In this document: positions 1 to 64,000 of the stretch, piece after piece
Layout: the number at the start of each line of letters is the position of its first letter
Numbering within the stretch: position 1 is the stretch's first letter
Made by a program: the position numbers and the translations under genes
Notes under the pieces: model-generated
What the model was told of the DNA's origin: nothing
Seen by the model: only the letters and a program-made list of their open reading frames with translations
Database searches by the model: none
IMG/VR virus record: IMGVR_UViG_3300027741_000051
Location: 1 to 64,000 of that record
Reading direction: 5' to 3' (one strand)
Origin: an uncultured virus (IMG/VR IMGVR_UViG_3300027741_000051)
Taxonomy: Duplodnaviria; Heunggongvirae; Uroviricota; Caudoviricetes
Length of the DNA stretch: 64,000 bases

Positions 1-16
1 ATTTCGGAGTTGAAGA

Positions 17-118
17 ATGAAGAAATACCCATCGTACTGTTGCCAAAATTGCGGTGAAATGATTGGCTGGCTTGGCCGCATTATGCCATTTCACAAATGT
101 AAACAAGGTCGGAGTTGA
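17..118 (+). CDS. small Cys-rich hypothetical protein (33 aa)
   Basis: Hand translation MKKYPSYCCQNCGEMIGWLGRIMPFHKCKQGRS*; GGAG SD 7 nt upstream; below ORF-track cutoff. Confidence 0.55.
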   Translation: MKKYPSYCCQNCGEMIGWLGRIMPFHKCKQGRS

Positions 119-121
119 AGA

Positions 122-358
122 ATGAAAACAGTATGGGTTATTTGCGAGGAAGTGGACTTGGGCTATCATATGGTCAAAGGTTTTGCTTCTTACCACCGAG
201 CGGAATCAGAGTGCGTCCGTATGTGTGAAGAAGCGAAAGCCGAGCAGGTCAATTGGATGGTGAAAAGTGGGACTCAAACTAAAGAGCAAGCAGAGGATTG
301 GGTCAATCAGTATGAATCTGACAAATACTGGGTATACGAAGTGGAAGTTGAAGAATGA
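122..358 (+). CDS. hypothetical protein
   Basis: 78 aa ORF with GGAG SD. Confidence 0.75.
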   Translation: MKTVWVICEEVDLGYHMVKGFASYHRAESECVRMCEEAKAEQVNWMVKSGTQTKEQAEDWVNQYESDKYWVYEVEVEE

Positions 359-486
359 GTGAGAAACAATACGCTCATAGCTTCACTCGCAAAATTGTGG
401 GTTTCGTTTATTGTGCTCATTGTGGTCTGATACGGTTAAACAATGATGCAACATTTAAGTTAGTTAGAACAAGTTGTCCGAGGTAA
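355..486 (+). CDS. small hypothetical protein, possible Zn-binding (H...CxxC...C)
   Basis: Hand translation MSEKQYAHSFTRKIVGFVYCAHCGLIRLNNDATFKLVRTSCPR*; ATGA overlap with upstream stop. Confidence 0.55.
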   Translation: MSEKQYAHSFTRKIVGFVYCAHCGLIRLNNDATFKLVRTSCPR

Positions 487-488
487 TT

Positions 489-1034
489 ATGAATTATTTG
501 TATATGTTAGTTGGTGTTCCAGGTTCAGGTAAATCCACTTGGGCTAAACAACAAAAATGGTCTAATTCTCCTAATCCCTGTAGTTATATTTCTACAGACA
601 AACACATTGATAGGTGGGCTGAAGAACTAGGTCGAGATTATACTGATGTTTTCTCCACTTTCATGCCAGCGGCCGTAGAGTTGATGACTTGTGAAGTTAT
701 CTATGCTCGCGAAAACAACCAAGATATTATTTGGGATCAAACCTCCACTACTGTAAAAAGTCGGAGTAAAAAGTTTGCTATGTTGCCCGATTACTATGCT
801 ATCGCTGTGGTATTTCCTACACCTGACCGATTGGAACTAAATGAAAGACTTAAACTACGGGTTGGTAAAGTTATTCCTGTGGATGTAATTGATAATATGA
901 TCCAAGGATATGAACCTCCTACATTGAAGGAAGGTTTTAAGGAAATCTGGACATGGAAAGAAACCACTAGAGCACCTATGTTCAATCAGGGACACCGCCA
1001 TCCTATACTGAGTTTCGATATTGTCAAGGGCTGA
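489..1034 (+). CDS. P-loop kinase (AAA_33 / polynucleotide kinase-like)
   Basis: Walker A GVPGSGKST, ISTD and WDQT motifs; ATG at 489 preferred over TTG at 474. Confidence 0.8.
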   Translation: MNYLYMLVGVPGSGKSTWAKQQKWSNSPNPCSYISTDKHIDRWAEELGRDYTDVFSTFMPAAVELMTCEVIYARENNQDIIWDQTSTTVKSRSKKFAMLPDYYAIAVVFPTPDRLELNERLKLRVGKVIPVDVIDNMIQGYEPPTLKEGFKEIWTWKETTRAPMFNQGHRHPILSFDIVKG

Positions 1035-1048
1035 AACCAAAAAAGTGC

Positions 1049-1077
1049 TTGACAAATACCACAAAGTGGTGTATAAT
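1049..1077 (+). promoter_or_regulatory. sigma70-type promoter
   Basis: TTGACA-17 bp-TATAAT, perfect consensus, intergenic. Confidence 0.85.
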
Positions 1078-1099
1078 GTAATTTTTAACTGGAGATTGT

Positions 1100-1249
1100 A
1101 TGGCAAGGATGAAAGATGTTTATGCAGAGATTCAAGACATGGCTAATAATGGTTATGATACTGATGAAATTGCATTGATGTTGGAAGTTGATATTAAACA
1201 AGTGCAGGCTACATTGGGTCTGACAGTAGATGGAGAAAATGATGAATAA
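1100..1249 (+). CDS. small hypothetical protein, HTH-like (49 aa)
   Basis: Hand translation MARMKDVYAEIQDMANNGYDTDEIALMLEVDIKQVQATLGLTVDGENDE*; GGAG SD, directly after promoter. Confidence 0.6.
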   Translation: MARMKDVYAEIQDMANNGYDTDEIALMLEVDIKQVQATLGLTVDGENDE

Positions 1250-2408
1250 GAATCAAAAAGAGTTTATTGCAGCAGCTACACAAAAGTATGGTGTTGGTGC
1301 AATTATTTCCCGTGACCAAATTTCTGATGTTGTAGAAGAATCTGGTTGCACCTATCCCTTTTGGTTAGTTACTAAAGCTGAACACCGTGCAGGTCGTGGT
1401 CAGTATATTGTTCCCTTTATTCCAGGTCTTGTATCTATGAAAGCAAAAGAACCTGAGCTTGAAACTGTTGATATGGCAGTTGGTCAAGTCCTTTCATTTC
1501 GCCAACCTAAACTGGTTGATGAATCTGACACCTCTATTCCTGTAAAGTATCCTGATTATGTCCCTTTTGGTTTCTTTAAAGACCTTCGCAATATTGTTAA
1601 GTCTTCTATGTTTTATCCCGTGTTTGTTACTGGTCATTCTGGCAACGGCAAAACACTTATGGTTGAACAAGTATGCGCTGAGCTCCAGCGTGAGTGCATC
1701 CGTGTTAACATTTCTATTGAAACTGATGAATCAGACCTGTTGGGTGGTCCTACTCTTGTCAACGGCAATGTCGTCAACCGTGATGGTCCTGTCATTATTG
1801 CTATGAAACGTGGTGCAGTCCTTCTAATCGATGAAGTTGACCGTGGTTCAAACAAACTAATGTGCTTGCAAGGTATTCTTGAAGGCAAACCTTACTACAA
1901 CAAAAAATCTGGTGAGTTGGTACATCCTAAAACCGGTTTCAACATCATTGCTACTGCGAACACCAAAGGTCGTGGTTCAGATGAAGGTAAGTATCTGTCA
2001 CAAATTCTTGATGATGCATTCCTTGAACGCTTCCCTATTACAGTCGAACAGGATTATCCTGATGTTAAGACTGAGACAAAGATTCTGAAGCCTTTGATTG
2101 CTGAAGAAGATTTTGTTACCTGCTTGGTGTCATGGGCTGATACAGTTCGTAAGACATTCAAAGAAGGCGGTACTGATGAAATCATTTCTACTCGCCGTTT
2201 GGTTCACATTGCACGAGCATATACGATTTTCAATGACCGTATGAAGGCTATCACCTTGTGTGTTAATCGTTTCGATGAAGAAACTAAGACTGCATTCCTT
2301 GACCTGTATAGCAAAGTCGATGCAAAAGTCCATGCACCTGAACCTGAACCAGTATCGGCGCCTGCAAAACCAATTGCACCGGCATCTGATGAAGAAATTC
2401 CCTTTTAA
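1239..2408 (+). CDS. cobS: MoxR-family AAA+ ATPase (phage CobS-like)
   Basis: Walker A GHSGNGKT, Walker B LLIDEVD, ATANTKGRG and STRRL motifs typical of T4-like phage CobS. Confidence 0.85.
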   Translation: MMNKNQKEFIAAATQKYGVGAIISRDQISDVVEESGCTYPFWLVTKAEHRAGRGQYIVPFIPGLVSMKAKEPELETVDMAVGQVLSFRQPKLVDESDTSIPVKYPDYVPFGFFKDLRNIVKSSMFYPVFVTGHSGNGKTLMVEQVCAELQRECIRVNISIETDESDLLGGPTLVNGNVVNRDGPVIIAMKRGAVLLIDEVDRGSNKLMCLQGILEGKPYYNKKSGELVHPKTGFNIIATANTKGRGSDEGKYLSQILDDAFLERFPITVEQDYPDVKTETKILKPLIAEEDFVTCLVSWADTVRKTFKEGGTDEIISTRRLVHIARAYTIFNDRMKAITLCVNRFDEETKTAFLDLYSKVDAKVHAPEPEPVSAPAKPIAPASDEEIPF

Positions 2409-2423
2409 TTGAAAGAATATATT

Positions 2424-2777
2424 ATGGCTACAAAACTTAAAGTACGCACTGGCAAACAAAATCGCCACGAAAAAATTACCGTTGTTCTATTGTCAGGTCT
2501 GCCTGTATCACCAGATGATATTAAGGCGTGCTTCAAAGGCACAGACCAAGAAGCAGTCCTGTATCGGTTGCCGACTAATATATACAATATCCGTCGTGAT
2601 GGTGGCGTGATTAAAGTATTCAAGACAGGTCGCAATGTCACCGCATATCAATTAAAGAATTGTAATGAGTTTAATGCAGAAGGACGATATATTGGTCGAC
2701 CTACTACTGTGACACCTGTTGTCCGTGAGGAACCTATCGTAACGCATATTGTAACAGAAGAATTGGAGACTGTATGA
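2424..2777 (+). CDS. hypothetical protein
   Basis: ORF in operon context; ATG 2424. Confidence 0.7.
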   Translation: MATKLKVRTGKQNRHEKITVVLLSGLPVSPDDIKACFKGTDQEAVLYRLPTNIYNIRRDGGVIKVFKTGRNVTAYQLKNCNEFNAEGRYIGRPTTVTPVVREEPIVTHIVTEELETV

Positions 2778-3010
2778 ATGGTTGGAGAAAACGTCAGATT
2801 GCCGATAAAATTGAAGATGATATGACCAATTCAAAATCTTTCATGCAATGGTATGAAGAAAACAATGTAGAGATTACTTGGTGTGTAATAGGAATCTTGA
2901 TAATGGGTACATTAGATTCCCTTACAAAAGGCCATTATTGGTTCGCTGCATGGACGTTTTTTCTTTTAATTGGCAATTATCTACTACGAAAACATGGATT
3001 CCGCAAATGA
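2774..3010 (+). CDS. small membrane protein
   Basis: Two hydrophobic segments; ATGA overlaps. Confidence 0.65.
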   Translation: MNGWRKRQIADKIEDDMTNSKSFMQWYEENNVEITWCVIGILIMGTLDSLTKGHYWFAAWTFFLLIGNYLLRKHGFRK

Positions 3011-3237
3011 AAAAAAGAGACCGCAAAAACCTACATTACCTATTGAGTTTGGATGAAATGACACTACTTGCGTGGTGGTTGTTGGCCCCTATGCCGGACA
3101 AGGAATATGCAACCGAACTTTTGAAAATGTACAGCGAAGAGCTTGACAACCGTAAGATTTTGTGTTATGATGGTCCCGAGGACGGGAATTTTGCCCAGGC
3201 AAATGACCTAATCAATAGTATTAAGAGTAAATTGTAA
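3007..3237 (+). CDS. hypothetical protein
   Basis: Likely start MKKRDRK at 3007 (ATGA overlap). Confidence 0.65.
   Translation: MKKRDRKNLHYLLSLDEMTLLAWWLLAPMPDKEYATELLKMYSEELDNRKILCYDGPEDGNFAQANDLINSIKSKL
3143..3171 (+). promoter_or_regulatory. sigma70-type promoter (intragenic)
   Basis: TTGACA-17-TATGAT with TG extended -10. Confidence 0.65.
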
Positions 3238-3248
3238 ATAGAGGATAT

Positions 3249-3506
3249 ATGATGAATCGTAAATGGTTTGAAGAATTGCTAAATGACCAAGTTGTGACAG
3301 TGGCTTTCGTTAAAAAAGATGGTACTGACCGCAATATGCGTTGTACACTTATGCCTGAATGGTTGCCTGTCAAAGACCTGCCTGAATCAACTGAAACTAC
3401 ACAGCGTTCTAAATCTGAAACATCGGTTGCTGTGTTTGATTTGGACATTAAAGGCTGGCGTGCATTCAGTATTGAATCTGTTAAGTCGATTACATTCGGA
3501 GCATAA
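3249..3506 (+). CDS. Sm-like/SH3-fold protein conserved in T4-like phages (WYL_2-like)
   Basis: VTVAFVKKDGTDRNMRCTL ... VFDLDIKGWRAF signature. Confidence 0.75.
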   Translation: MMNRKWFEELLNDQVVTVAFVKKDGTDRNMRCTLMPEWLPVKDLPESTETTQRSKSETSVAVFDLDIKGWRAFSIESVKSITFGA

Positions 3507-3508
3507 TC

Positions 3509-3727
3509 ATGCCTTATATTAATGTTGATGTTGAATTGGATGATTTTGAAATTGATGATATAATTGAGTATATTGAGCGTAAAGGTTATACGGTAAGTGA
3601 TTCTGATGGCCATTTCAGTGAACCAGATGAAGAATTGCGTTTGATTTGGGAAGCAATGTATCTTGGTAAACCATATGATGCAATGGTGCGAAAGTTTGTT
3701 AGTGACCATACTGGTCGTTTTTTGTGA
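3509..3727 (+). CDS. hypothetical acidic protein
   Basis: 72 aa ORF with GGAG SD. Confidence 0.7.
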   Translation: MPYINVDVELDDFEIDDIIEYIERKGYTVSDSDGHFSEPDEELRLIWEAMYLGKPYDAMVRKFVSDHTGRFL

Positions 3728-3741
3728 AAAGTGAGTATATT

Positions 3742-4074
3742 ATGAAAGTTAAATTGTTTGCAGCTGTTGCTGCTGTTGTTCTTGTTACCGGTTGTTCTAC
3801 AGCACATAAAACAGCATGGGAAGTAAATGTGCCCGCAAAAGAAGCAGCTGCACCTACTGTCATTGTCAATATGCCTAAGCCTGTTGAAACAGATACCTAC
3901 AAGTTGCAGAACTATAAAGGTCCAGAAGCAATGGATTCTAACGAACTAGCGATGCATTCCCGTGAATGTGTTCTTTCTAAATTGCGTCCTCGCGTGACTT
4001 ATGTTTCTGTCCGCGCAGAAGCAGGTAAGATTTTGGTGCCTGTGTCTGTTAACTGCGAACCTTACATCCAATAA
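3742..4074 (+). CDS. lipoprotein
   Basis: MKVKLFAAVAAVVLVTG-C signal peptide with lipobox. Confidence 0.75.
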   Translation: MKVKLFAAVAAVVLVTGCSTAHKTAWEVNVPAKEAAAPTVIVNMPKPVETDTYKLQNYKGPEAMDSNELAMHSRECVLSKLRPRVTYVSVRAEAGKILVPVSVNCEPYIQ

Positions 4075-4076
4075 AA

Positions 4077-4574
4077 ATGTATTTTATTTACATGCCAGTT
4101 TTTTGGATGTGTTTCATTTCTTCTGGCGGAAATTGTCAGTTTATGCAATCTGAATATACATCTTATTATAGAACACCTTCATCCTGTGCAAGGATTCTTG
4201 AAAGAGATAAAAAATCTATATTAGATAAATTTAAGAAAGAGAAGAATCAACCAGATATATTTGGTTCCACTTGTATTTCAACTGTTATACAAAATCCTAA
4301 ATTTGCCGAAGAACAGAGTGAAATCAAATATGAAAGCAAAAATGTAGAAAATTCTTTCAATTTAGATGTAAGTGCTTATAAAACCAAAGTAATCAAGGCT
4401 CCCGATTTGGATGAACTCGAAAAAGAAGTTGAAATTGCAACTAAAAAACCTGTAGCCAAAACTAAAGAGATTGAATATATTTTGAATGAAGCTCCTAAAT
4501 CTTATATTCTTGATTGTATGCAATATATGAATCTTTCAAAAAGTGATTGTGAGAAAAACTGGTTTATCAAATAA
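4077..4574 (+). CDS. hypothetical protein
   Basis: 165 aa ORF; hydrophobic Cys-containing N-terminus. Confidence 0.6.
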   Translation: MYFIYMPVFWMCFISSGGNCQFMQSEYTSYYRTPSSCARILERDKKSILDKFKKEKNQPDIFGSTCISTVIQNPKFAEEQSEIKYESKNVENSFNLDVSAYKTKVIKAPDLDELEKEVEIATKKPVAKTKEIEYILNEAPKSYILDCMQYMNLSKSDCEKNWFIK

Positions 4575-4589
4575 CATAAAGGGAATAAT

Positions 4590-5267
4590 ATGAAAATTAA
4601 AATTGGTCCTTATATCGATTGGATTGGCCCATATCAAATTGCAGATATGCTTTGCTTTTGGGTCAAACCAGTAAAAGATGAACATGGCTTTAAAGATAAA
4701 CCAGATTGGGTACACGAATTTGGTAAACGCTTAAGTAAAAACAGCAAAGGTGAGGAATCACTTCTGTCTAAGTTTTGCCACTGGGTACATTCAAAAAGAA
4801 AACAAACTGTCAAGGTAAAGATTGATAGTTGGGATACTTGGAACATGGATGGAACATTGGCTTTGATTATTTTGCCAATGTTGAAACAACTAAGAGATAA
4901 AAAACACGGTGCACCATATGTTCGTGATGAAGATGTACCTGAAGGTTTGAATCTCCGTTCCACTGAAGCACCACCTAAAGAAAATGAGTGGGACACCGAT
5001 GAAAACCATTTCAAGCGCTGGGATTGGGTACTTGATGAAATCATTTGGGGTTTTGAACAGGAACATCCTGATTGTGATTGGGATGCTCAATACCATACCG
5101 GTGTACATGACAGTGAATGGATTAAATTAGACAATGGTATGTTTGAAATGAAGAAAACGGATAAAGATACCAGTCATTTTGATGCTGAAGGTTACAAGGC
5201 ACATTCGGATCGTATTGACAATGCTATGCTTCTATTTGGCCGTTACTACAGAGGTCTTTGGGATTGA
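4590..5267 (+). CDS. hypothetical phage protein (Trp/Asp-rich)
   Basis: 225 aa ORF; DTWNMDGTLALIILPMLKQL and LFGRYYRGLWD motifs seen in many phage proteins. Confidence 0.75.
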   Translation: MKIKIGPYIDWIGPYQIADMLCFWVKPVKDEHGFKDKPDWVHEFGKRLSKNSKGEESLLSKFCHWVHSKRKQTVKVKIDSWDTWNMDGTLALIILPMLKQLRDKKHGAPYVRDEDVPEGLNLRSTEAPPKENEWDTDENHFKRWDWVLDEIIWGFEQEHPDCDWDAQYHTGVHDSEWIKLDNGMFEMKKTDKDTSHFDAEGYKAHSDRIDNAMLLFGRYYRGLWD

Positions 5268-5410
5268 TGGACTATAACATGATTGGTCGTGAATTGGTTG
5301 AAATGTTTGGTGATAAACTGCCTAATCCTATACATGAACCAATTCGTTTTGCGTACTATATAAAATTATATAACTATCAAAAGGCGGTGAAAAATGAGCC
5401 ACAAGGATGA
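5267..5410 (+). CDS. small hypothetical protein (47 aa)
   Basis: Hand translation MDYNMIGRELVEMFGDKLPNPIHEPIRFAYYIKLYNYQKAVKNEPQG*; TGATG coupling. Confidence 0.6.
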   Translation: MDYNMIGRELVEMFGDKLPNPIHEPIRFAYYIKLYNYQKAVKNEPQG

Positions 5411-5681
5411 CAAATTCAAACACAGCAAACGCCTACTCAAAGATGAGAATGCTGTAAACAAACAGGCTAAAATTGCCAAAGCATTTGGTGTTCAGGTTAA
5501 AGAACCACATAAGTTTGCCAAGAAACATGCAATGAATTGTGGCAATCCAAATTGTGTAATGTGTGGTAATCCACGCAAAGTATTTAAAGAACCAACACAA
5601 CAAGAAAAACGCCTGTTTCAAGATGTTGATGCACACACAAACAAACATAGTAATGGTCTAGTTAATGAAATCGATATTTAA
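5394..5681 (+). CDS. basic hypothetical protein with CxxxxCxxC motif
   Basis: CGNPNCVMCGNPRK. Confidence 0.7.
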   Translation: MSHKDDKFKHSKRLLKDENAVNKQAKIAKAFGVQVKEPHKFAKKHAMNCGNPNCVMCGNPRKVFKEPTQQEKRLFQDVDAHTNKHSNGLVNEIDI

Positions 5682-5922
5682 TTATTTTGAGGCGAAGAAT
5701 AGGTTGCGTGAAGCCAAAAAAACTATCCTAATGATGGGTGGTGAAGATGAATGTCAACCTATGCTTCTAGGCCAAAGAGATTTCTTGGAATTAGAAGTTG
5801 ATTATTACCATGATGAAATGGTATCCTTAGGATATAAGACCTTGACAATCGTTTGTCTTTGTGTTATACTGTATCTTGCTAACCACTTTTTAGGATTATA
5901 TGAAAACCCCTTCCACTTTTAA
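5665..5922 (+). CDS. hypothetical protein with C-terminal TM helix
   Basis: 85 aa ORF. Confidence 0.65.
   Translation: MKSIFNYFEAKNRLREAKKTILMMGGEDECQPMLLGQRDFLELEVDYYHDEMVSLGYKTLTIVCLCVILYLANHFLGLYENPFHF
5842..5870 (+). promoter_or_regulatory. sigma70-type promoter (intragenic)
   Basis: TTGACA-17-TATACT with TG extended -10. Confidence 0.65.
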
Positions 5923-6079
5923 ACTATCTAAAAGAAACAAAACTATGATTGCGCTATTGCCATTTGTGAATAAAGAACAACGCAACGCATTTAAACAAAA
6001 TATGATTCAAGCTCAATACATTGCTTCAACATCCGAACGACAACAGATGGGTGTAAATGCTAAGGGCAAAGACGAATAA
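5900..6079 (+). CDS. small hypothetical protein (59 aa)
   Basis: Hand translation MKTPSTFKLSKRNKTMIALLPF...NAKGKDE*; AGGA SD; fills the gap between neighbours. Confidence 0.6.
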   Translation: MKTPSTFKLSKRNKTMIALLPFVNKEQRNAFKQNMIQAQYIASTSERQQMGVNAKGKDE

Positions 6080-6110
6080 ATACAACCCACAACTAACTTG
6101 AAAGAATATT

Positions 6111-6425
6111 ATGAGCACATTTATCGAAGTATTTTCTGTTGAAAAAAACACCAAAGTAATTATCAATCTAGATTCAATTCTAGAAATTGCACCGCTGCGT
6201 GAAGGTGGTTGTAATCTGTTTTTCCCTGATGCTGCGGCAGTTGGTGGTAAAAACTCTATGAAGGTTACAGATTCTTATACAATGTTCCAACAATTTGCAT
6301 TGCAGACAGTAACACCTGAAGACATTGCAACACGAATTCAAAGAATGCAACCGCAAGAAGAACGCCGTGGTCCAGGCCGCCCACCGAAAGTAACTATGGG
6401 TAATACTACTGCTGGTCTTGAATAA
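6111..6425 (+). CDS. hypothetical protein with AT-hook-like motif
   Basis: C-terminal RRGPGRPPK. Confidence 0.7.
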   Translation: MSTFIEVFSVEKNTKVIINLDSILEIAPLREGGCNLFFPDAAAVGGKNSMKVTDSYTMFQQFALQTVTPEDIATRIQRMQPQEERRGPGRPPKVTMGNTTAGLE

Positions 6426-6697
6426 TGGATAATAACCGCGAAGTATTGTTAATTGCACAAGAAGAATGTGCAGAGGTGATACAAGCGATTAGTAAGTGTT
6501 TTAGGTTTGGCCTCGATAACATCAAGCCAAACACAAATAAAACTAATCGTGAACACCTAGAAGAAGAAATTGGTGACCTGATGGCTATGGTTTACATTTG
6601 TTATGATTTGAAAATTATTAATCCTGTCAAGGTGCTTGAAGCACAAGAAAACAAAATTCACAAACTTAAAAAATGGTCTACAGTATTTGATGAGTAA
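6425..6697 (+). CDS. mazG: MazG-like nucleotide pyrophosphohydrolase
   Basis: EECAEVIQA ... LEEEIGDL all-alpha NTP-PPase motifs. Confidence 0.8.
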   Translation: MDNNREVLLIAQEECAEVIQAISKCFRFGLDNIKPNTNKTNREHLEEEIGDLMAMVYICYDLKIINPVKVLEAQENKIHKLKKWSTVFDE

Positions 6698-6965
6698 TAT
6701 TTTAAAATGGATTAGTAATGATTACGAAAGCAATAGAGTACGTTTTTATTTTGAGATCCTTGCTTGGGCTTTATCTGTTGGTTGTGCTATCACTATGGCC
6801 CTCACCGTGCCTAATCCTCCCCTTCTTATCATGTACCCAATCTGGATTACAGGTTGTCTTATATACGCTGGGTGCGCTTATACTCGGCGTTCCTTTGGTA
6901 TGCTTGCTAATTATTTCCTATTGGTCACCATCGACTCTATCGGACTATTAAGAATGATATTATGA
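6690..6965 (+). CDS. small membrane protein (about 3 TM)
   Basis: Start MSNILKW; three hydrophobic segments. Confidence 0.7.
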   Translation: MSNILKWISNDYESNRVRFYFEILAWALSVGCAITMALTVPNPPLLIMYPIWITGCLIYAGCAYTRRSFGMLANYFLLVTIDSIGLLRMIL

Positions 6966-7513
6966 ATATCTTTTACCTCGACAACGATCCAAAAATTTGT
7001 GCAGAAATGCACGTTGATAAACATGTTTGCAAAATGGTTATTGAATATGCTCAGTTGTTATCTACATCTCACCGTGTACTTGACGGCGAAGAATATCGTA
7101 GATTAACAGCAAACAATAGGTCAATCAAAGCATGGCGATTGCCTGATGAGCGTGAAACTCGTCTTATGAAACCTACTATGCAGAATCATCCATCCGCAAT
7201 CTGGTCTCGACAATCAGATAAAAACTATGTGTGGTTGTATACTTTGTGGTGCGAACTCCTTAAAGAATTCACATATCGTTATGGCAAAATCCATGCTTGT
7301 GCTAGATTGATACCCGACCTTAAAATGATACCAAATAATATACCAAAAGGTGATTTTACAGGTCCCACACCTGCAATGCCTGATGAAGTAAAAATTCCAG
7401 GTGATTCTATGGCATCATATCACAATTACTATATAAATAATAAGACGCACCTAGCCTCATGGCGTGGTAAGATTAATTCCCGTAATGTTCCGAATTGGTT
7501 TCAAACAATATAA
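6962..7513 (+). CDS. pyrimidine-dimer DNA glycosylase (DenV)-like family protein
   Basis: MNIFYLD...DKHVCKMVIEYAQLLS...NHPSAIW signature. Confidence 0.75.
   Translation: MNIFYLDNDPKICAEMHVDKHVCKMVIEYAQLLSTSHRVLDGEEYRRLTANNRSIKAWRLPDERETRLMKPTMQNHPSAIWSRQSDKNYVWLYTLWCELLKEFTYRYGKIHACARLIPDLKMIPNNIPKGDFTGPTPAMPDEVKIPGDSMASYHNYYINNKTHLASWRGKINSRNVPNWFQTI
7431..7490 (+). repeat. 60-bp direct repeat, copy 1
   Basis: 58/60 identical to 8099-8158. Confidence 0.95.
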
Positions 7514-8082
7514 TGTCAAATATACCTTATGAGTCTTTTATACATCAAACATATATTGACGATTTGAATTTGTGTGATGAAATAATAGAAGCATATAACA
7601 TTAGTCCAATTAAACACATTGGAGTTTTTGGACATAATATAATTAACAAAGAGGTTAAAGATACTACTGAGGTATCTCTTAATTCTTGCGGCGAAGTTTT
7701 TTTTAGATATACAGTAGAATTACAAAAATGTTTGAACAAGTATATTGAAAAATATCAAGTTTGTAATTGGTACAATCCCATCTCTCTCATAGAAACAATA
7801 AACATACAACATTACAAACCCGGAAGTTCATATGCTGTTTGGCACTCAGAAAGAACTATGCCAAATTCTGATAGACATTTGGCTTTTATGACATATTTGA
7901 ATGATGTTACCGATGAAGGTGGAACTGAATTTTATCATCAAAAATTAATTACTAAACCTAAAAAAGGATTGACATTAATATGGCCGGCCGATTGGACACA
8001 TACACACAGAGGAATCAAATCACCGACACAACATAAGTATATCACAACAGGTTGGCTTAGCTATGTAGAGAAATTAACATAA
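7513..8082 (+). CDS. 2OG-Fe(II) oxygenase (prolyl 4-hydroxylase-like)
   Basis: WHSE, MTYLND, GGTEF, WTHTHRG, KYITTGW motifs. Confidence 0.9.
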   Translation: MSNIPYESFIHQTYIDDLNLCDEIIEAYNISPIKHIGVFGHNIINKEVKDTTEVSLNSCGEVFFRYTVELQKCLNKYIEKYQVCNWYNPISLIETINIQHYKPGSSYAVWHSERTMPNSDRHLAFMTYLNDVTDEGGTEFYHQKLITKPKKGLTLIWPADWTHTHRGIKSPTQHKYITTGWLSYVEKLT

Positions 8083-8098
8083 GACTAACAGGACTTGA

Positions 8099-8158
8099 AT
8101 ATAAATAATAAGACGCACCTAGCCTCATGGCGTGGTAAGATTAACTCTCGTAATGTTC
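8099..8158 (+). repeat. 60-bp direct repeat, copy 2 (orphan 3' end of the DenV-like gene)
   Basis: Reads INNKTHLASWRGKINSRNV then LGWYNAQL*; contains TATAAATA. Confidence 0.95.
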
Positions 8159-8170
8159 TAGGATGGTATA

Positions 8171-8449
8171 ATGCCCAGCTATGATTTCTTAAATAAAGAT
8201 ACAAACGAAGTAGAAGAACACCGTATGAGAATTGCGGAATTAGATTCGTTTACTCAAAACAATCCACACCTTGAACGCTATCACACAGCACACAATCTTC
8301 CAATTATGTCAGATGGTGCTCGTATGTCTGTTCCCGGTATCGGTCAAGCTCATATGGCCTTTGAGCGTGGTGTCATTCAACGCATGAAAGAATCCATTCC
8401 AGGAAACACAATGTCAGGTCATAAAACAAAGTTGCCTAGAGAATGGTAA
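8171..8449 (+). CDS. FmdB-like small protein typical upstream of phoH in T4-like phages
   Basis: MPSYDF...NPHL motif; synteny with phoH. Confidence 0.7.
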   Translation: MPSYDFLNKDTNEVEEHRMRIAELDSFTQNNPHLERYHTAHNLPIMSDGARMSVPGIGQAHMAFERGVIQRMKESIPGNTMSGHKTKLPREW

Positions 8450-8598
8450 TTAATCGTCCTTATCGCATTCCTGCACTTCTTGGTACTGGCTATTACAAAC
8501 AGCCACAAAAACATCAAGCACCAGCCAAGAAAGTCTCACAAACCAAAGTAGCTGCTTTACTAAAGAAGGAATTTGCAAAAACAAAAACCTCCAAATAA
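8443..8598 (+). CDS. small basic hypothetical protein (51 aa)
   Basis: Hand translation MVINRPYRIPALLGTGYYKQPQKHQAPAKKVSQTKVAALLKKEFAKTKTSK*. Confidence 0.5.
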   Translation: MVINRPYRIPALLGTGYYKQPQKHQAPAKKVSQTKVAALLKKEFAKTKTSK

Positions 8599-8624
8599 TC
8601 CCGCAACAACAACAAGGATGTTTC

Positions 8625-9389
8625 ATGGCAAGCAATAGAAAAACAGCAATACAAAAACGTGATGATTCGATTGAAGGTGATGAGGTAATACACAGACACC
8701 TACCCGTTTCAAACTCTTTAAAAATAAAATTAGACCATTTAAAAACATTTGAAGCACTAACACAAAATCAACAAAAGTTCTTTGACGCATATAAAACAGG
8801 TGATTACTTTATTGGCCTATTAGGATCACCAGGTGTCGGTAAAACATTTTTAGCATTGTATCGTGCAATTGAAGAAGTTCTAAACAAAGACAATCCATTT
8901 ACACATATTGTGGTTGTTCGTTCTGCTGTACAGGTAAGAGACCAAGGTTTTGTTCCAGGTACACTAGATGAAAAGATGGAGATTTATGAAGTGCCTTACA
9001 AAGAAATATGTGAGACACTTTTTGGTCGTTCCGATGCGTGGGATAGATTGAAGGAACAAGGTTACGCTAGATTTATTTCCACTACAGCTATTCGTGGCAT
9101 CTCTATTGACAACTCTATCATTATTGTAGATGAATGTCAGTCGATGACATTTCACGAATTGAGCTCGGTTATTTCCCGTGTTGGTCACCGTTCTAAGATT
9201 ATCTTTGTTGGTGACTTGAAACAGAATGACTTAATTAAGAGTAGGAATGATATATCAGGCCTTGCAGAGTTTTTGAATGTTGCAAGACATATGAATGAGT
9301 TTACTGAAATTGGATTTACACCAGAAGACATTGTTCGCAGCAGTTTGGTTAAATCATGGATTGTTGCCTGCGATAAATTAGGAATATAA
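8625..9389 (+). CDS. phoH: PhoH-like ATPase
   Basis: GSPGVGKT, GFVPGTLDEK, IIVDECQ, GDLKQND, DIVRS motifs. Confidence 0.95.
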   Translation: MASNRKTAIQKRDDSIEGDEVIHRHLPVSNSLKIKLDHLKTFEALTQNQQKFFDAYKTGDYFIGLLGSPGVGKTFLALYRAIEEVLNKDNPFTHIVVVRSAVQVRDQGFVPGTLDEKMEIYEVPYKEICETLFGRSDAWDRLKEQGYARFISTTAIRGISIDNSIIIVDECQSMTFHELSSVISRVGHRSKIIFVGDLKQNDLIKSRNDISGLAEFLNVARHMNEFTEIGFTPEDIVRSSLVKSWIVACDKLGI

Positions 9390-10051
9390 TGTTTAACTAC
9401 TGCCCACCTGAATCTTTACAAGATTTACAATCTACTACTTTTCCTGATGGTAAAAGATACTATCAGTTGGCTGATGGTACAAGATTGCCTTCCATTACCA
9501 CCGTTTTAGGTGCGATGAGTAAAGCTGACATACTTGCGTGGCGTAAACGTGTTGGTGAAGAAGAAGCTAATAAAATCTCGCGTAAAGCATCTGGCCGTGG
9601 TACGAATGTGCATAGCCTCTGTGAAGCATATCTAAACAATAACTCAGAGTATTCAAAGAAAGCCATGCCTGATGCATTGGAAATGTTCAAGAGTCTTAAA
9701 CCAATCATAGATGCGAATGTATCTGATATTTGGTATCAAGAGTGTACATTGTTTTCCAAGAAACTTGGTGTTGCTGGGCGTGTTGATTTGATTGCACATT
9801 GGGATAATAAACTGTCCATTATTGACTTTAAAACCAGTAGCCGAATCAAAACAAGAGATAAGATTATGTCTTACTTTTGGCAAGAAACTGCATATGCATT
9901 GATGTTAGAAGAAATGATTGGTACACCTGTCGACCAGATTGTAACCTTGATGGCCGTAGATGGTTCTGAACCATTGGTGTTTGTTGAAAAGACAGAAGAC
10001 CACATTGAGGGATTAGTAAAAGCGATTGAATTCTATAAAACAACCTTATAA
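9389..10051 (+). CDS. PD-(D/E)XK exonuclease (T4-like 'exonuclease A')
   Basis: PSITTVL, RGTNVH, AGRVD, IIDFKTS, Q..AY motifs; follows phoH. Confidence 0.9.
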   Translation: MFNYCPPESLQDLQSTTFPDGKRYYQLADGTRLPSITTVLGAMSKADILAWRKRVGEEEANKISRKASGRGTNVHSLCEAYLNNNSEYSKKAMPDALEMFKSLKPIIDANVSDIWYQECTLFSKKLGVAGRVDLIAHWDNKLSIIDFKTSSRIKTRDKIMSYFWQETAYALMLEEMIGTPVDQIVTLMAVDGSEPLVFVEKTEDHIEGLVKAIEFYKTTL

Positions 10052-10054
10052 ATA
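10047..10054 (+). promoter_or_regulatory. T4-type late promoter
   Basis: TATAAATA upstream of the glycine-rich cassette; gp33 is present in the window. Confidence 0.75.
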
Positions 10055-10081
10055 GGTGGTAAGAAAAAAAAGGGGAAAACA

Positions 10082-10705
10082 ATGGCAACATCATTAGGAA
10101 ATGGTTTAATAACATTTGGAGATAATAGTACACAAAATACTGCTTCTTCTTATGTGGGACCTCGAGCACAATATTTTAGTGCTAACGGCACATTTACTAT
10201 ACCCACTGGAATTACATCATTAAAAGCTAGGGTAGTTAGTGGAGGTGGCGGCGCCGGTGGCAATGGACGATATCCTTCAGGTTGTGGATACATTGATGTT
10301 ATTGGAGGTTATGGTGGATACGGAGCACAGGGAATTCAATGGATTACTGGACTAACACCAGGTTTAACATTAACTATAGTTGTTGGAACAGCTGGTGCCG
10401 GAGGCCTCGGCGTCCAAAGCGGTAGAAATCCTGGTAGTCCTGGAAATGCTGGAACTACTTCTTCAATATCTTCTGGAACACAATCAATCAGCACAATTCA
10501 ATGTACCGGCGGCGGTGCTGGTGCTGCAGGCGGAACTTCACCTTCACAACCGGCCGCAGCTGCGAATGGTACAGCAACAGGCTTTACAACTCCTGGTTAT
10601 TCTTTAACTAATTTGAGTGTTGATGATAGAGGTCTTGGTCAAGCTGGAACAGGTTACTATCCTAATAATTCCGGTACAGCTGGTTATGTAATTATTGAGT
10701 ATTAA
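10082..10705 (+). CDS. glycine-rich virion fibre/adhesin-like protein
   Basis: GTFTIPTGITSLKARVVSGGGG ... GYVIIEY glycine-rich domain; N-terminal ITFGDNSTQNTA motif shared with fibre genes. Confidence 0.75.
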   Translation: MATSLGNGLITFGDNSTQNTASSYVGPRAQYFSANGTFTIPTGITSLKARVVSGGGGAGGNGRYPSGCGYIDVIGGYGGYGAQGIQWITGLTPGLTLTIVVGTAGAGGLGVQSGRNPGSPGNAGTTSSISSGTQSISTIQCTGGGAGAAGGTSPSQPAAAANGTATGFTTPGYSLTNLSVDDRGLGQAGTGYYPNNSGTAGYVIIEY

Positions 10706-10718
10706 AAGGAGCATTTAA

Positions 10719-10940
10719 ATGAAATATGCATTAGTATGTCCAAACGAACTTGTAGAAAATGGTTATCGAATTGCAGATGTATGTGATACAAAATCTTGGA
10801 CACCAGCAGAACCAACATATTGGTTGGAATGTGAAGATGATGTTATGGCCGATTGGTGGTATTTTAATACTTCTGAAAATAGAATTAAAAGAACTCCTGT
10901 TACTACAGGTCCAGTAATACAAGGTCTAGAAGATTTATGA
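10719..10940 (+). CDS. small partner/assembly protein of the glycine-rich fibre
   Basis: MKYALV...WLECEDDV pattern; directly after the Gly-rich gene. Confidence 0.6.
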   Translation: MKYALVCPNELVENGYRIADVCDTKSWTPAEPTYWLECEDDVMADWWYFNTSENRIKRTPVTTGPVIQGLEDL

Positions 10941-11209
10941 TTGTTGTTAATCCTATTCATCAATTTGATTATGCCGGCGCATCTTTCAATGTTTACCACG
11001 CCAACATGAATGAAGGATTACCAAAACATGAACACACATTCGCTCACGCTACAATATGCAATGCAGGTAGTTGCATCCTACGCAAAGAAGGTCGTGAAAA
11101 AATTATCAATAAGTTTTCAAAACCAATTAATCTTGCAGCAAACGAATGGCATGAAATAGAAGCACTGGAAGACGGAACAGTTTTTGTAAATATATTCGAA
11201 AACACTTAA
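10937..11209 (+). CDS. cupin-fold protein
   Basis: HEHTFAH ... AANEWHEIEALEDGT cupin motifs. Confidence 0.75.
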   Translation: MIVVNPIHQFDYAGASFNVYHANMNEGLPKHEHTFAHATICNAGSCILRKEGREKIINKFSKPINLAANEWHEIEALEDGTVFVNIFENT

Positions 11210-11221
11210 ATTATGAGAGGC

Positions 11222-11250
11222 TTGACAAGTCTCTAATCCTGTGATACAAT
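11222..11250 (+). promoter_or_regulatory. sigma70-type promoter of the ncRNA locus
   Basis: TTGACA-17-TACAAT with TG extension; predicted start near 11257. Confidence 0.8.
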
Positions 11251-11259
11251 ATATAATTA

Positions 11260-11350
11260 ACACACTTATGAACTGGGACATGGCTCAGCTGTGCAATTAG
11301 ACTAAGTTCCCACTTTGTGGGTACGGGAGTGAGAATCTCCCTAAGTGTGT
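11260..11350 (+). ncRNA. tRNA-like structured RNA, no canonical anticodon arm or CCA
   Basis: 9-bp closing stem ACACACTTA/TAAGTGTGT stacked on GGGAG-TGAGAAT-CTCCC T-arm; extra hairpins CTGGG/CTCAG and CCCAC/GTGGG. Confidence 0.6.
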
Positions 11351-11419
11351 ATTTTATTGCTGTATGAAGCAAAGAGAAAAGTGTTCTGGACGGGGGTGCG
11401 AATCCCCCCACCTCCACCA

Positions 11420-11497
11420 AAAACGCATCTGCCAGTCGCTCTGGTTGTATGGTACTATTCTAGAAATAAGGTTCAAGTCCTTTGGTGCGTTTTTGAT
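11420..11497 (+). ncRNA. tmRNA intervening segment with tRNA-like cloverleaf
   Basis: ACGCATC/GGTGCGT 7-bp stem, TG linker, CCAG/CTGG D-like stem, AAGG-TTCAAGT-CCTT T-arm. Confidence 0.6.
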
Positions 11498-11632
11498 GGG
11501 GGTGCATAGTTTCGACAGGGCAACAAGTAACAGAGTGGACAGCACGGTAGGCGATGACCGTTAATCAAGCAAAAAACGTAAATGCAAACGACTCCGCATA
11601 TCGCCTAGCTGCTTAAGCTAAGCTGAGGTTTC

Positions 11633-11663
11633 GCCGACTGTCCTTATTATCCAATCAGTCGGC
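11633..11663 (+). terminator. 3' hairpin of tmRNA coding piece
   Basis: GCCGACTG...CAGTCGGC 8-bp stem; weak U-tract. Confidence 0.5.
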
Positions 11664-11689
11664 AATTTGTTCAACAATAGGAGAAAATT

Positions 11690-12133
11690 TTGATTAAAAA
11701 ACTCGTACTTATCGCATCCCTTATGGGTGTATTTGCAAGCGCACAGGCTTTAGAAGTTGGTATCAATGATGGCACCAATCTTAGCTCAACACAAAATGTT
11801 TGGGGTGTATCAGTTGGTGAAACCGTACATGGTTATAACCTAACCGCAGGATTCAATCGTTCTACATCCGCTGACTCTTACAGTTTGGTTAATAGTGTAG
11901 AGGTATCAAAAATGGGACCTGTATCAATTGATGCTAAATTTGGTCTTCTTTTTATCGATAGCCAATCAGGTTCAGCTTATGATGGTTATGCCGCTTCTGC
12001 TGGTATTGGTGCTCGTATGCCAATTACCAAGTCAGTTACAGCAGGACTTGATTACAGTTACCAAGCTGGTCAAGACCGGGTTGTTGCAGAAAACGGTAGC
12101 CGTATTACTGCTGGCGTTAAATTTAGTTTCTAA
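11690..12133 (+). CDS. outer-membrane beta-barrel protein (small 8-stranded OMP type)
   Basis: Sec signal ending AQA; amphipathic beta strands; C-terminal beta-signal AGVKFSF; TTG start with AGGAG SD. Confidence 0.8.
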   Translation: MIKKLVLIASLMGVFASAQALEVGINDGTNLSSTQNVWGVSVGETVHGYNLTAGFNRSTSADSYSLVNSVEVSKMGPVSIDAKFGLLFIDSQSGSAYDGYAASAGIGARMPITKSVTAGLDYSYQAGQDRVVAENGSRITAGVKFSF

Positions 12134-12148
12134 ACTAAAAAGAGTTTA

Positions 12149-12196
12149 ATAGGTTATCTCTGACGGTAGTCCCGTCCAATAACCTATCATTTTTTC
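12149..12196 (+). terminator. long hairpin with U-tract (terminator/attenuator)
   Basis: ATAGGTTAT/ATAACCTAT outer stem, GACGG/CCGTC inner stem, followed by CATTTTTT. Confidence 0.55.
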
Positions 12197-12208
12197 GAAA
12201 GGAAACCC

Positions 12209-12760
12209 ATGCGAAGTAAAGCAATACTTTTCAGCATAGTAGTTTCCGCAATAGTTCTTTGCCTCGCTACGATAAACATTAATTATAGAATTCCTCTAAA
12301 AGTTAATTATCGGGATCTCACTGAGGCAACAAAAAGGCAGGTTACATGCCTTGCAGAGAACATTTACTTTGAAGCTGGACATGAACCATTGAGTGGTAAA
12401 CAAGCTATTGCTTTTGTTACCATTAATCGTGTTCAATCCGGTTACAGTAAAGATATTTGCGGAGTTGTTCATCAGAAGACGGGAGGAACCTGTCAGTTTT
12501 CATGGTTATGTGATAAAAACATTACCGATAAACGCTTGACAATTAGAGATAGTTCGTTGTATAATGAAGTTCGTGAGTTGGCCGTGGATATGATTCTAAA
12601 TCGTGACCTCAAGGAAGATGTTACACAAGGTGCAACATACTATCATGCCGACTATGTAAATCCACAATGGAAATTGGAAAAAGTGAAGAAAATAGGTCAT
12701 CACATTTTCTATAGAAGCCGTGTGGATAATATTGACAGAAATAGGAGTTTTTATGAATAA
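12209..12760 (+). CDS. cell wall hydrolase, SleB/Hydrolase_2 family, with N-terminal TM anchor
   Basis: CLAENIYFEA, VTINRV, CQFSW, GATYYHADYVNPQW, IGHHIFY. Confidence 0.92.
   Translation: MRSKAILFSIVVSAIVLCLATININYRIPLKVNYRDLTEATKRQVTCLAENIYFEAGHEPLSGKQAIAFVTINRVQSGYSKDICGVVHQKTGGTCQFSWLCDKNITDKRLTIRDSSLYNEVRELAVDMILNRDLKEDVTQGATYYHADYVNPQWKLEKVKKIGHHIFYRSRVDNIDRNRSFYE
12536..12565 (+). promoter_or_regulatory. sigma70-type promoter (intragenic)
   Basis: TTGACA-18-TATAAT upstream of gp33/gp59. Confidence 0.55.
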
Positions 12761-12968
12761 AGAATTAATGACATATATTGTTTGTGTGACCATTTTAATT
12801 GGTTCTACTATTGCAGCTGTAACCATTTACCAATTAAATGAACGCAATAACTTTGCAAAGAATATGGAATCAGCAATCTCAAAAGGCGTTGATCCACTTT
12901 CCGTGAAGTGTGCTTATGAACAATTACCTACTGCAACCTGCATCACATTTGCACTAGGTAAACGATAA
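12753..12968 (+). CDS. small membrane protein
   Basis: AGGAG SD, start MNKELM; N-terminal TM helix. Confidence 0.7.
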   Translation: MNKELMTYIVCVTILIGSTIAAVTIYQLNERNNFAKNMESAISKGVDPLSVKCAYEQLPTATCITFALGKR

Positions 12969-13189
12969 TGGCAACTAGAGAAGAAATATCCGATTTCTCT
13001 ACTAAAATATTGGAGATGGCTGATGAGCAAGGTCAGCCTTGTATGGATGTCATTATCCAATATTGTGATGAAACAGGCATCGAGGTAGAAGTTGCAGCAA
13101 CATTGGTTTCTTCATTTCTAAAGGCTCGTATTCGTGAAGAAGCACAGTCAGTAAATCTAATCAAGAAGGCCGCAAAACTGCCACTATGA
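12968..13189 (+). CDS. 33: late transcription coactivator gp33
   Basis: FS..I...MDVII.YC...IEVE.AA.LVS..LK..I..EA pattern; adjacent to gp59. Confidence 0.88.
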   Translation: MATREEISDFSTKILEMADEQGQPCMDVIIQYCDETGIEVEVAATLVSSFLKARIREEAQSVNLIKKAAKLPL

Positions 13190-13791
13190 ATGAAGGTACA
13201 GGCTTTGCAGCCTTTGCGTTATATAATGCTTTGAAGTTACATTTCACCTCGTCTTCCTATGATTTCTTTAAGTATCATGGAAAAACTAATGTGAGCAAAG
13301 ATACCTTCCTGAAGCGCAAAGATAAATATAGCTTCTACAAGTTATCACGCAAATACTCGTTGGATGAACTCAGGAACTTCTATGTGGCCAATTTTGTATA
13401 CGGCGACTCAACTTGGGTTGGTGAAATGACTGGACCAAATGGTGAAGATGTATATAAGAAGTGGCAAAAGATTTCTCAGAGCTTGACATATAATTTTGAA
13501 TCTGATATAGTACGCATCTTAGAACAGGTAAATAGTCCTGATGAATTGATGAAGGTAAGGCCTGGTGAGTATCCTGACTTACTAGTTGGTGCAATGCAGA
13601 ATTCAATATCGATTGAAACATTGGTGATACTGAATGATATGATGAACTTCTTTTCCATGTGGGACAAAAAGATTAGTGATGACATTATCTGGCCGTCCTG
13701 GAAATTGAAGTGTGAAAAGTATGCACCATTTATTACATACGATAAAGTTAAGTTTAAGAATATTTTAAAAGAGGCAATTACAAATGAGTAA
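13186..13791 (+). CDS. 59: helicase loader gp59
   Basis: YNALKLHFT...YDFFKYHGK, RKDKYSF.KL, ISIETLVIL. Confidence 0.92.
   Translation: MNEGTGFAAFALYNALKLHFTSSSYDFFKYHGKTNVSKDTFLKRKDKYSFYKLSRKYSLDELRNFYVANFVYGDSTWVGEMTGPNGEDVYKKWQKISQSLTYNFESDIVRILEQVNSPDELMKVRPGEYPDLLVGAMQNSISIETLVILNDMMNFFSMWDKKISDDIIWPSWKLKCEKYAPFITYDKVKFKNILKEAITNE
13483..13511 (+). promoter_or_regulatory. sigma70-type promoter (intragenic)
   Basis: TTGACA-17-TATAGT with TG extension. Confidence 0.55.
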
Positions 13792-14275
13792 GTTTACAAA
13801 AATCTATTTGGACATGGACGGCGTGATTGCTGATTTTGCCAAGAGATACAAAGAAATGTTTCATATTACACCTGAACAAGCTGACAGGAACCGTAATTTT
13901 GGTCCTTACTTCAACACCTTTATTGAGACTAAACAATTTGCAAGCCTTGATATGATGCCAGATGCAAGGATGTTATTGGATCACTTGAACACATTAGATA
14001 TTCCTGTAGAGATTCTTTCTTCTACAGCAAGGCAAGATTCGCATGAGGATATTTCAGACCAGAAAACAAAATGGTTGATTTCTCATGGTATCAACTATCC
14101 ACGCAATTTTGTACCAGGTAAAAGCTTGAAGTATACCTTTGCGTCACCAGAATCCATTATCATTGATGACACATTTTCTGTTATCATTGACTGGGTTGAG
14201 GCACGCGGTACAGCAATCCATCACACGGATGCTGCATCTACTATTGCTTCATTAGACACTTTATTGGATGACTAA
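13784..14275 (+). CDS. HAD-family 5'(3')-deoxyribonucleotidase
   Basis: IYLDMDGVIADF, ILSS, IIIDD motifs. Confidence 0.88.
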   Translation: MSKFTKIYLDMDGVIADFAKRYKEMFHITPEQADRNRNFGPYFNTFIETKQFASLDMMPDARMLLDHLNTLDIPVEILSSTARQDSHEDISDQKTKWLISHGINYPRNFVPGKSLKYTFASPESIIIDDTFSVIIDWVEARGTAIHHTDAASTIASLDTLLDD

Positions 14276-14292
14276 ATATAAAACTGGCGGTA

Positions 14293-14300
14293 TATAAATA
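14293..14300 (+). promoter_or_regulatory. T4-type late promoter inside a palindrome
   Basis: TATAAATA within CGGTATA-TAAA-TATACCG. Confidence 0.7.
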
Positions 14301-14337
14301 TACCGAGTTGGTCAAATTACTTAATAAAGGGGAAAAA

Positions 14338-14766
14338 ATGTCTATACAACATCAAATCTGGTTAGAACGCGCTGGTCTTATCAAGGAAGATTGGGAACAA
14401 TTGGTTACTGAATCCTATCAGTATGACGAAGATAATATTCAGCAACTTATTGCTGTTTACGAAGAAATTCGCCAAGTTGTAGAAGCACTTCCTAAAGCCG
14501 CATATGTTAGTGCAATGAGAAACGCTACTGATCCTGAAGGCTCAGGAGATTCCGATAAAGTTGTTGCTCGTGCTAAAAAAGTCCACGGAGATAAATTTGC
14601 AAAAGATTTAGAATCTGGCGCAGGTAAGATGCATTTCCCAAGAGACAACCACACACAAGGTTACGACAAACTAGCAAACAGAAAACCAGCAGCTGTTACA
14701 AAATCTGGTATGGCAAATAAAACCTCCATTCAAGGTTTAAAAACCAATATCAAAAGAAATATGTAA
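14338..14766 (+). CDS. late hypothetical protein, possible internal head protein
   Basis: Acidic N-terminus, basic C-terminus; late promoter; ATG 14338 with AAGGGG SD. Confidence 0.65.
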   Translation: MSIQHQIWLERAGLIKEDWEQLVTESYQYDEDNIQQLIAVYEEIRQVVEALPKAAYVSAMRNATDPEGSGDSDKVVARAKKVHGDKFAKDLESGAGKMHFPRDNHTQGYDKLANRKPAAVTKSGMANKTSIQGLKTNIKRNM

Positions 14767-14787
14767 TCAAATATACCGTTATAAGTA

Positions 14788-14816
14788 TTGACACAGGCTT
14801 CGGCCTGTGTTATAGT
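14788..14816 (+). promoter_or_regulatory. gene 32 sigma70 promoter overlapping a UUCG hairpin
   Basis: TTGACA-17-TATAGT; ACACAGGC-TTCG-GCCTGTGT at 14791-14810. Confidence 0.75.
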
Positions 14817-14885
14817 AAGTTTTATTATGCATAAAGTGGATAATCCGTTTTTATTTTTTACACTCCGTTATATAAAGGAAAAATC

Positions 14886-15773
14886 ATGGTAGATTTCGCA
14901 AATCTTAAACGCTCTTCGGGCAATCTTGACAAACTCTCTAAAGCTATCGAAGCTTTAAACACCTCAGAGGGTTCTGACAACAAAGACAATTATTGGAAAC
15001 CTGAAGTAGACAAAGCCGGCAACGGCATGGCTGTTCTCCGTTTTCTTCCAGCTCCGGCTGTAGATGGTGATGACGCACTTCCGTGGGTCAAACTATTCTC
15101 ACACGGATTTCAAGGTCCTGGTGGTTGGCTTATTGACAACTGCTTGACAACCAAGAACCAACAATGTCCTGTGTGTGAACACAATTCTTCATTGTGGAAT
15201 TCTGGTATCGAAGCCAATAAAGAGATTGTACGCAAACAGAAACGTAAACTGAACTACATTGCAAATGTTTATATCGTTTCGGATCCAAAACATCCTGAGA
15301 ACGAAGGACAAATCAAATTGTTCCGTTTTGGTAAAAAAATCTTTGATAAGATTACTGAAGCAATGAACCCACAGTTTGCTGATGAAAAGGCAATCAATCC
15401 GTTCGACCTGTGGGCTGGTGCTAACTTCAAGTTGAAGATTCGTAAAGTTGAGGGATACCAAAACTATGACAAGTCTGAATTTGAATCTCCTGCACCATTG
15501 TCTACGGATGATGCAAAGCTTGAAAAAATCTGGAAATCAGAACACTCTTTGAAAGAGATGACTGCCGATAAAGAATTCAAGACATATGAAGAACTATTGA
15601 CTCGTTTGACTCGTGTTCTTGGTTTGGGTGAGACTATTAAACCTAAGACTACTGTTGAACAAATGAAGGCAACACCTGAGGCATTTAAACCTAAGGCTGC
15701 TGAACCTGAATTGTCATTATCTGGTGATGATGACGATATGGCTTACTTCTCAAAGTTGGCTGAAGAAGACTAA
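14886..15773 (+). CDS. 32: single-stranded DNA-binding protein gp32
   Basis: DKAGNGMAVLRFLPAP, HGFQGPGGW, CPVCE, GANFKLKIRKVEGYQNYDKSEF, acidic tail. Confidence 0.97.
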   Translation: MVDFANLKRSSGNLDKLSKAIEALNTSEGSDNKDNYWKPEVDKAGNGMAVLRFLPAPAVDGDDALPWVKLFSHGFQGPGGWLIDNCLTTKNQQCPVCEHNSSLWNSGIEANKEIVRKQKRKLNYIANVYIVSDPKHPENEGQIKLFRFGKKIFDKITEAMNPQFADEKAINPFDLWAGANFKLKIRKVEGYQNYDKSEFESPAPLSTDDAKLEKIWKSEHSLKEMTADKEFKTYEELLTRLTRVLGLGETIKPKTTVEQMKATPEAFKPKAAEPELSLSGDDDDMAYFSKLAEED

Positions 15774-15798
15774 ACTTCTATCTTTCATGGAACTTGAT

Positions 15799-15822
15799 AC
15801 CCCGCCTAGTGCGGGGTTTTTT
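15799..15822 (+). terminator. rho-independent terminator between convergent units
   Basis: ACCCCGC-CTAGT-GCGGGGT-TTTTT. Confidence 0.9.
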
Positions 15823-15823
15823 A

Positions 15824-17827
15824 TTATGCAAATGAGTGAGTATTTTTTTTCAGTATAAGTTTTAGAGTATCATCATCTGTACGAACAGGAGCTGAAAAAA
15901 TGGTGCCAGAATTACCGCCACCAGAAGTTGCAACACTCTTACTTGCATCTATTATAGTAGGTTTAAATTTTGTACTATCACTAGCTAACATTAAATCTTC
16001 ATAAACTTTTTGAGCTCTTTGAAACATTTGAGCAAACATGTTGTCACTTGTTTCTAGTGAAGATTTTTTATCAGAATCCAACTTCATATTTTTTGCACCA
16101 TCTATTATTCTTTCTTTTGTTTCTTTTGTTTGCCTTTCCATTTCTTCTTTAGAAAAATTGCTACTTTTTATTATATCTTGTTTTGGAATTTTTATAATAC
16201 CGAGATTTCCGTTTTTATTTCTTGTCCACATTTCATCCGAATCAAGAAAATTGAAATTTCCAGGTGATTCTTTCATGTTAGAAATTGTTTCATCGGATAT
16301 TGTAGAATCTACTCTTATATTTTTTGCAATTTCTCTGTAAGGTTTACTAGCAGGTACAGCAGTTGCAGCTTCCGGTTTTGGTGCTGATTCTTCTACTTTT
16401 ACTGCTGATTTTACATCGGCCGCTTGCACTGCTGGTGCTGCTGGCGCTGGAGCAACTGCTGGCGCTGGAGCAACTGCTGGCGCTGGAGCAACTGCTGGCG
16501 CTGGAGCAGCTGCTGGTGCTGGAGCAGCTGCTGGTGCTGGAGCAGCTGCTGGTGCTGGAGCTGGAGTTAATGGTCGGCCGTCTAGTCCAACATTATCTGC
16601 AGGTATAATATTTTCACCAGCACCTTTTACATCAATAACTTGTGGTGCCGCCTGCGCTGGAGCAACATATTTTGCACTTTTTGGATTAGTGGCCGGAACA
16701 ACTAAATTTTCATCTGTACCACCTGAAAGAGTAACTAATTTTCCAGCTTTATTTGTAACTTCACCTTGAAATTTAGCTCTCTGATTACCTTGAGTTTTTG
16801 CTAACCAGTCCGTTACTTGTTGTAAATTTTGAACAGATAACTCTTGCTTTTTTACCACATCAGTAAAATCAGGATTGGTCATTATTGATTCGACTATATC
16901 TCTAGGTTTTTGTTTTCCTATTTTTTGTGCGTTTAATGCTCCAGCTTCACTGTTGTTGGAAGCTTCACCCCTTTGAATCATTGCATAAGGTTCATCTTTA
17001 AATTTAGGATTATAAGGATCAGCTCTCATAGCTTCTTGGCGTTGTTCAACATCTCTGGATATTACAACTGCAGCAGCAGCCCCACCTGCGACCAAGGCAA
17101 CACCCGGAAACGCCATAGCTAATGATGCAATACTTCGTAAGGTTGATAAATCTTTATTTAAAGCAATTGCTTTTATTATTGATTTCAAAACAGTCAGTAA
17201 TGGTTTAAGTTTTAAAAATACTGCGGCCAATATTTTTTTGACTATTTCAATCATCCTTTCAAGAAAACCTTTACCTTTTTTTTCAGCAGTTGCAGTTCCA
17301 CCACCTAAATTTTTTAGAGCATCAAGTAATTCTTTATGTCTTAATTCTCTCTCATCTTCCTGTTCTTCTTCAAAATCCGCAGCAATTTCTCTCTCTTTCT
17401 TTTCTTCTAAAATTTGTCTTTTTAACAAATTGAAAATACGAGCCATAATAGTGGAAAGACCTTCACCTTTTCTGATTGGTCTATTTTCACCGTCGGATAC
17501 TTTTGAAACTAGAGGATCATTCTTAACTGGTGTAAGAGCTGATGCGTCAGCTGATGATTTTTTGTTTTTTACACCTGCAAAGTAAGCCATATCTTTATCA
17601 CTTCTACCTGCAAGTTTACCATATGCATATGCACCTAATCTTCCTCCAACTGCACGGGAGATATTCATTGGATCAAATTTCTCTTTGAGGCCTGTTAGTT
17701 TAGCTTTAGTTTTATCTTTTATGGAACTGGAAATAGATTTACCAAAGCCCTCCCCATTTAAGGTTCTGTCTATGATTAAATCTTTGAGGCTCTGGCTTCT
17801 TATTTTTTTTGCTTTACTGTAGTCCAT
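15824..17827 (-). CDS. tape-measure/baseplate-hub-like protein A
   Basis: Helical, hydrophobic central segment, Pro/Ala linker; position after gp26/gp51. Confidence 0.6.
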   Translation of the reverse strand: MDYSKAKKIRSQSLKDLIIDRTLNGEGFGKSISSSIKDKTKAKLTGLKEKFDPMNISRAVGGRLGAYAYGKLAGRSDKDMAYFAGVKNKKSSADASALTPVKNDPLVSKVSDGENRPIRKGEGLSTIMARIFNLLKRQILEEKKEREIAADFEEEQEDERELRHKELLDALKNLGGGTATAEKKGKGFLERMIEIVKKILAAVFLKLKPLLTVLKSIIKAIALNKDLSTLRSIASLAMAFPGVALVAGGAAAAVVISRDVEQRQEAMRADPYNPKFKDEPYAMIQRGEASNNSEAGALNAQKIGKQKPRDIVESIMTNPDFTDVVKKQELSVQNLQQVTDWLAKTQGNQRAKFQGEVTNKAGKLVTLSGGTDENLVVPATNPKSAKYVAPAQAAPQVIDVKGAGENIIPADNVGLDGRPLTPAPAPAAAPAPAAAPAPAAAPAPAVAPAPAVAPAPAVAPAPAAPAVQAADVKSAVKVEESAPKPEAATAVPASKPYREIAKNIRVDSTISDETISNMKESPGNFNFLDSDEMWTRNKNGNLGIIKIPKQDIIKSSNFSKEEMERQTKETKERIIDGAKNMKLDSDKKSSLETSDNMFAQMFQRAQKVYEDLMLASDSTKFKPTIIDASKSVATSGGGNSGTIFSAPVRTDDDTLKLILKKNTHSFA
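16439..16566 (-). repeat. 18-bp coding tandem repeat (PAPAAA/PAPAVA, about 7 units)
   Basis: Visible tandem (GCTGGYGCTGGAGCARCT)n. Confidence 0.9.
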
Positions 17828-17842
17828 TTTTATTCTCTTTTG

Positions 17843-20323
17843 TTATGCTGCATAGGGAGAATATGCATTGTAATCAGGATCTGTTGGTATTGAAGTGGTT
17901 TCTTTTTTAGTTGAACCTATTATAGTTGTAGTGTTATTTACAAGAACGATAGGTTGCATCGTATTTCTTTTTTTCTGATCCATATTTAAGGAAGAAATTT
18001 GATTTAATCGTAAACCAGTCATAACATCATTTGAACTTAGAGTGCTAGAATTATCAGAATCATTTGATGCTAATAAGGTTGGTGTTATGTCTAAAGTGTT
18101 ATAACTAATCTTTTTTGGTGCTGATGCTGGTAATGCTGGTAATGCTGGTGTTACCAAAACTGGTTTTTTTTCCTCAGGCTTGAAATTTGGATTCTTTACC
18201 CAATGCACATCATCATCTACGGGAAGTGGTTGATACCATCCATTTTCTTTAAGAAATTTCCTCATATCCGGAGTTAACTTGGTACTTACATCAATAGCAG
18301 CACCCATAAAGTGTTCACTATAATCAGCGATAGGGCGACCTGCTGAAGTTTCCCAGCGGCCTTTTTTATCATTGTATCTACCTTTGTTGCGCTCGTCTTG
18401 TTGCTCCGCTTCAGTGCGAATATTACTGGTAAATGGAATTTCTTTTCCGGTTTTATCAAAATATTCTTTATATAATCCATATACTTCTTCTGTCATATTA
18501 ACAAAATGACCGTTTATATCTTTAGCAAACATATCTCCTGTATAATGTTGTCGCGTTTTAGGTTTTGCTTTTGGTTCTTTTTTTGCTGTAGGTTTTTTGG
18601 CTGCAGTTGTGGAAGCTTGATTTTCTATAATCATTTCACTCGAAGTATCTTTTGCAGGAACAGCTGCAGCAGCTTCAGCTGCAGCTTCAGCTGGTAATGG
18701 TGTAGCTGTAGCGTTAGCAACGGGCACAGGTTTTGCAGCAGCGGCCGTACCTACAACAGCTGCGGCCGTTGTTGGTGCAGTTGCAACATTAGATTTTGCC
18801 GATGCTGCAGCTGCAGGTTTTATTCGAATGTATCGGCCTTTCTCTCTTTCTATATCTGCTTGAGAAACCAATTTTTGATTTTTGGATTGCATATCAAATA
18901 CGGCCACCAAATCAGGCAATTTACTTGCATTATTTTTTTCTTTGGCCATGGCCGTTGCAGCTGCACCATTTTTTCCAATTGAATTAGGTCCCCAATCAAG
19001 GTCGCTTTTCTTTTGGCCAGTATTTGCGGAAAATGTGTATGTAGAGGGATCCGCGCCAGCTAGTACATATGACCATCGAGTGCCTTCAGAAGTACTAAAT
19101 CCAGGTCCCACAAATGTTTTGGACACCGAAGATTGGGTTGCTGATACTGCTGGTGCTTGTTCTGCTGGTGCTTGTTCTGCTGGTGCTTGTTCTGCTGGTG
19201 CTTGTTCCGCTGGTGCTTGTTCCGCTGGTGCTGGTTCCGCTGGTGCTGGTTCTGCTGGTGTTGTTGATTCTACATTTTTAGATAGACGATTGTGTTGGCC
19301 AATTATTTCTTCTGGCCCGGCCGCTGAAGGAGACGTTGACGCTGTTGATGTTTTATCACCTCCTAAAGGAACTGGAGGTGATTGTAAATCTTCTGAATAT
19401 TGTCTTTTTTTTGTAGATATTTGTGCAGCTGCAGCTGATGATGCTGGTGATGAACTTGTTTTCATTGATGCCACACCAACTGCACCAATGGCGCCAGCCG
19501 CAGCTGCACCTAAACCTAACATAGTTATCAATTCTCCGGCACCACTAGAAGCGACTTCTTCATCACTTTTACCAGTTTTCTCAGTTTTACCTCCACTACT
19601 GTGACCTAAAGCTTCCATTATCTCATCATGTCTTCTCTTTTCATTATCCACTTTACTCTCACGAAAATTGTTTTTTAACTCTTTGGTTAATTTCTTTTCT
19701 TCTATATCATTTCTTAAAATGGAGTAAATTTTAGCACCTACAGTACCTGCACCGTCACCTTTACGCAGTTTAGGTCTTTTAGAAGAACCAACTTTAGTAT
19801 ATAATTCTGTGTTGACTTTTGAATTTATTGTTTGTGATGTATTTGATTTGGGTCCTAAAAACATATTCTTCATTTTCTGAGGAATAAACTTTTTGGCTAT
19901 TTTCTTGAATCTATTACCCAATCCACCTGTTTTCGTTTCTTTATTATCTTCAGGTTCTTCTGCTGTGTCTTGTTCATCTCCTGAATCTTCAGGATCTTCT
20001 TCCTCTTGTTTCTGTTCTTCAGGTGGTTGTTCCGCCTTTCTTACATATCGACCAGTCTCAGGATCACGGGAACGACCTTGTTCAGCAAGAATTTTTTGAA
20101 TTAACGGAACCAATATATGTTCTTTATATCCAGGCTGTTTAGATAATTCTAATTGCCTTTTCTTTAACTCACTCTTAGATAATTTTTTACCAAGCTCGAC
20201 CAATTTGTCTATTTGTTTTTTAGACAAGTTTCCAACACTCAACAATTCGTTGATTTTATTTTCATTAAACATTTGCTCAAATTCACCGGACTTGAGCATA
20301 CTGTCGAAAACTTTTTGTTCCAT
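17843..20323 (-). CDS. tape-measure/hub-like protein B with peptidase M15-like muralytic domain
   Basis: TSNIRTEAEQ ... SEHFMGAAIDV ... DDVHW Zn-peptidase pattern; RDPETGRY motif. Confidence 0.7.
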   Translation of the reverse strand: MEQKVFDSMLKSGEFEQMFNENKINELLSVGNLSKKQIDKLVELGKKLSKSELKKRQLELSKQPGYKEHILVPLIQKILAEQGRSRDPETGRYVRKAEQPPEEQKQEEEDPEDSGDEQDTAEEPEDNKETKTGGLGNRFKKIAKKFIPQKMKNMFLGPKSNTSQTINSKVNTELYTKVGSSKRPKLRKGDGAGTVGAKIYSILRNDIEEKKLTKELKNNFRESKVDNEKRRHDEIMEALGHSSGGKTEKTGKSDEEVASSGAGELITMLGLGAAAAGAIGAVGVASMKTSSSPASSAAAAQISTKKRQYSEDLQSPPVPLGGDKTSTASTSPSAAGPEEIIGQHNRLSKNVESTTPAEPAPAEPAPAEQAPAEQAPAEQAPAEQAPAEQAPAVSATQSSVSKTFVGPGFSTSEGTRWSYVLAGADPSTYTFSANTGQKKSDLDWGPNSIGKNGAAATAMAKEKNNASKLPDLVAVFDMQSKNQKLVSQADIEREKGRYIRIKPAAAASAKSNVATAPTTAAAVVGTAAAAKPVPVANATATPLPAEAAAEAAAAVPAKDTSSEMIIENQASTTAAKKPTAKKEPKAKPKTRQHYTGDMFAKDINGHFVNMTEEVYGLYKEYFDKTGKEIPFTSNIRTEAEQQDERNKGRYNDKKGRWETSAGRPIADYSEHFMGAAIDVSTKLTPDMRKFLKENGWYQPLPVDDDVHWVKNPNFKPEEKKPVLVTPALPALPASAPKKISYNTLDITPTLLASNDSDNSSTLSSNDVMTGLRLNQISSLNMDQKKRNTMQPIVLVNNTTTIIGSTKKETTSIPTDPDYNAYSPYAA
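19148..19260 (-). repeat. 15-bp coding tandem repeat (PAEQA/PAEPA, about 7 units)
   Basis: Visible tandem (TGCTGGTGCTTGTTC)n with variants. Confidence 0.9.
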
Positions 20324-20325
20324 TT

Positions 20326-20514
20326 TTATCTCTTAGTTGCGTTTTGTTGTTTTATCTTTTCATTTTCTTCTTGAATATGTTGTGTAAGCAAACTAATATA
20401 AACATCTCTTTCCCAAGGTAACATGGTTTCTAATTCAGTCAGGCTATATTTGTGATGCTGCATCAATGCGAAATTAGTTGTATAGTAATTTCTCAAAGTA
20501 TCATGCCGCATCAC
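20326..20514 (-). CDS. 51: baseplate hub assembly catalyst gp51-like
   Basis: YYTTNFALMQHHKYSLTELETMLPWERDVY. Confidence 0.88.
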   Translation of the reverse strand: MMRHDTLRNYYTTNFALMQHHKYSLTELETMLPWERDVYISLLTQHIQEENEKIKQQNATKR

Positions 20515-21239
20515 TACCCGAAAAAATTTTCGAGGCCCTCCACCTCAATAGTATGATGAAAACCACACTTCTTACAATCCATTTCAATTCGCTTATTCAA
20601 TACAGGAAGATTATCAAAGAAATCTTCGATTCTGGAGAATTGTTCTTGATTCAAAGATTCAATAAATTCAATCAATTCTTCTTTACTTGTTTCATTTGCA
20701 TAATAGAATTGTTCACCATCAAAAATATGTTCAACACTATTCACAATCATTTCAAAAGCTATATCTGTAGAACTTTTTGAATCTTTCACAGAATCAAGTG
20801 CAGAAAACTTTGGATAACCCAATTTAATCATAATATTATCTGTAAGTTGAACCTCAGAATTGTTTTCTTGTGATTCAGTAATCTTAATGTCTAATAGGTT
20901 TATGTTAACTTCCATCAAGTTGCCACAAGATTTATCTTCTACTTTGTTCTCACAACGGTATTTGTTTTGTACAACTTCACCAACGGATCTGGCTCGCAGT
21001 TGAATAAAGTAGTATTCAATATCGATAATAGGTAGATTATCAATATCAATATTCTCTGTCAAGGTACAATTATGAAGAACTTGCTTGATGTTCTTTTCAA
21101 TTGTTTCTCTTTCATCTGCCTCCATAGCCATCATTAGATTTCTTTGTTCTTTCACTAAGAAAGGACGGAAGCGTACTAATTTCTTGCTGAGTGGTAAAGT
21201 CAATTCAAAGATTGGTGAATCTATTTTTGGTAAAGCCAT
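20514..21239 (-). CDS. 26: baseplate hub subunit gp26
   Basis: MALPKI, RPFLVKE, LRARSVGE, GLENFFG. Confidence 0.92.
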   Translation of the reverse strand: MALPKIDSPIFELTLPLSKKLVRFRPFLVKEQRNLMMAMEADERETIEKNIKQVLHNCTLTENIDIDNLPIIDIEYYFIQLRARSVGEVVQNKYRCENKVEDKSCGNLMEVNINLLDIKITESQENNSEVQLTDNIMIKLGYPKFSALDSVKDSKSSTDIAFEMIVNSVEHIFDGEQFYYANETSKEELIEFIESLNQEQFSRIEDFFDNLPVLNKRIEMDCKKCGFHHTIEVEGLENFFG

Positions 21240-21273
21240 AGTCTATTTCCTTTTCATTAAGTAATTATATAAG

Positions 21274-21849
21274 TTAAGCTATCCAACGAGTATAGGCAAA
21301 AGTTACATTTAATTTGTGATAACCATCACTTGACCAATCCAAATCTAGTTGATTGACAGAAATTGGAAAAGCATCGAGTAATGTACAAGCAAAAATCTCA
21401 TCACCTGAACTATTGTACTGATTGATTGTTATTTGCCCAACATAATCTTGTTTGTAAATAAAATCATATGTTTCTAATGGATTAATATAATTCATCCATG
21501 CATCGAAGAATCTTTTTTCTCGTAATCCTCTATTTTTTTCGCCGGATTCCGTAACAATAATAGTCATATCAATATCGTTATATGTTGTATGATATGCATG
21601 TTTTTCTGTTGGATTTGATCCAAATTTTTGTTCTGTCGTAGCAAATGTTCTTCCTGGTATATTTGTGGATTCACATTTAAAATTAAAATTTGTTGCAACA
21701 GATTTTAAATCTTTGAGACCTTTATTTTCCAAAAATCCAGGTCCTCCAGCTGCGCCAAGAAATTTTCCAGGCGGAGAAATAGTAACATCAAAAAGTTTAG
21801 GCCTTGCAATTTCTCCAATTTTAGCTGTAAACTGACTTATTGTACCCAT
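21274..21849 (-). CDS. 54: tail tube-like baseplate protein (gp54/gp19 family)
   Basis: CESTNIPGR, FFDAW, DAFPISV, VTFAYTRW; likely start MGTISQF at 21849. Confidence 0.75.
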   Translation of the reverse strand: MGTISQFTAKIGEIARPKLFDVTISPPGKFLGAAGGPGFLENKGLKDLKSVATNFNFKCESTNIPGRTFATTEQKFGSNPTEKHAYHTTYNDIDMTIIVTESGEKNRGLREKRFFDAWMNYINPLETYDFIYKQDYVGQITINQYNSSGDEIFACTLLDAFPISVNQLDLDWSSDGYHKLNVTFAYTRWIA

Positions 21850-21850
21850 T

Positions 21851-22474
21851 TTATTCTTCTTCCTGGTTAAAGTGTGCCATATGGTCTTTGTAATGTTGCA
21901 TAGAATCTTTCCATACTGTGGAAGTTCTAGCACCTTTAAATTGCTGTAGAGGTAACATTGATGCAACATCCCATTCATTTGGTTGAATCATTAGTAATTT
22001 TGACCTAAGGCGACCAAATAAGTATCTTTTCAACATTGGTCTGAACTCTGCGTATCTCTTGGCTGAGTTTAGGATCTCATAGGATATACGCATACGCTTA
22101 ATATCATCTTCTGCTGTCAACTGAGCAAACCTCATCAGTTTAGACAGAAATGCCATTCTGTATTTTATTGGTAGATAATGCAAGTTCAATCCTAGAAAAC
22201 CATCATTGTACCTTTCTAATACCAAAACTACTGGAAATTTATCCCAATACGGTAAATCATCTTTTGTTTTTGGATCATAAAAAAAACAATACATCATTCC
22301 TATCTTAAACTGATTAGCTTTTCTAAATGTCTCACCTCTAATGGCGGCAGATATTTTATCTGGTCTTTTGATTTCAACAATCTTTTCTTTTAACCAAGCA
22401 ATAGAATCCTTCGACATGGTTTTAAGGCCTGCCTGTTTCTTTTCTTCTGCTAATGTTGTTAATTTAGATTCCAT
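21851..22474 (-). CDS. 2: DNA end protector gp2
   Basis: YDPKTKDDLPYWDKFP, GFLGLNLHYLP. Confidence 0.92.
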   Translation of the reverse strand: MESKLTTLAEEKKQAGLKTMSKDSIAWLKEKIVEIKRPDKISAAIRGETFRKANQFKIGMMYCFFYDPKTKDDLPYWDKFPVVLVLERYNDGFLGLNLHYLPIKYRMAFLSKLMRFAQLTAEDDIKRMRISYEILNSAKRYAEFRPMLKRYLFGRLRSKLLMIQPNEWDVASMLPLQQFKGARTSTVWKDSMQHYKDHMAHFNQEEE

Positions 22475-22478
22475 GTAC

Positions 22479-22486
22479 TATTTAGT
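22479..22486 (-). promoter_or_regulatory. late promoter variant ACTAAATA
   Basis: Directly upstream of gp2 start on minus strand. Confidence 0.5.
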
Positions 22487-22920
22487 TAGAGACCTAAATG
22501 GTCTTCCGTTATCACCATGAACTCCCAACCTCGGTCCAATGCATATTCTGTTGCAGCTTTCCATTTAGCCTGATTGATACCCCATGTGGTAACTTCTTGG
22601 ATATATTGCTTTGTTACTTTTTTCTTTTTTTCAGGTTCTACAGATTGCTTTTTTGGTTTAACTTCAATGATGGTTGTCTTCAATTTATTATCTTTTGTCT
22701 TAGATTTAACTATAAAATCTGGGAAATATCTATGTTTTTTGCCATCCACGGGTGATATATAAGGGATTATAAGTTCTTCTGACGCCCATGAAACGATATT
22801 TGGGTTTGAATCTAGCCAATACATCACCTTACACTCCCAGGAAGAGCGATAAATAATATTAGTGTAATCACCCACATATTTCTGTGGATATTTGGGAATA
22901 AATTTGCCTGAGTATGCCAT
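22486..22920 (-). CDS. 4: head completion nuclease gp4
   Basis: YRSSWE, WASEE, HRYFPDF, IEVKP, NQAKW; start MAYSGKF. Confidence 0.93.
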   Translation of the reverse strand: MAYSGKFIPKYPQKYVGDYTNIIYRSSWECKVMYWLDSNPNIVSWASEELIIPYISPVDGKKHRYFPDFIVKSKTKDNKLKTTIIEVKPKKQSVEPEKKKKVTKQYIQEVTTWGINQAKWKAATEYALDRGWEFMVITEDHLGL

Positions 22921-22953
22921 AAATAGTATGTATAATCTTTTTAGGAAAAATAA

Positions 22954-24063
22954 ATGGCGGCTATTGAAGTATTGACCGTTGAACAAGCTACTGCTCTCAA
23001 GACAAATGGTCTATCAACAGGATCAATTGGTCCATTGGCTGTGTTGGATACAGACCCCAATGCTTTTGAAACTGTTCAATATCCACTTAAACTTAGAAGT
23101 GTCAATTATCCTCATTATGTTGCATTTACTGTCTACGACATTGTACCACAAAAATTAGATAAATTAGTAACAGAGGTTAAAACCGCCCTAAGTTCAGCTA
23201 ACAATGCGTCCACTAAATTGCAAGAAAACCCAAATTTAGAAATAAATACCACAGAAGAAGGACCTTTTTCTAGTCTTAAATCTTTTCTTAAATCTGCAAG
23301 TGAAGCAATGGATATACAATCCAACAGGACACAAGTTAAAGCATTTATTAATTTGTATATGCCAGATTCTTTAAAAGATAATTATAATCCAGATTATGGT
23401 TCAATTAGTATAAGAGATGACCTTGGTCCAATATTAGGTGGAATAAGGTCTGCAGCTTCGATAGCGGGTAATGCTGCAAGTTCTTCAGGAACTGTACTAG
23501 ACTCTATATCAAACGATCCCTCAACTATTAAATTTTCTGTTGATAAAATAGTAGGATTATTGGGTGGCAGTGGAGGAATAACTGAAGCCTTACTGCAAAC
23601 ACAAGGATACACATCGAATCCTCAACTACAGATGATTTACCGAGGTTCTCAGTTTAGAACTTTTTCTTTGGATTTTTTATTTACACCTGTGTCAGGTCCA
23701 GAAGCAGAAGTAGTTAGGAAAATTATATATTTGTTCAAATTTTTTGCGGCTCCTACAGTTGGTGTTGGTGTAGCTACAGCGAAAGAAGCTATGTTTTTAA
23801 CTCCACCCGCTCTTTTTCAAGTTAAATTTATGAAGAATGGTGTTGAAAATATAAATTTACCAAAATATACAGATTGTGTATTAGATGATATATCTGTCGA
23901 TTATGCACCTAATGGTTTTGCTGCACATAGTGGAGACGAATCGGGCCAAGGTGCTGGTGCGCCAGTTCAAACACATCTAACACTAACTTTCCAAGAAGTT
24001 GAGATTTTAGATAGGAAAAGACTGAGAGATGGATTTCAAGGTGGAGAGGCAGGATTAAGATAA
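22954..24063 (+). CDS. 48: baseplate tail tube cap gp48
   Basis: LYMP, NPQLQMIY...RTFSLDF.FTP, CVL..ISVDYAPNG, LTFQEVEI. Confidence 0.85.
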   Translation: MAAIEVLTVEQATALKTNGLSTGSIGPLAVLDTDPNAFETVQYPLKLRSVNYPHYVAFTVYDIVPQKLDKLVTEVKTALSSANNASTKLQENPNLEINTTEEGPFSSLKSFLKSASEAMDIQSNRTQVKAFINLYMPDSLKDNYNPDYGSISIRDDLGPILGGIRSAASIAGNAASSSGTVLDSISNDPSTIKFSVDKIVGLLGGSGGITEALLQTQGYTSNPQLQMIYRGSQFRTFSLDFLFTPVSGPEAEVVRKIIYLFKFFAAPTVGVGVATAKEAMFLTPPALFQVKFMKNGVENINLPKYTDCVLDDISVDYAPNGFAAHSGDESGQGAGAPVQTHLTLTFQEVEILDRKRLRDGFQGGEAGLR

Positions 24064-24722
24064 TGAAATATTTTGAAACTCTACCTAAAATATCAAGTAT
24101 CGATTACAGCGGAAATAAGATATTGTTGACCAATCTTATGGTCAGGTCTGAAATTGTACCTAGCTTGTTGAAGAATCCTTTGTTGTTCTATTCATATAAT
24201 GTGAAAGATAGTGATTCACCTGAAATAATTGCAAGTAAGTACTACGAAGATCCATATCGTTACTGGATTGTTCTGTTCGCTAATCAAATCATTGACCCAC
24301 AATGGGATTGGCCAATGAATTCTAATTTATTCACCACTTATATTAAAAATAAGTATACTCCAGATTGTGCAACATTTTATAACATTCCAGAAAGTTCAGT
24401 AACATCTGCTCAAATTTTATCTTATACTCAAGGCCAGATAAAATACTATGTTAAATCTGTTAAAACAATAGACAACAGTACAAACAAGGCAAACATATTA
24501 AATTATCATGTTAGTCTTGATGAATATCTGACTATACAAGAAGATACAATTGTAAGAACTTTTACAACTGGTGCTCAAGTAACACAAATAGTTAGTAAGT
24601 ATACAGAAACAATTTATGATTATGAATTGAATCTAAACGAATCTCGTAGGTCAATTTACTTGGTTAACGCAAAATATGTTTCTGAATTTGAAATGCAGTT
24701 TTATAATTTGATGAAAATGTGA
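24063..24722 (+). CDS. 53: baseplate wedge gp53
   Basis: MKYF..LP, PEIIASKYY..P...WIVL.AN.IIDP..DWP. Confidence 0.9.
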   Translation: MKYFETLPKISSIDYSGNKILLTNLMVRSEIVPSLLKNPLLFYSYNVKDSDSPEIIASKYYEDPYRYWIVLFANQIIDPQWDWPMNSNLFTTYIKNKYTPDCATFYNIPESSVTSAQILSYTQGQIKYYVKSVKTIDNSTNKANILNYHVSLDEYLTIQEDTIVRTFTTGAQVTQIVSKYTETIYDYELNLNESRRSIYLVNAKYVSEFEMQFYNLMKM

Positions 24723-24723
24723 C

Positions 24724-26079
24724 ATGGCAAACAATTTAAGATATCCAGGTAATTTTCAATTAATTAGTATAGTTGTTCATTCAGCCACTAGTGATATTGA
24801 TTTGTCTTTTAATTTTATAGAAATATCTTATAATGAGGATCTGTTTAATAACACGGCTTCCGGTTATGTAATGATTAAAGATTCCATAGACTTAGCAAAT
24901 AGTTTAAGTATGTCTGGTAATGAATTCATTCATTTACATTTTGGTCAAGCTGATGATACCACAAACATCATTAAAAAGAGTTTTCGCATTTTTACAATAA
25001 GTAAAAGAGAATCTTTGAATGAAGGAAATACAGAAACATATTCAATCTACTTTTGTTCTGAAGAATTGTTTCTTTCTGAACAATATAAAATAAGTAAGTC
25101 TTATAAAAATTCAGATATAACGACAAACATAAAAGATATATTAAAGACATATCTACAGGTGCCAGATAATAGAATGGGGCAAATAGATAATACATATGGT
25201 GTTTATGATTTCATAGTTCCATTTTTAAAACCTTTTGATGCTATCAATTGGTTGGCTACATATGCAAGACCAGGAGCTTTTGGATCTATTACTATGGTTG
25301 GTGCTGATATGTTATTTTATGAGAATAAATTTGGATATAATTTTAGGTCTTTACAAAATTTGTATGAACAAAGTCCAATGAGAGAATATAATTATTCTCC
25401 TAGGAATTTAAATGTTGTCGATATGCCATACAATTTATACAATGCACTTTCATATGAAATAATGGATTCTTTTGATACATTAGCTGGTGTAAATCAAGGT
25501 ATGTTTGCAAATCGTTTATTGTCGGTTGATCCTTTATTAAGAAGATATAAAGTAACAGATTTCAGTTACGCAGATTATAATAACAAAGTTGAAAAATTAA
25601 ACAATTGGCCAATAACTAACAATTACAAAAATCGCAACGGTGATACTTTATATCAAACACCAGAAGCATCTTTTAAAATGATTTTTGCAAATTCAAATCA
25701 AAACGATTATGCTGTCATAAAAAATAAACCAGGTTCAGTTGCGCGTGATATTTTTGCAGAGACCTACATACCGAATAGAACTGCACAAATACCTTTGGCA
25801 AATTATAATAGAATGAAAATTTCAGTTTGGGGTGATCCAGCATTGACTGTTGGATCTGTTATTAAATTTAATTTACTTTCAAAAGATCCAGTTAGACAAG
25901 CTAAAGGCTTAGATGATTTCTATTCAGGAAATTATTTGGTTACTGCGGTGAGACACATTTTGGATCAATTTAAATATAGAACTATTTTGGAAATATGTAA
26001 AGAGAGTGTTCCTAATCTATATGCTGATCCTAATAATGGTTCTGTTGGTTGGAGTAATGCGGTTAAAGGAGTTATATAA
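24724..26079 (+). CDS. baseplate hub protein (gp27-like)
   Basis: SYNEDLF, LFYEN..GYNFRSL, SGNYLVTAVRH; lies between gp53 and gp5. Confidence 0.75.
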   Translation: MANNLRYPGNFQLISIVVHSATSDIDLSFNFIEISYNEDLFNNTASGYVMIKDSIDLANSLSMSGNEFIHLHFGQADDTTNIIKKSFRIFTISKRESLNEGNTETYSIYFCSEELFLSEQYKISKSYKNSDITTNIKDILKTYLQVPDNRMGQIDNTYGVYDFIVPFLKPFDAINWLATYARPGAFGSITMVGADMLFYENKFGYNFRSLQNLYEQSPMREYNYSPRNLNVVDMPYNLYNALSYEIMDSFDTLAGVNQGMFANRLLSVDPLLRRYKVTDFSYADYNNKVEKLNNWPITNNYKNRNGDTLYQTPEASFKMIFANSNQNDYAVIKNKPGSVARDIFAETYIPNRTAQIPLANYNRMKISVWGDPALTVGSVIKFNLLSKDPVRQAKGLDDFYSGNYLVTAVRHILDQFKYRTILEICKESVPNLYADPNNGSVGWSNAVKGVI

Positions 26080-26408
26080 TGTCAAAGGCGACCACTAATT
26101 TTGCAGGTTTGAATGGATTTGTTTGGTGGATGGGTGTTGTTAAAAATAGAGCTGATCCATTGGGTTTAGGAAGATGTAAAGTTAGAATATTTGGATGGCA
26201 CACAGATAATGTTACTCTGATTCCTGATGCGGATTTACCTTGGGCTACACCAATGAACGCCATAAATACTTCAAAAACATTTGGTGCACCTGAACTCAAT
26301 GATTGGGTTGTTGGTTTCTTTTTGGATGGTGAAAGTGGCCAATTTCCTGTGATGATGGGTGTATTACCAGGAATAACACCAGAACAAAAAGCTGGTTATT
26401 CAACTTAA
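26079..26408 (+). CDS. 5: gp5 N-terminal OB-fold (stand-alone)
   Basis: WWMGVV..RADPLGLGRCKVRIFGWH...DLPWA...WVVGFFLDGE. Confidence 0.9.
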   Translation: MSKATTNFAGLNGFVWWMGVVKNRADPLGLGRCKVRIFGWHTDNVTLIPDADLPWATPMNAINTSKTFGAPELNDWVVGFFLDGESGQFPVMMGVLPGITPEQKAGYST

Positions 26409-26419
26409 AAGGATAAATT

Positions 26420-27307
26420 ATGGCCATTCAAGCTGAACTCTCATTGGATTATGTTAATTATAAACCAGCAACTGGACCAACACTGGAGATGAATCCTAAT
26501 CCAAATGCATCAAATGGCCTTTATGTATCAGATTATGGAAGACCTGCACAATGGTCATGGGGTGGTTCGTTTTCAACCAAAGGTGTTCAAACTTCCCCCG
26601 GTATTGCTAGAGGTGCATTGATTAACACCGGTGTTTATATTACTAACAGTCAAGTTGCACACGTTTGTGATTTTAAATTTAGATTAAATGCAAATTTATC
26701 TTTGACTGCTTTAGTTCCAAATGTGGGAATATTATTGGGTGCAATTAAAAATGGTAAAAATGCTGCGTCTGCTGCAATTCGCACAGCAATAACAAGATTA
26801 AATCAATTATTCAGAACTGCAATCAATGCAATTTTAGCCGGACTTAATGCTGATGTGACTGGAACTTTTTCAATAAATTTCGCTTATTTTAAAGATAAAG
26901 TGAGACAAATTAATCAATATTTAAAAATTGCAGCTCAAGTTGTAGCCGATGTTGCCATGGTTTATTATATATTACAACAATTAAATGAAATTACAGCTTG
27001 GATAAACTCATTACCTGACCAAGTGAAAAAAATATTAGAAGATTGCGTATTAAATTTTAAATCAGGAATAGCTTCTGTTGGTGCGGCGTTTGCCAATGGT
27101 TTGGCCGGAACAGAAGCTAGTCTCACAGCAGCTTACTTGAATGAAAATGAAGCACCACAACCAACAACTATAACAACATATGTAACTGATCCACTAAATG
27201 CAAATATAGACAATCTTAGTGCATCAATTAATGCTGGAATAGAATCTGGTAAAGAGGCCGCAGGTAAATGGTTCTCAGGTGATTCAGTTACTAAAGGTAA
27301 ACCATAA
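26420..27307 (+). CDS. hypothetical helical baseplate-region protein
   Basis: 295 aa, AAGGA SD; sits between the two gp5 parts. Confidence 0.7.
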   Translation: MAIQAELSLDYVNYKPATGPTLEMNPNPNASNGLYVSDYGRPAQWSWGGSFSTKGVQTSPGIARGALINTGVYITNSQVAHVCDFKFRLNANLSLTALVPNVGILLGAIKNGKNAASAAIRTAITRLNQLFRTAINAILAGLNADVTGTFSINFAYFKDKVRQINQYLKIAAQVVADVAMVYYILQQLNEITAWINSLPDQVKKILEDCVLNFKSGIASVGAAFANGLAGTEASLTAAYLNENEAPQPTTITTYVTDPLNANIDNLSASINAGIESGKEAAGKWFSGDSVTKGKP

Positions 27308-27320
27308 TTGGAAGTTTATA

Positions 27321-28175
27321 ATGACAATTAAAAAACCAGATTATTTTAACGCATGGACAGAACCCGAATCAGCGGCAAATACAAGTATTAACCCGTTGAC
27401 AAAGGTGGCGGATTATCAACCAATTTATCCTTTTAATAATGCAACACAAACTCCTAGTGGCCATGCATTTGAAATGGATGACACTCCAACAAGGGAGAGA
27501 GTTAGGTTGCAACACCGTACAGGTACATTTATTGAAATGCATCCTAATGGTGATGAGGTGCATAAGGTCTATGGTGATGGATATGAAATAACAATCAAAG
27601 ATAAAAACATACTCATTAATGGAAACATGAACATTACCGTTTTAGGTGATGCGAACATTTATACGCAAGGCAATGTTAATGAACAAATTGATGGTAATTA
27701 TGAATTACATGTTAAAGGTAATTATACTACAGTAGTGGAAGGTTTGACCAGTTTTGTTTCACAAGGCGATATGGATATTAAAGCTGGTGGCGCACTAGGT
27801 GGTGGTATAAATCTTGTTCCAGGTGAATATGTGAATGTTCTTGGAGATATAAGGTCTGAGGGTTCAATAACAGGCAACTATATTTTTTCTTCAGGTCGAG
27901 TGGATTGTATATCTGGTATGTCCGCTTCATTTGGTGGTTTTGCAACACCTGGAGGTGGTATTTCCGTTGGAACAGGTGTGCCATTTCCTGGCCAAATTTC
28001 TAGTTTGGGTCCAATCAATTCTTTAGTTTCAATGTCTGCGCCATTATCATCATCTGCAATATCAACTTCTTTCTTTGCGAAAGATATTATCAATGGAATT
28101 TTACGAAATTTACAATCTCATATTGCACCGAATGGACCAACAAGTCCACCAACAAGACCAGAAATTACAGCTTAA
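27321..28175 (+). CDS. 5: gp5 C-terminal beta-helix spike
   Basis: YPFN...SGH.FEMDDTP..ER....HRTGTF.E.HPNG; VxG repeats. Confidence 0.85.
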   Translation: MTIKKPDYFNAWTEPESAANTSINPLTKVADYQPIYPFNNATQTPSGHAFEMDDTPTRERVRLQHRTGTFIEMHPNGDEVHKVYGDGYEITIKDKNILINGNMNITVLGDANIYTQGNVNEQIDGNYELHVKGNYTTVVEGLTSFVSQGDMDIKAGGALGGGINLVPGEYVNVLGDIRSEGSITGNYIFSSGRVDCISGMSASFGGFATPGGGISVGTGVPFPGQISSLGPINSLVSMSAPLSSSAISTSFFAKDIINGILRNLQSHIAPNGPTSPPTRPEITA

Positions 28176-28184
28176 GGATATATT

Positions 28185-29027
28185 ATGAGTATTTATGGAA
28201 GATTAGGGTTCAATTCAACAGACCCAACAACCAACGCGACAGTTACAACCGACAGTAGTGCCGTTGCAAACAATTTGGCATTTATGCCACAATTATTGAA
28301 TGCATGGCAAACCGAAGACATTTCCACATCCAATACTGGTGGTTATTTTGTCAATCCTGTGGCACCATTAACTATAACGATAACATCTGCACTCAATTCA
28401 ATAAATGCTGCAACATTGGCTATCAATGTTCAATCCACTATATCTTCTACAGTCACACAAGCTTTGCGTGATTTAGGCAATACAGCCGTTGGTGCAGTAG
28501 GTACAGTAAACAATTACTTGTATGTTACTAATAGACAATCCAATGTTGTTGATCCGGGAAGTGATGTGACTACAGTTCATTACAGAATGGCAATAGGATA
28601 TGGTAAAATATTGTCCTATATCACATATCAATCTGATGGCGTGCAAAATAATTCACCTATTATGGGTAATTTTACTAGTATAACTTTAGGTAATACATTA
28701 AGTACACTTAGTAACACATTGTCCTCACAACAAATTACACTTTCAAATAGTATTACGATGGGTACACCAAATACTTCTAATTTAACTTTGGCGCAAACAC
28801 AAGCAATAAGTAGCACTATAGGATCCATCACTTCTTTGATGACAACTTATACTACACAAGATAATGCATTCTTTACAAATTCAGCGGCTGTTATAGCTGA
28901 TTATTCTGTAGTTGCTCCATTAAGTGAATTGGGTGCAACTGAAACTCTATTAGTAAACACTTATATTGGAACAAACAAGTTGAAAACTAGATTACTCTCT
29001 CAGACACAAACCGCAAATGTCTCTTAA
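28185..29027 (+). CDS. hypothetical structural protein (Thr/Ser-rich)
   Basis: 280 aa ORF with AAGGA SD. Confidence 0.7.
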   Translation: MSIYGRLGFNSTDPTTNATVTTDSSAVANNLAFMPQLLNAWQTEDISTSNTGGYFVNPVAPLTITITSALNSINAATLAINVQSTISSTVTQALRDLGNTAVGAVGTVNNYLYVTNRQSNVVDPGSDVTTVHYRMAIGYGKILSYITYQSDGVQNNSPIMGNFTSITLGNTLSTLSNTLSSQQITLSNSITMGTPNTSNLTLAQTQAISSTIGSITSLMTTYTTQDNAFFTNSAAVIADYSVVAPLSELGATETLLVNTYIGTNKLKTRLLSQTQTANVS

Positions 29028-29034
29028 TAAGAGT

Positions 29035-29042
29035 AATAAATA
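29035..29042 (+). promoter_or_regulatory. late promoter (NATAAATA)
   Basis: AATAAATA just upstream of gp25. Confidence 0.6.
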
Positions 29043-29046
29043 GAAG

Positions 29047-29439
29047 ATGGCAACATTAAAAAAAATATACTCAGACATAGACCTCACATTCAAGCGTGTG
29101 CCAGGTACAAATGATATTGCTCTCCGTTATGATGAGAATGCCGTAATAGCCTCGGTTAGAAATCTTTTGTTGACTAATTTTTATGAGAGGCCTTTTCAGC
29201 CTGATGTTGGTTCCAATTTAAATCGATTACTATTTGAACCAGCGACAGAAGTTACCGCCTCAATTTTAGATACAGAAATAAGAAATACTATTAAAAATTA
29301 TGAGCCAAGGGTTGCTATTGATGAGTTGGAAATTACACTTAATGAAGATGGAAATTCATTTTTAGTTTATTTAAGTTTTTATGTTGGAAATAACTCAGTA
29401 CCAACAGCAGTTAACCTAATTCTTCAAAGGTCCAGATAA
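29047..29439 (+). CDS. 25: baseplate wedge gp25
   Basis: YSDIDL.F, SVRNLLLT..YERPF.P, YEPRV. Confidence 0.93.
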   Translation: MATLKKIYSDIDLTFKRVPGTNDIALRYDENAVIASVRNLLLTNFYERPFQPDVGSNLNRLLFEPATEVTASILDTEIRNTIKNYEPRVAIDELEITLNEDGNSFLVYLSFYVGNNSVPTAVNLILQRSR

Positions 29440-31514
29440 TGGCATCAAATACAAACATACAAGTAGCTAATCTAGATTTCTCGGATATCAAGAGAAATTT
29501 CATTACCTATTTGCAATCTCAAGACACATTTAAAGATTACAACTTTACAGGTTCAGCTCTTTCTACACTATTGGATGTTCTTGCATACAACACACAATAT
29601 AATGCTTTCTATCTAAACATGGTTGCAAATGAAATGTTTTTAGATTCGGCATTGCAGCGTTCTTCGGTTGTTTCTCATGCAAAATTAATGAATTATGTTC
29701 CAAAATCGGCAGTTGGACCTATTGCAGAAATTAATCTTGTTTTTAGTGGAGTGACAACTACAAGTCTCACAATCCCAAAATATACAAAGTTTCTTTCAGA
29801 ACCTGTTAATGGAACAAATTTTAATTATGTTACAACAACAGCTACAACAGCAAGTGTGGTTAACAATTTTGCAAAATTTCCAATGATTGAATTGAAACAA
29901 GGAAGCCTTTCATCATACAGTTTTATCGTAAACTCTACAAACAATCCAAATTACATATATGAAATTCCAGATACCAATATTGATTTATCTACAATAGAAG
30001 TATTGGTTCAAGAGTCTAGTACAAATACCTACTATGATGTTTATAATAGTGAAACAAGTTATTTGGAATTAAATCCAACAAGTAAGGTATATTTTGTTCA
30101 AGAAGCAGTAAATGGAAATTATCAAATTTATTTTGGTGACGGCGTTTTAGGTAAACAATTGTCTGATGGAAATATCGTAAGAGTTAATTATCTAACAACA
30201 TTGGGAACTGCTGGTGGATTAGCCAATAACTTTGTGTTAATGGACAATATTGGTTCTTATGCCACTATAACTGTTAATCCAATAATGGCTGCAACTCAAG
30301 GCATAGAAAAAGAGGCGATTGCTTCTATTAAATTCCAAGCACCAAAAGCTTTTGCAGCACAAGGCCGTGCAGTAAGTAAGAATGATTATATCACAGCAGT
30401 TCAACAAAACTCTTTAGGCATTTCTTTCGATGCAGTTTCTGTTTGGGGTGGCGAAGAAAATATTCCGCCAGTTTATGGTCAAGTGTTTATCTCATTAAAA
30501 CCAAAAGGTGCCTACGATTTAACAACGACACAAAAAGAATTGATTAAAACTCAGGTTCTTAAACCAATTAGTATGATGACGGTTGAACCTACGATTATTG
30601 ATCCAGATTATACCTATATTCAAGTTTCTGCAAATGTACTTTATAACACGGCTCAGACTACTTTGACTCCTGGAACAATGCAAACAGGAATACAAAATGC
30701 TATTTACAATTATGCGGCAAATAATCTAAACACTTTTAATTCCACATTCAGTTCATATGATGTTTTAACCACAATAAACTCATACAATAAATCTGTAGTT
30801 TCTTCTGATTTTACTATAAATGTCCAAAAGAAATTTTATCCTACATTAGGTACTTCAACGACATATAATCTCTATTATAATAGCAAATTAAAACGCGGGT
30901 TATATGGTTCTTCTTTAGTTAGTTATCCAAGTGTAACTATTACAAATCCAAGCAATACTGCAACAACATTGAGTGGTGTTTATTTTGAAGAAGTTCCCAC
31001 ATCTACCGTTGGTATAGATTCAATTTCAGTATTAAATCCAGGTTATAATTATACTGATACACCAACTGTGGTAATTACAGGTGATGGAACAGGCGCAACA
31101 GCTACTGCCAAAATTGTTAACAACAAGTTGTATTCAGTCACCGTAACAAATGCAGGCGTTGGATACACTTCCGCACTAGCTACAATTATTGCTGCTGTTG
31201 GAGACACTACAGGTACAGGCGCATCTGTAGTGGCACAGTTACAAGGTCAATATGGAACAATAAGAAGTTACATTAACGATACAGTTAAAGGTAAAGTTGT
31301 TGTTTCTGCTAATGTAGGCACAATCGATTACACAAATGGTATTGTTATATTAAGTAATTTTAATCCTGTATCAGTCGATAATGATTTGGGCCAATTAACC
31401 ATATCATGTCAACCAACAACGACAATCATATCTTCTTCGTTGAATAGAATAATTACAATTGATCCATATGACTCAGCTGCGGTGAGTGTTTCTGTTACAG
31501 CTAAGAAAAGTTAA
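29439..31514 (+). CDS. 6: baseplate wedge gp6
   Basis: LDFSDIK, LLDVLAYNT.YN, RSSVVSHAK, FGDGV.G, RAVS..DY, WGGEEN.PP.YG. Confidence 0.95.
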   Translation: MASNTNIQVANLDFSDIKRNFITYLQSQDTFKDYNFTGSALSTLLDVLAYNTQYNAFYLNMVANEMFLDSALQRSSVVSHAKLMNYVPKSAVGPIAEINLVFSGVTTTSLTIPKYTKFLSEPVNGTNFNYVTTTATTASVVNNFAKFPMIELKQGSLSSYSFIVNSTNNPNYIYEIPDTNIDLSTIEVLVQESSTNTYYDVYNSETSYLELNPTSKVYFVQEAVNGNYQIYFGDGVLGKQLSDGNIVRVNYLTTLGTAGGLANNFVLMDNIGSYATITVNPIMAATQGIEKEAIASIKFQAPKAFAAQGRAVSKNDYITAVQQNSLGISFDAVSVWGGEENIPPVYGQVFISLKPKGAYDLTTTQKELIKTQVLKPISMMTVEPTIIDPDYTYIQVSANVLYNTAQTTLTPGTMQTGIQNAIYNYAANNLNTFNSTFSSYDVLTTINSYNKSVVSSDFTINVQKKFYPTLGTSTTYNLYYNSKLKRGLYGSSLVSYPSVTITNPSNTATTLSGVYFEEVPTSTVGIDSISVLNPGYNYTDTPTVVITGDGTGATATAKIVNNKLYSVTVTNAGVGYTSALATIIAAVGDTTGTGASVVAQLQGQYGTIRSYINDTVKGKVVVSANVGTIDYTNGIVILSNFNPVSVDNDLGQLTISCQPTTTIISSSLNRIITIDPYDSAAVSVSVTAKKS

Positions 31515-31518
31515 TTAA

Positions 31519-34500
31519 ATGTTACAAAGTACCAATAAAACATCGTTACTGGTTCCTTTTCAGCTTCCTAAATTCATTAGTGAGGACCCAAACTACGCCA
31601 ATTTTGTCTTATTCATACAGGCATACTATGAATGGTTAGAAGAACAAAATAATACATTAGATTTCTCTAAGAATCTTTTGAATTACATGGATGTAGACAC
31701 AACCACAGAGCAGTTCTTACAGTATTATGTAAATGATTTTATGTCTTATTTCCCACAAGAAATATTGGCAGATAAAAGAAAAGCAATCAAAATAGCAAAA
31801 CAACTGTATGAAAGTAAAGGTACGCCTGCTTCTTATAAGTTTTTGTTTAGAATACTCTACAATTCTGATGTAGAATTTTTTTATACTAAAGATGCTTTAC
31901 TAAAAGCTTCTGCTGGTAAGTGGTATGTTCCTAGAAGTTTGAAATTGGCGACCAGTGATAAAAACTTCCTGTCAATTCAAAACCTTAGAGTATTTGGCAA
32001 CATTTCAAAATCTATTGCAACAGTTGAAACTGCAATATTTGATGGTCTTAAAACAGAAGTATTCATTTCAAATGTTGAAAGATTATTCCAATCAGGTGAA
32101 ACAGTTACTGTTGTTGATTCAAATAATCAAACATTATATTTCCTCAATGGTGCAATAGTACCAGAAGGAACAGCTGGTTCAGAATCTCTGACAGCACTCA
32201 TTGTTGGCCAAATTAGTCAGGTTGTTATTGATCCAAACAATAGAGGTCTATCTTATAGTACAGGTGATCCAATTGTTTTTTATGGTGGGTTAAATTCAAA
32301 TGTGGCTGGACCAGTTGGTGCAACCGCATATGTTGGCCAAGTTACATCAGGTTCAATTCAGCGTATTGTTGTTTCGAATGAGGGATATGGTTATACCACA
32401 TCTACAGCAAACCTGCAAATTGGTGGTGCAAATACTTTTATACAATTTACAAATCTATCAGGTTCAAGTCCATCATCACCTATTGCAACAGTTGGTACTT
32501 TAAATCCTGCAGGAATTGCAAATGTAACTTTTATTCCAACCGATAGTATACAGTTAAAGAGATACCATTGCATTGGAAATATTGCAGGCAGTTCAGGCGC
32601 AAACACATATAATGTATCAACAGGACTTTGGACACAACAATCTTATCAGTTTGCAAATAATTTAAGTGCAAATGCAAATACAACTTTAGCAAATGCGTTT
32701 TCATTTACTGGTTTTACAACGTATCCAATTGCATCACTTATTGTACAAAATCAAGGCGGTGGTTTAAGTTCTCCACCATCCATACAAGCTATATCAGAAT
32801 ATACGACGGATGTCTATTCTCAAACAAATCTAGCTAACTTAGGTATTCTTTCACCAATTCAAATAGTTAAACCGGGTTCAGGTTATGCTAACAATGACCA
32901 AATTGCAATTATTGGTGGATCTGGTTATGGTGCTTTTGCTAATGTAACTGTCAATAGTTCTGGTTCAATTGTATCTGCGGACTATGTAAGTAACTTAACC
33001 AATATGATTTCTTTAGGTGGCATGGGTTACATGAATTCATTACCTGTTGCTGTTGTTAAACGTACAGCCAATGGTAATGTAACAATAAGAACAACAAGTT
33101 CAACAGTTACAGGTAACGGAACAAACTTTACTGCACAATTCAGTAATGGTGCTTTACTGGTAACAAATACAAATATTGTAATTGGTACGGTTCAATCTAT
33201 TGTCAATGCAACATCAATGATACTTACTGCAAATTCTAAAATTAATGGAAATGCAAATTCATATTATTTAGGAACGGCACAATTATCGATACCTGGAACT
33301 TTAGGTACAGGTGCAACTTTTTCACAAACATTAAATCGTGTAGGTGCAATTACATCATTCAATATCACAGAAAACGGTCAAGATTATATTAGCGCACCAA
33401 GAGTATCATTAAAAGTCCAAGACTTAATTGTTTCCAATGTTTCGACATTGAGTATACCAGTGAATGGTGATATAATTTATCAAGGTGCAAATGTAAATAC
33501 TGCCACATATATTGCTTCTGTGGACTCAATCAACGCATTACAAAATTATATTCCTGCAAATAACAGTATATACCAGTTGAGAGTATATAACTATAATGCA
33601 ATACCTAATAAAAATCTGCCATTGAAAATTGATGTTAGGAGTGCTGCTTATTCTCTTGTTTCTGGTTATACATCCATACATAATACCACATTTGATAATT
33701 CTGTAGAGAATACACGATTTGATTCTGCAAATGGTATAATTACATATGGTGATGGTTTTGCAAAAGCGAATGCAACTTTCTTGAATGGTTTGGTAATTGG
33801 AAATGGCCAATATTTGGACACTTCAGGTCAACCAAGCGCCTTTGATGTATTGCAAAGTGTGGATTATAATAACTACACCTATCAAATAACACTATCTAAA
33901 GAGATTGAAAAGTATCGTGATGTGTTATTGAATCTATTACATCCATCAGGCACAAGAGTTATTGGTCGAATTGCAATGCGTTCAAGCAACAATATGAACT
34001 TCATTGTCAATGATGCATTAGATACAGGCCACACACTAGGTTTCTATGCAGGAAATGCTGCAACAGTATCTATTTCGGCAGGTAATGCAACAACTCCAAG
34101 TAATAACATGGTTACTTTCAATAATTTGTATGGTGCAAATATTGCTAGTTTTCTTACTGCAAATACCACAGAAATCGTATTTGTTTATGGAACAGGAATC
34201 AATGATTCCGTTCATGGTTTAGTTTCTAAAATAAACTATGCAGCGAATACAGTAACACTACAAGACAATGTTTGGACATACTTTGCAAATGTGGCTGTAG
34301 GTACTTCTGCATCCAATGGTAATAACCAGATAATAAATATAACATCATTGACATATAGTTATAACATTGTCAACAATGGTACCTATAGTAATACGGCGTA
34401 TCCTATATTAGATATTATTCGTGTTGGTGATACGATTACAGTTAATGGAGTAGCTCAGACAGTAACATCTTTCAGTTCTCCGTATACTTCTGTTACTTTA

Positions 34501-34677
34501 AGTGGTCCATTGACAAGTGGTGCAAACGGATATATTTCTGTTGGTAGAAGTATTACTTCTCTATACAACAATGTTCAAATTATTGGACCAGTCGGAACAC
34601 AGTATCTTGCTCAACTAGGAACAGAAACCGGTGATATATTAACTTCAGAAACAGGCGCTTGGCTTCTAATAGGATAA
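31519..34677 (+). CDS. 7: baseplate wedge initiator gp7-like
   Basis: F..FI.AYYEWLE, SKGT..SY.FLFRILY, LQS..YN..TY, LLHPSGT. Confidence 0.85.
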   Translation: MLQSTNKTSLLVPFQLPKFISEDPNYANFVLFIQAYYEWLEEQNNTLDFSKNLLNYMDVDTTTEQFLQYYVNDFMSYFPQEILADKRKAIKIAKQLYESKGTPASYKFLFRILYNSDVEFFYTKDALLKASAGKWYVPRSLKLATSDKNFLSIQNLRVFGNISKSIATVETAIFDGLKTEVFISNVERLFQSGETVTVVDSNNQTLYFLNGAIVPEGTAGSESLTALIVGQISQVVIDPNNRGLSYSTGDPIVFYGGLNSNVAGPVGATAYVGQVTSGSIQRIVVSNEGYGYTTSTANLQIGGANTFIQFTNLSGSSPSSPIATVGTLNPAGIANVTFIPTDSIQLKRYHCIGNIAGSSGANTYNVSTGLWTQQSYQFANNLSANANTTLANAFSFTGFTTYPIASLIVQNQGGGLSSPPSIQAISEYTTDVYSQTNLANLGILSPIQIVKPGSGYANNDQIAIIGGSGYGAFANVTVNSSGSIVSADYVSNLTNMISLGGMGYMNSLPVAVVKRTANGNVTIRTTSSTVTGNGTNFTAQFSNGALLVTNTNIVIGTVQSIVNATSMILTANSKINGNANSYYLGTAQLSIPGTLGTGATFSQTLNRVGAITSFNITENGQDYISAPRVSLKVQDLIVSNVSTLSIPVNGDIIYQGANVNTATYIASVDSINALQNYIPANNSIYQLRVYNYNAIPNKNLPLKIDVRSAAYSLVSGYTSIHNTTFDNSVENTRFDSANGIITYGDGFAKANATFLNGLVIGNGQYLDTSGQPSAFDVLQSVDYNNYTYQITLSKEIEKYRDVLLNLLHPSGTRVIGRIAMRSSNNMNFIVNDALDTGHTLGFYAGNAATVSISAGNATTPSNNMVTFNNLYGANIASFLTANTTEIVFVYGTGINDSVHGLVSKINYAANTVTLQDNVWTYFANVAVGTSASNGNNQIINITSLTYSYNIVNNGTYSNTAYPILDIIRVGDTITVNGVAQTVTSFSSPYTSVTLSGPLTSGANGYISVGRSITSLYNNVQIIGPVGTQYLAQLGTETGDILTSETGAWLLIG

Positions 34678-34680
34678 AAA

Positions 34681-36339
34681 ATGTCAACAATTAAAATCTC
34701 AGAATTACCTAAATTTTCAACAATCAATGCAAACACAGCAAACACTTTGTTTGTTGGTATTGATATACCCTCTGCACAAACATTCCAGTTTTCTGCCGGA
34801 ACATTAGCAGCTGGTCTTTATGCGAATACTGCATTGGTTGTAGGTAACAATACCACCCTTTTACCTAATACGATTGCACAGTTTTCATTGGCCGGTGAAT
34901 CATATGTACAAACCAACTTTGTTAACCTGAATGGCGGCGGCACAGCTGACCATGTTATTACTGCAAACAATGGTACAGATTCTACATATTTCTTAGATTT
35001 AGGTTTGGCAAATCCTGCATATCAACCAGGTTCCGAATTCAATAACATCGGTACTGCTGTTGCTCCATTAGATGGTTATCTTTATGTTCAAGGCGGAAGT
35101 TCAGCAGGATTACTTGGTGGTAATTTGATTATTGGTACTACAACATCAAATACAGAAACTAGATTTATGGTTTCTGGTGGCACATCATCCAATGTTATTG
35201 CTAAGATGACTTCTACCGGTTTCAAGATGGTCAATGGAAATCAAATTTTCTTCTCAGATGGAACTTCTCAGAACACCGCAGCTGCTTCTAATGCATACTC
35301 ACAGTCTGCATTTGCTAAAGCAAATAATGCACTTGCAAATACAACAGGCACTTTTTCAGGTTCTTTAACTATTACAGGTGCAGTTGTTGCTAATACCGGT
35401 AATATTGGTAGTTTAGCACTTGCAAATAATACAATATATTCAGCATTAACAACTGTTGATATGATTATTGGCCAATCAATAGCAACTGCAAATTTGGTTA
35501 TCAATCGTACAACAAACATCACTAAAGATATTAATATAACAGGCAATCTAGTAACTAACGGAACACTAATAGATTTCAACAACACAACTTTTGATCCAAA
35601 TACCGCTTTTATACAGATAACTGGAGCTAATACGGCTTATCAAGCATCAAATACAAATTATATGTTGCAGATTACCGGTAAAGCAAACACAACAACACGC
35701 TTAGTATTAGATAGTTTTGGTCAAAATACCTATCCTGTTTTAATCGGCCGTATGGGTCGCGGTTCATCTGCGGCACCTGCAGCAACTTCAAACAATGACA
35801 TTATGATGAGAATTGTTGGAAATGGTTTCACAGGAACACAATTTCCTGGATCCAGTCCAACAAAAATTGACTTTGTTGCATCTGAAAATTTTACCGATTC
35901 TGCAAGAGGAACTCGTATTGAATTTTATAATACACCAGTTGGTTCAAATACAATTCAAAGAATCGCGTTATTTAATGCAGATTCTGTAACTTTTACAGGC
36001 CGTGTTGAACCGCAAAAAGGTTTTGTTTATACTCCAATAGTATATCCTGGTGCTCAAACCGCAATAACAATTGACCATGCAAATACTTCTGTTGTTAGGG
36101 CTCAAACGTCCACAGGTTTAGTTGTTACACTATCAAATTTACTGGCAGGTAAAGAAGTTGTTGCATGGATAACAAACACTGCTGGAACAAACCAAACATT
36201 AACTACAGGAGTATCAGCATTAAATTCAACCTTAAATGCAACAACATATAATATTCCAGGAACATCAACTGTATTTCTTAGATATATGTCAATAGATGGT
36301 ACCGTGCAAAATACTTTCTGTTCTGTCACCCACGCTTAA
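34681..36339 (+). CDS. fibre-like structural protein
   Basis: MSTIKISELP N-terminus; FSDGTSQNTA motif; beta-rich. Confidence 0.7.
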   Translation: MSTIKISELPKFSTINANTANTLFVGIDIPSAQTFQFSAGTLAAGLYANTALVVGNNTTLLPNTIAQFSLAGESYVQTNFVNLNGGGTADHVITANNGTDSTYFLDLGLANPAYQPGSEFNNIGTAVAPLDGYLYVQGGSSAGLLGGNLIIGTTTSNTETRFMVSGGTSSNVIAKMTSTGFKMVNGNQIFFSDGTSQNTAAASNAYSQSAFAKANNALANTTGTFSGSLTITGAVVANTGNIGSLALANNTIYSALTTVDMIIGQSIATANLVINRTTNITKDINITGNLVTNGTLIDFNNTTFDPNTAFIQITGANTAYQASNTNYMLQITGKANTTTRLVLDSFGQNTYPVLIGRMGRGSSAAPAATSNNDIMMRIVGNGFTGTQFPGSSPTKIDFVASENFTDSARGTRIEFYNTPVGSNTIQRIALFNADSVTFTGRVEPQKGFVYTPIVYPGAQTAITIDHANTSVVRAQTSTGLVVTLSNLLAGKEVVAWITNTAGTNQTLTTGVSALNSTLNATTYNIPGTSTVFLRYMSIDGTVQNTFCSVTHA

Positions 36340-36349
36340 TAAATAAATC

Positions 36350-37774
36350 ATGGCATCAAATCTAAACATACTCACAAATCAAGCAAAAGTAATCAGAGTT
36401 GAGACGGATTATTACAATCCGACAGTCAAACTCAATGGTGCTACCATTAATTCCATATATGCTTTTATTGGCCAAGAGGATTCATGGCCAATAGTGAATT
36501 CAAGTGAAACACCAACACAACCGACAGAAGACCAGACATATCTGAAAAGAGTGTTTAAAAATATGTTTGGAGCAAAACTAATTAACTCCAGTAACATTTC
36601 ACCTGTTATTCAAAGGATTAATTGGGCAAATAACACCAATTTCTTTGCATATTCCGATTCAGTAAACATGAATGCAAAAGATGCCAATGGATTTCCACTT
36701 TATAATTTTTATGTAAAGAACCGTTACGACCAAGTTTTCAAATGTCTTGCGAATAATAATGGCGGACTGTCAACTTCTGAGCCATATTTTCAACCAGGTT
36801 CATACGGAACAAATAATATCTATCAAGGTAATGACCTGTATAAATGGAAATACATGTATACAATTGATGCAGGTCTCAAGAAAAGTTTCTTGGATACTGA
36901 TTGGATGCCTATCCCTGTTGGTGCAAACACACCTCAACCATATCTGACTAACGCAGGTTGCGGAGACATTGAGGTAATAAATGTAACAAACGGAGGATCA
37001 GGATATGATGCAGTTAACACATATATTGTGGTTACCGTAACAGGTGATGGTACAGGAACCGTTGCAAATATAACAAGTTCACAGATAACCAATGGTGTAA
37101 TTAATGATATTGTTGTCAAAACAGGTTTTGCAGGAAACAATTATACATATGCAAATGTATCAATCAAGGCATACACCTCAGCGAATCTAAGTTATATTTC
37201 TTCATTAGGTTCTGGTGCAACAGCCGTAGCTCCTATTTCACCAGTCGGCGGCCATGCATACGATCCAATATCTGAGTTGGGTTGCAATCATGTAATGTAT
37301 TCAGTTGAATTCAATGGTTCTGAAAATGGTGTTTTGCCTACAACCGGTGTAAATTATCGCCAAGTTGGACTTCTTATTAATCCACAAGTATATGGTTCCT
37401 CTGGTCCAGCACTCGCAAATGGTGCAATATATAACACTTCAACCCAATTTCTAGTTTCAGCTGGTGCAGGAAATGTCTACACGGCCGATGAAATTGTACA
37501 ACAATTCGATAATAATGGAAATGTTATTTACTACGGAACAGTCTTAAATTTCAACACATCAACGAATATATTACAGTTGATAAATATAAATGGAACATAT
37601 ACAGTTGGCCAATCAATTATTGGTTTATCTTCAGGTGCATCGAGGGTGGTTTTCTCTGTAACTTCACCTTCACTCATTCCATTTTCAGGATATATAACAT
37701 ATATTGAGAATCGTGTTGGTGTTCAAAGAAGCGTTGATGGCATCGAGCAATTTAAATTTGTACTAGGATACTAA
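36350..37774 (+). CDS. 8: baseplate wedge gp8
   Basis: VFKCL.NN, YKWKYMYTI, SPVGGH..DP..ELG, YRQVGL..NP, YIENR. Confidence 0.92.
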   Translation: MASNLNILTNQAKVIRVETDYYNPTVKLNGATINSIYAFIGQEDSWPIVNSSETPTQPTEDQTYLKRVFKNMFGAKLINSSNISPVIQRINWANNTNFFAYSDSVNMNAKDANGFPLYNFYVKNRYDQVFKCLANNNGGLSTSEPYFQPGSYGTNNIYQGNDLYKWKYMYTIDAGLKKSFLDTDWMPIPVGANTPQPYLTNAGCGDIEVINVTNGGSGYDAVNTYIVVTVTGDGTGTVANITSSQITNGVINDIVVKTGFAGNNYTYANVSIKAYTSANLSYISSLGSGATAVAPISPVGGHAYDPISELGCNHVMYSVEFNGSENGVLPTTGVNYRQVGLLINPQVYGSSGPALANGAIYNTSTQFLVSAGAGNVYTADEIVQQFDNNGNVIYYGTVLNFNTSTNILQLININGTYTVGQSIIGLSSGASRVVFSVTSPSLIPFSGYITYIENRVGVQRSVDGIEQFKFVLGY

Positions 37775-37783
37775 AGGAAAAAA

Positions 37784-40700
37784 ATGTCTTTAAATTTCAA
37801 TGTTGGTCCATATTTTGACGATTTTGACCCATCAAAAAACTTTCACCGCATACTGTTTAAGCCAGGTTCTGCGGTTCAAGCTCGTGAATTAACACAGTCT
37901 CAAACAATTTTACAGAATCAAATTTCTGAATTTGCTTCTGCGATATATTCTACAAATACACCAGTTTCGGGTGGACAAGTCACACTTAATCAACAATGTT
38001 ATTATATTAAACTGAACAATACTTACAATGGTATTACAGTAACTGCTGGGAATTTCGCAGGCCAAATTATTCAAGATTCAACAGGAACAATTCTTGCTAG
38101 AGTTATTGCTACGGCTGAAACTACAACTAGTGGTTCCACCGTTGGTGACCCACCAACATTGATTGTAACATATCTCTCAGGTGCTCAATTTACCGATGGT
38201 AGTGTTATTTCAACAAGCACAGGTTCAACATACTATGCTTCTGTCGCTACATCGACCACTACAGTAGTTAATTCAGTATCAACAACCATATCTTCAACTG
38301 GTCTTTCATCGGTTGCTTCTATTGCGAATGGTGTATTTTATGTTGTTAATGGATATTCCATTTCAAATAGTACTGGCATCCAATATTCAATAGGTAACTT
38401 TGTTACTGTTAATCCACAGACAATCATTTTAGACAAGTATGATAATTTACCATCATACCGCATTGGTTTACAAATTACAGAAACAATTTACGATTACATC
38501 AATGATTCTTCTTTGTTGGATCCTGCTATTGGTGCATCCAACTATCAAGCACCGGGTGCAGACAGATATGTTATCACACTAACATTGATTACGTTGCCTT
38601 TGACTTTAGGTAATGATGATAATTTTATTGAATTGGTTCGGATTGAAAATGGTAATATTTTAAAACAAGTTGATGGCACTGTTTACTCAACCATCGATGA
38701 TTACTTTGCAAAACGTGATTATGAAACAAATGGTGATTATATTGTTAATGATTTCAAACTAACACCATCTGCAAATTCTACATCAAATACAACCTATGAT
38801 TTAAGTATTAGTAAAGGTGTTGCATATGTTCATGGTTATCGAGTAGAGAACCAATCTGATATTAAATTAACAAACACAAGAGCTCAGTCTGTTGCAAATA
38901 TCAGTAATAATCCAGTTTATGTGGATTACGGAAATTATTTTGTTGTAGACACCTCTAATGGTGTATTTGATATTTCTACATTGCCTCAAGTTGATTTGCA
39001 TTGTGTTCCTGCAGCTAACATTGTTTCAACAAATACTACAACTTATTCATCAACATTGATTGGTTCTGCTTTCATGCGTAACTTGAAATATAATTCAGGT
39101 ACTGGAACAAATACTAAAACATATATTTTCAATGCATATATTTCAGATTTTGCTGCAAACACATTATCCGGAAATGTTACATCAGGCACTGCAACAACCT
39201 TCACAATTAATGATACAAACGGTTCATTCTCAGCCACTTCAAATTCTTACTTCAATGTAACAGTAAGTATGAATACTGGCGGTATTATTGATTTGAGAAA
39301 TATTACAAGTTACAATGGTGCTTCCAAAGTAGTAAATGTGGATTCTCCATTCACAGTAACACCAACAGCAACATCAACTTTCTCATTGATATATGAAAAT
39401 TATGATGTTGAATCTATTGTTAAAACTGCCGGTTCTGGTTCTTATGCGCTAACCGCAAATGTGAATATAAATGCAGCAAGTGGTAAAGTTAATGGTCTTG
39501 CAAATTCAGATACAATATTATATTCACAAGTTTCACCCGAATTAATATTTCAAATTGGTTATCCATATGTTGCACAATTAACCACCACTTCTTATTTTAC
39601 ACAAAGAGTATATCGTTCAAAAACATTTACTGGTAATACATTAACACTACAAGCAACATCAGGCAATGCAAGTAATCCATTAAGATTTGAAGGTACAGGT
39701 ACTTTAGATAGTTCATCTGCGCCGCAATTATTCATGGTTGTTGATAATTCAACAGGTAATGTTTTAGATTTTACTACATCAGGTAATACAATTTCAATTT
39801 CTTCTGATAAAACTCAAGCAACATTTACAGTTGGTTCTGGTGTTGGTACAAATAAAAATGTTACAATTATTGCACAAGTCCAAGCAAGCAGTGGTGATTC
39901 TTCAAGTTATGTTTTAAAATCAAAATCTTTAGTTACGGGTAACACCGTAACTGTTGGTACACTTGCATCAGTTTCTGGAACAAATTCTTATCAGGATTTA
40001 ACAAAAGGTCAAATTACAATTAGTAAAACAGACATTACAGCAACTGGAAAAATGTCATTGTATGTAAATGATGTTAAAAGAATTGTAGGTGTATTTGATT
40101 CAGGTGTTGCTGGTACAAATCCATCAGGTTCATTGTCAAATTATACAGATATTACTTCTTATTTCACATTAGACAATGGCCAAAGAGATAGTTTCTATGA
40201 CCATGCATCGGTTTCATTGATTCCAGGTGCGCCGATTCCTTCAGGAAATATTCTTGTTGCTGTAGATTACTATTCTCACACACAAGCATCTTCTGGTGAT
40301 GGTTATTTCAGTATCCAATCATATAATACATCAGGCTCAACTTATGGTGGTGTATCGAGTTCAGCAGAAGCTTATGCACAAATTGGTTCATACACAGCTA
40401 AAGATGGTGTACAATATGCATTAAGAGATTGTATTGATTTTAGGCCTTGCCGAGTTAATGGTCAGACTGCATATGTTTGGGAATATTCAGGTACACAAAC
40501 TTCTACGAATGATATTGGTATGTTGATACCCAATAATTTATCAAACTTTACAGGTTTCTATCAATACTATTTGGGTAGAAACGACAAATTAGTATTAACA
40601 AAAGATAAGAGTTTTAATATAATTCAAGGTACACCTTCTGTTAATCCATTATTGCCAAATGAACCATCTGGTTCTATGATAATTGCAAATTTATTTCACG

Positions 40701-43096
40701 ACCCATATACAGCTTTTGTTCCTGGTGAGGGTACACCTGGTGTTCCATCAAACTTGTCTATCAATAAAATTATTCACAAGCGTTGGGCTAAAGAAGATAT
40801 TACAGATTTAGAAACCCGTGTTAATAATTTAGAATATTATACATCATTAAGTATTTTGGAACAAAAAGCTAGTTCTTTACAAATTCCTGATGCTAATGGT
40901 TTAAATCGTTTTAAGAATGGTATATTGGTTGATGATTTTTCATCATTTGGAACAGCAGACACACAAAATCCAGACTATGCTGCAAACATCAATGTTCGTA
41001 AAAATCAACTAACTGCATTGCAATTGGTTGATAATTTTCAACTCCAAAATCCTGTTGTGCTTGCGAGTTTAGGAACGATAGCAAATACAAATAGTTATAG
41101 AATTAATAGCATCAATGGTGCTCAAACAAATCTGTTTACTTTACCATACACAACAGAAAATGTTGCTGTTCAACCACTTGCAAGTAGTACAGTTTCTGTA
41201 AATCCATTCAATGTTTCAGTCCAACAGGGGTTATTACAAATGAACCCACCAATGGACAATTGGGTAGATAACAATCAAGCACCAGCGATTTTAGTTACTA
41301 ATCCTAATTTTCAAATATATCAAGCCACAACTGGTGTTAACTTGTTAAATTCAGGTGATTATCAAACTATTCCAGGAACATTATCATCAAGTAGTAGTTC
41401 TAGCTCAAGCGTATCCACTACTAGTACATCTAGGACAACTACTGTAAGCACAACAACGCAAACATATGCAAGTCAAATTCAAAATGTTACTTCAGGTGCA
41501 TATAATCCTACTTCTTCCACATTTGGAATTAATAATGGATACTTGACTAATATTACAGTATTGCCTTACATTAGACCGCAACAAGTTATTATTCGTGCAT
41601 CTGGTTTGTTGGTCAATTCAAATGTATCGACATTCTTTGATGGTGTAGATGTATCACGATACATGACTGCTCCAAATACAATTGAATTGACAGGTGTTTC
41701 TGGCACATTTAATAATGATGATATTATTGGTTTTTATATTGCCAGTGTGTTCTATCCAATTGCTCGTGTAACAACTGTTTATTATTATACAGATACGACA
41801 AAAGTTCGTTTATATGTTTCAGATATTCTTGGTGTTCCTAATTTATTAGGATCTACAACTTTAAGGAATGCAACATTTGACTCTAGTGGAAATTACTTGT
41901 CTTCTTCTGCATCAGGAACAGTAGCCTCTAATTCAGTAATAAACATAAGCCAAAGTGGTTCAATTAGTGGTGTTGGTGGTGGTTGGTCAAATACATTAAA
42001 TGGTAATACAACAACACAAATATTTGGAACACCAATAGTACAAGGTTATTCATCACTATTGAATAACTATGGAGTTTGGGGTGATGGAACTAATAGTACC
42101 AATTTCAATTTTACCTCACCCGTCACACTCACAGCTAACGGAATTTACACGATAGAGGTTGGTGCATCAGGTTCAGCAACAGTTTATGCGAATGGTACAA
42201 GCATTGGAACTTCTTTAACGAACACACCAGCATCAACAACAACTTTTACTTATACAGTATCAAATGCACCAACAACGGTAAAACTTGGATGGACCGCAAC
42301 AAGTTCAGGTACAACAACATCAGCTTTTGGTGCAACAATTAAGAATGCATCAAACACGATAGTGTATACTACAATTAATCCACCGATTACATATACTAAT
42401 GCAGGAACTTCGGTTAGAATGCCAGCTGGCGCAGAGTGGTTTGTTGGTGCAACTCAATTAAGATTGGATCCAGCTACTGCTTCAAATACTTCTAGTTACT
42501 ATGTTGGTTCAACAATTAACATTACATCAAAATATGTTTACAGTCTCGATGTATCTGCAACATATGTTCCACCTCCACCAAAACCTTCTGGAGGTGGCGG
42601 TGGTGGAGGTAAAATTATCTGTACCAAACTATACCAATTGGGACTAATGGATGAATCAATTTACAAGGCGGACCAAGAATTTGGTGAATTGTTAAAATTG
42701 AATGACCCTGCGGCCTATCATGGTTATATTCGTTGGGCTACAGTTGTTGTTGATTGGATGTCCGGTGAAGGTCCACAATGTATGTTCTGGATTAAAGATG
42801 ATAAGAAGCGTTCTGAAGTCCAAGCAAAACTTGCAACAAAATGGGCTCATAGAATTGCAACACCTTGGGCTGAACATATGGCATATATAATGGGTAAGAG
42901 AGATAAAGATAATCTCGCTGGTAAAATTATTATGAATATTGGTAAACCAATTAGTAAAATAGTCAACTTATTACCAAGAAAAGACAAGCAAGCTGGTATA
43001 GTAACAGGTTACGGAATGTGGGCACTATTTGCTTTCTTATATACAATTAGTAGAGTTTTTGGTGATAAATCATTTCCCAAGACAATAAATAATTAA
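37784..43096 (+). CDS. VrlC/DUF4815-like giant structural protein, N-terminal part, with an added C-terminal GGGG-KIIC(T) domain
   Basis: PYFDDFD...RILFKPG.AVQARELTQ.Q, APGADR, DCIDFRP, LEYYTSLS.LE, RFKNG.LVDDF. Confidence 0.9.
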   Translation: MSLNFNVGPYFDDFDPSKNFHRILFKPGSAVQARELTQSQTILQNQISEFASAIYSTNTPVSGGQVTLNQQCYYIKLNNTYNGITVTAGNFAGQIIQDSTGTILARVIATAETTTSGSTVGDPPTLIVTYLSGAQFTDGSVISTSTGSTYYASVATSTTTVVNSVSTTISSTGLSSVASIANGVFYVVNGYSISNSTGIQYSIGNFVTVNPQTIILDKYDNLPSYRIGLQITETIYDYINDSSLLDPAIGASNYQAPGADRYVITLTLITLPLTLGNDDNFIELVRIENGNILKQVDGTVYSTIDDYFAKRDYETNGDYIVNDFKLTPSANSTSNTTYDLSISKGVAYVHGYRVENQSDIKLTNTRAQSVANISNNPVYVDYGNYFVVDTSNGVFDISTLPQVDLHCVPAANIVSTNTTTYSSTLIGSAFMRNLKYNSGTGTNTKTYIFNAYISDFAANTLSGNVTSGTATTFTINDTNGSFSATSNSYFNVTVSMNTGGIIDLRNITSYNGASKVVNVDSPFTVTPTATSTFSLIYENYDVESIVKTAGSGSYALTANVNINAASGKVNGLANSDTILYSQVSPELIFQIGYPYVAQLTTTSYFTQRVYRSKTFTGNTLTLQATSGNASNPLRFEGTGTLDSSSAPQLFMVVDNSTGNVLDFTTSGNTISISSDKTQATFTVGSGVGTNKNVTIIAQVQASSGDSSSYVLKSKSLVTGNTVTVGTLASVSGTNSYQDLTKGQITISKTDITATGKMSLYVNDVKRIVGVFDSGVAGTNPSGSLSNYTDITSYFTLDNGQRDSFYDHASVSLIPGAPIPSGNILVAVDYYSHTQASSGDGYFSIQSYNTSGSTYGGVSSSAEAYAQIGSYTAKDGVQYALRDCIDFRPCRVNGQTAYVWEYSGTQTSTNDIGMLIPNNLSNFTGFYQYYLGRNDKLVLTKDKSFNIIQGTPSVNPLLPNEPSGSMIIANLFHDPYTAFVPGEGTPGVPSNLSINKIIHKRWAKEDITDLETRVNNLEYYTSLSILEQKASSLQIPDANGLNRFKNGILVDDFSSFGTADTQNPDYAANINVRKNQLTALQLVDNFQLQNPVVLASLGTIANTNSYRINSINGAQTNLFTLPYTTENVAVQPLASSTVSVNPFNVSVQQGLLQMNPPMDNWVDNNQAPAILVTNPNFQIYQATTGVNLLNSGDYQTIPGTLSSSSSSSSSVSTTSTSRTTTVSTTTQTYASQIQNVTSGAYNPTSSTFGINNGYLTNITVLPYIRPQQVIIRASGLLVNSNVSTFFDGVDVSRYMTAPNTIELTGVSGTFNNDDIIGFYIASVFYPIARVTTVYYYTDTTKVRLYVSDILGVPNLLGSTTLRNATFDSSGNYLSSSASGTVASNSVINISQSGSISGVGGGWSNTLNGNTTTQIFGTPIVQGYSSLLNNYGVWGDGTNSTNFNFTSPVTLTANGIYTIEVGASGSATVYANGTSIGTSLTNTPASTTTFTYTVSNAPTTVKLGWTATSSGTTTSAFGATIKNASNTIVYTTINPPITYTNAGTSVRMPAGAEWFVGATQLRLDPATASNTSSYYVGSTINITSKYVYSLDVSATYVPPPPKPSGGGGGGGKIICTKLYQLGLMDESIYKADQEFGELLKLNDPAAYHGYIRWATVVVDWMSGEGPQCMFWIKDDKKRSEVQAKLATKWAHRIATPWAEHMAYIMGKRDKDNLAGKIIMNIGKPISKIVNLLPRKDKQAGIVTGYGMWALFAFLYTISRVFGDKSFPKTINN

Positions 43097-43115
43097 TAAA
43101 ATTTTGGAAAAATAA

Positions 43116-45308
43116 ATGACAACACTTTATCGCTCAAGTCTTTACACTTATTCTGCAACCATTACAGCATATGATCCGGTAACAAAACTTGTTACACTTA
43201 GTACTCCTGTAAATTTATCGTTGGGTACAAATACAGAAATGGGTGGAGATATTAGTTCTCGTTATTCCATTTCAGGCAATTTAACTAAAATTAGCTCGGC
43301 GGTGCAAACTGGAAACTCATTAGCTAAACCTTCGACAGATGAAGCTGGTAATTTTGTTGGTATTTTCAATGTTCCTTCCACTACATTTCAAACCGGAAGT
43401 AGAGTATTTCGCGTAGATAATAGAACTGTGGCCACAGATTTAACAACCGCAACAACATTTGCCGAAGGAACATTTGTCGCCTCAGGTCTTTCAACATCCT
43501 CACAAAAATTAGATTTTGCACCTTCAATAGATTCTTCTAAATCTGTATTTACTCAAGTAAATCAAAGAGCCAATCAATTAATTAGTTCAGTTACAACGAC
43601 TCGTTCTACTACCGTACAAACAGGTAATAGTGATCCGGTTGCACAAACATTTATTGTTTCAAAAGATAATTACCCCAATGGCATTTTCTTATACTCAATC
43701 AAATTATTTTTCTATTCAAAACCTTCAACAAATATTCCAGTAAAAATTAGTGTTGTACCTACAATTAATGGTTATCCTGATGGTTCTACATTAGATTACT
43801 CTACGGTTATGTTACTTCCAAACCAAGTAAACACATCCAGCACACCACATTATTTGGATCCAAGTGCTTATACAGAATTTGTTTTTGATGCACCGGTTTA
43901 TATTCAATCTGGTGTATTGTACGCTTTTATTGTTAATTCAGCTTCTAAAGATTATGTACTTTATTATGGTCAACAAAATCAAATAGCTGTACCCTCTACT
44001 GCAAAAGCTAATGTATCAGATGCAAATCCAAGTAATCCAACAAAAATTGGTGCAGCTCCTTATGTTGGTGCTTTGTTTGAATCTCAAAATGGTATAACAT
44101 GGTCAGCAGACCAAACAAAAGATTTGATGTTTGTTATTGATAAATGTGTGTTCTCTACAACCACAGCTTCGGTTCAGTTTACTGTACCCAAAGGTTTGCC
44201 ATTTAGAAAAATGGGCAACCAAGATATTTTGAATAAGATAGATGCGAATAGTGCCTCACAGATATTTGGTAATTATTCTCCAAGTAGAGTTTATGATGCA
44301 ATGAATATCACCACAACTGACCTTGCACCAACAGGAACAAGTATCAATTATTCATATACAGCAACATTAAAGACTGGAAATGTACCAACAGGTACAAATT
44401 CAATTACTCCTGGAAGATTAGGAAGTCCTTTACCTGATGACATTTACTTAAATGATGGAAATGGAGAAAGAACCCTATTAAAGTATTCAAATAATTCCTT
44501 CTCATTGTATGCAACAATGGCCACAAGTGATCCTAACGTGACCCCAATCATTTCGGACGATGGTGTTACGATGTATGCGATTTCTTATCTCATCAATAAC
44601 ATGGGAATTGGTAATAATGTTATATCTATTACCAATCCAGGTTATGGTTATAACGTCAATGCAACAACAATATCAATTTCAAGTCCAGATGTTGGTTCAA
44701 ATGTTGCAACATTAGGATTTACTGCAAATGCCAACGGTGCAATTACTTCTGTATATGCAATTACACCAGGTTCTGGTTATCTAACATCACCAACAATTAC
44801 AATTTCCAATCCAGCTACTCGCGGAGGAAATGCAAATGCTGTTGTTACAGTAACAGGTGAAACATCATCAAAAGGTGGTAATTCATATGCAAAATATTTC
44901 ACTAAGAAAGTTGTACTTGCACCAGGAAATGATTCAGGTGATTTAAGAGTATTTTATACTGCATATAAACCATTAGGTACAGCTATCTATGTTTATTACA
45001 AAATTTTGAATTCATTAGATACAGCTCCGTTTGAATCAGGTAACTGGCAGTTGATGACAACTATGCAGAATCCAAATACATTTTCCACATCTAGAACCGA
45101 TTTGTATGAATATGAAGCTGCGCCTGGCATTTATGCAAGTAACCAAGCAAACAACAGCATCAGTTATGTAAGTGCAACAACAGGTCAAAAGTATACATCA
45201 TTTATTCAATTTGCAATCAAAATTGTTTTAGCGACAAGTGATAATACAAATGTTCCTTTCTTAACTGATATTCGTGCATTAGCATTGCCAGCAGGAACAG
45301 GAATCTAA
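43116..45308 (+). CDS. VrlC/DUF4815-like protein, C-terminal part
   Basis: DPVAQTF, GALFESQNG.TW.ADQ..DLMF, FAIKIVL...P...DIRALAL. Confidence 0.85.
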   Translation: MTTLYRSSLYTYSATITAYDPVTKLVTLSTPVNLSLGTNTEMGGDISSRYSISGNLTKISSAVQTGNSLAKPSTDEAGNFVGIFNVPSTTFQTGSRVFRVDNRTVATDLTTATTFAEGTFVASGLSTSSQKLDFAPSIDSSKSVFTQVNQRANQLISSVTTTRSTTVQTGNSDPVAQTFIVSKDNYPNGIFLYSIKLFFYSKPSTNIPVKISVVPTINGYPDGSTLDYSTVMLLPNQVNTSSTPHYLDPSAYTEFVFDAPVYIQSGVLYAFIVNSASKDYVLYYGQQNQIAVPSTAKANVSDANPSNPTKIGAAPYVGALFESQNGITWSADQTKDLMFVIDKCVFSTTTASVQFTVPKGLPFRKMGNQDILNKIDANSASQIFGNYSPSRVYDAMNITTTDLAPTGTSINYSYTATLKTGNVPTGTNSITPGRLGSPLPDDIYLNDGNGERTLLKYSNNSFSLYATMATSDPNVTPIISDDGVTMYAISYLINNMGIGNNVISITNPGYGYNVNATTISISSPDVGSNVATLGFTANANGAITSVYAITPGSGYLTSPTITISNPATRGGNANAVVTVTGETSSKGGNSYAKYFTKKVVLAPGNDSGDLRVFYTAYKPLGTAIYVYYKILNSLDTAPFESGNWQLMTTMQNPNTFSTSRTDLYEYEAAPGIYASNQANNSISYVSATTGQKYTSFIQFAIKIVLATSDNTNVPFLTDIRALALPAGTGI

Positions 45309-45309
45309 A

Positions 45310-45531
45310 ATGGAACTAGTAAGAGTTACTGGAACAAATTTTGTTCGTGATATAAACAGTAGAGCTCTTTTGCCTACAGATAGTACAGAAAAAAATGAGT
45401 ATTATAATAAACTTAGGTTGGTAAAGATTCAAAAAGAAGAAATAAATAAAGTAAAATCAGAAATAGATTGCATCAAATCGGACATGTCCGAGATTAAATC
45501 GTTGTTGCAACAATTACTAATAAAAGGTTAA
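45310..45531 (+). CDS. small coiled-coil protein typical downstream of VrlC-like genes
   Basis: FVRD..SRALL; C-terminal heptads. Confidence 0.75.
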   Translation: MELVRVTGTNFVRDINSRALLPTDSTEKNEYYNKLRLVKIQKEEINKVKSEIDCIKSDMSEIKSLLQQLLIKG

Positions 45532-45532
45532 G

Positions 45533-48187
45533 ATGGCAAATACAGTCAATATTTTAGGTTTCGCCAACACATTTGGTGATTGGATTGTTGCAACAAACGC
45601 CGATTCAAATGAAATCAATTCAATCGGTAAGTATGATTGGACAAAAGATTCTGGTTCTTTGATTTTAAATGGAACAGGCACATCTCTATCTGTTGGAAAT
45701 AATGCTACAATTTCCGGATTATTACAAGTTACAGGTACATCTTCTTCTGCAACCATCGACAACAACTTAACTGTAGGTAAACAAGTATATTTCACAAATA
45801 CATCACAGAGTTTAGTTGCAAGTGGTTCGATTACTTCTAATGGAACTATCTACGCCACAAATACAGGTACTAGTTTATCAGTATCAAATAATTCAACCTT
45901 AGGTGGAACATTAAGTGTTTCTGGTACAACAACCATTTCTAACACAATCAATGTATTAGGTGCAGCAACATTACAAAATTCATTGACTGTAGGTGCAGGT
46001 GCAGGAATTACAGGAAACGTAAGTATAACAGGAAACACTTATACATCATTTTTAACTTCAAATAATAGAATTAATGCTGGCCAATTAACAGTAACTTCAA
46101 ATGGTAATTTTGGAGGTTCCATTATTGCAGCAACAAGCGCAGTTGTTAATGGTTATGATATTATTGCATACATCTTAGGAGCATTTACACAAGCTAATTC
46201 AGCTTATGGTTCCCAAAATACTACCGGAATATATTCCAATTCGGCATTTAGTTTTGCCAATTCTTCGTATTTGTTTGCTAATAATCTACAGTCTGGTGCT
46301 CAAACAATCAATAATATGACATTGACTGGATCATCACTTTCAGCAACAAATGCTGTTGGTGCTTTTCAATCATTGACAACATCAGGTTCAGTAACTGTTG
46401 GCGGTTCTTTTGTACTTAATGGAACAGTTGTTTATACAACAAATAATTTTGTAATAAATGCAAACACAAATACACCTGTTATAAGTTATTTTAGTGTTAA
46501 TAGAGGTACTGCAAATAATCAACCAACTGGTATTCCAAATGCCAATGCGACTATACGTTGGTATGAAACAGGTAAATATTTTGATATTTTAGATGTAAAC
46601 AATGGTACACAGTACTCACAAATCATGACTGCAAATATGATTTCTGATAGTACAACATCAACAAGCACAACAACAGTACCAACAAATAAAGTTTTAACTG
46701 GTGCTTTTATCCAAGCAAATGCCGCTTTTAGTGCTGCTAATACGGCGGCTTTATCTGCACAACCTGCGTTTACACAAGCAAATTCAGCATATCAATCTCA
46801 AAATACGACAGGCACTTATGCTAACTCTGCATATTTGGCGGCAAATAATGCCAACGCTAATGCAATAACATCTGGTGCTTATGCTAACTCAGCATTTAGT
46901 GCTGCTAATACGGCGGCTTTATCTGCACAACCTGCATTTATTCAGGCAAACGCTGCGTATACACAAGCAAATACAGCAACAACAAATGCAGCTACAGCAG
47001 ACACTAAAGCAGTAACATCAGGTTCTTATGCAAATTCAGCTTTCACAACGGCAAATAATGCATTACCAAGAACTGGTGGTACATTGTCTGGTGATTTAGG
47101 TGTCACAGGTAATTTATTTGTCAATGGAACTTCTTCATATATTAATGTTTCAACCTTCCAAACAGTTGATTCATTGATTGAATTAGCTGCGAACAATTTA
47201 TCGGATACAGTTGACATTGGTTTTTATGGCCAATATGTAAGTGCAGGTACAAAATATGCAGGTTTAGTAAGAGTTGCAGGAAGTAATTATTATCTATTCC
47301 AAGGTCTAGCAACAAATCCAACAAGTAACTCAGTTGGTGCTATAGTGTATGCAAATTATGGAACACTAAATGCAAATATTGCTGCAGGACAAATAACTTC
47401 TTCACAACCTGTTCCAGTTTCATCTGGTGGTACAGGAGTTGCATCTTCTACCGGAACAGGTTCAGTTGTACTTTCAAATACTCCAACTTTAGTAACACCT
47501 GTACTTGGCACACCAAATTCAGGTACATTGACAAACTGTACTGGTTTGCCAGTTTCTACTGGTATTTCAGGTCTTGCCACAAATGTTGCTAATTTCTTAG
47601 CAACTTCCAATTCTGCCAATTTACTGGCAGCTGTTACTGATGAAACTGGTTCTGGTGCATTAGTTTTTGCAACAAGTCCCACTTTAGTAACTCCAATACT
47701 TGGTACTCCATCATCAGGTAATTTGAGCAATTGTACATTCCCAACATTGAATCAAAATACCACAGGTTCTGCTGCAACATTTACTAGCACAACACAGAAT
47801 TCTCAATTTAATTCAATTGGTATTGGTACGGCTGCTTCAACAACGGCTGGTGAAATTCGTGCAATTGGAACTATTACTGCATATTATTCTGATGATAAAC
47901 TAAAAACGAATTTAGGAAACATCATAGGTGCTTTAGATAAAGTTAAGTCACTCAATGGTTTCTATTATGAAGCTAATCAAACGGCACAAGATTTGGGTTA
48001 TAAAGTAAGGCGCGAAGTTGGTGTATCTGCACAACAAGTACAATCAGTTTTACCTGAAATTGTTCATCCTGCACCTATAGATAGTCAATATTTGACAATT
48101 AATTATGAACGTCTGGTGCCATTATTGATTGAGGCCATCAAAGAACTGAGTGACCAAGTAGAGGAACTGAAGGCAAAACTACCGTAA
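45533..48187 (+). CDS. tail fibre with C-terminal intramolecular chaperone (peptidase S74)
   Basis: YYSDDKLKTN...GVSAQQVQSVLPEIV...YERLVPLLIEAIKEL. Confidence 0.88.
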   Translation: MANTVNILGFANTFGDWIVATNADSNEINSIGKYDWTKDSGSLILNGTGTSLSVGNNATISGLLQVTGTSSSATIDNNLTVGKQVYFTNTSQSLVASGSITSNGTIYATNTGTSLSVSNNSTLGGTLSVSGTTTISNTINVLGAATLQNSLTVGAGAGITGNVSITGNTYTSFLTSNNRINAGQLTVTSNGNFGGSIIAATSAVVNGYDIIAYILGAFTQANSAYGSQNTTGIYSNSAFSFANSSYLFANNLQSGAQTINNMTLTGSSLSATNAVGAFQSLTTSGSVTVGGSFVLNGTVVYTTNNFVINANTNTPVISYFSVNRGTANNQPTGIPNANATIRWYETGKYFDILDVNNGTQYSQIMTANMISDSTTSTSTTTVPTNKVLTGAFIQANAAFSAANTAALSAQPAFTQANSAYQSQNTTGTYANSAYLAANNANANAITSGAYANSAFSAANTAALSAQPAFIQANAAYTQANTATTNAATADTKAVTSGSYANSAFTTANNALPRTGGTLSGDLGVTGNLFVNGTSSYINVSTFQTVDSLIELAANNLSDTVDIGFYGQYVSAGTKYAGLVRVAGSNYYLFQGLATNPTSNSVGAIVYANYGTLNANIAAGQITSSQPVPVSSGGTGVASSTGTGSVVLSNTPTLVTPVLGTPNSGTLTNCTGLPVSTGISGLATNVANFLATSNSANLLAAVTDETGSGALVFATSPTLVTPILGTPSSGNLSNCTFPTLNQNTTGSAATFTSTTQNSQFNSIGIGTAASTTAGEIRAIGTITAYYSDDKLKTNLGNIIGALDKVKSLNGFYYEANQTAQDLGYKVRREVGVSAQQVQSVLPEIVHPAPIDSQYLTINYERLVPLLIEAIKELSDQVEELKAKLP

Positions 48188-48194
48188 AAAATAT

Positions 48195-48202
48195 CATAAA
48201 TA
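48195..48202 (+). promoter_or_regulatory. late promoter (NATAAATA)
   Basis: CATAAATA intergenic. Confidence 0.55.
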
Positions 48203-48233
48203 TGTTGAGTGCAGAAAATAAAAGGTACAACAA

Positions 48234-48599
48234 ATGGCCGCAGGATATTCAGACCAATATTTGGAACAAGGTTCCACTTTTACATCACAACTAACATTAG
48301 CTGACGATTACGGAAGCCCTTATAATCTTACAGGATTTACTGTATCATCAAGAGCTAAAAAGTCTTATACCACCGCCAATGTTGCGTTCAATATTACAAC
48401 AACAATTACCAGTGCAAACAACGGAATTATAACACTTTCTTTAACTGCGCCAGTAACCGCAAACATTCCGTATGGCAAGTATGTGTATGATGTTATCACA
48501 ACAAGTGCAACAAATCAAGTTTCTAGGGTGTTAGAAGGACAAATTTATGTATCTCCAGGAGTTACTGGTGTAACCAATTCTTATGGTACAGATGCATAA
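48234..48599 (+). CDS. Ig-like virion structural protein
   Basis: EQGSTF, G.ITLSLT...TA, GKYVYDV, RVLEG.I.VSPGVT. Confidence 0.75.
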   Translation: MAAGYSDQYLEQGSTFTSQLTLADDYGSPYNLTGFTVSSRAKKSYTTANVAFNITTTITSANNGIITLSLTAPVTANIPYGKYVYDVITTSATNQVSRVLEGQIYVSPGVTGVTNSYGTDA

Positions 48600-48976
48600 T
48601 GGCAACAGTAGTAGTAAATCCTATATCACAAATTAGTGTAAGGGTTGGACCAGGAGCACCCGCATCTGTACAATCCACTGCACAATTTTTAGGTGCATCA
48701 AGTCAATCTCAACAGATTCAGCAAATTTACGATGTAGCTAATTCAGCTTTATCTACTGCAAATACTGCTTTATCGCAAGTTTCTACAGCATATAATCAAT
48801 CAAACCTAGCTTTTGCAGCTGCAAATTCTGCGACTGCTGGAATAAATGCTGCTTTTATTGCCGCAAATTCTTCATATGCTAGTCAAAATACAACTGGAAT
48901 TTATGCAAATGCAGCTTTCTCTAAAGCAAATACAGCTGATTCAGATGCATTGGCTTATGCGATTGCATTAGGTTAA
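48599..48976 (+). CDS. short Ala/Asn coiled-coil fibre adaptor
   Basis: AF..AN heptads; ends ALAYAIALG. Confidence 0.7.
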   Translation: MATVVVNPISQISVRVGPGAPASVQSTAQFLGASSQSQQIQQIYDVANSALSTANTALSQVSTAYNQSNLAFAAANSATAGINAAFIAANSSYASQNTTGIYANAAFSKANTADSDALAYAIALG

Positions 48977-48982
48977 TAAATA
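48975..48982 (+). promoter_or_regulatory. late promoter (NATAAATA)
   Basis: AATAAATA intergenic. Confidence 0.6.
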
Positions 48983-49002
48983 TAAGTTATTAGGAAATAA
49001 AA

Positions 49003-49329
49003 ATGGCAAATAGTTTTAAAAATTATGGATCGGCCGCAGTCGGTACATCTCCGACAGTAGTGTATACAGCTGGCGCCGGAACTCAAGCCACAATTATTGG
49101 TATGTCAGTTGCAAATCTATTAAATACTTCAATATCTGCAAATGTTATTTTAAACATTAGTGGTTCAAATTTTTATATGGTAAAAAGTGCTCAGATTGAT
49201 CCAGGAAGTTCTTTAATTCCAATAGGCGGCGGCCAAAAAGTAGTATTGGAATCTGGTGATTATCTTTCAGTAAATACAAATACAGCTTCTTCAGTTGATG
49301 TGATAGTTAGTCTATTAGAAATAACATAA
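49003..49329 (+). CDS. small beta-sandwich virion protein
   Basis: MANSFKN...KVVLESGD...DVIVSLLEIT pattern common in phage fibre regions. Confidence 0.75.
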   Translation: MANSFKNYGSAAVGTSPTVVYTAGAGTQATIIGMSVANLLNTSISANVILNISGSNFYMVKSAQIDPGSSLIPIGGGQKVVLESGDYLSVNTNTASSVDVIVSLLEIT

Positions 49330-49330
49330 C

Positions 49331-52300
49331 ATGAAGACAATTTATACCATTTTAGGTAATCAAGAGAATAAAGATGTACGGGTTGCAGGTGACTATGCAA
49401 ATACCGCATATCTTCAGGCCAACTCATCTTATAGTAGTCAAAACTCTACTGGATCATATGCCAATTCTGCGTTCTTATCAGCGAATGCAGCTTTCTTACA
49501 AGCAAATGCAGCATATATTCATGGAAATTCTAGTCATTCTCAAGCAAATTCTGCGGCACTATATGCTAATGGCGCTTTCATTCAGGCAAACGCGGCCTAC
49601 ATTAGCCAAAACACTACAGGTACCTATGCTAATGGTGCGTACTATACAGCCAATTCGGCACAAACATACGCTAATGGTTCTTTTGCTCAAGCGAATGCAG
49701 CTTTTAATACACAAAACGTAACTGGAACCTATGCTAACTCAGCATACTATACCGCAAACTCAGCACAGATATACGCTAATGGTGCTTTTGCTCAGGCAAA
49801 TGCATCTTACACTGGTCAAAATGTAACAGGCACATATGCCAACTCAGCATATTATACCGCCAATTCGGCAGCATTATATGCTAATGGTGCTTTTGTACAA
49901 TCCAATTCGGCTTATAATAGTCAAAATACCACCGGCATCTATGCTAACTCCGCTTTTACACAAGCAAATGGAGCGAGTTTATATGCGAATGGTGCTTTTG
50001 TACAAGCCAATTCTGCATATACTAGTCAAAATGTAACTGGAACTTATGCTAATTCAGCTTACTTAGCAGCCAATAATGCAAACGCCAACGCAATAACATC
50101 TGGTACATATGCCAATGGTGCATTCACTCAAGCAAATTCGGTCTATTCTTCATCGAATGGAATTAATTTAACACAGAACACCAGTATTACATCAGCGTTT
50201 GCACAAGCAAACTCATCATATGCTTCACAAAATGTGACTGGCACATATGCTAACTCCGCATATACAGCAGCCAATGGTGCAAATGCTAACGCAATAACAT
50301 CTGGTACATATGCTAACTCAGCATACTATACTGCAAATTCTGCTGGTGTATATGCTAATGGTGCATTTGCTCAGGCTAATGCTGCCTTCGCAACAGCAAA
50401 TTCAACTTCAGCTGGTAGCGCGGCAAACGCAGCTTTCTTGCAAGCAAATTCAGCATATGCTTCTCAGAATGTAACCGGTACATATGCCAATTCAGCTTAC
50501 TTGGCGGCTAATGGTGCGAATGCCAATGCAATAACAACTGGTGCCTACGCTAACTCAGCATTTAGTTCTCAAAATACTACTGGTATTTACGCTAACTCAG
50601 CATTTAGTTCTCAAAATACTACTGGTATTTACGCTAACTCAGCATTCTCAACAGCAAATTCTGCTGGTGTATATGCGAATGGTGCTTTTGTTAAGGCCAA
50701 TGCATCTTTTGGAGTTGCAAATACGGCATTACAAAATACAAGCACAATAATTACAGCAGGCAACTTAACTGTATCCAATAATTTAACAGTTGCAAATAAT
50801 GTAACAGCTGCTTATTTTACCACAACCGGTTCGAGTGGAAATATTGGTGGTGTTAATATCATATATGCAAATTCTGTTAATACTTCAGTTAGTGTAATAT
50901 TTCCCGATACAACATATCAAGTTACTGCGGCTGCACCTTATGCATATTCTAATGCATCTTTTACAACAGCAAATTCTGCTGGCGTATATGCGAATGGTGC
51001 TCTCGTACAAGCCAATGCGGCCTATAGTTCACAAAACGTAACAGGTACATATGCTAATGCAGCATATTATACAGCCAATTCATCTCAGTTATATGCCAAT
51101 GGTGCTTTTGTACAGGCAAATTCAGCTTATGCTTCCCAAAACGTAACTGGTACCTATGCTAACTCAGCTTATTTGGCGGCCAATGGTGCGAATGCTAATG
51201 CAATAACATTCGGTTCATATGCCAATTCTGCATTTTTATCATCAAACAATTCTAATGCAAATGCAATAACCTCAGGTGCATATGCTAACTCAGCATTTCT
51301 TTCTGCAAATTCTGCTGGTGTATATGCGAATGGTGCATTTACTCAAGCTAACGCATCATACACTAGTCAAAATGTAACAGGAACTTATGCTAATTCAGCT
51401 TACTTAGCGGCTAATAACGCAAATGCGAATGCAATAACATCTGGTTCTTATGCAAACTCAGCATATTACACCGCCAATTCAGCACAGTTATATGCTAATG
51501 GTGCATTCGTACAGGCAAATGCATCATACACTAGTCAAAATGTAACAGGAACTTATGCTAACTCAGCTTATCTGGCGGCTAATAATGCAAATGCGAATGC
51601 CATAACATCTGGTTCTTATGCAAACTCGGCTTATCTAGCAGCTAACGGCGCCAATGCAAATGCAATAACTACAGGCACATATGCTAACTCGGCATATTAT
51701 ACGGCCAATTCAGCACAGTTATATGCAAATGGTGCTTTTGTACAAGCCAATGCTTCTTATAGTAGCCAGAATGTGACAGGTACATATGCCAATACTGCAC
51801 TTAGTTTTGCTAATTCAGCTGGGTCATATGCAAACTCTGCATTCTTGAAAGCTAATAATGCTTTACCTTTGGCAGGCGGAACAATTACAGGCAATTTAAC
51901 CATTGTCCAAGATGCAACAATTCAAGGTAACTTGACTGTATTAGGTACTACTATAACAACCAATACTGAATCTTTTACTGTAAAAGATACTTTGATATTA
52001 TTGGGTTTAGGAAATTATTACTCAGATGCATTAGATATTGGTTTTGCTGCACATTATAATAATGGAACAAACGCACACACAGGTTTTTTCCGAGATTCGG
52101 ATACAAAAGAATGGAATATATTTGAAGGTTATACACCAGAAGTATCACCCAATAACAATATTATAATTACAGATCCTTCTTATCAACGTGCAAATCTAAT
52201 AGCTAATACTGTAAAAGCAAATGTCATAGCCAACACAATATATGTTAGTGGATATAATGTATTCACTTATATCACAAATGCATATACACAGGCAAATGCA

Positions 52301-52837
52301 GCTTACATAAGTCAGAACACGACTGGTTCATATGCCAACTCAGCTTACTATACGGCTAACTCGGCACAACTTTATGCTAACGGTGGATTTGTTCAGGCGA
52401 ATGCTGCTTACGGTAGTCAGAATGTAACCGGCACATATGCCAATTCTGCTTACTTTACTGCAAACTCAGCACAACTATATGCTAACGGTGCTTTTGTACA
52501 ATCAAACGCCGGATTTAATGTTGCAAACTCGTCATCATTATATGCCAATGGTGCTTTTGTACAAGCTAATGCGGCTTATACAAGAGCAAACAATACAGTC
52601 AATGCAAATACTGGTGGTACAATTACCGGTAATGTAACAATTACTGGTAATTTAATAATAACAAATACAACCACATCTATATCAAATACTACAGGTGCAT
52701 TACAAGTGTTTGGTGGTGTCGGCGTTGCAGACAGTATTTATGTTGGTAATAGAGTTGGATTTGTCAATAGCAATGTAAGTGTAGTCTATCAATATTATAA
52801 CTCAGCTACAGGTAGTTTAGACACGGTATTTGGATAA
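49331..52837 (+). CDS. long fibre with Ala/Asn heptad-repeat stalk
   Basis: Many GTYANSA/AFVQANA heptads; DIGF domain shared with the 45533 fibre. Confidence 0.8.
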   Translation: MKTIYTILGNQENKDVRVAGDYANTAYLQANSSYSSQNSTGSYANSAFLSANAAFLQANAAYIHGNSSHSQANSAALYANGAFIQANAAYISQNTTGTYANGAYYTANSAQTYANGSFAQANAAFNTQNVTGTYANSAYYTANSAQIYANGAFAQANASYTGQNVTGTYANSAYYTANSAALYANGAFVQSNSAYNSQNTTGIYANSAFTQANGASLYANGAFVQANSAYTSQNVTGTYANSAYLAANNANANAITSGTYANGAFTQANSVYSSSNGINLTQNTSITSAFAQANSSYASQNVTGTYANSAYTAANGANANAITSGTYANSAYYTANSAGVYANGAFAQANAAFATANSTSAGSAANAAFLQANSAYASQNVTGTYANSAYLAANGANANAITTGAYANSAFSSQNTTGIYANSAFSSQNTTGIYANSAFSTANSAGVYANGAFVKANASFGVANTALQNTSTIITAGNLTVSNNLTVANNVTAAYFTTTGSSGNIGGVNIIYANSVNTSVSVIFPDTTYQVTAAAPYAYSNASFTTANSAGVYANGALVQANAAYSSQNVTGTYANAAYYTANSSQLYANGAFVQANSAYASQNVTGTYANSAYLAANGANANAITFGSYANSAFLSSNNSNANAITSGAYANSAFLSANSAGVYANGAFTQANASYTSQNVTGTYANSAYLAANNANANAITSGSYANSAYYTANSAQLYANGAFVQANASYTSQNVTGTYANSAYLAANNANANAITSGSYANSAYLAANGANANAITTGTYANSAYYTANSAQLYANGAFVQANASYSSQNVTGTYANTALSFANSAGSYANSAFLKANNALPLAGGTITGNLTIVQDATIQGNLTVLGTTITTNTESFTVKDTLILLGLGNYYSDALDIGFAAHYNNGTNAHTGFFRDSDTKEWNIFEGYTPEVSPNNNIIITDPSYQRANLIANTVKANVIANTIYVSGYNVFTYITNAYTQANAAYISQNTTGSYANSAYYTANSAQLYANGGFVQANAAYGSQNVTGTYANSAYFTANSAQLYANGAFVQSNAGFNVANSSSLYANGAFVQANAAYTRANNTVNANTGGTITGNVTITGNLIITNTTTSISNTTGALQVFGGVGVADSIYVGNRVGFVNSNVSVVYQYYNSATGSLDTVFG
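50546..50646 (+). repeat. perfect 42-bp tandem duplication (2.4 copies)
   Basis: TACGCTAACTCAGCATTTAGTTCTCAAAATACTACTGGTATT twice plus partial. Confidence 0.9.
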
Positions 52838-53682
52838 TGGCAACAACTATAACTAAACTGTTTCCCACTGGAATACTTCAATCAAGTGTGGCATTTGATG
52901 AAGTAGCCTATAGTTCTGTTAAAGTAGGACCCGCAGGAGTATATGCGGCACTATTTGATGAAGTTACACAATCACCTATTAAGAATTTAGCCATTTCTTC
53001 TCAAGAATTTGATAACGCAACCGGGTGGAACACTGCCTCGGGTCAAGTAGTAGTAACCGGAAATGCAATAGCAGCACCTAATAGTACGCTAACCGCAGAT
53101 TTACTATTGAACTCAGCACCGTTAGGTAGACATACAATACTCACAGATCCAATGACTGTATTAGAAAGAGTTGCTACTTATACATGGTCGGTACATGTAA
53201 AATCATATTCTGCATCGACCTACTTAACTTTATATTTTGCAACAGGATATCAACAACCTGATAGAATCGGCATAAATGTAAATCCATCTACCGGAGTTAT
53301 TAATAATATAGCAACATCCGGTAGCGGAACATATATTACTTCAACTTCCGAACCAAAAGGAAATGGATGGTATAGAGTAAGTGTAACTGGTAATATCACC
53401 AATACCGCATTAGCAGGAGCCGGAACATTAACAGGTAGTATTGGTATAACAAAAAGTACCACTAATGCCAGCCTTGTAAACCCTACTTATGTAGGTGACG
53501 GTGCAACAGGATTTTATGGTTGGGGTGCTCAATTTGAAGCAGGATATTTAACTCCTTATCAGGGAATAGGTGCTACTGGAGTGATAGTGACTCCAGATTT
53601 TGCCGAACGCAGAACCAACACTGGAACGTATATGGTCAGTGGTTACTTTGATGAATACACTTACACTATCACACCTTTTTAA
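52837..53682 (+). CDS. virion protein with carbohydrate-binding-like jelly-roll insert
   Basis: KNL...SQEF, NGWYRVSVT, WGAQFE motifs between FDEV/FDEY termini. Confidence 0.7.
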   Translation: MATTITKLFPTGILQSSVAFDEVAYSSVKVGPAGVYAALFDEVTQSPIKNLAISSQEFDNATGWNTASGQVVVTGNAIAAPNSTLTADLLLNSAPLGRHTILTDPMTVLERVATYTWSVHVKSYSASTYLTLYFATGYQQPDRIGINVNPSTGVINNIATSGSGTYITSTSEPKGNGWYRVSVTGNITNTALAGAGTLTGSIGITKSTTNASLVNPTYVGDGATGFYGWGAQFEAGYLTPYQGIGATGVIVTPDFAERRTNTGTYMVSGYFDEYTYTITPF

Positions 53683-53687
53683 CCTAG

Positions 53688-53695
53688 AATAAATA
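53688..53695 (+). promoter_or_regulatory. late promoter (NATAAATA)
   Basis: AATAAATA intergenic. Confidence 0.6.
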
Positions 53696-53702
53696 ACATA
53701 CT

Positions 53703-55946
53703 ATGGCAAAACTTCTAAGTGGAACAAGAATATACGGAAATACATCAGTAGATACCTTTATAACGGTAGGCTCAAATGTTTCTATTTCTGGAGCAAATAA
53801 TTCTACATCAAATTTAACTGGTGCGCTTGTCATATCGATTGGTGGTTTGGGTGTTGTTGGTAATGTGTATACTGGAAATCATGTAATTACAGGTACAGGC
53901 AATGGTATAACCTTTGTCGATGGAACAACACAAACAACATCACCTGCAGCGACAGCATCATACGCTAACTCAGCATACTATACAGCTAACTCTGCACAAA
54001 TATATGCTAACGGAGCTTTTGTACAAGCCAATGCGGCTTATGGTTCTCAAAACGTAACAGGTACATACGCCAATTCTGCTTATTTTACTGCAAACTCAGC
54101 GCAGATATATGCAAATGGTGCTTTCGTACAAGCTAATGCGGCTTATGGTTCTCAAAACGTAACAGGTACATACGCCAACTCAGCATACCTAGCAGCTAAC
54201 AATGCTAATGCTAATGCAATAACTACAGGCACTTATGCTAACTCAGCATATTATACGGCTAATTCAGCTCAGTTATATGCCAATGGTGCCTTCGTACAAG
54301 CTAATGCGGCTTATGGTAGTCAGAATGTAACTGGCACTTACGCCAATTCAGCATATGCACAAGCCAATAGCGCAAGTCTATATGCTAATGGTGCCTTTGT
54401 ACAAGCTAATGCGGCTTATGCTTCTCAGAATGTAACCGGTACATATGCCAATTCAGCTTACTTAGCGGCTAACAACGCCAATGCGAATGCGATAACATCT
54501 GGTACCTATGCCAATTCAGCGTATCTAGCCGCAAATAATGCCAACGCAAATGCTATAACATCTGGTGCCTATGCTAATTCCGCATTTACTCAAGCAAATG
54601 CGGTATACATATTTGCTAATTCGGTATTCAGCACACAGAATACCAGTATTTCATCAGCATTTACACAAGCAAACTCATCATATGCTTCTCAGAATGTAAC
54701 CGGTACATATGCCAATTCAGCTTATCTGGCAGCTAACAACGCCAATGCCAATGCAATAACAACTGGTACCTATGCCAATTCATCGTATTATACTGCAAAC
54801 TCAGCGCAGATATATGCAAATGGTGCTTTCGTACAAGCTAATGCGGCTTATGGTTCACAGAATGTAACTGGTACCTATGCTAACTCAGCTTATCTAGCAG
54901 CTAATGGTGCCAATGCTAATTCTATAACAACTGGTATCTATGCTAATTCAGCTTATCTGGCGGCTAATAATGCAAACGCCAACGCAATAACATCTGGTGT
55001 TTATGCTAATGGTGCTTTTGTACAGGCTAACGCAGTATACATATTTGCTAATTCGGTATTCAGCACACATAATACAAGTATTTCATCTGCATTCACTCAA
55101 GCGAATTCAGCTTATGGTTCACAGAACACAACTGGTATTTACGCCAACTCTGCATTTGTAGCCGCCAATTCAGCTGGTGTATATGCTAACGGTGCTTTTG
55201 TACAAGCGAATGCTGCATATACATCACAAAATGTGACCGGTACATATGCCAACTCAGCATACTATACTGCAAACTCAGCACAGATATATGCTAACGGTGC
55301 TTTTGTACAAGCAAATGCGGCTTTCAATTCTCAAAATGTAAGCGCAACTTATGCCAACTCAGCATACTATACCGCAAACTCAGCGCAGATATATGCCAAT
55401 GGTGCTTTCGTACAAGCTAATGCATCATATAGTGGTCAAAATGTAACTGGTACATATGCCAACTCAGCATATTTGGCGGCCAATAATGCAAATGCTAATG
55501 CCATAACGTCTGGTTCATATGCTAACTCCGCATATGCACAAGCTAATGGTGCTTCAATATATGCCAATGGTTCTTTCGTACAAGCCAATGCGGCTTTTAC
55601 TTCATCAAATGCAATCAATTTAACCCAAAACACCAGCATTACAGCTGCATTCACTCAAGCGAATTCTGCATATGGTAGTCAAAATACAACTGGTACATAT
55701 GCTAACTCCGCATATGCACAGGCTAATAGTGCCAGCATATATGCTAACGGTGCTTTCACGCAAGCTAATGCAGCTTTCGCTGTGGCAAATACTGGTCCTG
55801 CTCCATTAATTCTTCTCAACAGTACATATATAACCAGTAATGCAACGATTGCAGCAAATACAAATGGACTTTCCGTTGGCCCATTAACCATAGCTAGTAG
55901 TTACTATGTTAATGTTGCGAGTGGACAACGATGGATAATTTTATAA
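53703..55946 (+). CDS. fibre with Ala/Asn heptad stalk and C-terminal GQRW module
   Basis: MAKLLSGTRIYG N-terminus; heptad repeats; SVGPLTI...SGQRWIIL. Confidence 0.8.
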   Translation: MAKLLSGTRIYGNTSVDTFITVGSNVSISGANNSTSNLTGALVISIGGLGVVGNVYTGNHVITGTGNGITFVDGTTQTTSPAATASYANSAYYTANSAQIYANGAFVQANAAYGSQNVTGTYANSAYFTANSAQIYANGAFVQANAAYGSQNVTGTYANSAYLAANNANANAITTGTYANSAYYTANSAQLYANGAFVQANAAYGSQNVTGTYANSAYAQANSASLYANGAFVQANAAYASQNVTGTYANSAYLAANNANANAITSGTYANSAYLAANNANANAITSGAYANSAFTQANAVYIFANSVFSTQNTSISSAFTQANSSYASQNVTGTYANSAYLAANNANANAITTGTYANSSYYTANSAQIYANGAFVQANAAYGSQNVTGTYANSAYLAANGANANSITTGIYANSAYLAANNANANAITSGVYANGAFVQANAVYIFANSVFSTHNTSISSAFTQANSAYGSQNTTGIYANSAFVAANSAGVYANGAFVQANAAYTSQNVTGTYANSAYYTANSAQIYANGAFVQANAAFNSQNVSATYANSAYYTANSAQIYANGAFVQANASYSGQNVTGTYANSAYLAANNANANAITSGSYANSAYAQANGASIYANGSFVQANAAFTSSNAINLTQNTSITAAFTQANSAYGSQNTTGTYANSAYAQANSASIYANGAFTQANAAFAVANTGPAPLILLNSTYITSNATIAANTNGLSVGPLTIASSYYVNVASGQRWIIL

Positions 55947-55955
55947 AATAAAAAA

Positions 55956-57503
55956 ATGAGCACACTATCAACTGGAACTTTACTCACAACAGCATTTACA
56001 GTAAGGTCAGATTTATCTGGCAATCTGCAAATACAAACTGGTACAAGTTCAGCTAATGCAGTTCTTATCGATTCTAATCAAAATGTAACATTTAATGGTT
56101 CAATTACATCAAACACTATCACTTCGGCAGCAGCTACATCACTCACATTAAAAAGTGCAGGAACTACTGCGCTCACACTTAATTCAAGTCAAGCAATAGG
56201 TTTAGGTTCTACACCATCTTTTGGAACAAACGGACAAGTTCTGACTTCAGCAGGATCGAGTGCATCACCTACTTGGACTACTCTGTCAACAACATCCATT
56301 TCTAACGGCACATCTAACGTATCTGTGGCCTCGTCTGGTGGTCCAGTTACTATTGCTACTAATGGAAACACAGCGGTCACTATTGACACAAGCCAAAACG
56401 CCACGTTCGCGGGCACAATTAAATCCACTGGTAAAGGCGTAGTGCAAAACTACGACTACCTAGTCCCGACTACGGGGTTCTCATATACTTTCAGCACCTA
56501 CAACACGCTGATAATCAACCCGGCCGGTACATTGCTTACCGGAACCATTACAATGCCTGCTTCACCTAGTGATGGAATGGTGGTTAGCTTCAGTAGCACA
56601 AAAGAAATTACTACACTTACACTTAATGCTAATACAGGACAGACGCTGAATAACACAATTCCTGGGTTAGTGCCGGGACAATCAATATCTTACATATATC
56701 GTTCTGCATCCACTTCATGGTTTGTGTTCAGCACGGCTCTTACACCAACATTTCTCACCACATTAGCTAATTTAGGTTTTTACACAGTCAGTTATTTGGT
56801 AGTTGCTGGCGGTGGCGGTGGCAGCGGAGGTTCAGGTGGCGGAGGGGCTGGAGGCCTTTTAACTTCGTCTACCAGTGTTCTTACTGGAACCGCATACACA
56901 GTGACTGTTGGTGCAGGTGGATCCGCTCAACCAGCGGCAACCGGTGTTGGTGATACCGGCGGTAATTCAAGTATTGGTAGTCTTGTAACTGCTCTTGGTG
57001 GTGGTGGCGGTAGTTCCGGTACTGGCGTTTCTGGTGGTTCTGGTGGTGGCGGCCGCGGTGGTAATGGCGGCGGCTCTGGCACTACTGGGCAAGGAAATGC
57101 CGGTGGCGGTGGAGGTGGTGGCAATGCGTGTGGTGGCGGCGGAGGCGCTTCAGCGGCCGGAAATTCTGGTTCTGGTTCTTCTGGTGGAACGGGTGGTGCT
57201 GGAACAGCAAGTAGCATATCCGGTTCCAGTGTTACTTACGCTGGCGGTGGTGGTGGTGCCGGCGCTGGTGGTAACGGCAGCGGCGGTGCAGGTGGCGGCG
57301 GCGCATATCCCAATGCCGCGACTGTAAATTCTGGTGGTGGTGGGGGCTGTACATGGAACGCCCCAAATACGGGCACTAATGGTGGTTCCGGCATCGTCAT
57401 CATCAGTTACTCCGGTTCGCAAAAAGGCACAGGTGGTACAGTAACATCTTCTGGTGGAAACACTATACATACATTTACATCAAGCGGTACATACACAGCA
57501 TAA
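55956..57503 (+). CDS. glycine-rich adhesin/fibre protein
   Basis: VSYLVVAGGG...SGIVIISY...HTFTSSGTYTA. Confidence 0.8.
   Translation: MSTLSTGTLLTTAFTVRSDLSGNLQIQTGTSSANAVLIDSNQNVTFNGSITSNTITSAAATSLTLKSAGTTALTLNSSQAIGLGSTPSFGTNGQVLTSAGSSASPTWTTLSTTSISNGTSNVSVASSGGPVTIATNGNTAVTIDTSQNATFAGTIKSTGKGVVQNYDYLVPTTGFSYTFSTYNTLIINPAGTLLTGTITMPASPSDGMVVSFSSTKEITTLTLNANTGQTLNNTIPGLVPGQSISYIYRSASTSWFVFSTALTPTFLTTLANLGFYTVSYLVVAGGGGGSGGSGGGGAGGLLTSSTSVLTGTAYTVTVGAGGSAQPAATGVGDTGGNSSIGSLVTALGGGGGSSGTGVSGGSGGGGRGGNGGGSGTTGQGNAGGGGGGGNACGGGGGASAAGNSGSGSSGGTGGAGTASSISGSSVTYAGGGGGAGAGGNGSGGAGGGGAYPNAATVNSGGGGGCTWNAPNTGTNGGSGIVIISYSGSQKGTGGTVTSSGGNTIHTFTSSGTYTA
57381..57503 (+). repeat. shared 3' gene module, copy 1 (copy 2 at 60914-61036)
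   Basis: Both encode GGSGIVIISYSGSQxGxGGTVTSSGGNTIHTFTSSGTYTA*. Confidence 0.85.
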
Positions 57504-57521
57504 AAAAGTTAAGGAGTTAAT

Positions 57522-57866
57522 ATGGCACATTTTGCAAAAGTATCAAACGGCGTAGTAGTTCAAGTCATTGTGGCTGAACCTGAGTTTTTTCAAACATTCG
57601 TAGACACAAGTCCTGGTGAATGGATCCAGACTAGTTATAATACCCGAGGCGGTGTTCACGCTAACGGCGGCACTCCATTGCGTAAAAATTACGCTGGTGT
57701 TGGTTTTACTTACGATAGAACCCGTGACGCTTTTATTCCACCACAACCATTTCCATCTTGGACATTGAATGATGAAACTTGCCTGTGGGATGCACCAACA
57801 CCAATGCCTACTGACGGCATATACGAATGGAATGAATCAACTACTTCTTGGGTTGTTCTGGAATAA
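57522..57866 (+). CDS. fibre-associated small protein (MAHFA family)
   Basis: MAHFA...WIQTSYN...RKNYAG...DAFIPPQPFPSW...W.E; follows Gly-rich gene. Confidence 0.8.
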   Translation: MAHFAKVSNGVVVQVIVAEPEFFQTFVDTSPGEWIQTSYNTRGGVHANGGTPLRKNYAGVGFTYDRTRDAFIPPQPFPSWTLNDETCLWDAPTPMPTDGIYEWNESTTSWVVLE

Positions 57867-57900
57867 ATGAAAACAACCATTCTAAATTGTGGAGTAAACT

Positions 57901-58515
57901 ATGCCATTATTTCTTAACGGCACAGACAATAGCGCAACGACACCAGCAATACAAGGTGGTACTGCTGGCACAACTACGGGTGTTTACTATCCAAACACAA
58001 ATCAATTAGCTATATCCACTAACGGCACACAAGCCTTTTTGATTGATGCAAACCAAAATGGCACTTTTACATCCACTGGAGCTCTTACATTAAGTAAAGG
58101 TACAACAGGACAACAACCAGCAAGTCCAGCTACTGGTATGTTGCGTTACAATACAACGACAAGCCAATTTGAGGGATATGGTGGTGCATCTCCTGCATGG
58201 ACTTCTGTTGGTGGTGCAACTCTAAGCAACGATACAACGACTGCTAGTTATGAGTATCCATTGTTTGCGGCATCAACAACTGGTTCTGCGACTACAGTTT
58301 ATACCAGCAATACAAATTTGTTATATAAACCATCTACCGGTGAATTACAAGCATCTGTAGTCACGGCAAATAATGGTTTATACCTAAATAGAGCAACGAT
58401 AAGTTCAAGTTATACAATTGCTGCAGGTTATAATGCTATGACAGTTGGTCCTGTGACTGTGGCGAATGGACAATCAGTTACAATTACCAGCGGCCAACGC
58501 TGGTTAATTTTTTAA
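57901..58515 (+). CDS. fibre adaptor with C-terminal GQRW module
   Basis: GTTGQQP...GMLRYNTT...FEGY; TVGPVTV...SGQRWLIF. Confidence 0.75.
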   Translation: MPLFLNGTDNSATTPAIQGGTAGTTTGVYYPNTNQLAISTNGTQAFLIDANQNGTFTSTGALTLSKGTTGQQPASPATGMLRYNTTTSQFEGYGGASPAWTSVGGATLSNDTTTASYEYPLFAASTTGSATTVYTSNTNLLYKPSTGELQASVVTANNGLYLNRATISSSYTIAAGYNAMTVGPVTVANGQSVTITSGQRWLIF

Positions 58516-58524
58516 GGATAATAA

Positions 58525-59742
58525 ATGGCATCAAGTATTTCTGCAGGAACAACATCCAGTACCGGTTTGGTTGCTACTGCTGATACCACAGGTGCGTTGG
58601 TATTGCAGACCAACAACGGCACGACTGCGCTCACACTGGATACTTCGCAAAATGCCACCTTTGCTGGCTACGCAAACCTGCCAAACACCTTTGGCTTCAA
58701 GAACCGCATCATCAATGGTGCGATGGTGATTGACCAGCGTAATGCGGGGGCGGCAACGGCGAATACTATTAGTGGATACACGGTAGATAGATGGCAAGTT
58801 GTTCAATACCCGACAACTGGTAAAGTTGTTGGGCAACAAAATGCTGGCTCGGTAACTCCTCCAGTTGGATTTAATAACTATTTTGGAATAACATCCCAAT
58901 CGGCATTTTCAATAGTTGCTGGAAGCATTTACACATTTATTCAAGCAATTGAAGGGTTTAATTTTGCAGATATGGCTTGGGGTACTGCAAACGCACAGAC
59001 AGTTACATTATCTTTTAGAGTTTATTCATCACTTACTGGAACTTTTGGTGGAAGTTTAGGAAATGGGTCAAGTTTTAATAGGTCATATCCTTTTACATAC
59101 ACCATCTCTTCAGCAAATACATGGACAACAATCAGCATAACAATTGCTGGTGATACTACTGGAACTTGGGCGGGGGCAACTAATGGGGTTGGGGTTTATG
59201 TTAATTTTGGATTGGGTGTAGGCTCTACTTTTAGCGGAACGGCTGGAGCATGGGCGGCTGGTGATTATCGTTCTGCTACAGGCGCAACCAGCGTAGTCGG
59301 CACAAGCGGAGCCACGTTCTACATCACAGGCGTACAGCTAGAAAAAGGCAGCACAGCTACATCGTTTGATTACCGCCCGTATGGTACTGAGTTGGCTTTA
59401 TGTCAGAGATATTGTCCTGCTTGGTCTGTTTCTGGTGCAAGTAGCAATTTCCCGTTTGCGGGACAATGTTATGCATCAACTGCGGCTATTTTTACAGCAC
59501 CTTATCCTGTTCAGCCTAGAGTAGCGGCAACAGGAATAACGACTAGTGGAACTTTTGCTGTGATACCAGCTAATTATGGAACTTCTGCCGCAGGAACAGT
59601 AGCTATTTATGGAACTGGAACAAATTTGTCAACTTTTGCCTTAAATGTAACTGGTTCAAGTGGTCTTACTATTGGAAATGCAACTTCTTTACAAAGCAGT
59701 AGTGCGACTAGTTTAATTATTGCGACAGGATGTGAATTATGA
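58525..59742 (+). CDS. tail fibre/receptor-binding protein with lectin-like domain
   Basis: FKNRIINGAMVIDQR, DRW, ITGVQLEKG..AT.F, ELALCQRY. Confidence 0.8.
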   Translation: MASSISAGTTSSTGLVATADTTGALVLQTNNGTTALTLDTSQNATFAGYANLPNTFGFKNRIINGAMVIDQRNAGAATANTISGYTVDRWQVVQYPTTGKVVGQQNAGSVTPPVGFNNYFGITSQSAFSIVAGSIYTFIQAIEGFNFADMAWGTANAQTVTLSFRVYSSLTGTFGGSLGNGSSFNRSYPFTYTISSANTWTTISITIAGDTTGTWAGATNGVGVYVNFGLGVGSTFSGTAGAWAAGDYRSATGATSVVGTSGATFYITGVQLEKGSTATSFDYRPYGTELALCQRYCPAWSVSGASSNFPFAGQCYASTAAIFTAPYPVQPRVAATGITTSGTFAVIPANYGTSAAGTVAIYGTGTNLSTFALNVTGSSGLTIGNATSLQSSSATSLIIATGCEL

Positions 59743-59909
59743 CAACACCAATTTGGAAATTAGTTAAAGACCCAACGACTCAACAAGAAAATGTTGTGTG
59801 GCGTGAATGGTCTGATGGCAAGCAGGAATCTTGTTTAGTTACTGCTGAAGCCTACCTAGAATGGCTTGCTGAAGGTAATACACCTGAACCAGCGGATACA
59901 CCAGCATGA
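59739..59909 (+). CDS. small fibre assembly-like protein (56 aa)
   Basis: Hand translation ending YLEWLAEGNTPEPADTPA*; ATGA overlaps on both sides. Confidence 0.75.
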   Translation: MTTPIWKLVKDPTTQQENVVWREWSDGKQESCLVTAEAYLEWLAEGNTPEPADTPA

Positions 59910-61036
59910 CCACAACAATCAACGCCAGCAATACAGGTACAGGTGGTTTAATACAGACCGCAGATGCCTCAGGAGTCCTTGCATTCCAAACGGCAGGAAC
60001 AACTGCGGTCACCATAGATGCAAGCCGGAACACTACCTTTGCAGGCACAGCTACGGTAAATACTATTGGTTCAGCAGCAGCTACGGCACTAACAATAAAA
60101 AGCGCAGGAACGACTGCGGTCACCATCGACACGAGCCAGAACGTCACCTTGAATAGCACGGGTGCATTGACATTGCCCATCGGCACTACTGCACAGCAGC
60201 CCACAGCAGTGGCTGGCATGATTCGCTACAACTCCACAACGTCTTCATTTGAACTGTACAACGGCTCCTACTGGGGTTCAATTGTTACTACATACGCAGT
60301 TAGCTATTTAGTTGTGGCTGGCGGCGGGGGCGGTTATGGGCCAGCAGGTGGCGGAGCCGGGGCTGGTGGGTTGTTGTCGGGCAGTTCTTTGAGTCTTGCT
60401 TCGGGAACTGCATATGCCGTCACCATTGGCGCTGGTGGAACAGGAGATGGCACCTACACCGCAACAGCAGGCGGCAATTCAGTTCTTAGTTCTCTTACTG
60501 CAATTGGCGGAGGCACTGGTAACGGAATTGCTGGCGGTTCTGGAAGCGGCGGTGGCCCCGCTACCAGTGGTTACGCTGGCACAGCAGGGCAAGGTAATGC
60601 AGGTGGAACTGCCAGTGGCGGAAACGGGTGCAGCGGCGGTGGTGGCGCTGGCGCAGTAGGCGGTTCTAGTACCTCTAATTCTGGTGCAGGCGGCGCTGGC
60701 CTTGCTTCTTCAATTTCAGGTACTTCCACATATTACGCTGGTGGTGGTGGAGGTGGTGGTATCAACGGGGGAACCAACGGAGCAGGCGGCGCTGGCGGTG
60801 GTGGAGCCGGGGCTGTTTACAACGGCGCAAATGGAGTTGCTGGCACTACAAATCTTGGCGGTGGCGGCGGCGGCGGTGGTAATGCCGGAAGTAATGGAAG
60901 AATTGGTGGCAATGGCGGCTCCGGTATCGTAATCATCAGTTACTCCGGTTCACAACGCGGTTCTGGCGGTACAGTAACATCTTCTGGTGGAAACACAATC
61001 CACACGTTCACCTCCAGCGGCACATACACAGCATAA
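59906..61036 (+). CDS. glycine-rich adhesin/fibre protein
   Basis: Paralog of 55956-57503. Confidence 0.8.
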   Translation: MTTTINASNTGTGGLIQTADASGVLAFQTAGTTAVTIDASRNTTFAGTATVNTIGSAAATALTIKSAGTTAVTIDTSQNVTLNSTGALTLPIGTTAQQPTAVAGMIRYNSTTSSFELYNGSYWGSIVTTYAVSYLVVAGGGGGYGPAGGGAGAGGLLSGSSLSLASGTAYAVTIGAGGTGDGTYTATAGGNSVLSSLTAIGGGTGNGIAGGSGSGGGPATSGYAGTAGQGNAGGTASGGNGCSGGGGAGAVGGSSTSNSGAGGAGLASSISGTSTYYAGGGGGGGINGGTNGAGGAGGGGAGAVYNGANGVAGTTNLGGGGGGGGNAGSNGRIGGNGGSGIVIISYSGSQRGSGGTVTSSGGNTIHTFTSSGTYTA

Positions 61037-61044
61037 GGAAAAAA

Positions 61045-61467
61045 ATGTCTAGCATTATATCAGCAGATTCAGGATTAATAACAGGAGTACCAGGACTTAA
61101 AACAAGTGCCGATAGTACCGGCTCTTTGCAATTTCAAACAGGTAATAATGTAACTGTAGTTACTTTGACTTCCAATGGAGGTATTGCATTTGGTACGAGT
61201 AATACTGCATATGGTACTTCAGGACAAGTACTAATCAGTGGAGGAGATTCACCTCCAGCATGGACTACTTTTTCTCCATTACCTTCGCAAACAGGTTATG
61301 CGAATAATTTCTTAAAAACAAATGGAACTACTGCTAGCTGGAGCACATTACCTACTACTTTATACGTCCTAAATAGAGCAGGTTCCTCAATTAGTATACC
61401 TGTTGGTAACGGTTTATTGCCAATTTTGAATCGCTCAGGTTCTACAATTAACGTGCCAGTAAGTTAA
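61045..61467 (+). CDS. small fibre-associated protein
   Basis: ADSTGSLQFQT module; GTSGQVL and FLKTNGT..SW fibre motifs. Confidence 0.7.
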   Translation: MSSIISADSGLITGVPGLKTSADSTGSLQFQTGNNVTVVTLTSNGGIAFGTSNTAYGTSGQVLISGGDSPPAWTTFSPLPSQTGYANNFLKTNGTTASWSTLPTTLYVLNRAGSSISIPVGNGLLPILNRSGSTINVPVS

Positions 61468-61475
61468 GGAAAAAT

Positions 61476-61970
61476 ATGACAACTAGATACACATTGGTTC
61501 TTAACGGAACATCAATACAAGAACAACAAAATACTGACACCATTATTTTTACTGGTTCGTCAAGTCTGCCTTCTATTAAAACGTCAAGCATTGCTGAAGT
61601 TGATACGATTGCTGCGACTGCTGCTACAGGTACAGTTAACTATGATTTGGCTACTCAATCTGTAATGTATTATAGCACTAACGCATCCGGAAACTGGACA
61701 CTTAATTTTCGAGCTTCAAGTGGTAACAGTTTGGACTCTATGCTTGCAACTGGTGAAGTTGCTTCTGCTACTTTTCTAGTTACTCAAGGTTCTACAGCAT
61801 ATTATAATAGTGCCGTGACAATTGACGGTAATTCAGTAACACCTAAATGGCAAGGCGGTTCTGCGCCAACAAGTGGTAATGCAAGTTCTATTGACTGTTA
61901 TACATATGTTATTCAGAAAACTGGAAGTGCAACTTTTGTTGTGTTGGCTTCGTTGACAAAATTTGCATAA
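61476..61970 (+). CDS. virion structural protein (fibre region)
   Basis: KWQGGSAPT...IDCYTY motif. Confidence 0.7.
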   Translation: MTTRYTLVLNGTSIQEQQNTDTIIFTGSSSLPSIKTSSIAEVDTIAATAATGTVNYDLATQSVMYYSTNASGNWTLNFRASSGNSLDSMLATGEVASATFLVTQGSTAYYNSAVTIDGNSVTPKWQGGSAPTSGNASSIDCYTYVIQKTGSATFVVLASLTKFA

Positions 61971-61980
61971 AGGATAATTG

Positions 61981-64000
61981 ATGCCACGTTTATCGAAAAT
62001 TGGAGCGGCCGCACTTGCTGCCTTTGGGTGGACTGGACTGCAATCGGTTACCGTCAGTTATCTTGTAGTTGCTGGCGGGGGCGCGGGTGGTGGAGGCGTT
62101 GCTTCTCACGGCGGTAGCGGAGGGGGCGCGGGCGGTTATCGGACGGGAACAGCATCATTAAACCCATCACTGTCTTACACAGTCACAGTTGGCGCTGGAG
62201 GTGCTGGTGCAAATAGTACTGGTGCATCTGGTAGTGATTCCACATTTAACGCAACCACTTCGGCAGGAGGTGGGGGAGGAGTTACCGCTAGTAACGTAGG
62301 CGTTGCTGGTGGTTCTGGTAGTGGTGGTGGCCCTGATGGAACACCAGCCGCTGGCGGCGCTGGAAACACACCATCTACATCCCCAGTGCAAGGTTACGCT
62401 GGTGGACAAGGTATTACGGACAATGCTTCTTACAGTGCAACTGGTGGTGGCGGCGGTTCTTCGGCGGTCGGTGCTGCCGGTGTAAATGGGCAATCTGGTG
62501 CTGGTGGCGTAGGTACTGCAAATAGCATCTCAGGCACATCTACCTACTATGCTGGTGGCGGTGGAGGCGGTGCTACAACTCAATCAACTCGAGGCACAGG
62601 TGGTAATGGCGGTGGTGGCAATGGTGCATCCTCTGGTGCTGGTAGCTCCGGTACAGCAAACCTTGGTGGTGGTGGCGGTGGAGCATCAGTTAGTGGTACA
62701 ACGGGCGGCAACGGAGGCTCCGGTGTCGTAATCATCTCCTACGTTGGCGCACAGCAATTCGGTGGCGGAGTTGTCACAACTGATGGCACAAACACAATTC
62801 ACATATTTAACACATCAGGAACTCTGTTGCCTTTGTCTTCACTGACAGCACAATATCTTGTTGTTGGTGGTGGTGGCGGAGGCGCTTCAGGCGGCGGTGG
62901 TGCTGGAGGTTTTCGCACTGGTACTGGGGTCACGATTGATACCAACTCTAATTATGTAATCACCGTTGGCAGTGGAGGAAGTGGAGGAGTTGGTGGCAGC
63001 GGAACACCGGCATCAACTAATGGCGCTAATTCAGTTTTTTTAAATATTACTTCAGCTGGTGGCGGCAACGGCGCACGAATTGGAAATAGTGGAGAACTGT
63101 CCGGCGGATCTGGTGGATCTGGTGGCGGCGGTGGCGGATTTTCAAATTCTATAACAAATGGAGGATCAGGAAATACTCCAAGTACCAGCCCAAGTCAAGG
63201 TAATAATGGCGGCAGCAATGGAACTCAACTATCTTCTCCTTATCCCGCTGGTGGTGGCGGTGGCGCTAGTGCAGTTGGAGGAAATGGTTCTGGTGGTTCA
63301 ATTTCAGGTAATGGCGGTGCAGGCACGGCAAGCAGTATTAGTGGTTCAAGCGTTACCTATGCTGGCGGTGGCGGCGGCGGTAGTTATGGTAGTGGCACTG
63401 CGGGCACCGGCGGCGCCGGCGGTGGAGGCGCAGGAAGTGGCACAACAACCGGCACCAGTGGAACAGCCGGTACTGGCGGCGGCGGCGGTGGTTCTTATGT
63501 TTCAGGCACCGGCGGTAACGGCGGCTCTGGCGTAGTCATCATTTCTTACGCCGGCTCTACCCAGCAGATGGCTGGTGGCACAGTGACCATCTCTGGCGGC
63601 AATGTCATCCACACATTTACCTCCAGCGGATACCTAACGCCCATCAAGTACGCAAGCCGTTCACTGCGGTTCCGTAGCACCAACAATTCTTATTTGAACC
63701 GAACTCCCGCTAAAGCATCCAACCAAAAAACATGGACATGGAGCGGTTGGGTTAAGCGCGGAAATCTTGCTACAGGCGCGGCGCAATTTCTTTTTACAGC
63801 GCATAGCGGTTCTCCTTGGGGTGGTATTATTTTAGATTCAACAAATGCTATTCAAGTATCATTTAGCGCTGGAGTTTCCGGTGGAACTTACACTACTGCG
63901 CTTTATCGTGACCCATCTGCTTGGTATCACATAGTAGTTGCGGTTGACACCACGCAAGCAACAGCATCAAATCGTATTTTGATTTATGTTAATGGAGTTG
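61981..64000 (+). CDS. large adhesin: two glycine-rich domains then LamG/ConA-like lectin (runs off window)
   Basis: Hand translation MPRLSKIGAAALAAFGW...SYLVVAGGG...; later SLRFR...YLNRTP...TWTWSGWVKRG...RDPSAWYHIVVAVDTTQ; absent from ORF track because no stop is seen in the window. Confidence 0.85.
   Translation, partial: MPRLSKIGAAALAAFGWTGLQSVTVSYLVVAGGGAGGGGVASHGGSGGGAGGYRTGTASLNPSLSYTVTVGAGGAGANSTGASGSDSTFNATTSAGGGGGVTASNVGVAGGSGSGGGPDGTPAAGGAGNTPSTSPVQGYAGGQGITDNASYSATGGGGGSSAVGAAGVNGQSGAGGVGTANSISGTSTYYAGGGGGGATTQSTRGTGGNGGGGNGASSGAGSSGTANLGGGGGGASVSGTTGGNGGSGVVIISYVGAQQFGGGVVTTDGTNTIHIFNTSGTLLPLSSLTAQYLVVGGGGGGASGGGGAGGFRTGTGVTIDTNSNYVITVGSGGSGGVGGSGTPASTNGANSVFLNITSAGGGNGARIGNSGELSGGSGGSGGGGGGFSNSITNGGSGNTPSTSPSQGNNGGSNGTQLSSPYPAGGGGGASAVGGNGSGGSISGNGGAGTASSISGSSVTYAGGGGGGSYGSGTAGTGGAGGGGAGSGTTTGTSGTAGTGGGGGGSYVSGTGGNGGSGVVIISYAGSTQQMAGGTVTISGGNVIHTFTSSGYLTPIKYASRSLRFRSTNNSYLNRTPAKASNQKTWTWSGWVKRGNLATGAAQFLFTAHSGSPWGGIILDSTNAIQVSFSAGVSGGTYTTALYRDPSAWYHIVVAVDTTQATASNRILIYVNGV

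Follow-up and report, generated by a model that had tools for sequence, protein, structure and literature searches.

An apparently exchangeable tRNA-like module in the intervening segment of a permuted phage tmRNA gene

The segment that separates the two pieces of the permuted tmRNA gene described here is tRNA-like and is not a tRNA: it gives no match to the Rfam model of tRNAs, and it possesses neither an anticodon arm nor a CCA end. Judged by sequence identity among relatives, this type of spacer, which we term class A, is conserved more strongly than the mature tmRNA itself. On balance we think it probable, though well short of assured, that the spacer is a selectively kept, exchangeable tRNA-derived cargo, that it is freed by tRNA-type processing on its flanks, and that tmRNA maturation does not need the module. 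The spacer of a two-piece tmRNA has hitherto been treated as disposable; in the present gene no other part is as well conserved, and the spacer is tRNA-shaped and moves between tmRNA genes and the trailer of a tRNA.

The window, the whole stretch of 64,000 nucleotides that was analysed, is part of a 74.8-kb IMG/VR virus record from a lake phage. It encodes gp32, gp59, a gp6-like baseplate protein, PhoH and a late-transcription coactivator and can therefore be assigned to a T4-like phage. ARAGORN at default thresholds called a single permuted tmRNA in the window, with the tag ANDSAYRLAA*, and a search of the locus with Rfam gave RF04321 (tmRNA_permuted) at 137.2 bits, against a gathering score of 47, and RF01850 (beta_tmRNA) at 99 bits. 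The RF04321 alignment treats the spacer as an insert between the model positions CCA and GGGG, which places it in the intervening segment (IVS) of a permuted tmRNA. The CCA of the acceptor piece occupies 11417-11419 and the coding piece opens with G1 at 11498, so the IVS spans exactly 11420-11497, the same 78 nt that the initial annotation had delimited. The locus is organised as follows:

11222-11250, plus strand: sigma-70-type promoter TTGACA-17-TACAAT with a TG-extended -10 (11 of 12 matches), driving the tmRNA precursor
11260-11350, plus strand: leader element of cloverleaf topology, apparently optional and of no known family (fold, seven copies)
11358-11419, plus strand: tmRNA acceptor piece, ending in CCA at 11417-11419 (RF04321 alignment, sequence)
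11420-11497, plus strand: IVS, a tRNA-like class A cassette within its closing stem (sequence, RF04321 alignment, MFE, RNAalifold, covariation)
11498-11673, plus strand: tmRNA coding piece, with the tag ANDSAYRLAA* at 11584-11616 (ARAGORN, Rfam)

A distant blastn search with 11200-11720 against the phage GenBank collection returned no relative and a single 74-nt match, to a Xanthomonas phage. Directly 3' of the tmRNA lies a 147-aa open reading frame (11690-12133) with a signal-peptide-like N-terminus and no Pfam match, followed by a cell-wall hydrolase (PF07486) at 12209-12760 and then by the late-transcription coactivator, gp59 and gp32.

The MFE fold of the 78 nt consists of a closing stem (P1), a hairpin (P2) and a T-arm-like hairpin, and it leaves 11446-11467 unpaired. 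Together with the segments identified from the alignments described below, the spacer comprises:

11420-11429, plus strand: 5' strand of the closing stem P1, pairing with 11484-11493 over 10 bp (MFE; 6 of 10 pairs compensatory)
11431-11445, plus strand: hairpin P2, GCCAG/CTGGT, that is CCAG/CTGG plus a G.U pair, with a 5-nt loop without GG (MFE; 5 of 5 pairs compensatory, 100% paired)
11447-11457, plus strand: near-invariant core GUAUGGUACUA, resembling a tRNA D-loop (GG) and possibly a partner of the T-loop (alignments)
11458-11467, plus strand: linker UUCUAGAAAU, an 8-nt palindrome, which replaces the extra hairpin of a longer class A' form (alignments)
11468-11482, plus strand: T-arm-like hairpin AAGG-UUCAAGU-CCUU, with a loop matching UUCRANY and a G-C closing pair (MFE; A-U/G-C swap at pair 64-76)
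11484-11493, plus strand: 3' strand of P1 (MFE, covariation)
11494-11497, plus strand: UGAU tail, the 5' leader of the coding piece, abutting the putative RNase P site at G11498 (TGAT in 75 of 87 unique spacers among the matches listed)

The initial annotation had read from the letters a 7-bp ACGCATC/GGTGCGT stem with an A/T extension, a D-like stem CCAG/CTGG and a T-arm AAGG-TTCAAGT-CCTT beside the 3' strand. All three reappear in the MFE fold: the first as a 10-bp stem including three A-U pairs, the second as P2 with its added G.U pair, and the third as AAGG at 11468-71, TTCAAGT at 11472-78 and CCTT at 11479-82, with a single U between it and the 3' strand of P1. The non-canonical anticodon region and the lack of CCA, which it had also remarked on, agree with the unpaired stretch 11446-67 and with the UUUUGAU that follows the 3' strand. 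The folding energy of the spacer is unremarkable (z -1.30; 21 of 200 shuffles fold as well), and the window copy taken alone could be a product of chance.

We gathered further class A copies using pattern scans and a covariance model, R1, built on the first alignment, and obtained at least 13 distinct tmRNA-borne copies. Nine of the spacers collected are of the short form, 76-81 nt in length (window, L079, L132, L165, L175, L209, L212, L215 and L281, which equals L132), while the long form, class A', measures 88-90 nt (L157, L183, L193, L198 and L406) and carries an extra 4-5-bp hairpin at the site of UUCUAGAA in the window. RNAalifold run on 11 homologues recovered P1, P2 and the T-stem, the same helices as in the MFE fold, with compensatory changes at 11 of 19 pairs. 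In an alignment of 13 copies, which was fitted to the structure of the model and favours that structure in the counts, pairing is seen in 98.5% of the cells, and both partners change at 13 of 23 pairs. None of 500 shuffles matched the observed percentage of pairing, the number of compensatory pairs or cells, or the covariation score, and sliding the partners by 1-3 columns lowered pairing to 32-51%. The comparison of homologous spacers that had been suggested as a check on the fold thus finds it conserved. Covariation was seen at all five pairs of P2, and the extra hairpin of class A' changes from CCGG/CCGG to CUGG/CCAG. The loops are nearly unvarying, with G28, T29, T31, G32, G33, A35, C36 and T37 (within GUAUGGUACUA) invariant and the rest at least 90% conserved, and GGUUCRANUCC is mostly invariant across the copies. 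The covariation in P1 may largely reflect the entry of one cargo into different slots, not compensatory evolution, and part of the high conservation could stem from recent horizontal spread; the 13 copies do not amount to many independent lineages.

To compare the spacer with its surroundings, we calculated identities to the window for the IVS, the 62-nt acceptor piece and the first 110 nt of the coding piece. With the window as the reference, the IVS was more similar than either mature piece in all seven short-form relatives:

L132: IVS 99%, acceptor piece 89%, coding piece 77%
L079: IVS 97%, acceptor piece 90%, coding piece 76%
L212: IVS 90%, acceptor piece 75%, coding piece 50%
L165: IVS 88%, acceptor piece 79%, coding piece 72%
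L209: IVS 80%, acceptor piece 68%, coding piece 63%
L175: IVS 79%, acceptor piece 61%, coding piece 64%
L215: IVS 75%, acceptor piece 61%, coding piece 58%

The claim that the spacer has tRNA geometry held in part. The acceptor-like stem, a canonical T-loop and the GG-bearing UAUGGUA speak for it, and the T-arm has the UUCRANY loop, the G53-C61 closure and the position beside the acceptor 3' strand, with one U between, of its tRNA counterpart. On the other hand, RF00005 did not match 11410-11505 at E up to 10 nor, at E up to 1, the spacers of L175, L165, L215, L183, L193 and L157, and ARAGORN recognised the element only at relaxed thresholds: among 10 class A and A' spacers it called none at default settings, three at 90% thresholds and eight, including the window, at 80% thresholds. 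The same 80% setting called one of 1000 fully shuffled sequences, 5 of 1000 in which P1 was kept and only the interior permuted, and 2 of 174 natural IVSs without the T-loop motif. In the relaxed parse the acceptor stem has 8 bp, P2 serves as the D-arm, the anticodon stem contains mismatches and the T-arm is a proper one. The anticodon arm of a tRNA, with 5 bp in the stem and 7 nt in the loop (U33, purine 37), is absent, 11446-11467 being unpaired in the MFE fold and paired in the relaxed parse only with mismatches, and no CCA is encoded after a discriminator base. Having neither anticodon arm nor CCA, the class A module cannot decode.

P2 occupies the position of the D-arm and has a 5-nt loop without GG; next comes the invariant UAUGGUA, with no more than 2-3 weak pairs around it. 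R1 weakly matched a real tRNA in a phage tRNA array (25.1 bits; L331, L354), and because the D-arm region of this tRNA reads GUAGUAUGGUACUAC, the UAUGGUA core looks like a D-loop with G18 and G19, which suggests that the GG core may dock on the T-loop as in a tRNA elbow. A 2-3-bp stem around UAUGGUA was considered as a true D-stem and rejected, as column 29 is T, giving a U.U mismatch, in 7 of 13 copies. The best Rfam match of the spacer was the mascRNA-menRNA family RF01684, with 20.9 bits and an E of 0.018 in a 96-nt search, below the gathering score of 42.5; the spacer of L175 scored 26.7 bits. Other spacers grade into real tRNAs: that of L164 reaches 44.4 bits on RF00005, and ARAGORN calls those of L162 and L164 'tRNA-???', with odd anticodon loops.

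We then turned to two-piece tmRNA genes of phages in general. A scan of viral contigs for CCACCTCCACCA-N55-85-GGGGGTG gave at least 120 loci, and 94 of those listed passed a permuted-tmRNA test, defined as a complementary acceptor stem plus a TCGAC-type motif downstream. These yielded, among the matches listed, 87 unique IVSs, which form an unselected sample. Within this listed set, P1 has at least 7 bp in 83 of 87, with a mode of 10-11 bp, starts 0-1 nt after CCA in 85 and ends 4-5 nt before G1 in 84, and the last four bases are TGAT in 75. The interiors are highly diverse, and a T-arm-like hairpin beside P1 occurs in 2 of the 87 listed. With a P1 of this length present in 83 spacers and the T-arm-like interior in two, the 'acceptor stem' belongs to the slot in general, and only a few slots carry the tRNA-like interior as cargo. 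Wide scans with class A patterns gave member counts that are lower bounds; among the matches listed, the permuted-tmRNA test was passed by 8 of 118 viral and 10 of 120 metagenome loci, the rest being mostly ordinary tRNA arrays. Scanning contigs of bacterial genomes with a T-loop-spacer pattern found 17 loci, one of which passed the test (L435, a Lysobacterales MAG). The L435 spacer belongs to the same class as those of the viral loci L159 and L186 and is the sole bacterial-genome match with a T-loop-bearing tmRNA spacer.

Comparison of the spacers with the tmRNAs that carry them pointed to exchange of the cargo. Among the matches listed, the tmRNAs nearest to the window in their mature parts are L150, L139, L117, L109 and L129, with acceptor/coding identities of 100/87, 97/89, 100/85, 98/86 and 94/90%, respectively, and their spacers are only 52-56% identical to that of the window, which is background. 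L079 and L132 show the opposite, with spacers 97-99% identical to the window and mature parts only 89-90% (acceptor) and 76-77% (coding) identical. Class A is found in tmRNAs whose best match is alpha-type (L175, L215, L193, L183, L157) as well as beta-type (window, L165), and a scan with the class A core located 14 viral loci. At L588 and L597 the class A interior lies outside the tmRNA, 1 nt after the CCA of a tRNA-Thr(UGU), and is closed by a different 13-bp stem. The tmRNA of this phage itself, about 400 nt upstream of the tRNA-Thr, contains a different interior, which sits in the class A closing stem of L209 (AAAGCATACT/AGTATGCTTT) and the corresponding T-arm/acceptor flanks. With another interior inside an L209-type closing stem and class A behind tRNA-Thr, it follows that the cargo moves relative to the slot. 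Furthermore, the class A interior is presumably not needed for tmRNA maturation, since the module is missing from sister tmRNAs whose acceptor pieces are identical. The idea in the initial annotation that the spacer records the original permutation within a tRNA array is not borne out, the cargo being both exchangeable and rare.

According to the accessible part of PMC3985003, RNase P makes the tmRNA 5' end; cleavage before G11498 would therefore make U11497, which ends the UGAU leader, the last base of the spacer. In the scheme that we favour, the whole precursor would be transcribed from the promoter at 11222-11250, and RNase P would cleave 5' of G11498 and so define the 3' end of the module. 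We infer that a second cut, at or just after CCA, would excise the spacer and free the acceptor piece together with a roughly 75-nt tRNA-shaped RNA. This cut could be made by RNase P, guided by the elbow and stem of the module, or by another endonuclease, and exonucleases would presumably trim a few extra bases off the CCA end; cleavage by RNase P at the 5' side of the spacer is plausible. The slot is formed by a closing stem that begins 0-1 nt past the CCA and stops 4-5 nt (mostly UGAU) short of G1, and its cargo here is the probably tRNA-derived class A module, with a small hairpin, the UAUGGUA core and a T-arm stacked on the closing stem. Selection would keep this module for a role of its own, probably through enzymes or partners that read the tRNA elbow.

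Parts of 11200-11720 were present in 23 sequencing runs, none of which held half or more of its words. In Logan contigs from four lake metatranscriptomes (X1, X2, X3 and X7; 90% likeness), the acceptor and coding pieces are covered, from many relatives, and 11434-11487 and 11200-11343 are uncovered; contigs show neither RNA ends nor absence, so this result is neutral. Five joints in the metatranscriptomes skip the spacer, with unknown letters between the pieces, and represent relatives with other spacers.

A broader proposal, which we offer as a tentative one, is that the spacer of two-piece tmRNAs is a general expression slot of fixed geometry with exchangeable cargo (tRNA-shaped RNAs, whole tRNAs, other folded RNAs, and micro-protein genes that stop at the UGA of the tail), and that class A is a trans-acting mimic of the tRNA elbow with its own function in infection, for example titrating or recruiting an elbow-reading host factor, with one copy produced per tmRNA made. 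If the excised RNA accumulates, aquatic T4-like phages would have an unnoticed class of small tRNA-mimic RNAs that lack a promoter and terminator of their own, and the tmRNA gene would also serve as a vehicle for delivering exchangeable cargo.

The initial annotation had instead proposed a possible processing system of the 'tRNA punctuation' type, in which RNase P cuts near 11423 and the acceptor piece leaves with CCA plus a few A. Read as a cis-acting signal, this means that RNase P would dock on the elbow, that about three A would be left for exonuclease trimming, and that the module would exist for that purpose. The distance in the window would suit such a ruler, as 12 layers separate the T-loop from 11423 (7 bp and a T-stem that contributes 5 layers if the U.U is included); across the copies, however, the stack of T-stem and P1 amounts by our own count to 13-17 layers, not 12, so that a ruler-guided cut would fall 1-6 nt inside the helix. 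The most conserved parts of class A are the T-loop and the GG core, the very features that the specificity domain of RNase P reads in tRNAs. In the window the predicted +1 is A and -1 is not U. The accessible text of PMC9433436 adds that RNase P is hindered by pairing that extends the acceptor stem and that pairing of the 5' leader with the 3' RCCA is unfavourable. The 5' side of the module is 0-1 nt from a CCA end in both of its contexts, the tmRNA spacers and the tRNA-Thr trailer of L588 and L597, the second of which places the same interior outside a tmRNA. As for the need for such a signal, the interior occurs in 2 of the 87 spacers in the unselected set of unique IVSs (among the matches listed) and the other 85 have no T-arm-like hairpin beside P1, the nearest tmRNAs have unrelated spacers, and two of them, L150 and L117, presumably mature with these despite an acceptor piece 100% identical to that of the window. 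L079 and L132, in turn, share the spacer and lack the upstream cloverleaf. We consider it less likely that processing is what the module exists for, although a helper role in freeing the CCA end is a serious rival.

It is less likely still, in our view, that class A is a decaying captured tRNA gene that has lost its anticodon arm and CCA, has no present function, and owes its conservation to the recent spread of a cassette by recombination. The anticodon region is indeed degenerate in class A, the short form looks like a 12-nt deletion of the class A' hairpin, and spacers with whole or near-whole tRNAs exist, as in L164 (44.4 bits) and in the tRNA-Ala case described in the accessible part of PMC11915505. 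However, across tmRNAs that are 50-79% alike, P2 (5 of 5 pairs) and the T-stem are kept paired by compensatory changes while the loops are invariant, a pattern that neutral decay would not leave, and the spacer is conserved above the functional tmRNA in 7 of 7 short-form relatives. A chance resemblance, in which an ordinary spacer hairpin happens to hold a TTCAAGT loop, is hardly credible: the z of -1.30, the lack of an RF00005 match at E up to 10 and the lack of a default ARAGORN call would allow it, but it is contradicted by the covariation, by the relaxed-ARAGORN controls, by the recurrence of the interior in 14 viral loci and by the R1 model, which finds no match in the window besides the spacer.

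Work by Keiler, Shapiro and Williams in 2000 and by Sharkady and Williams in 2004 is said to have founded the study of circularly permuted, two-piece tmRNA genes. The IVS of the permuted tmRNA families RF04321 and RF01849-51 lies, as here, between the acceptor CCA and the coding G1 and by definition does not form part of the mature RNA. In the RF04321 model it is a loop without structure, whereas the spacer described here is a conserved, covarying multi-helix RNA with a generic closing stem and an exchangeable interior. The common point with mascRNA and MEN-beta (RF01684) is a tRNA-like fold without a decoding function. The eukaryotic mascRNA is reportedly cut out of a longer transcript by enzymes of tRNA processing. 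Its similarity to the spacer is essentially the GGUUCAAGUCC T-arm, the two are unrelated in origin, and release of the phage spacer by such enzymes is something we infer. In tRNA punctuation, as in mitochondria and bacterial tRNA operons, a tRNA-shaped element beside an RNA end could likewise let RNase P define that end; unlike there, the spacer module is optional and missing in most sister tmRNAs, and its stem exceeds the acceptor stem of a tRNA by 2-6 bp.

Two-piece tmRNAs of phages are already known and make up 53 of 133 unique phage tmRNA structures in the accessible text of PMC9004378. The OM43 phage Melnitz described there is, like the phage studied here, an aquatic T4-like phage with ssrA upstream of a late-transcription coactivator gene; the accessible text reports a glutamine riboswitch in the 3' domain of the Melnitz ssrA and is silent on the structure of the spacer, whereas an Rfam search of the tmRNA locus in the window found none. 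A precedent comes from the tmRNA database paper PMC11915505 (2025), whose accessible part calls a permuted tmRNA with an intact tRNA-Ala in its intervening sequence a 'unique feature' and mentions a repetitive element in the spacer of another tmRNA. There, too, a tRNA-type element is nested in an excised spacer; as far as that text goes, the tRNA-Ala spacer is a high-scoring real tRNA, whereas class A fails the tRNA models, has no anticodon arm or CCA and is a recurrent phage cassette. Apart from this tRNA-Ala case, the full-text literature that was searchable, whose coverage excludes the founding papers on two-piece genes, returned no account of conserved tRNA-like or exchangeable tmRNA spacers; within that literature, the statement in the initial annotation that no description of the layout was known is thus nearly correct. 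The window adds a new class of cargo and evidence for swapping, and the spacer offers a natural system in which to study the handling of two nested tRNA-like domains by RNase P and the enzymes of the 3' end.

The initial annotation had also described the precursor as tRNA-like, acceptor, tRNA-like and coding piece in succession, and a second cloverleaf-shaped element, at 11260-11350, indeed precedes the acceptor piece. This leader of 91 nt folds into a four-way junction with a closing stem of 9-10 bp and three hairpins, the last of which, GGGAG-UGAGAAU-CUCCC, adjoins the 3' strand of the closing stem; the fold has a z of -3.06, matched by none of 200 shuffles, and no Rfam family matches 11260-11350. 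Seven copies share the same fold and are almost invariant. Among 12 viral loci found by the leader hairpin motif, promoter and leader are near-unchanged in nine, in front of tmRNAs with various acceptor stems and spacers. From its distribution the leader appears to be optional: it is missing from L079 and L132, which have the same IVS, and in the remaining class A loci the promoter is located a few bases before the acceptor piece. At L574 and L577 the leader is followed by a protein gene instead of a full acceptor piece.

Several other spacers and neighbouring elements were encountered in the scans. Micro-gene spacers, with a Shine-Dalgarno-like run, an ATG and 22-30 mostly hydrophobic codons whose stop is the TGA of the TGAT tail, make up 9 of 83 unique spacers (L480, L481, L483, L485, L500, L502, L503, L542 and L546) and 1 of 87 in the other sample (L103/L110, among the matches listed); related copies differ by conservative substitutions (e.g. 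...YFGYDFR). In the spacers of L498, L518 and L479/L490, the T-arm-like hairpin follows immediately on the 5' strand of P1, thus lying on the 5' and not the 3' side, and reads TGGG-TTCGATT-CCCA, ACGG-TTCAATT-CCGT and AGGG-TTGAAGT-CCCT, respectively. Class B spacers, in which GGTTCGAATCC is flanked by AAGG/CCAA (e.g. L156), showed no convincing T-stem on reading and were set aside. L598 (G001) contains, at about 1790-2030 between the tmRNA and the tRNA-Thr, some 240 nt of non-coding sequence that is rich in GC and in hairpins and has AT-rich arms (TTTTATTAGGGTAGC...GCTACCCTAATAAAA); this may be another structured RNA of the same RNA-gene cluster. Finally, L164 and L215 lie about 430 nt apart on one viral contig as two tmRNA-like units in tandem: the upstream unit, L164, has the spacer that Rfam scores as a tRNA (44.4 bits), followed by a very short GGGGTCG...CTCCACCA unit, and the downstream unit, L215, is a complete tmRNA whose spacer is of class A.
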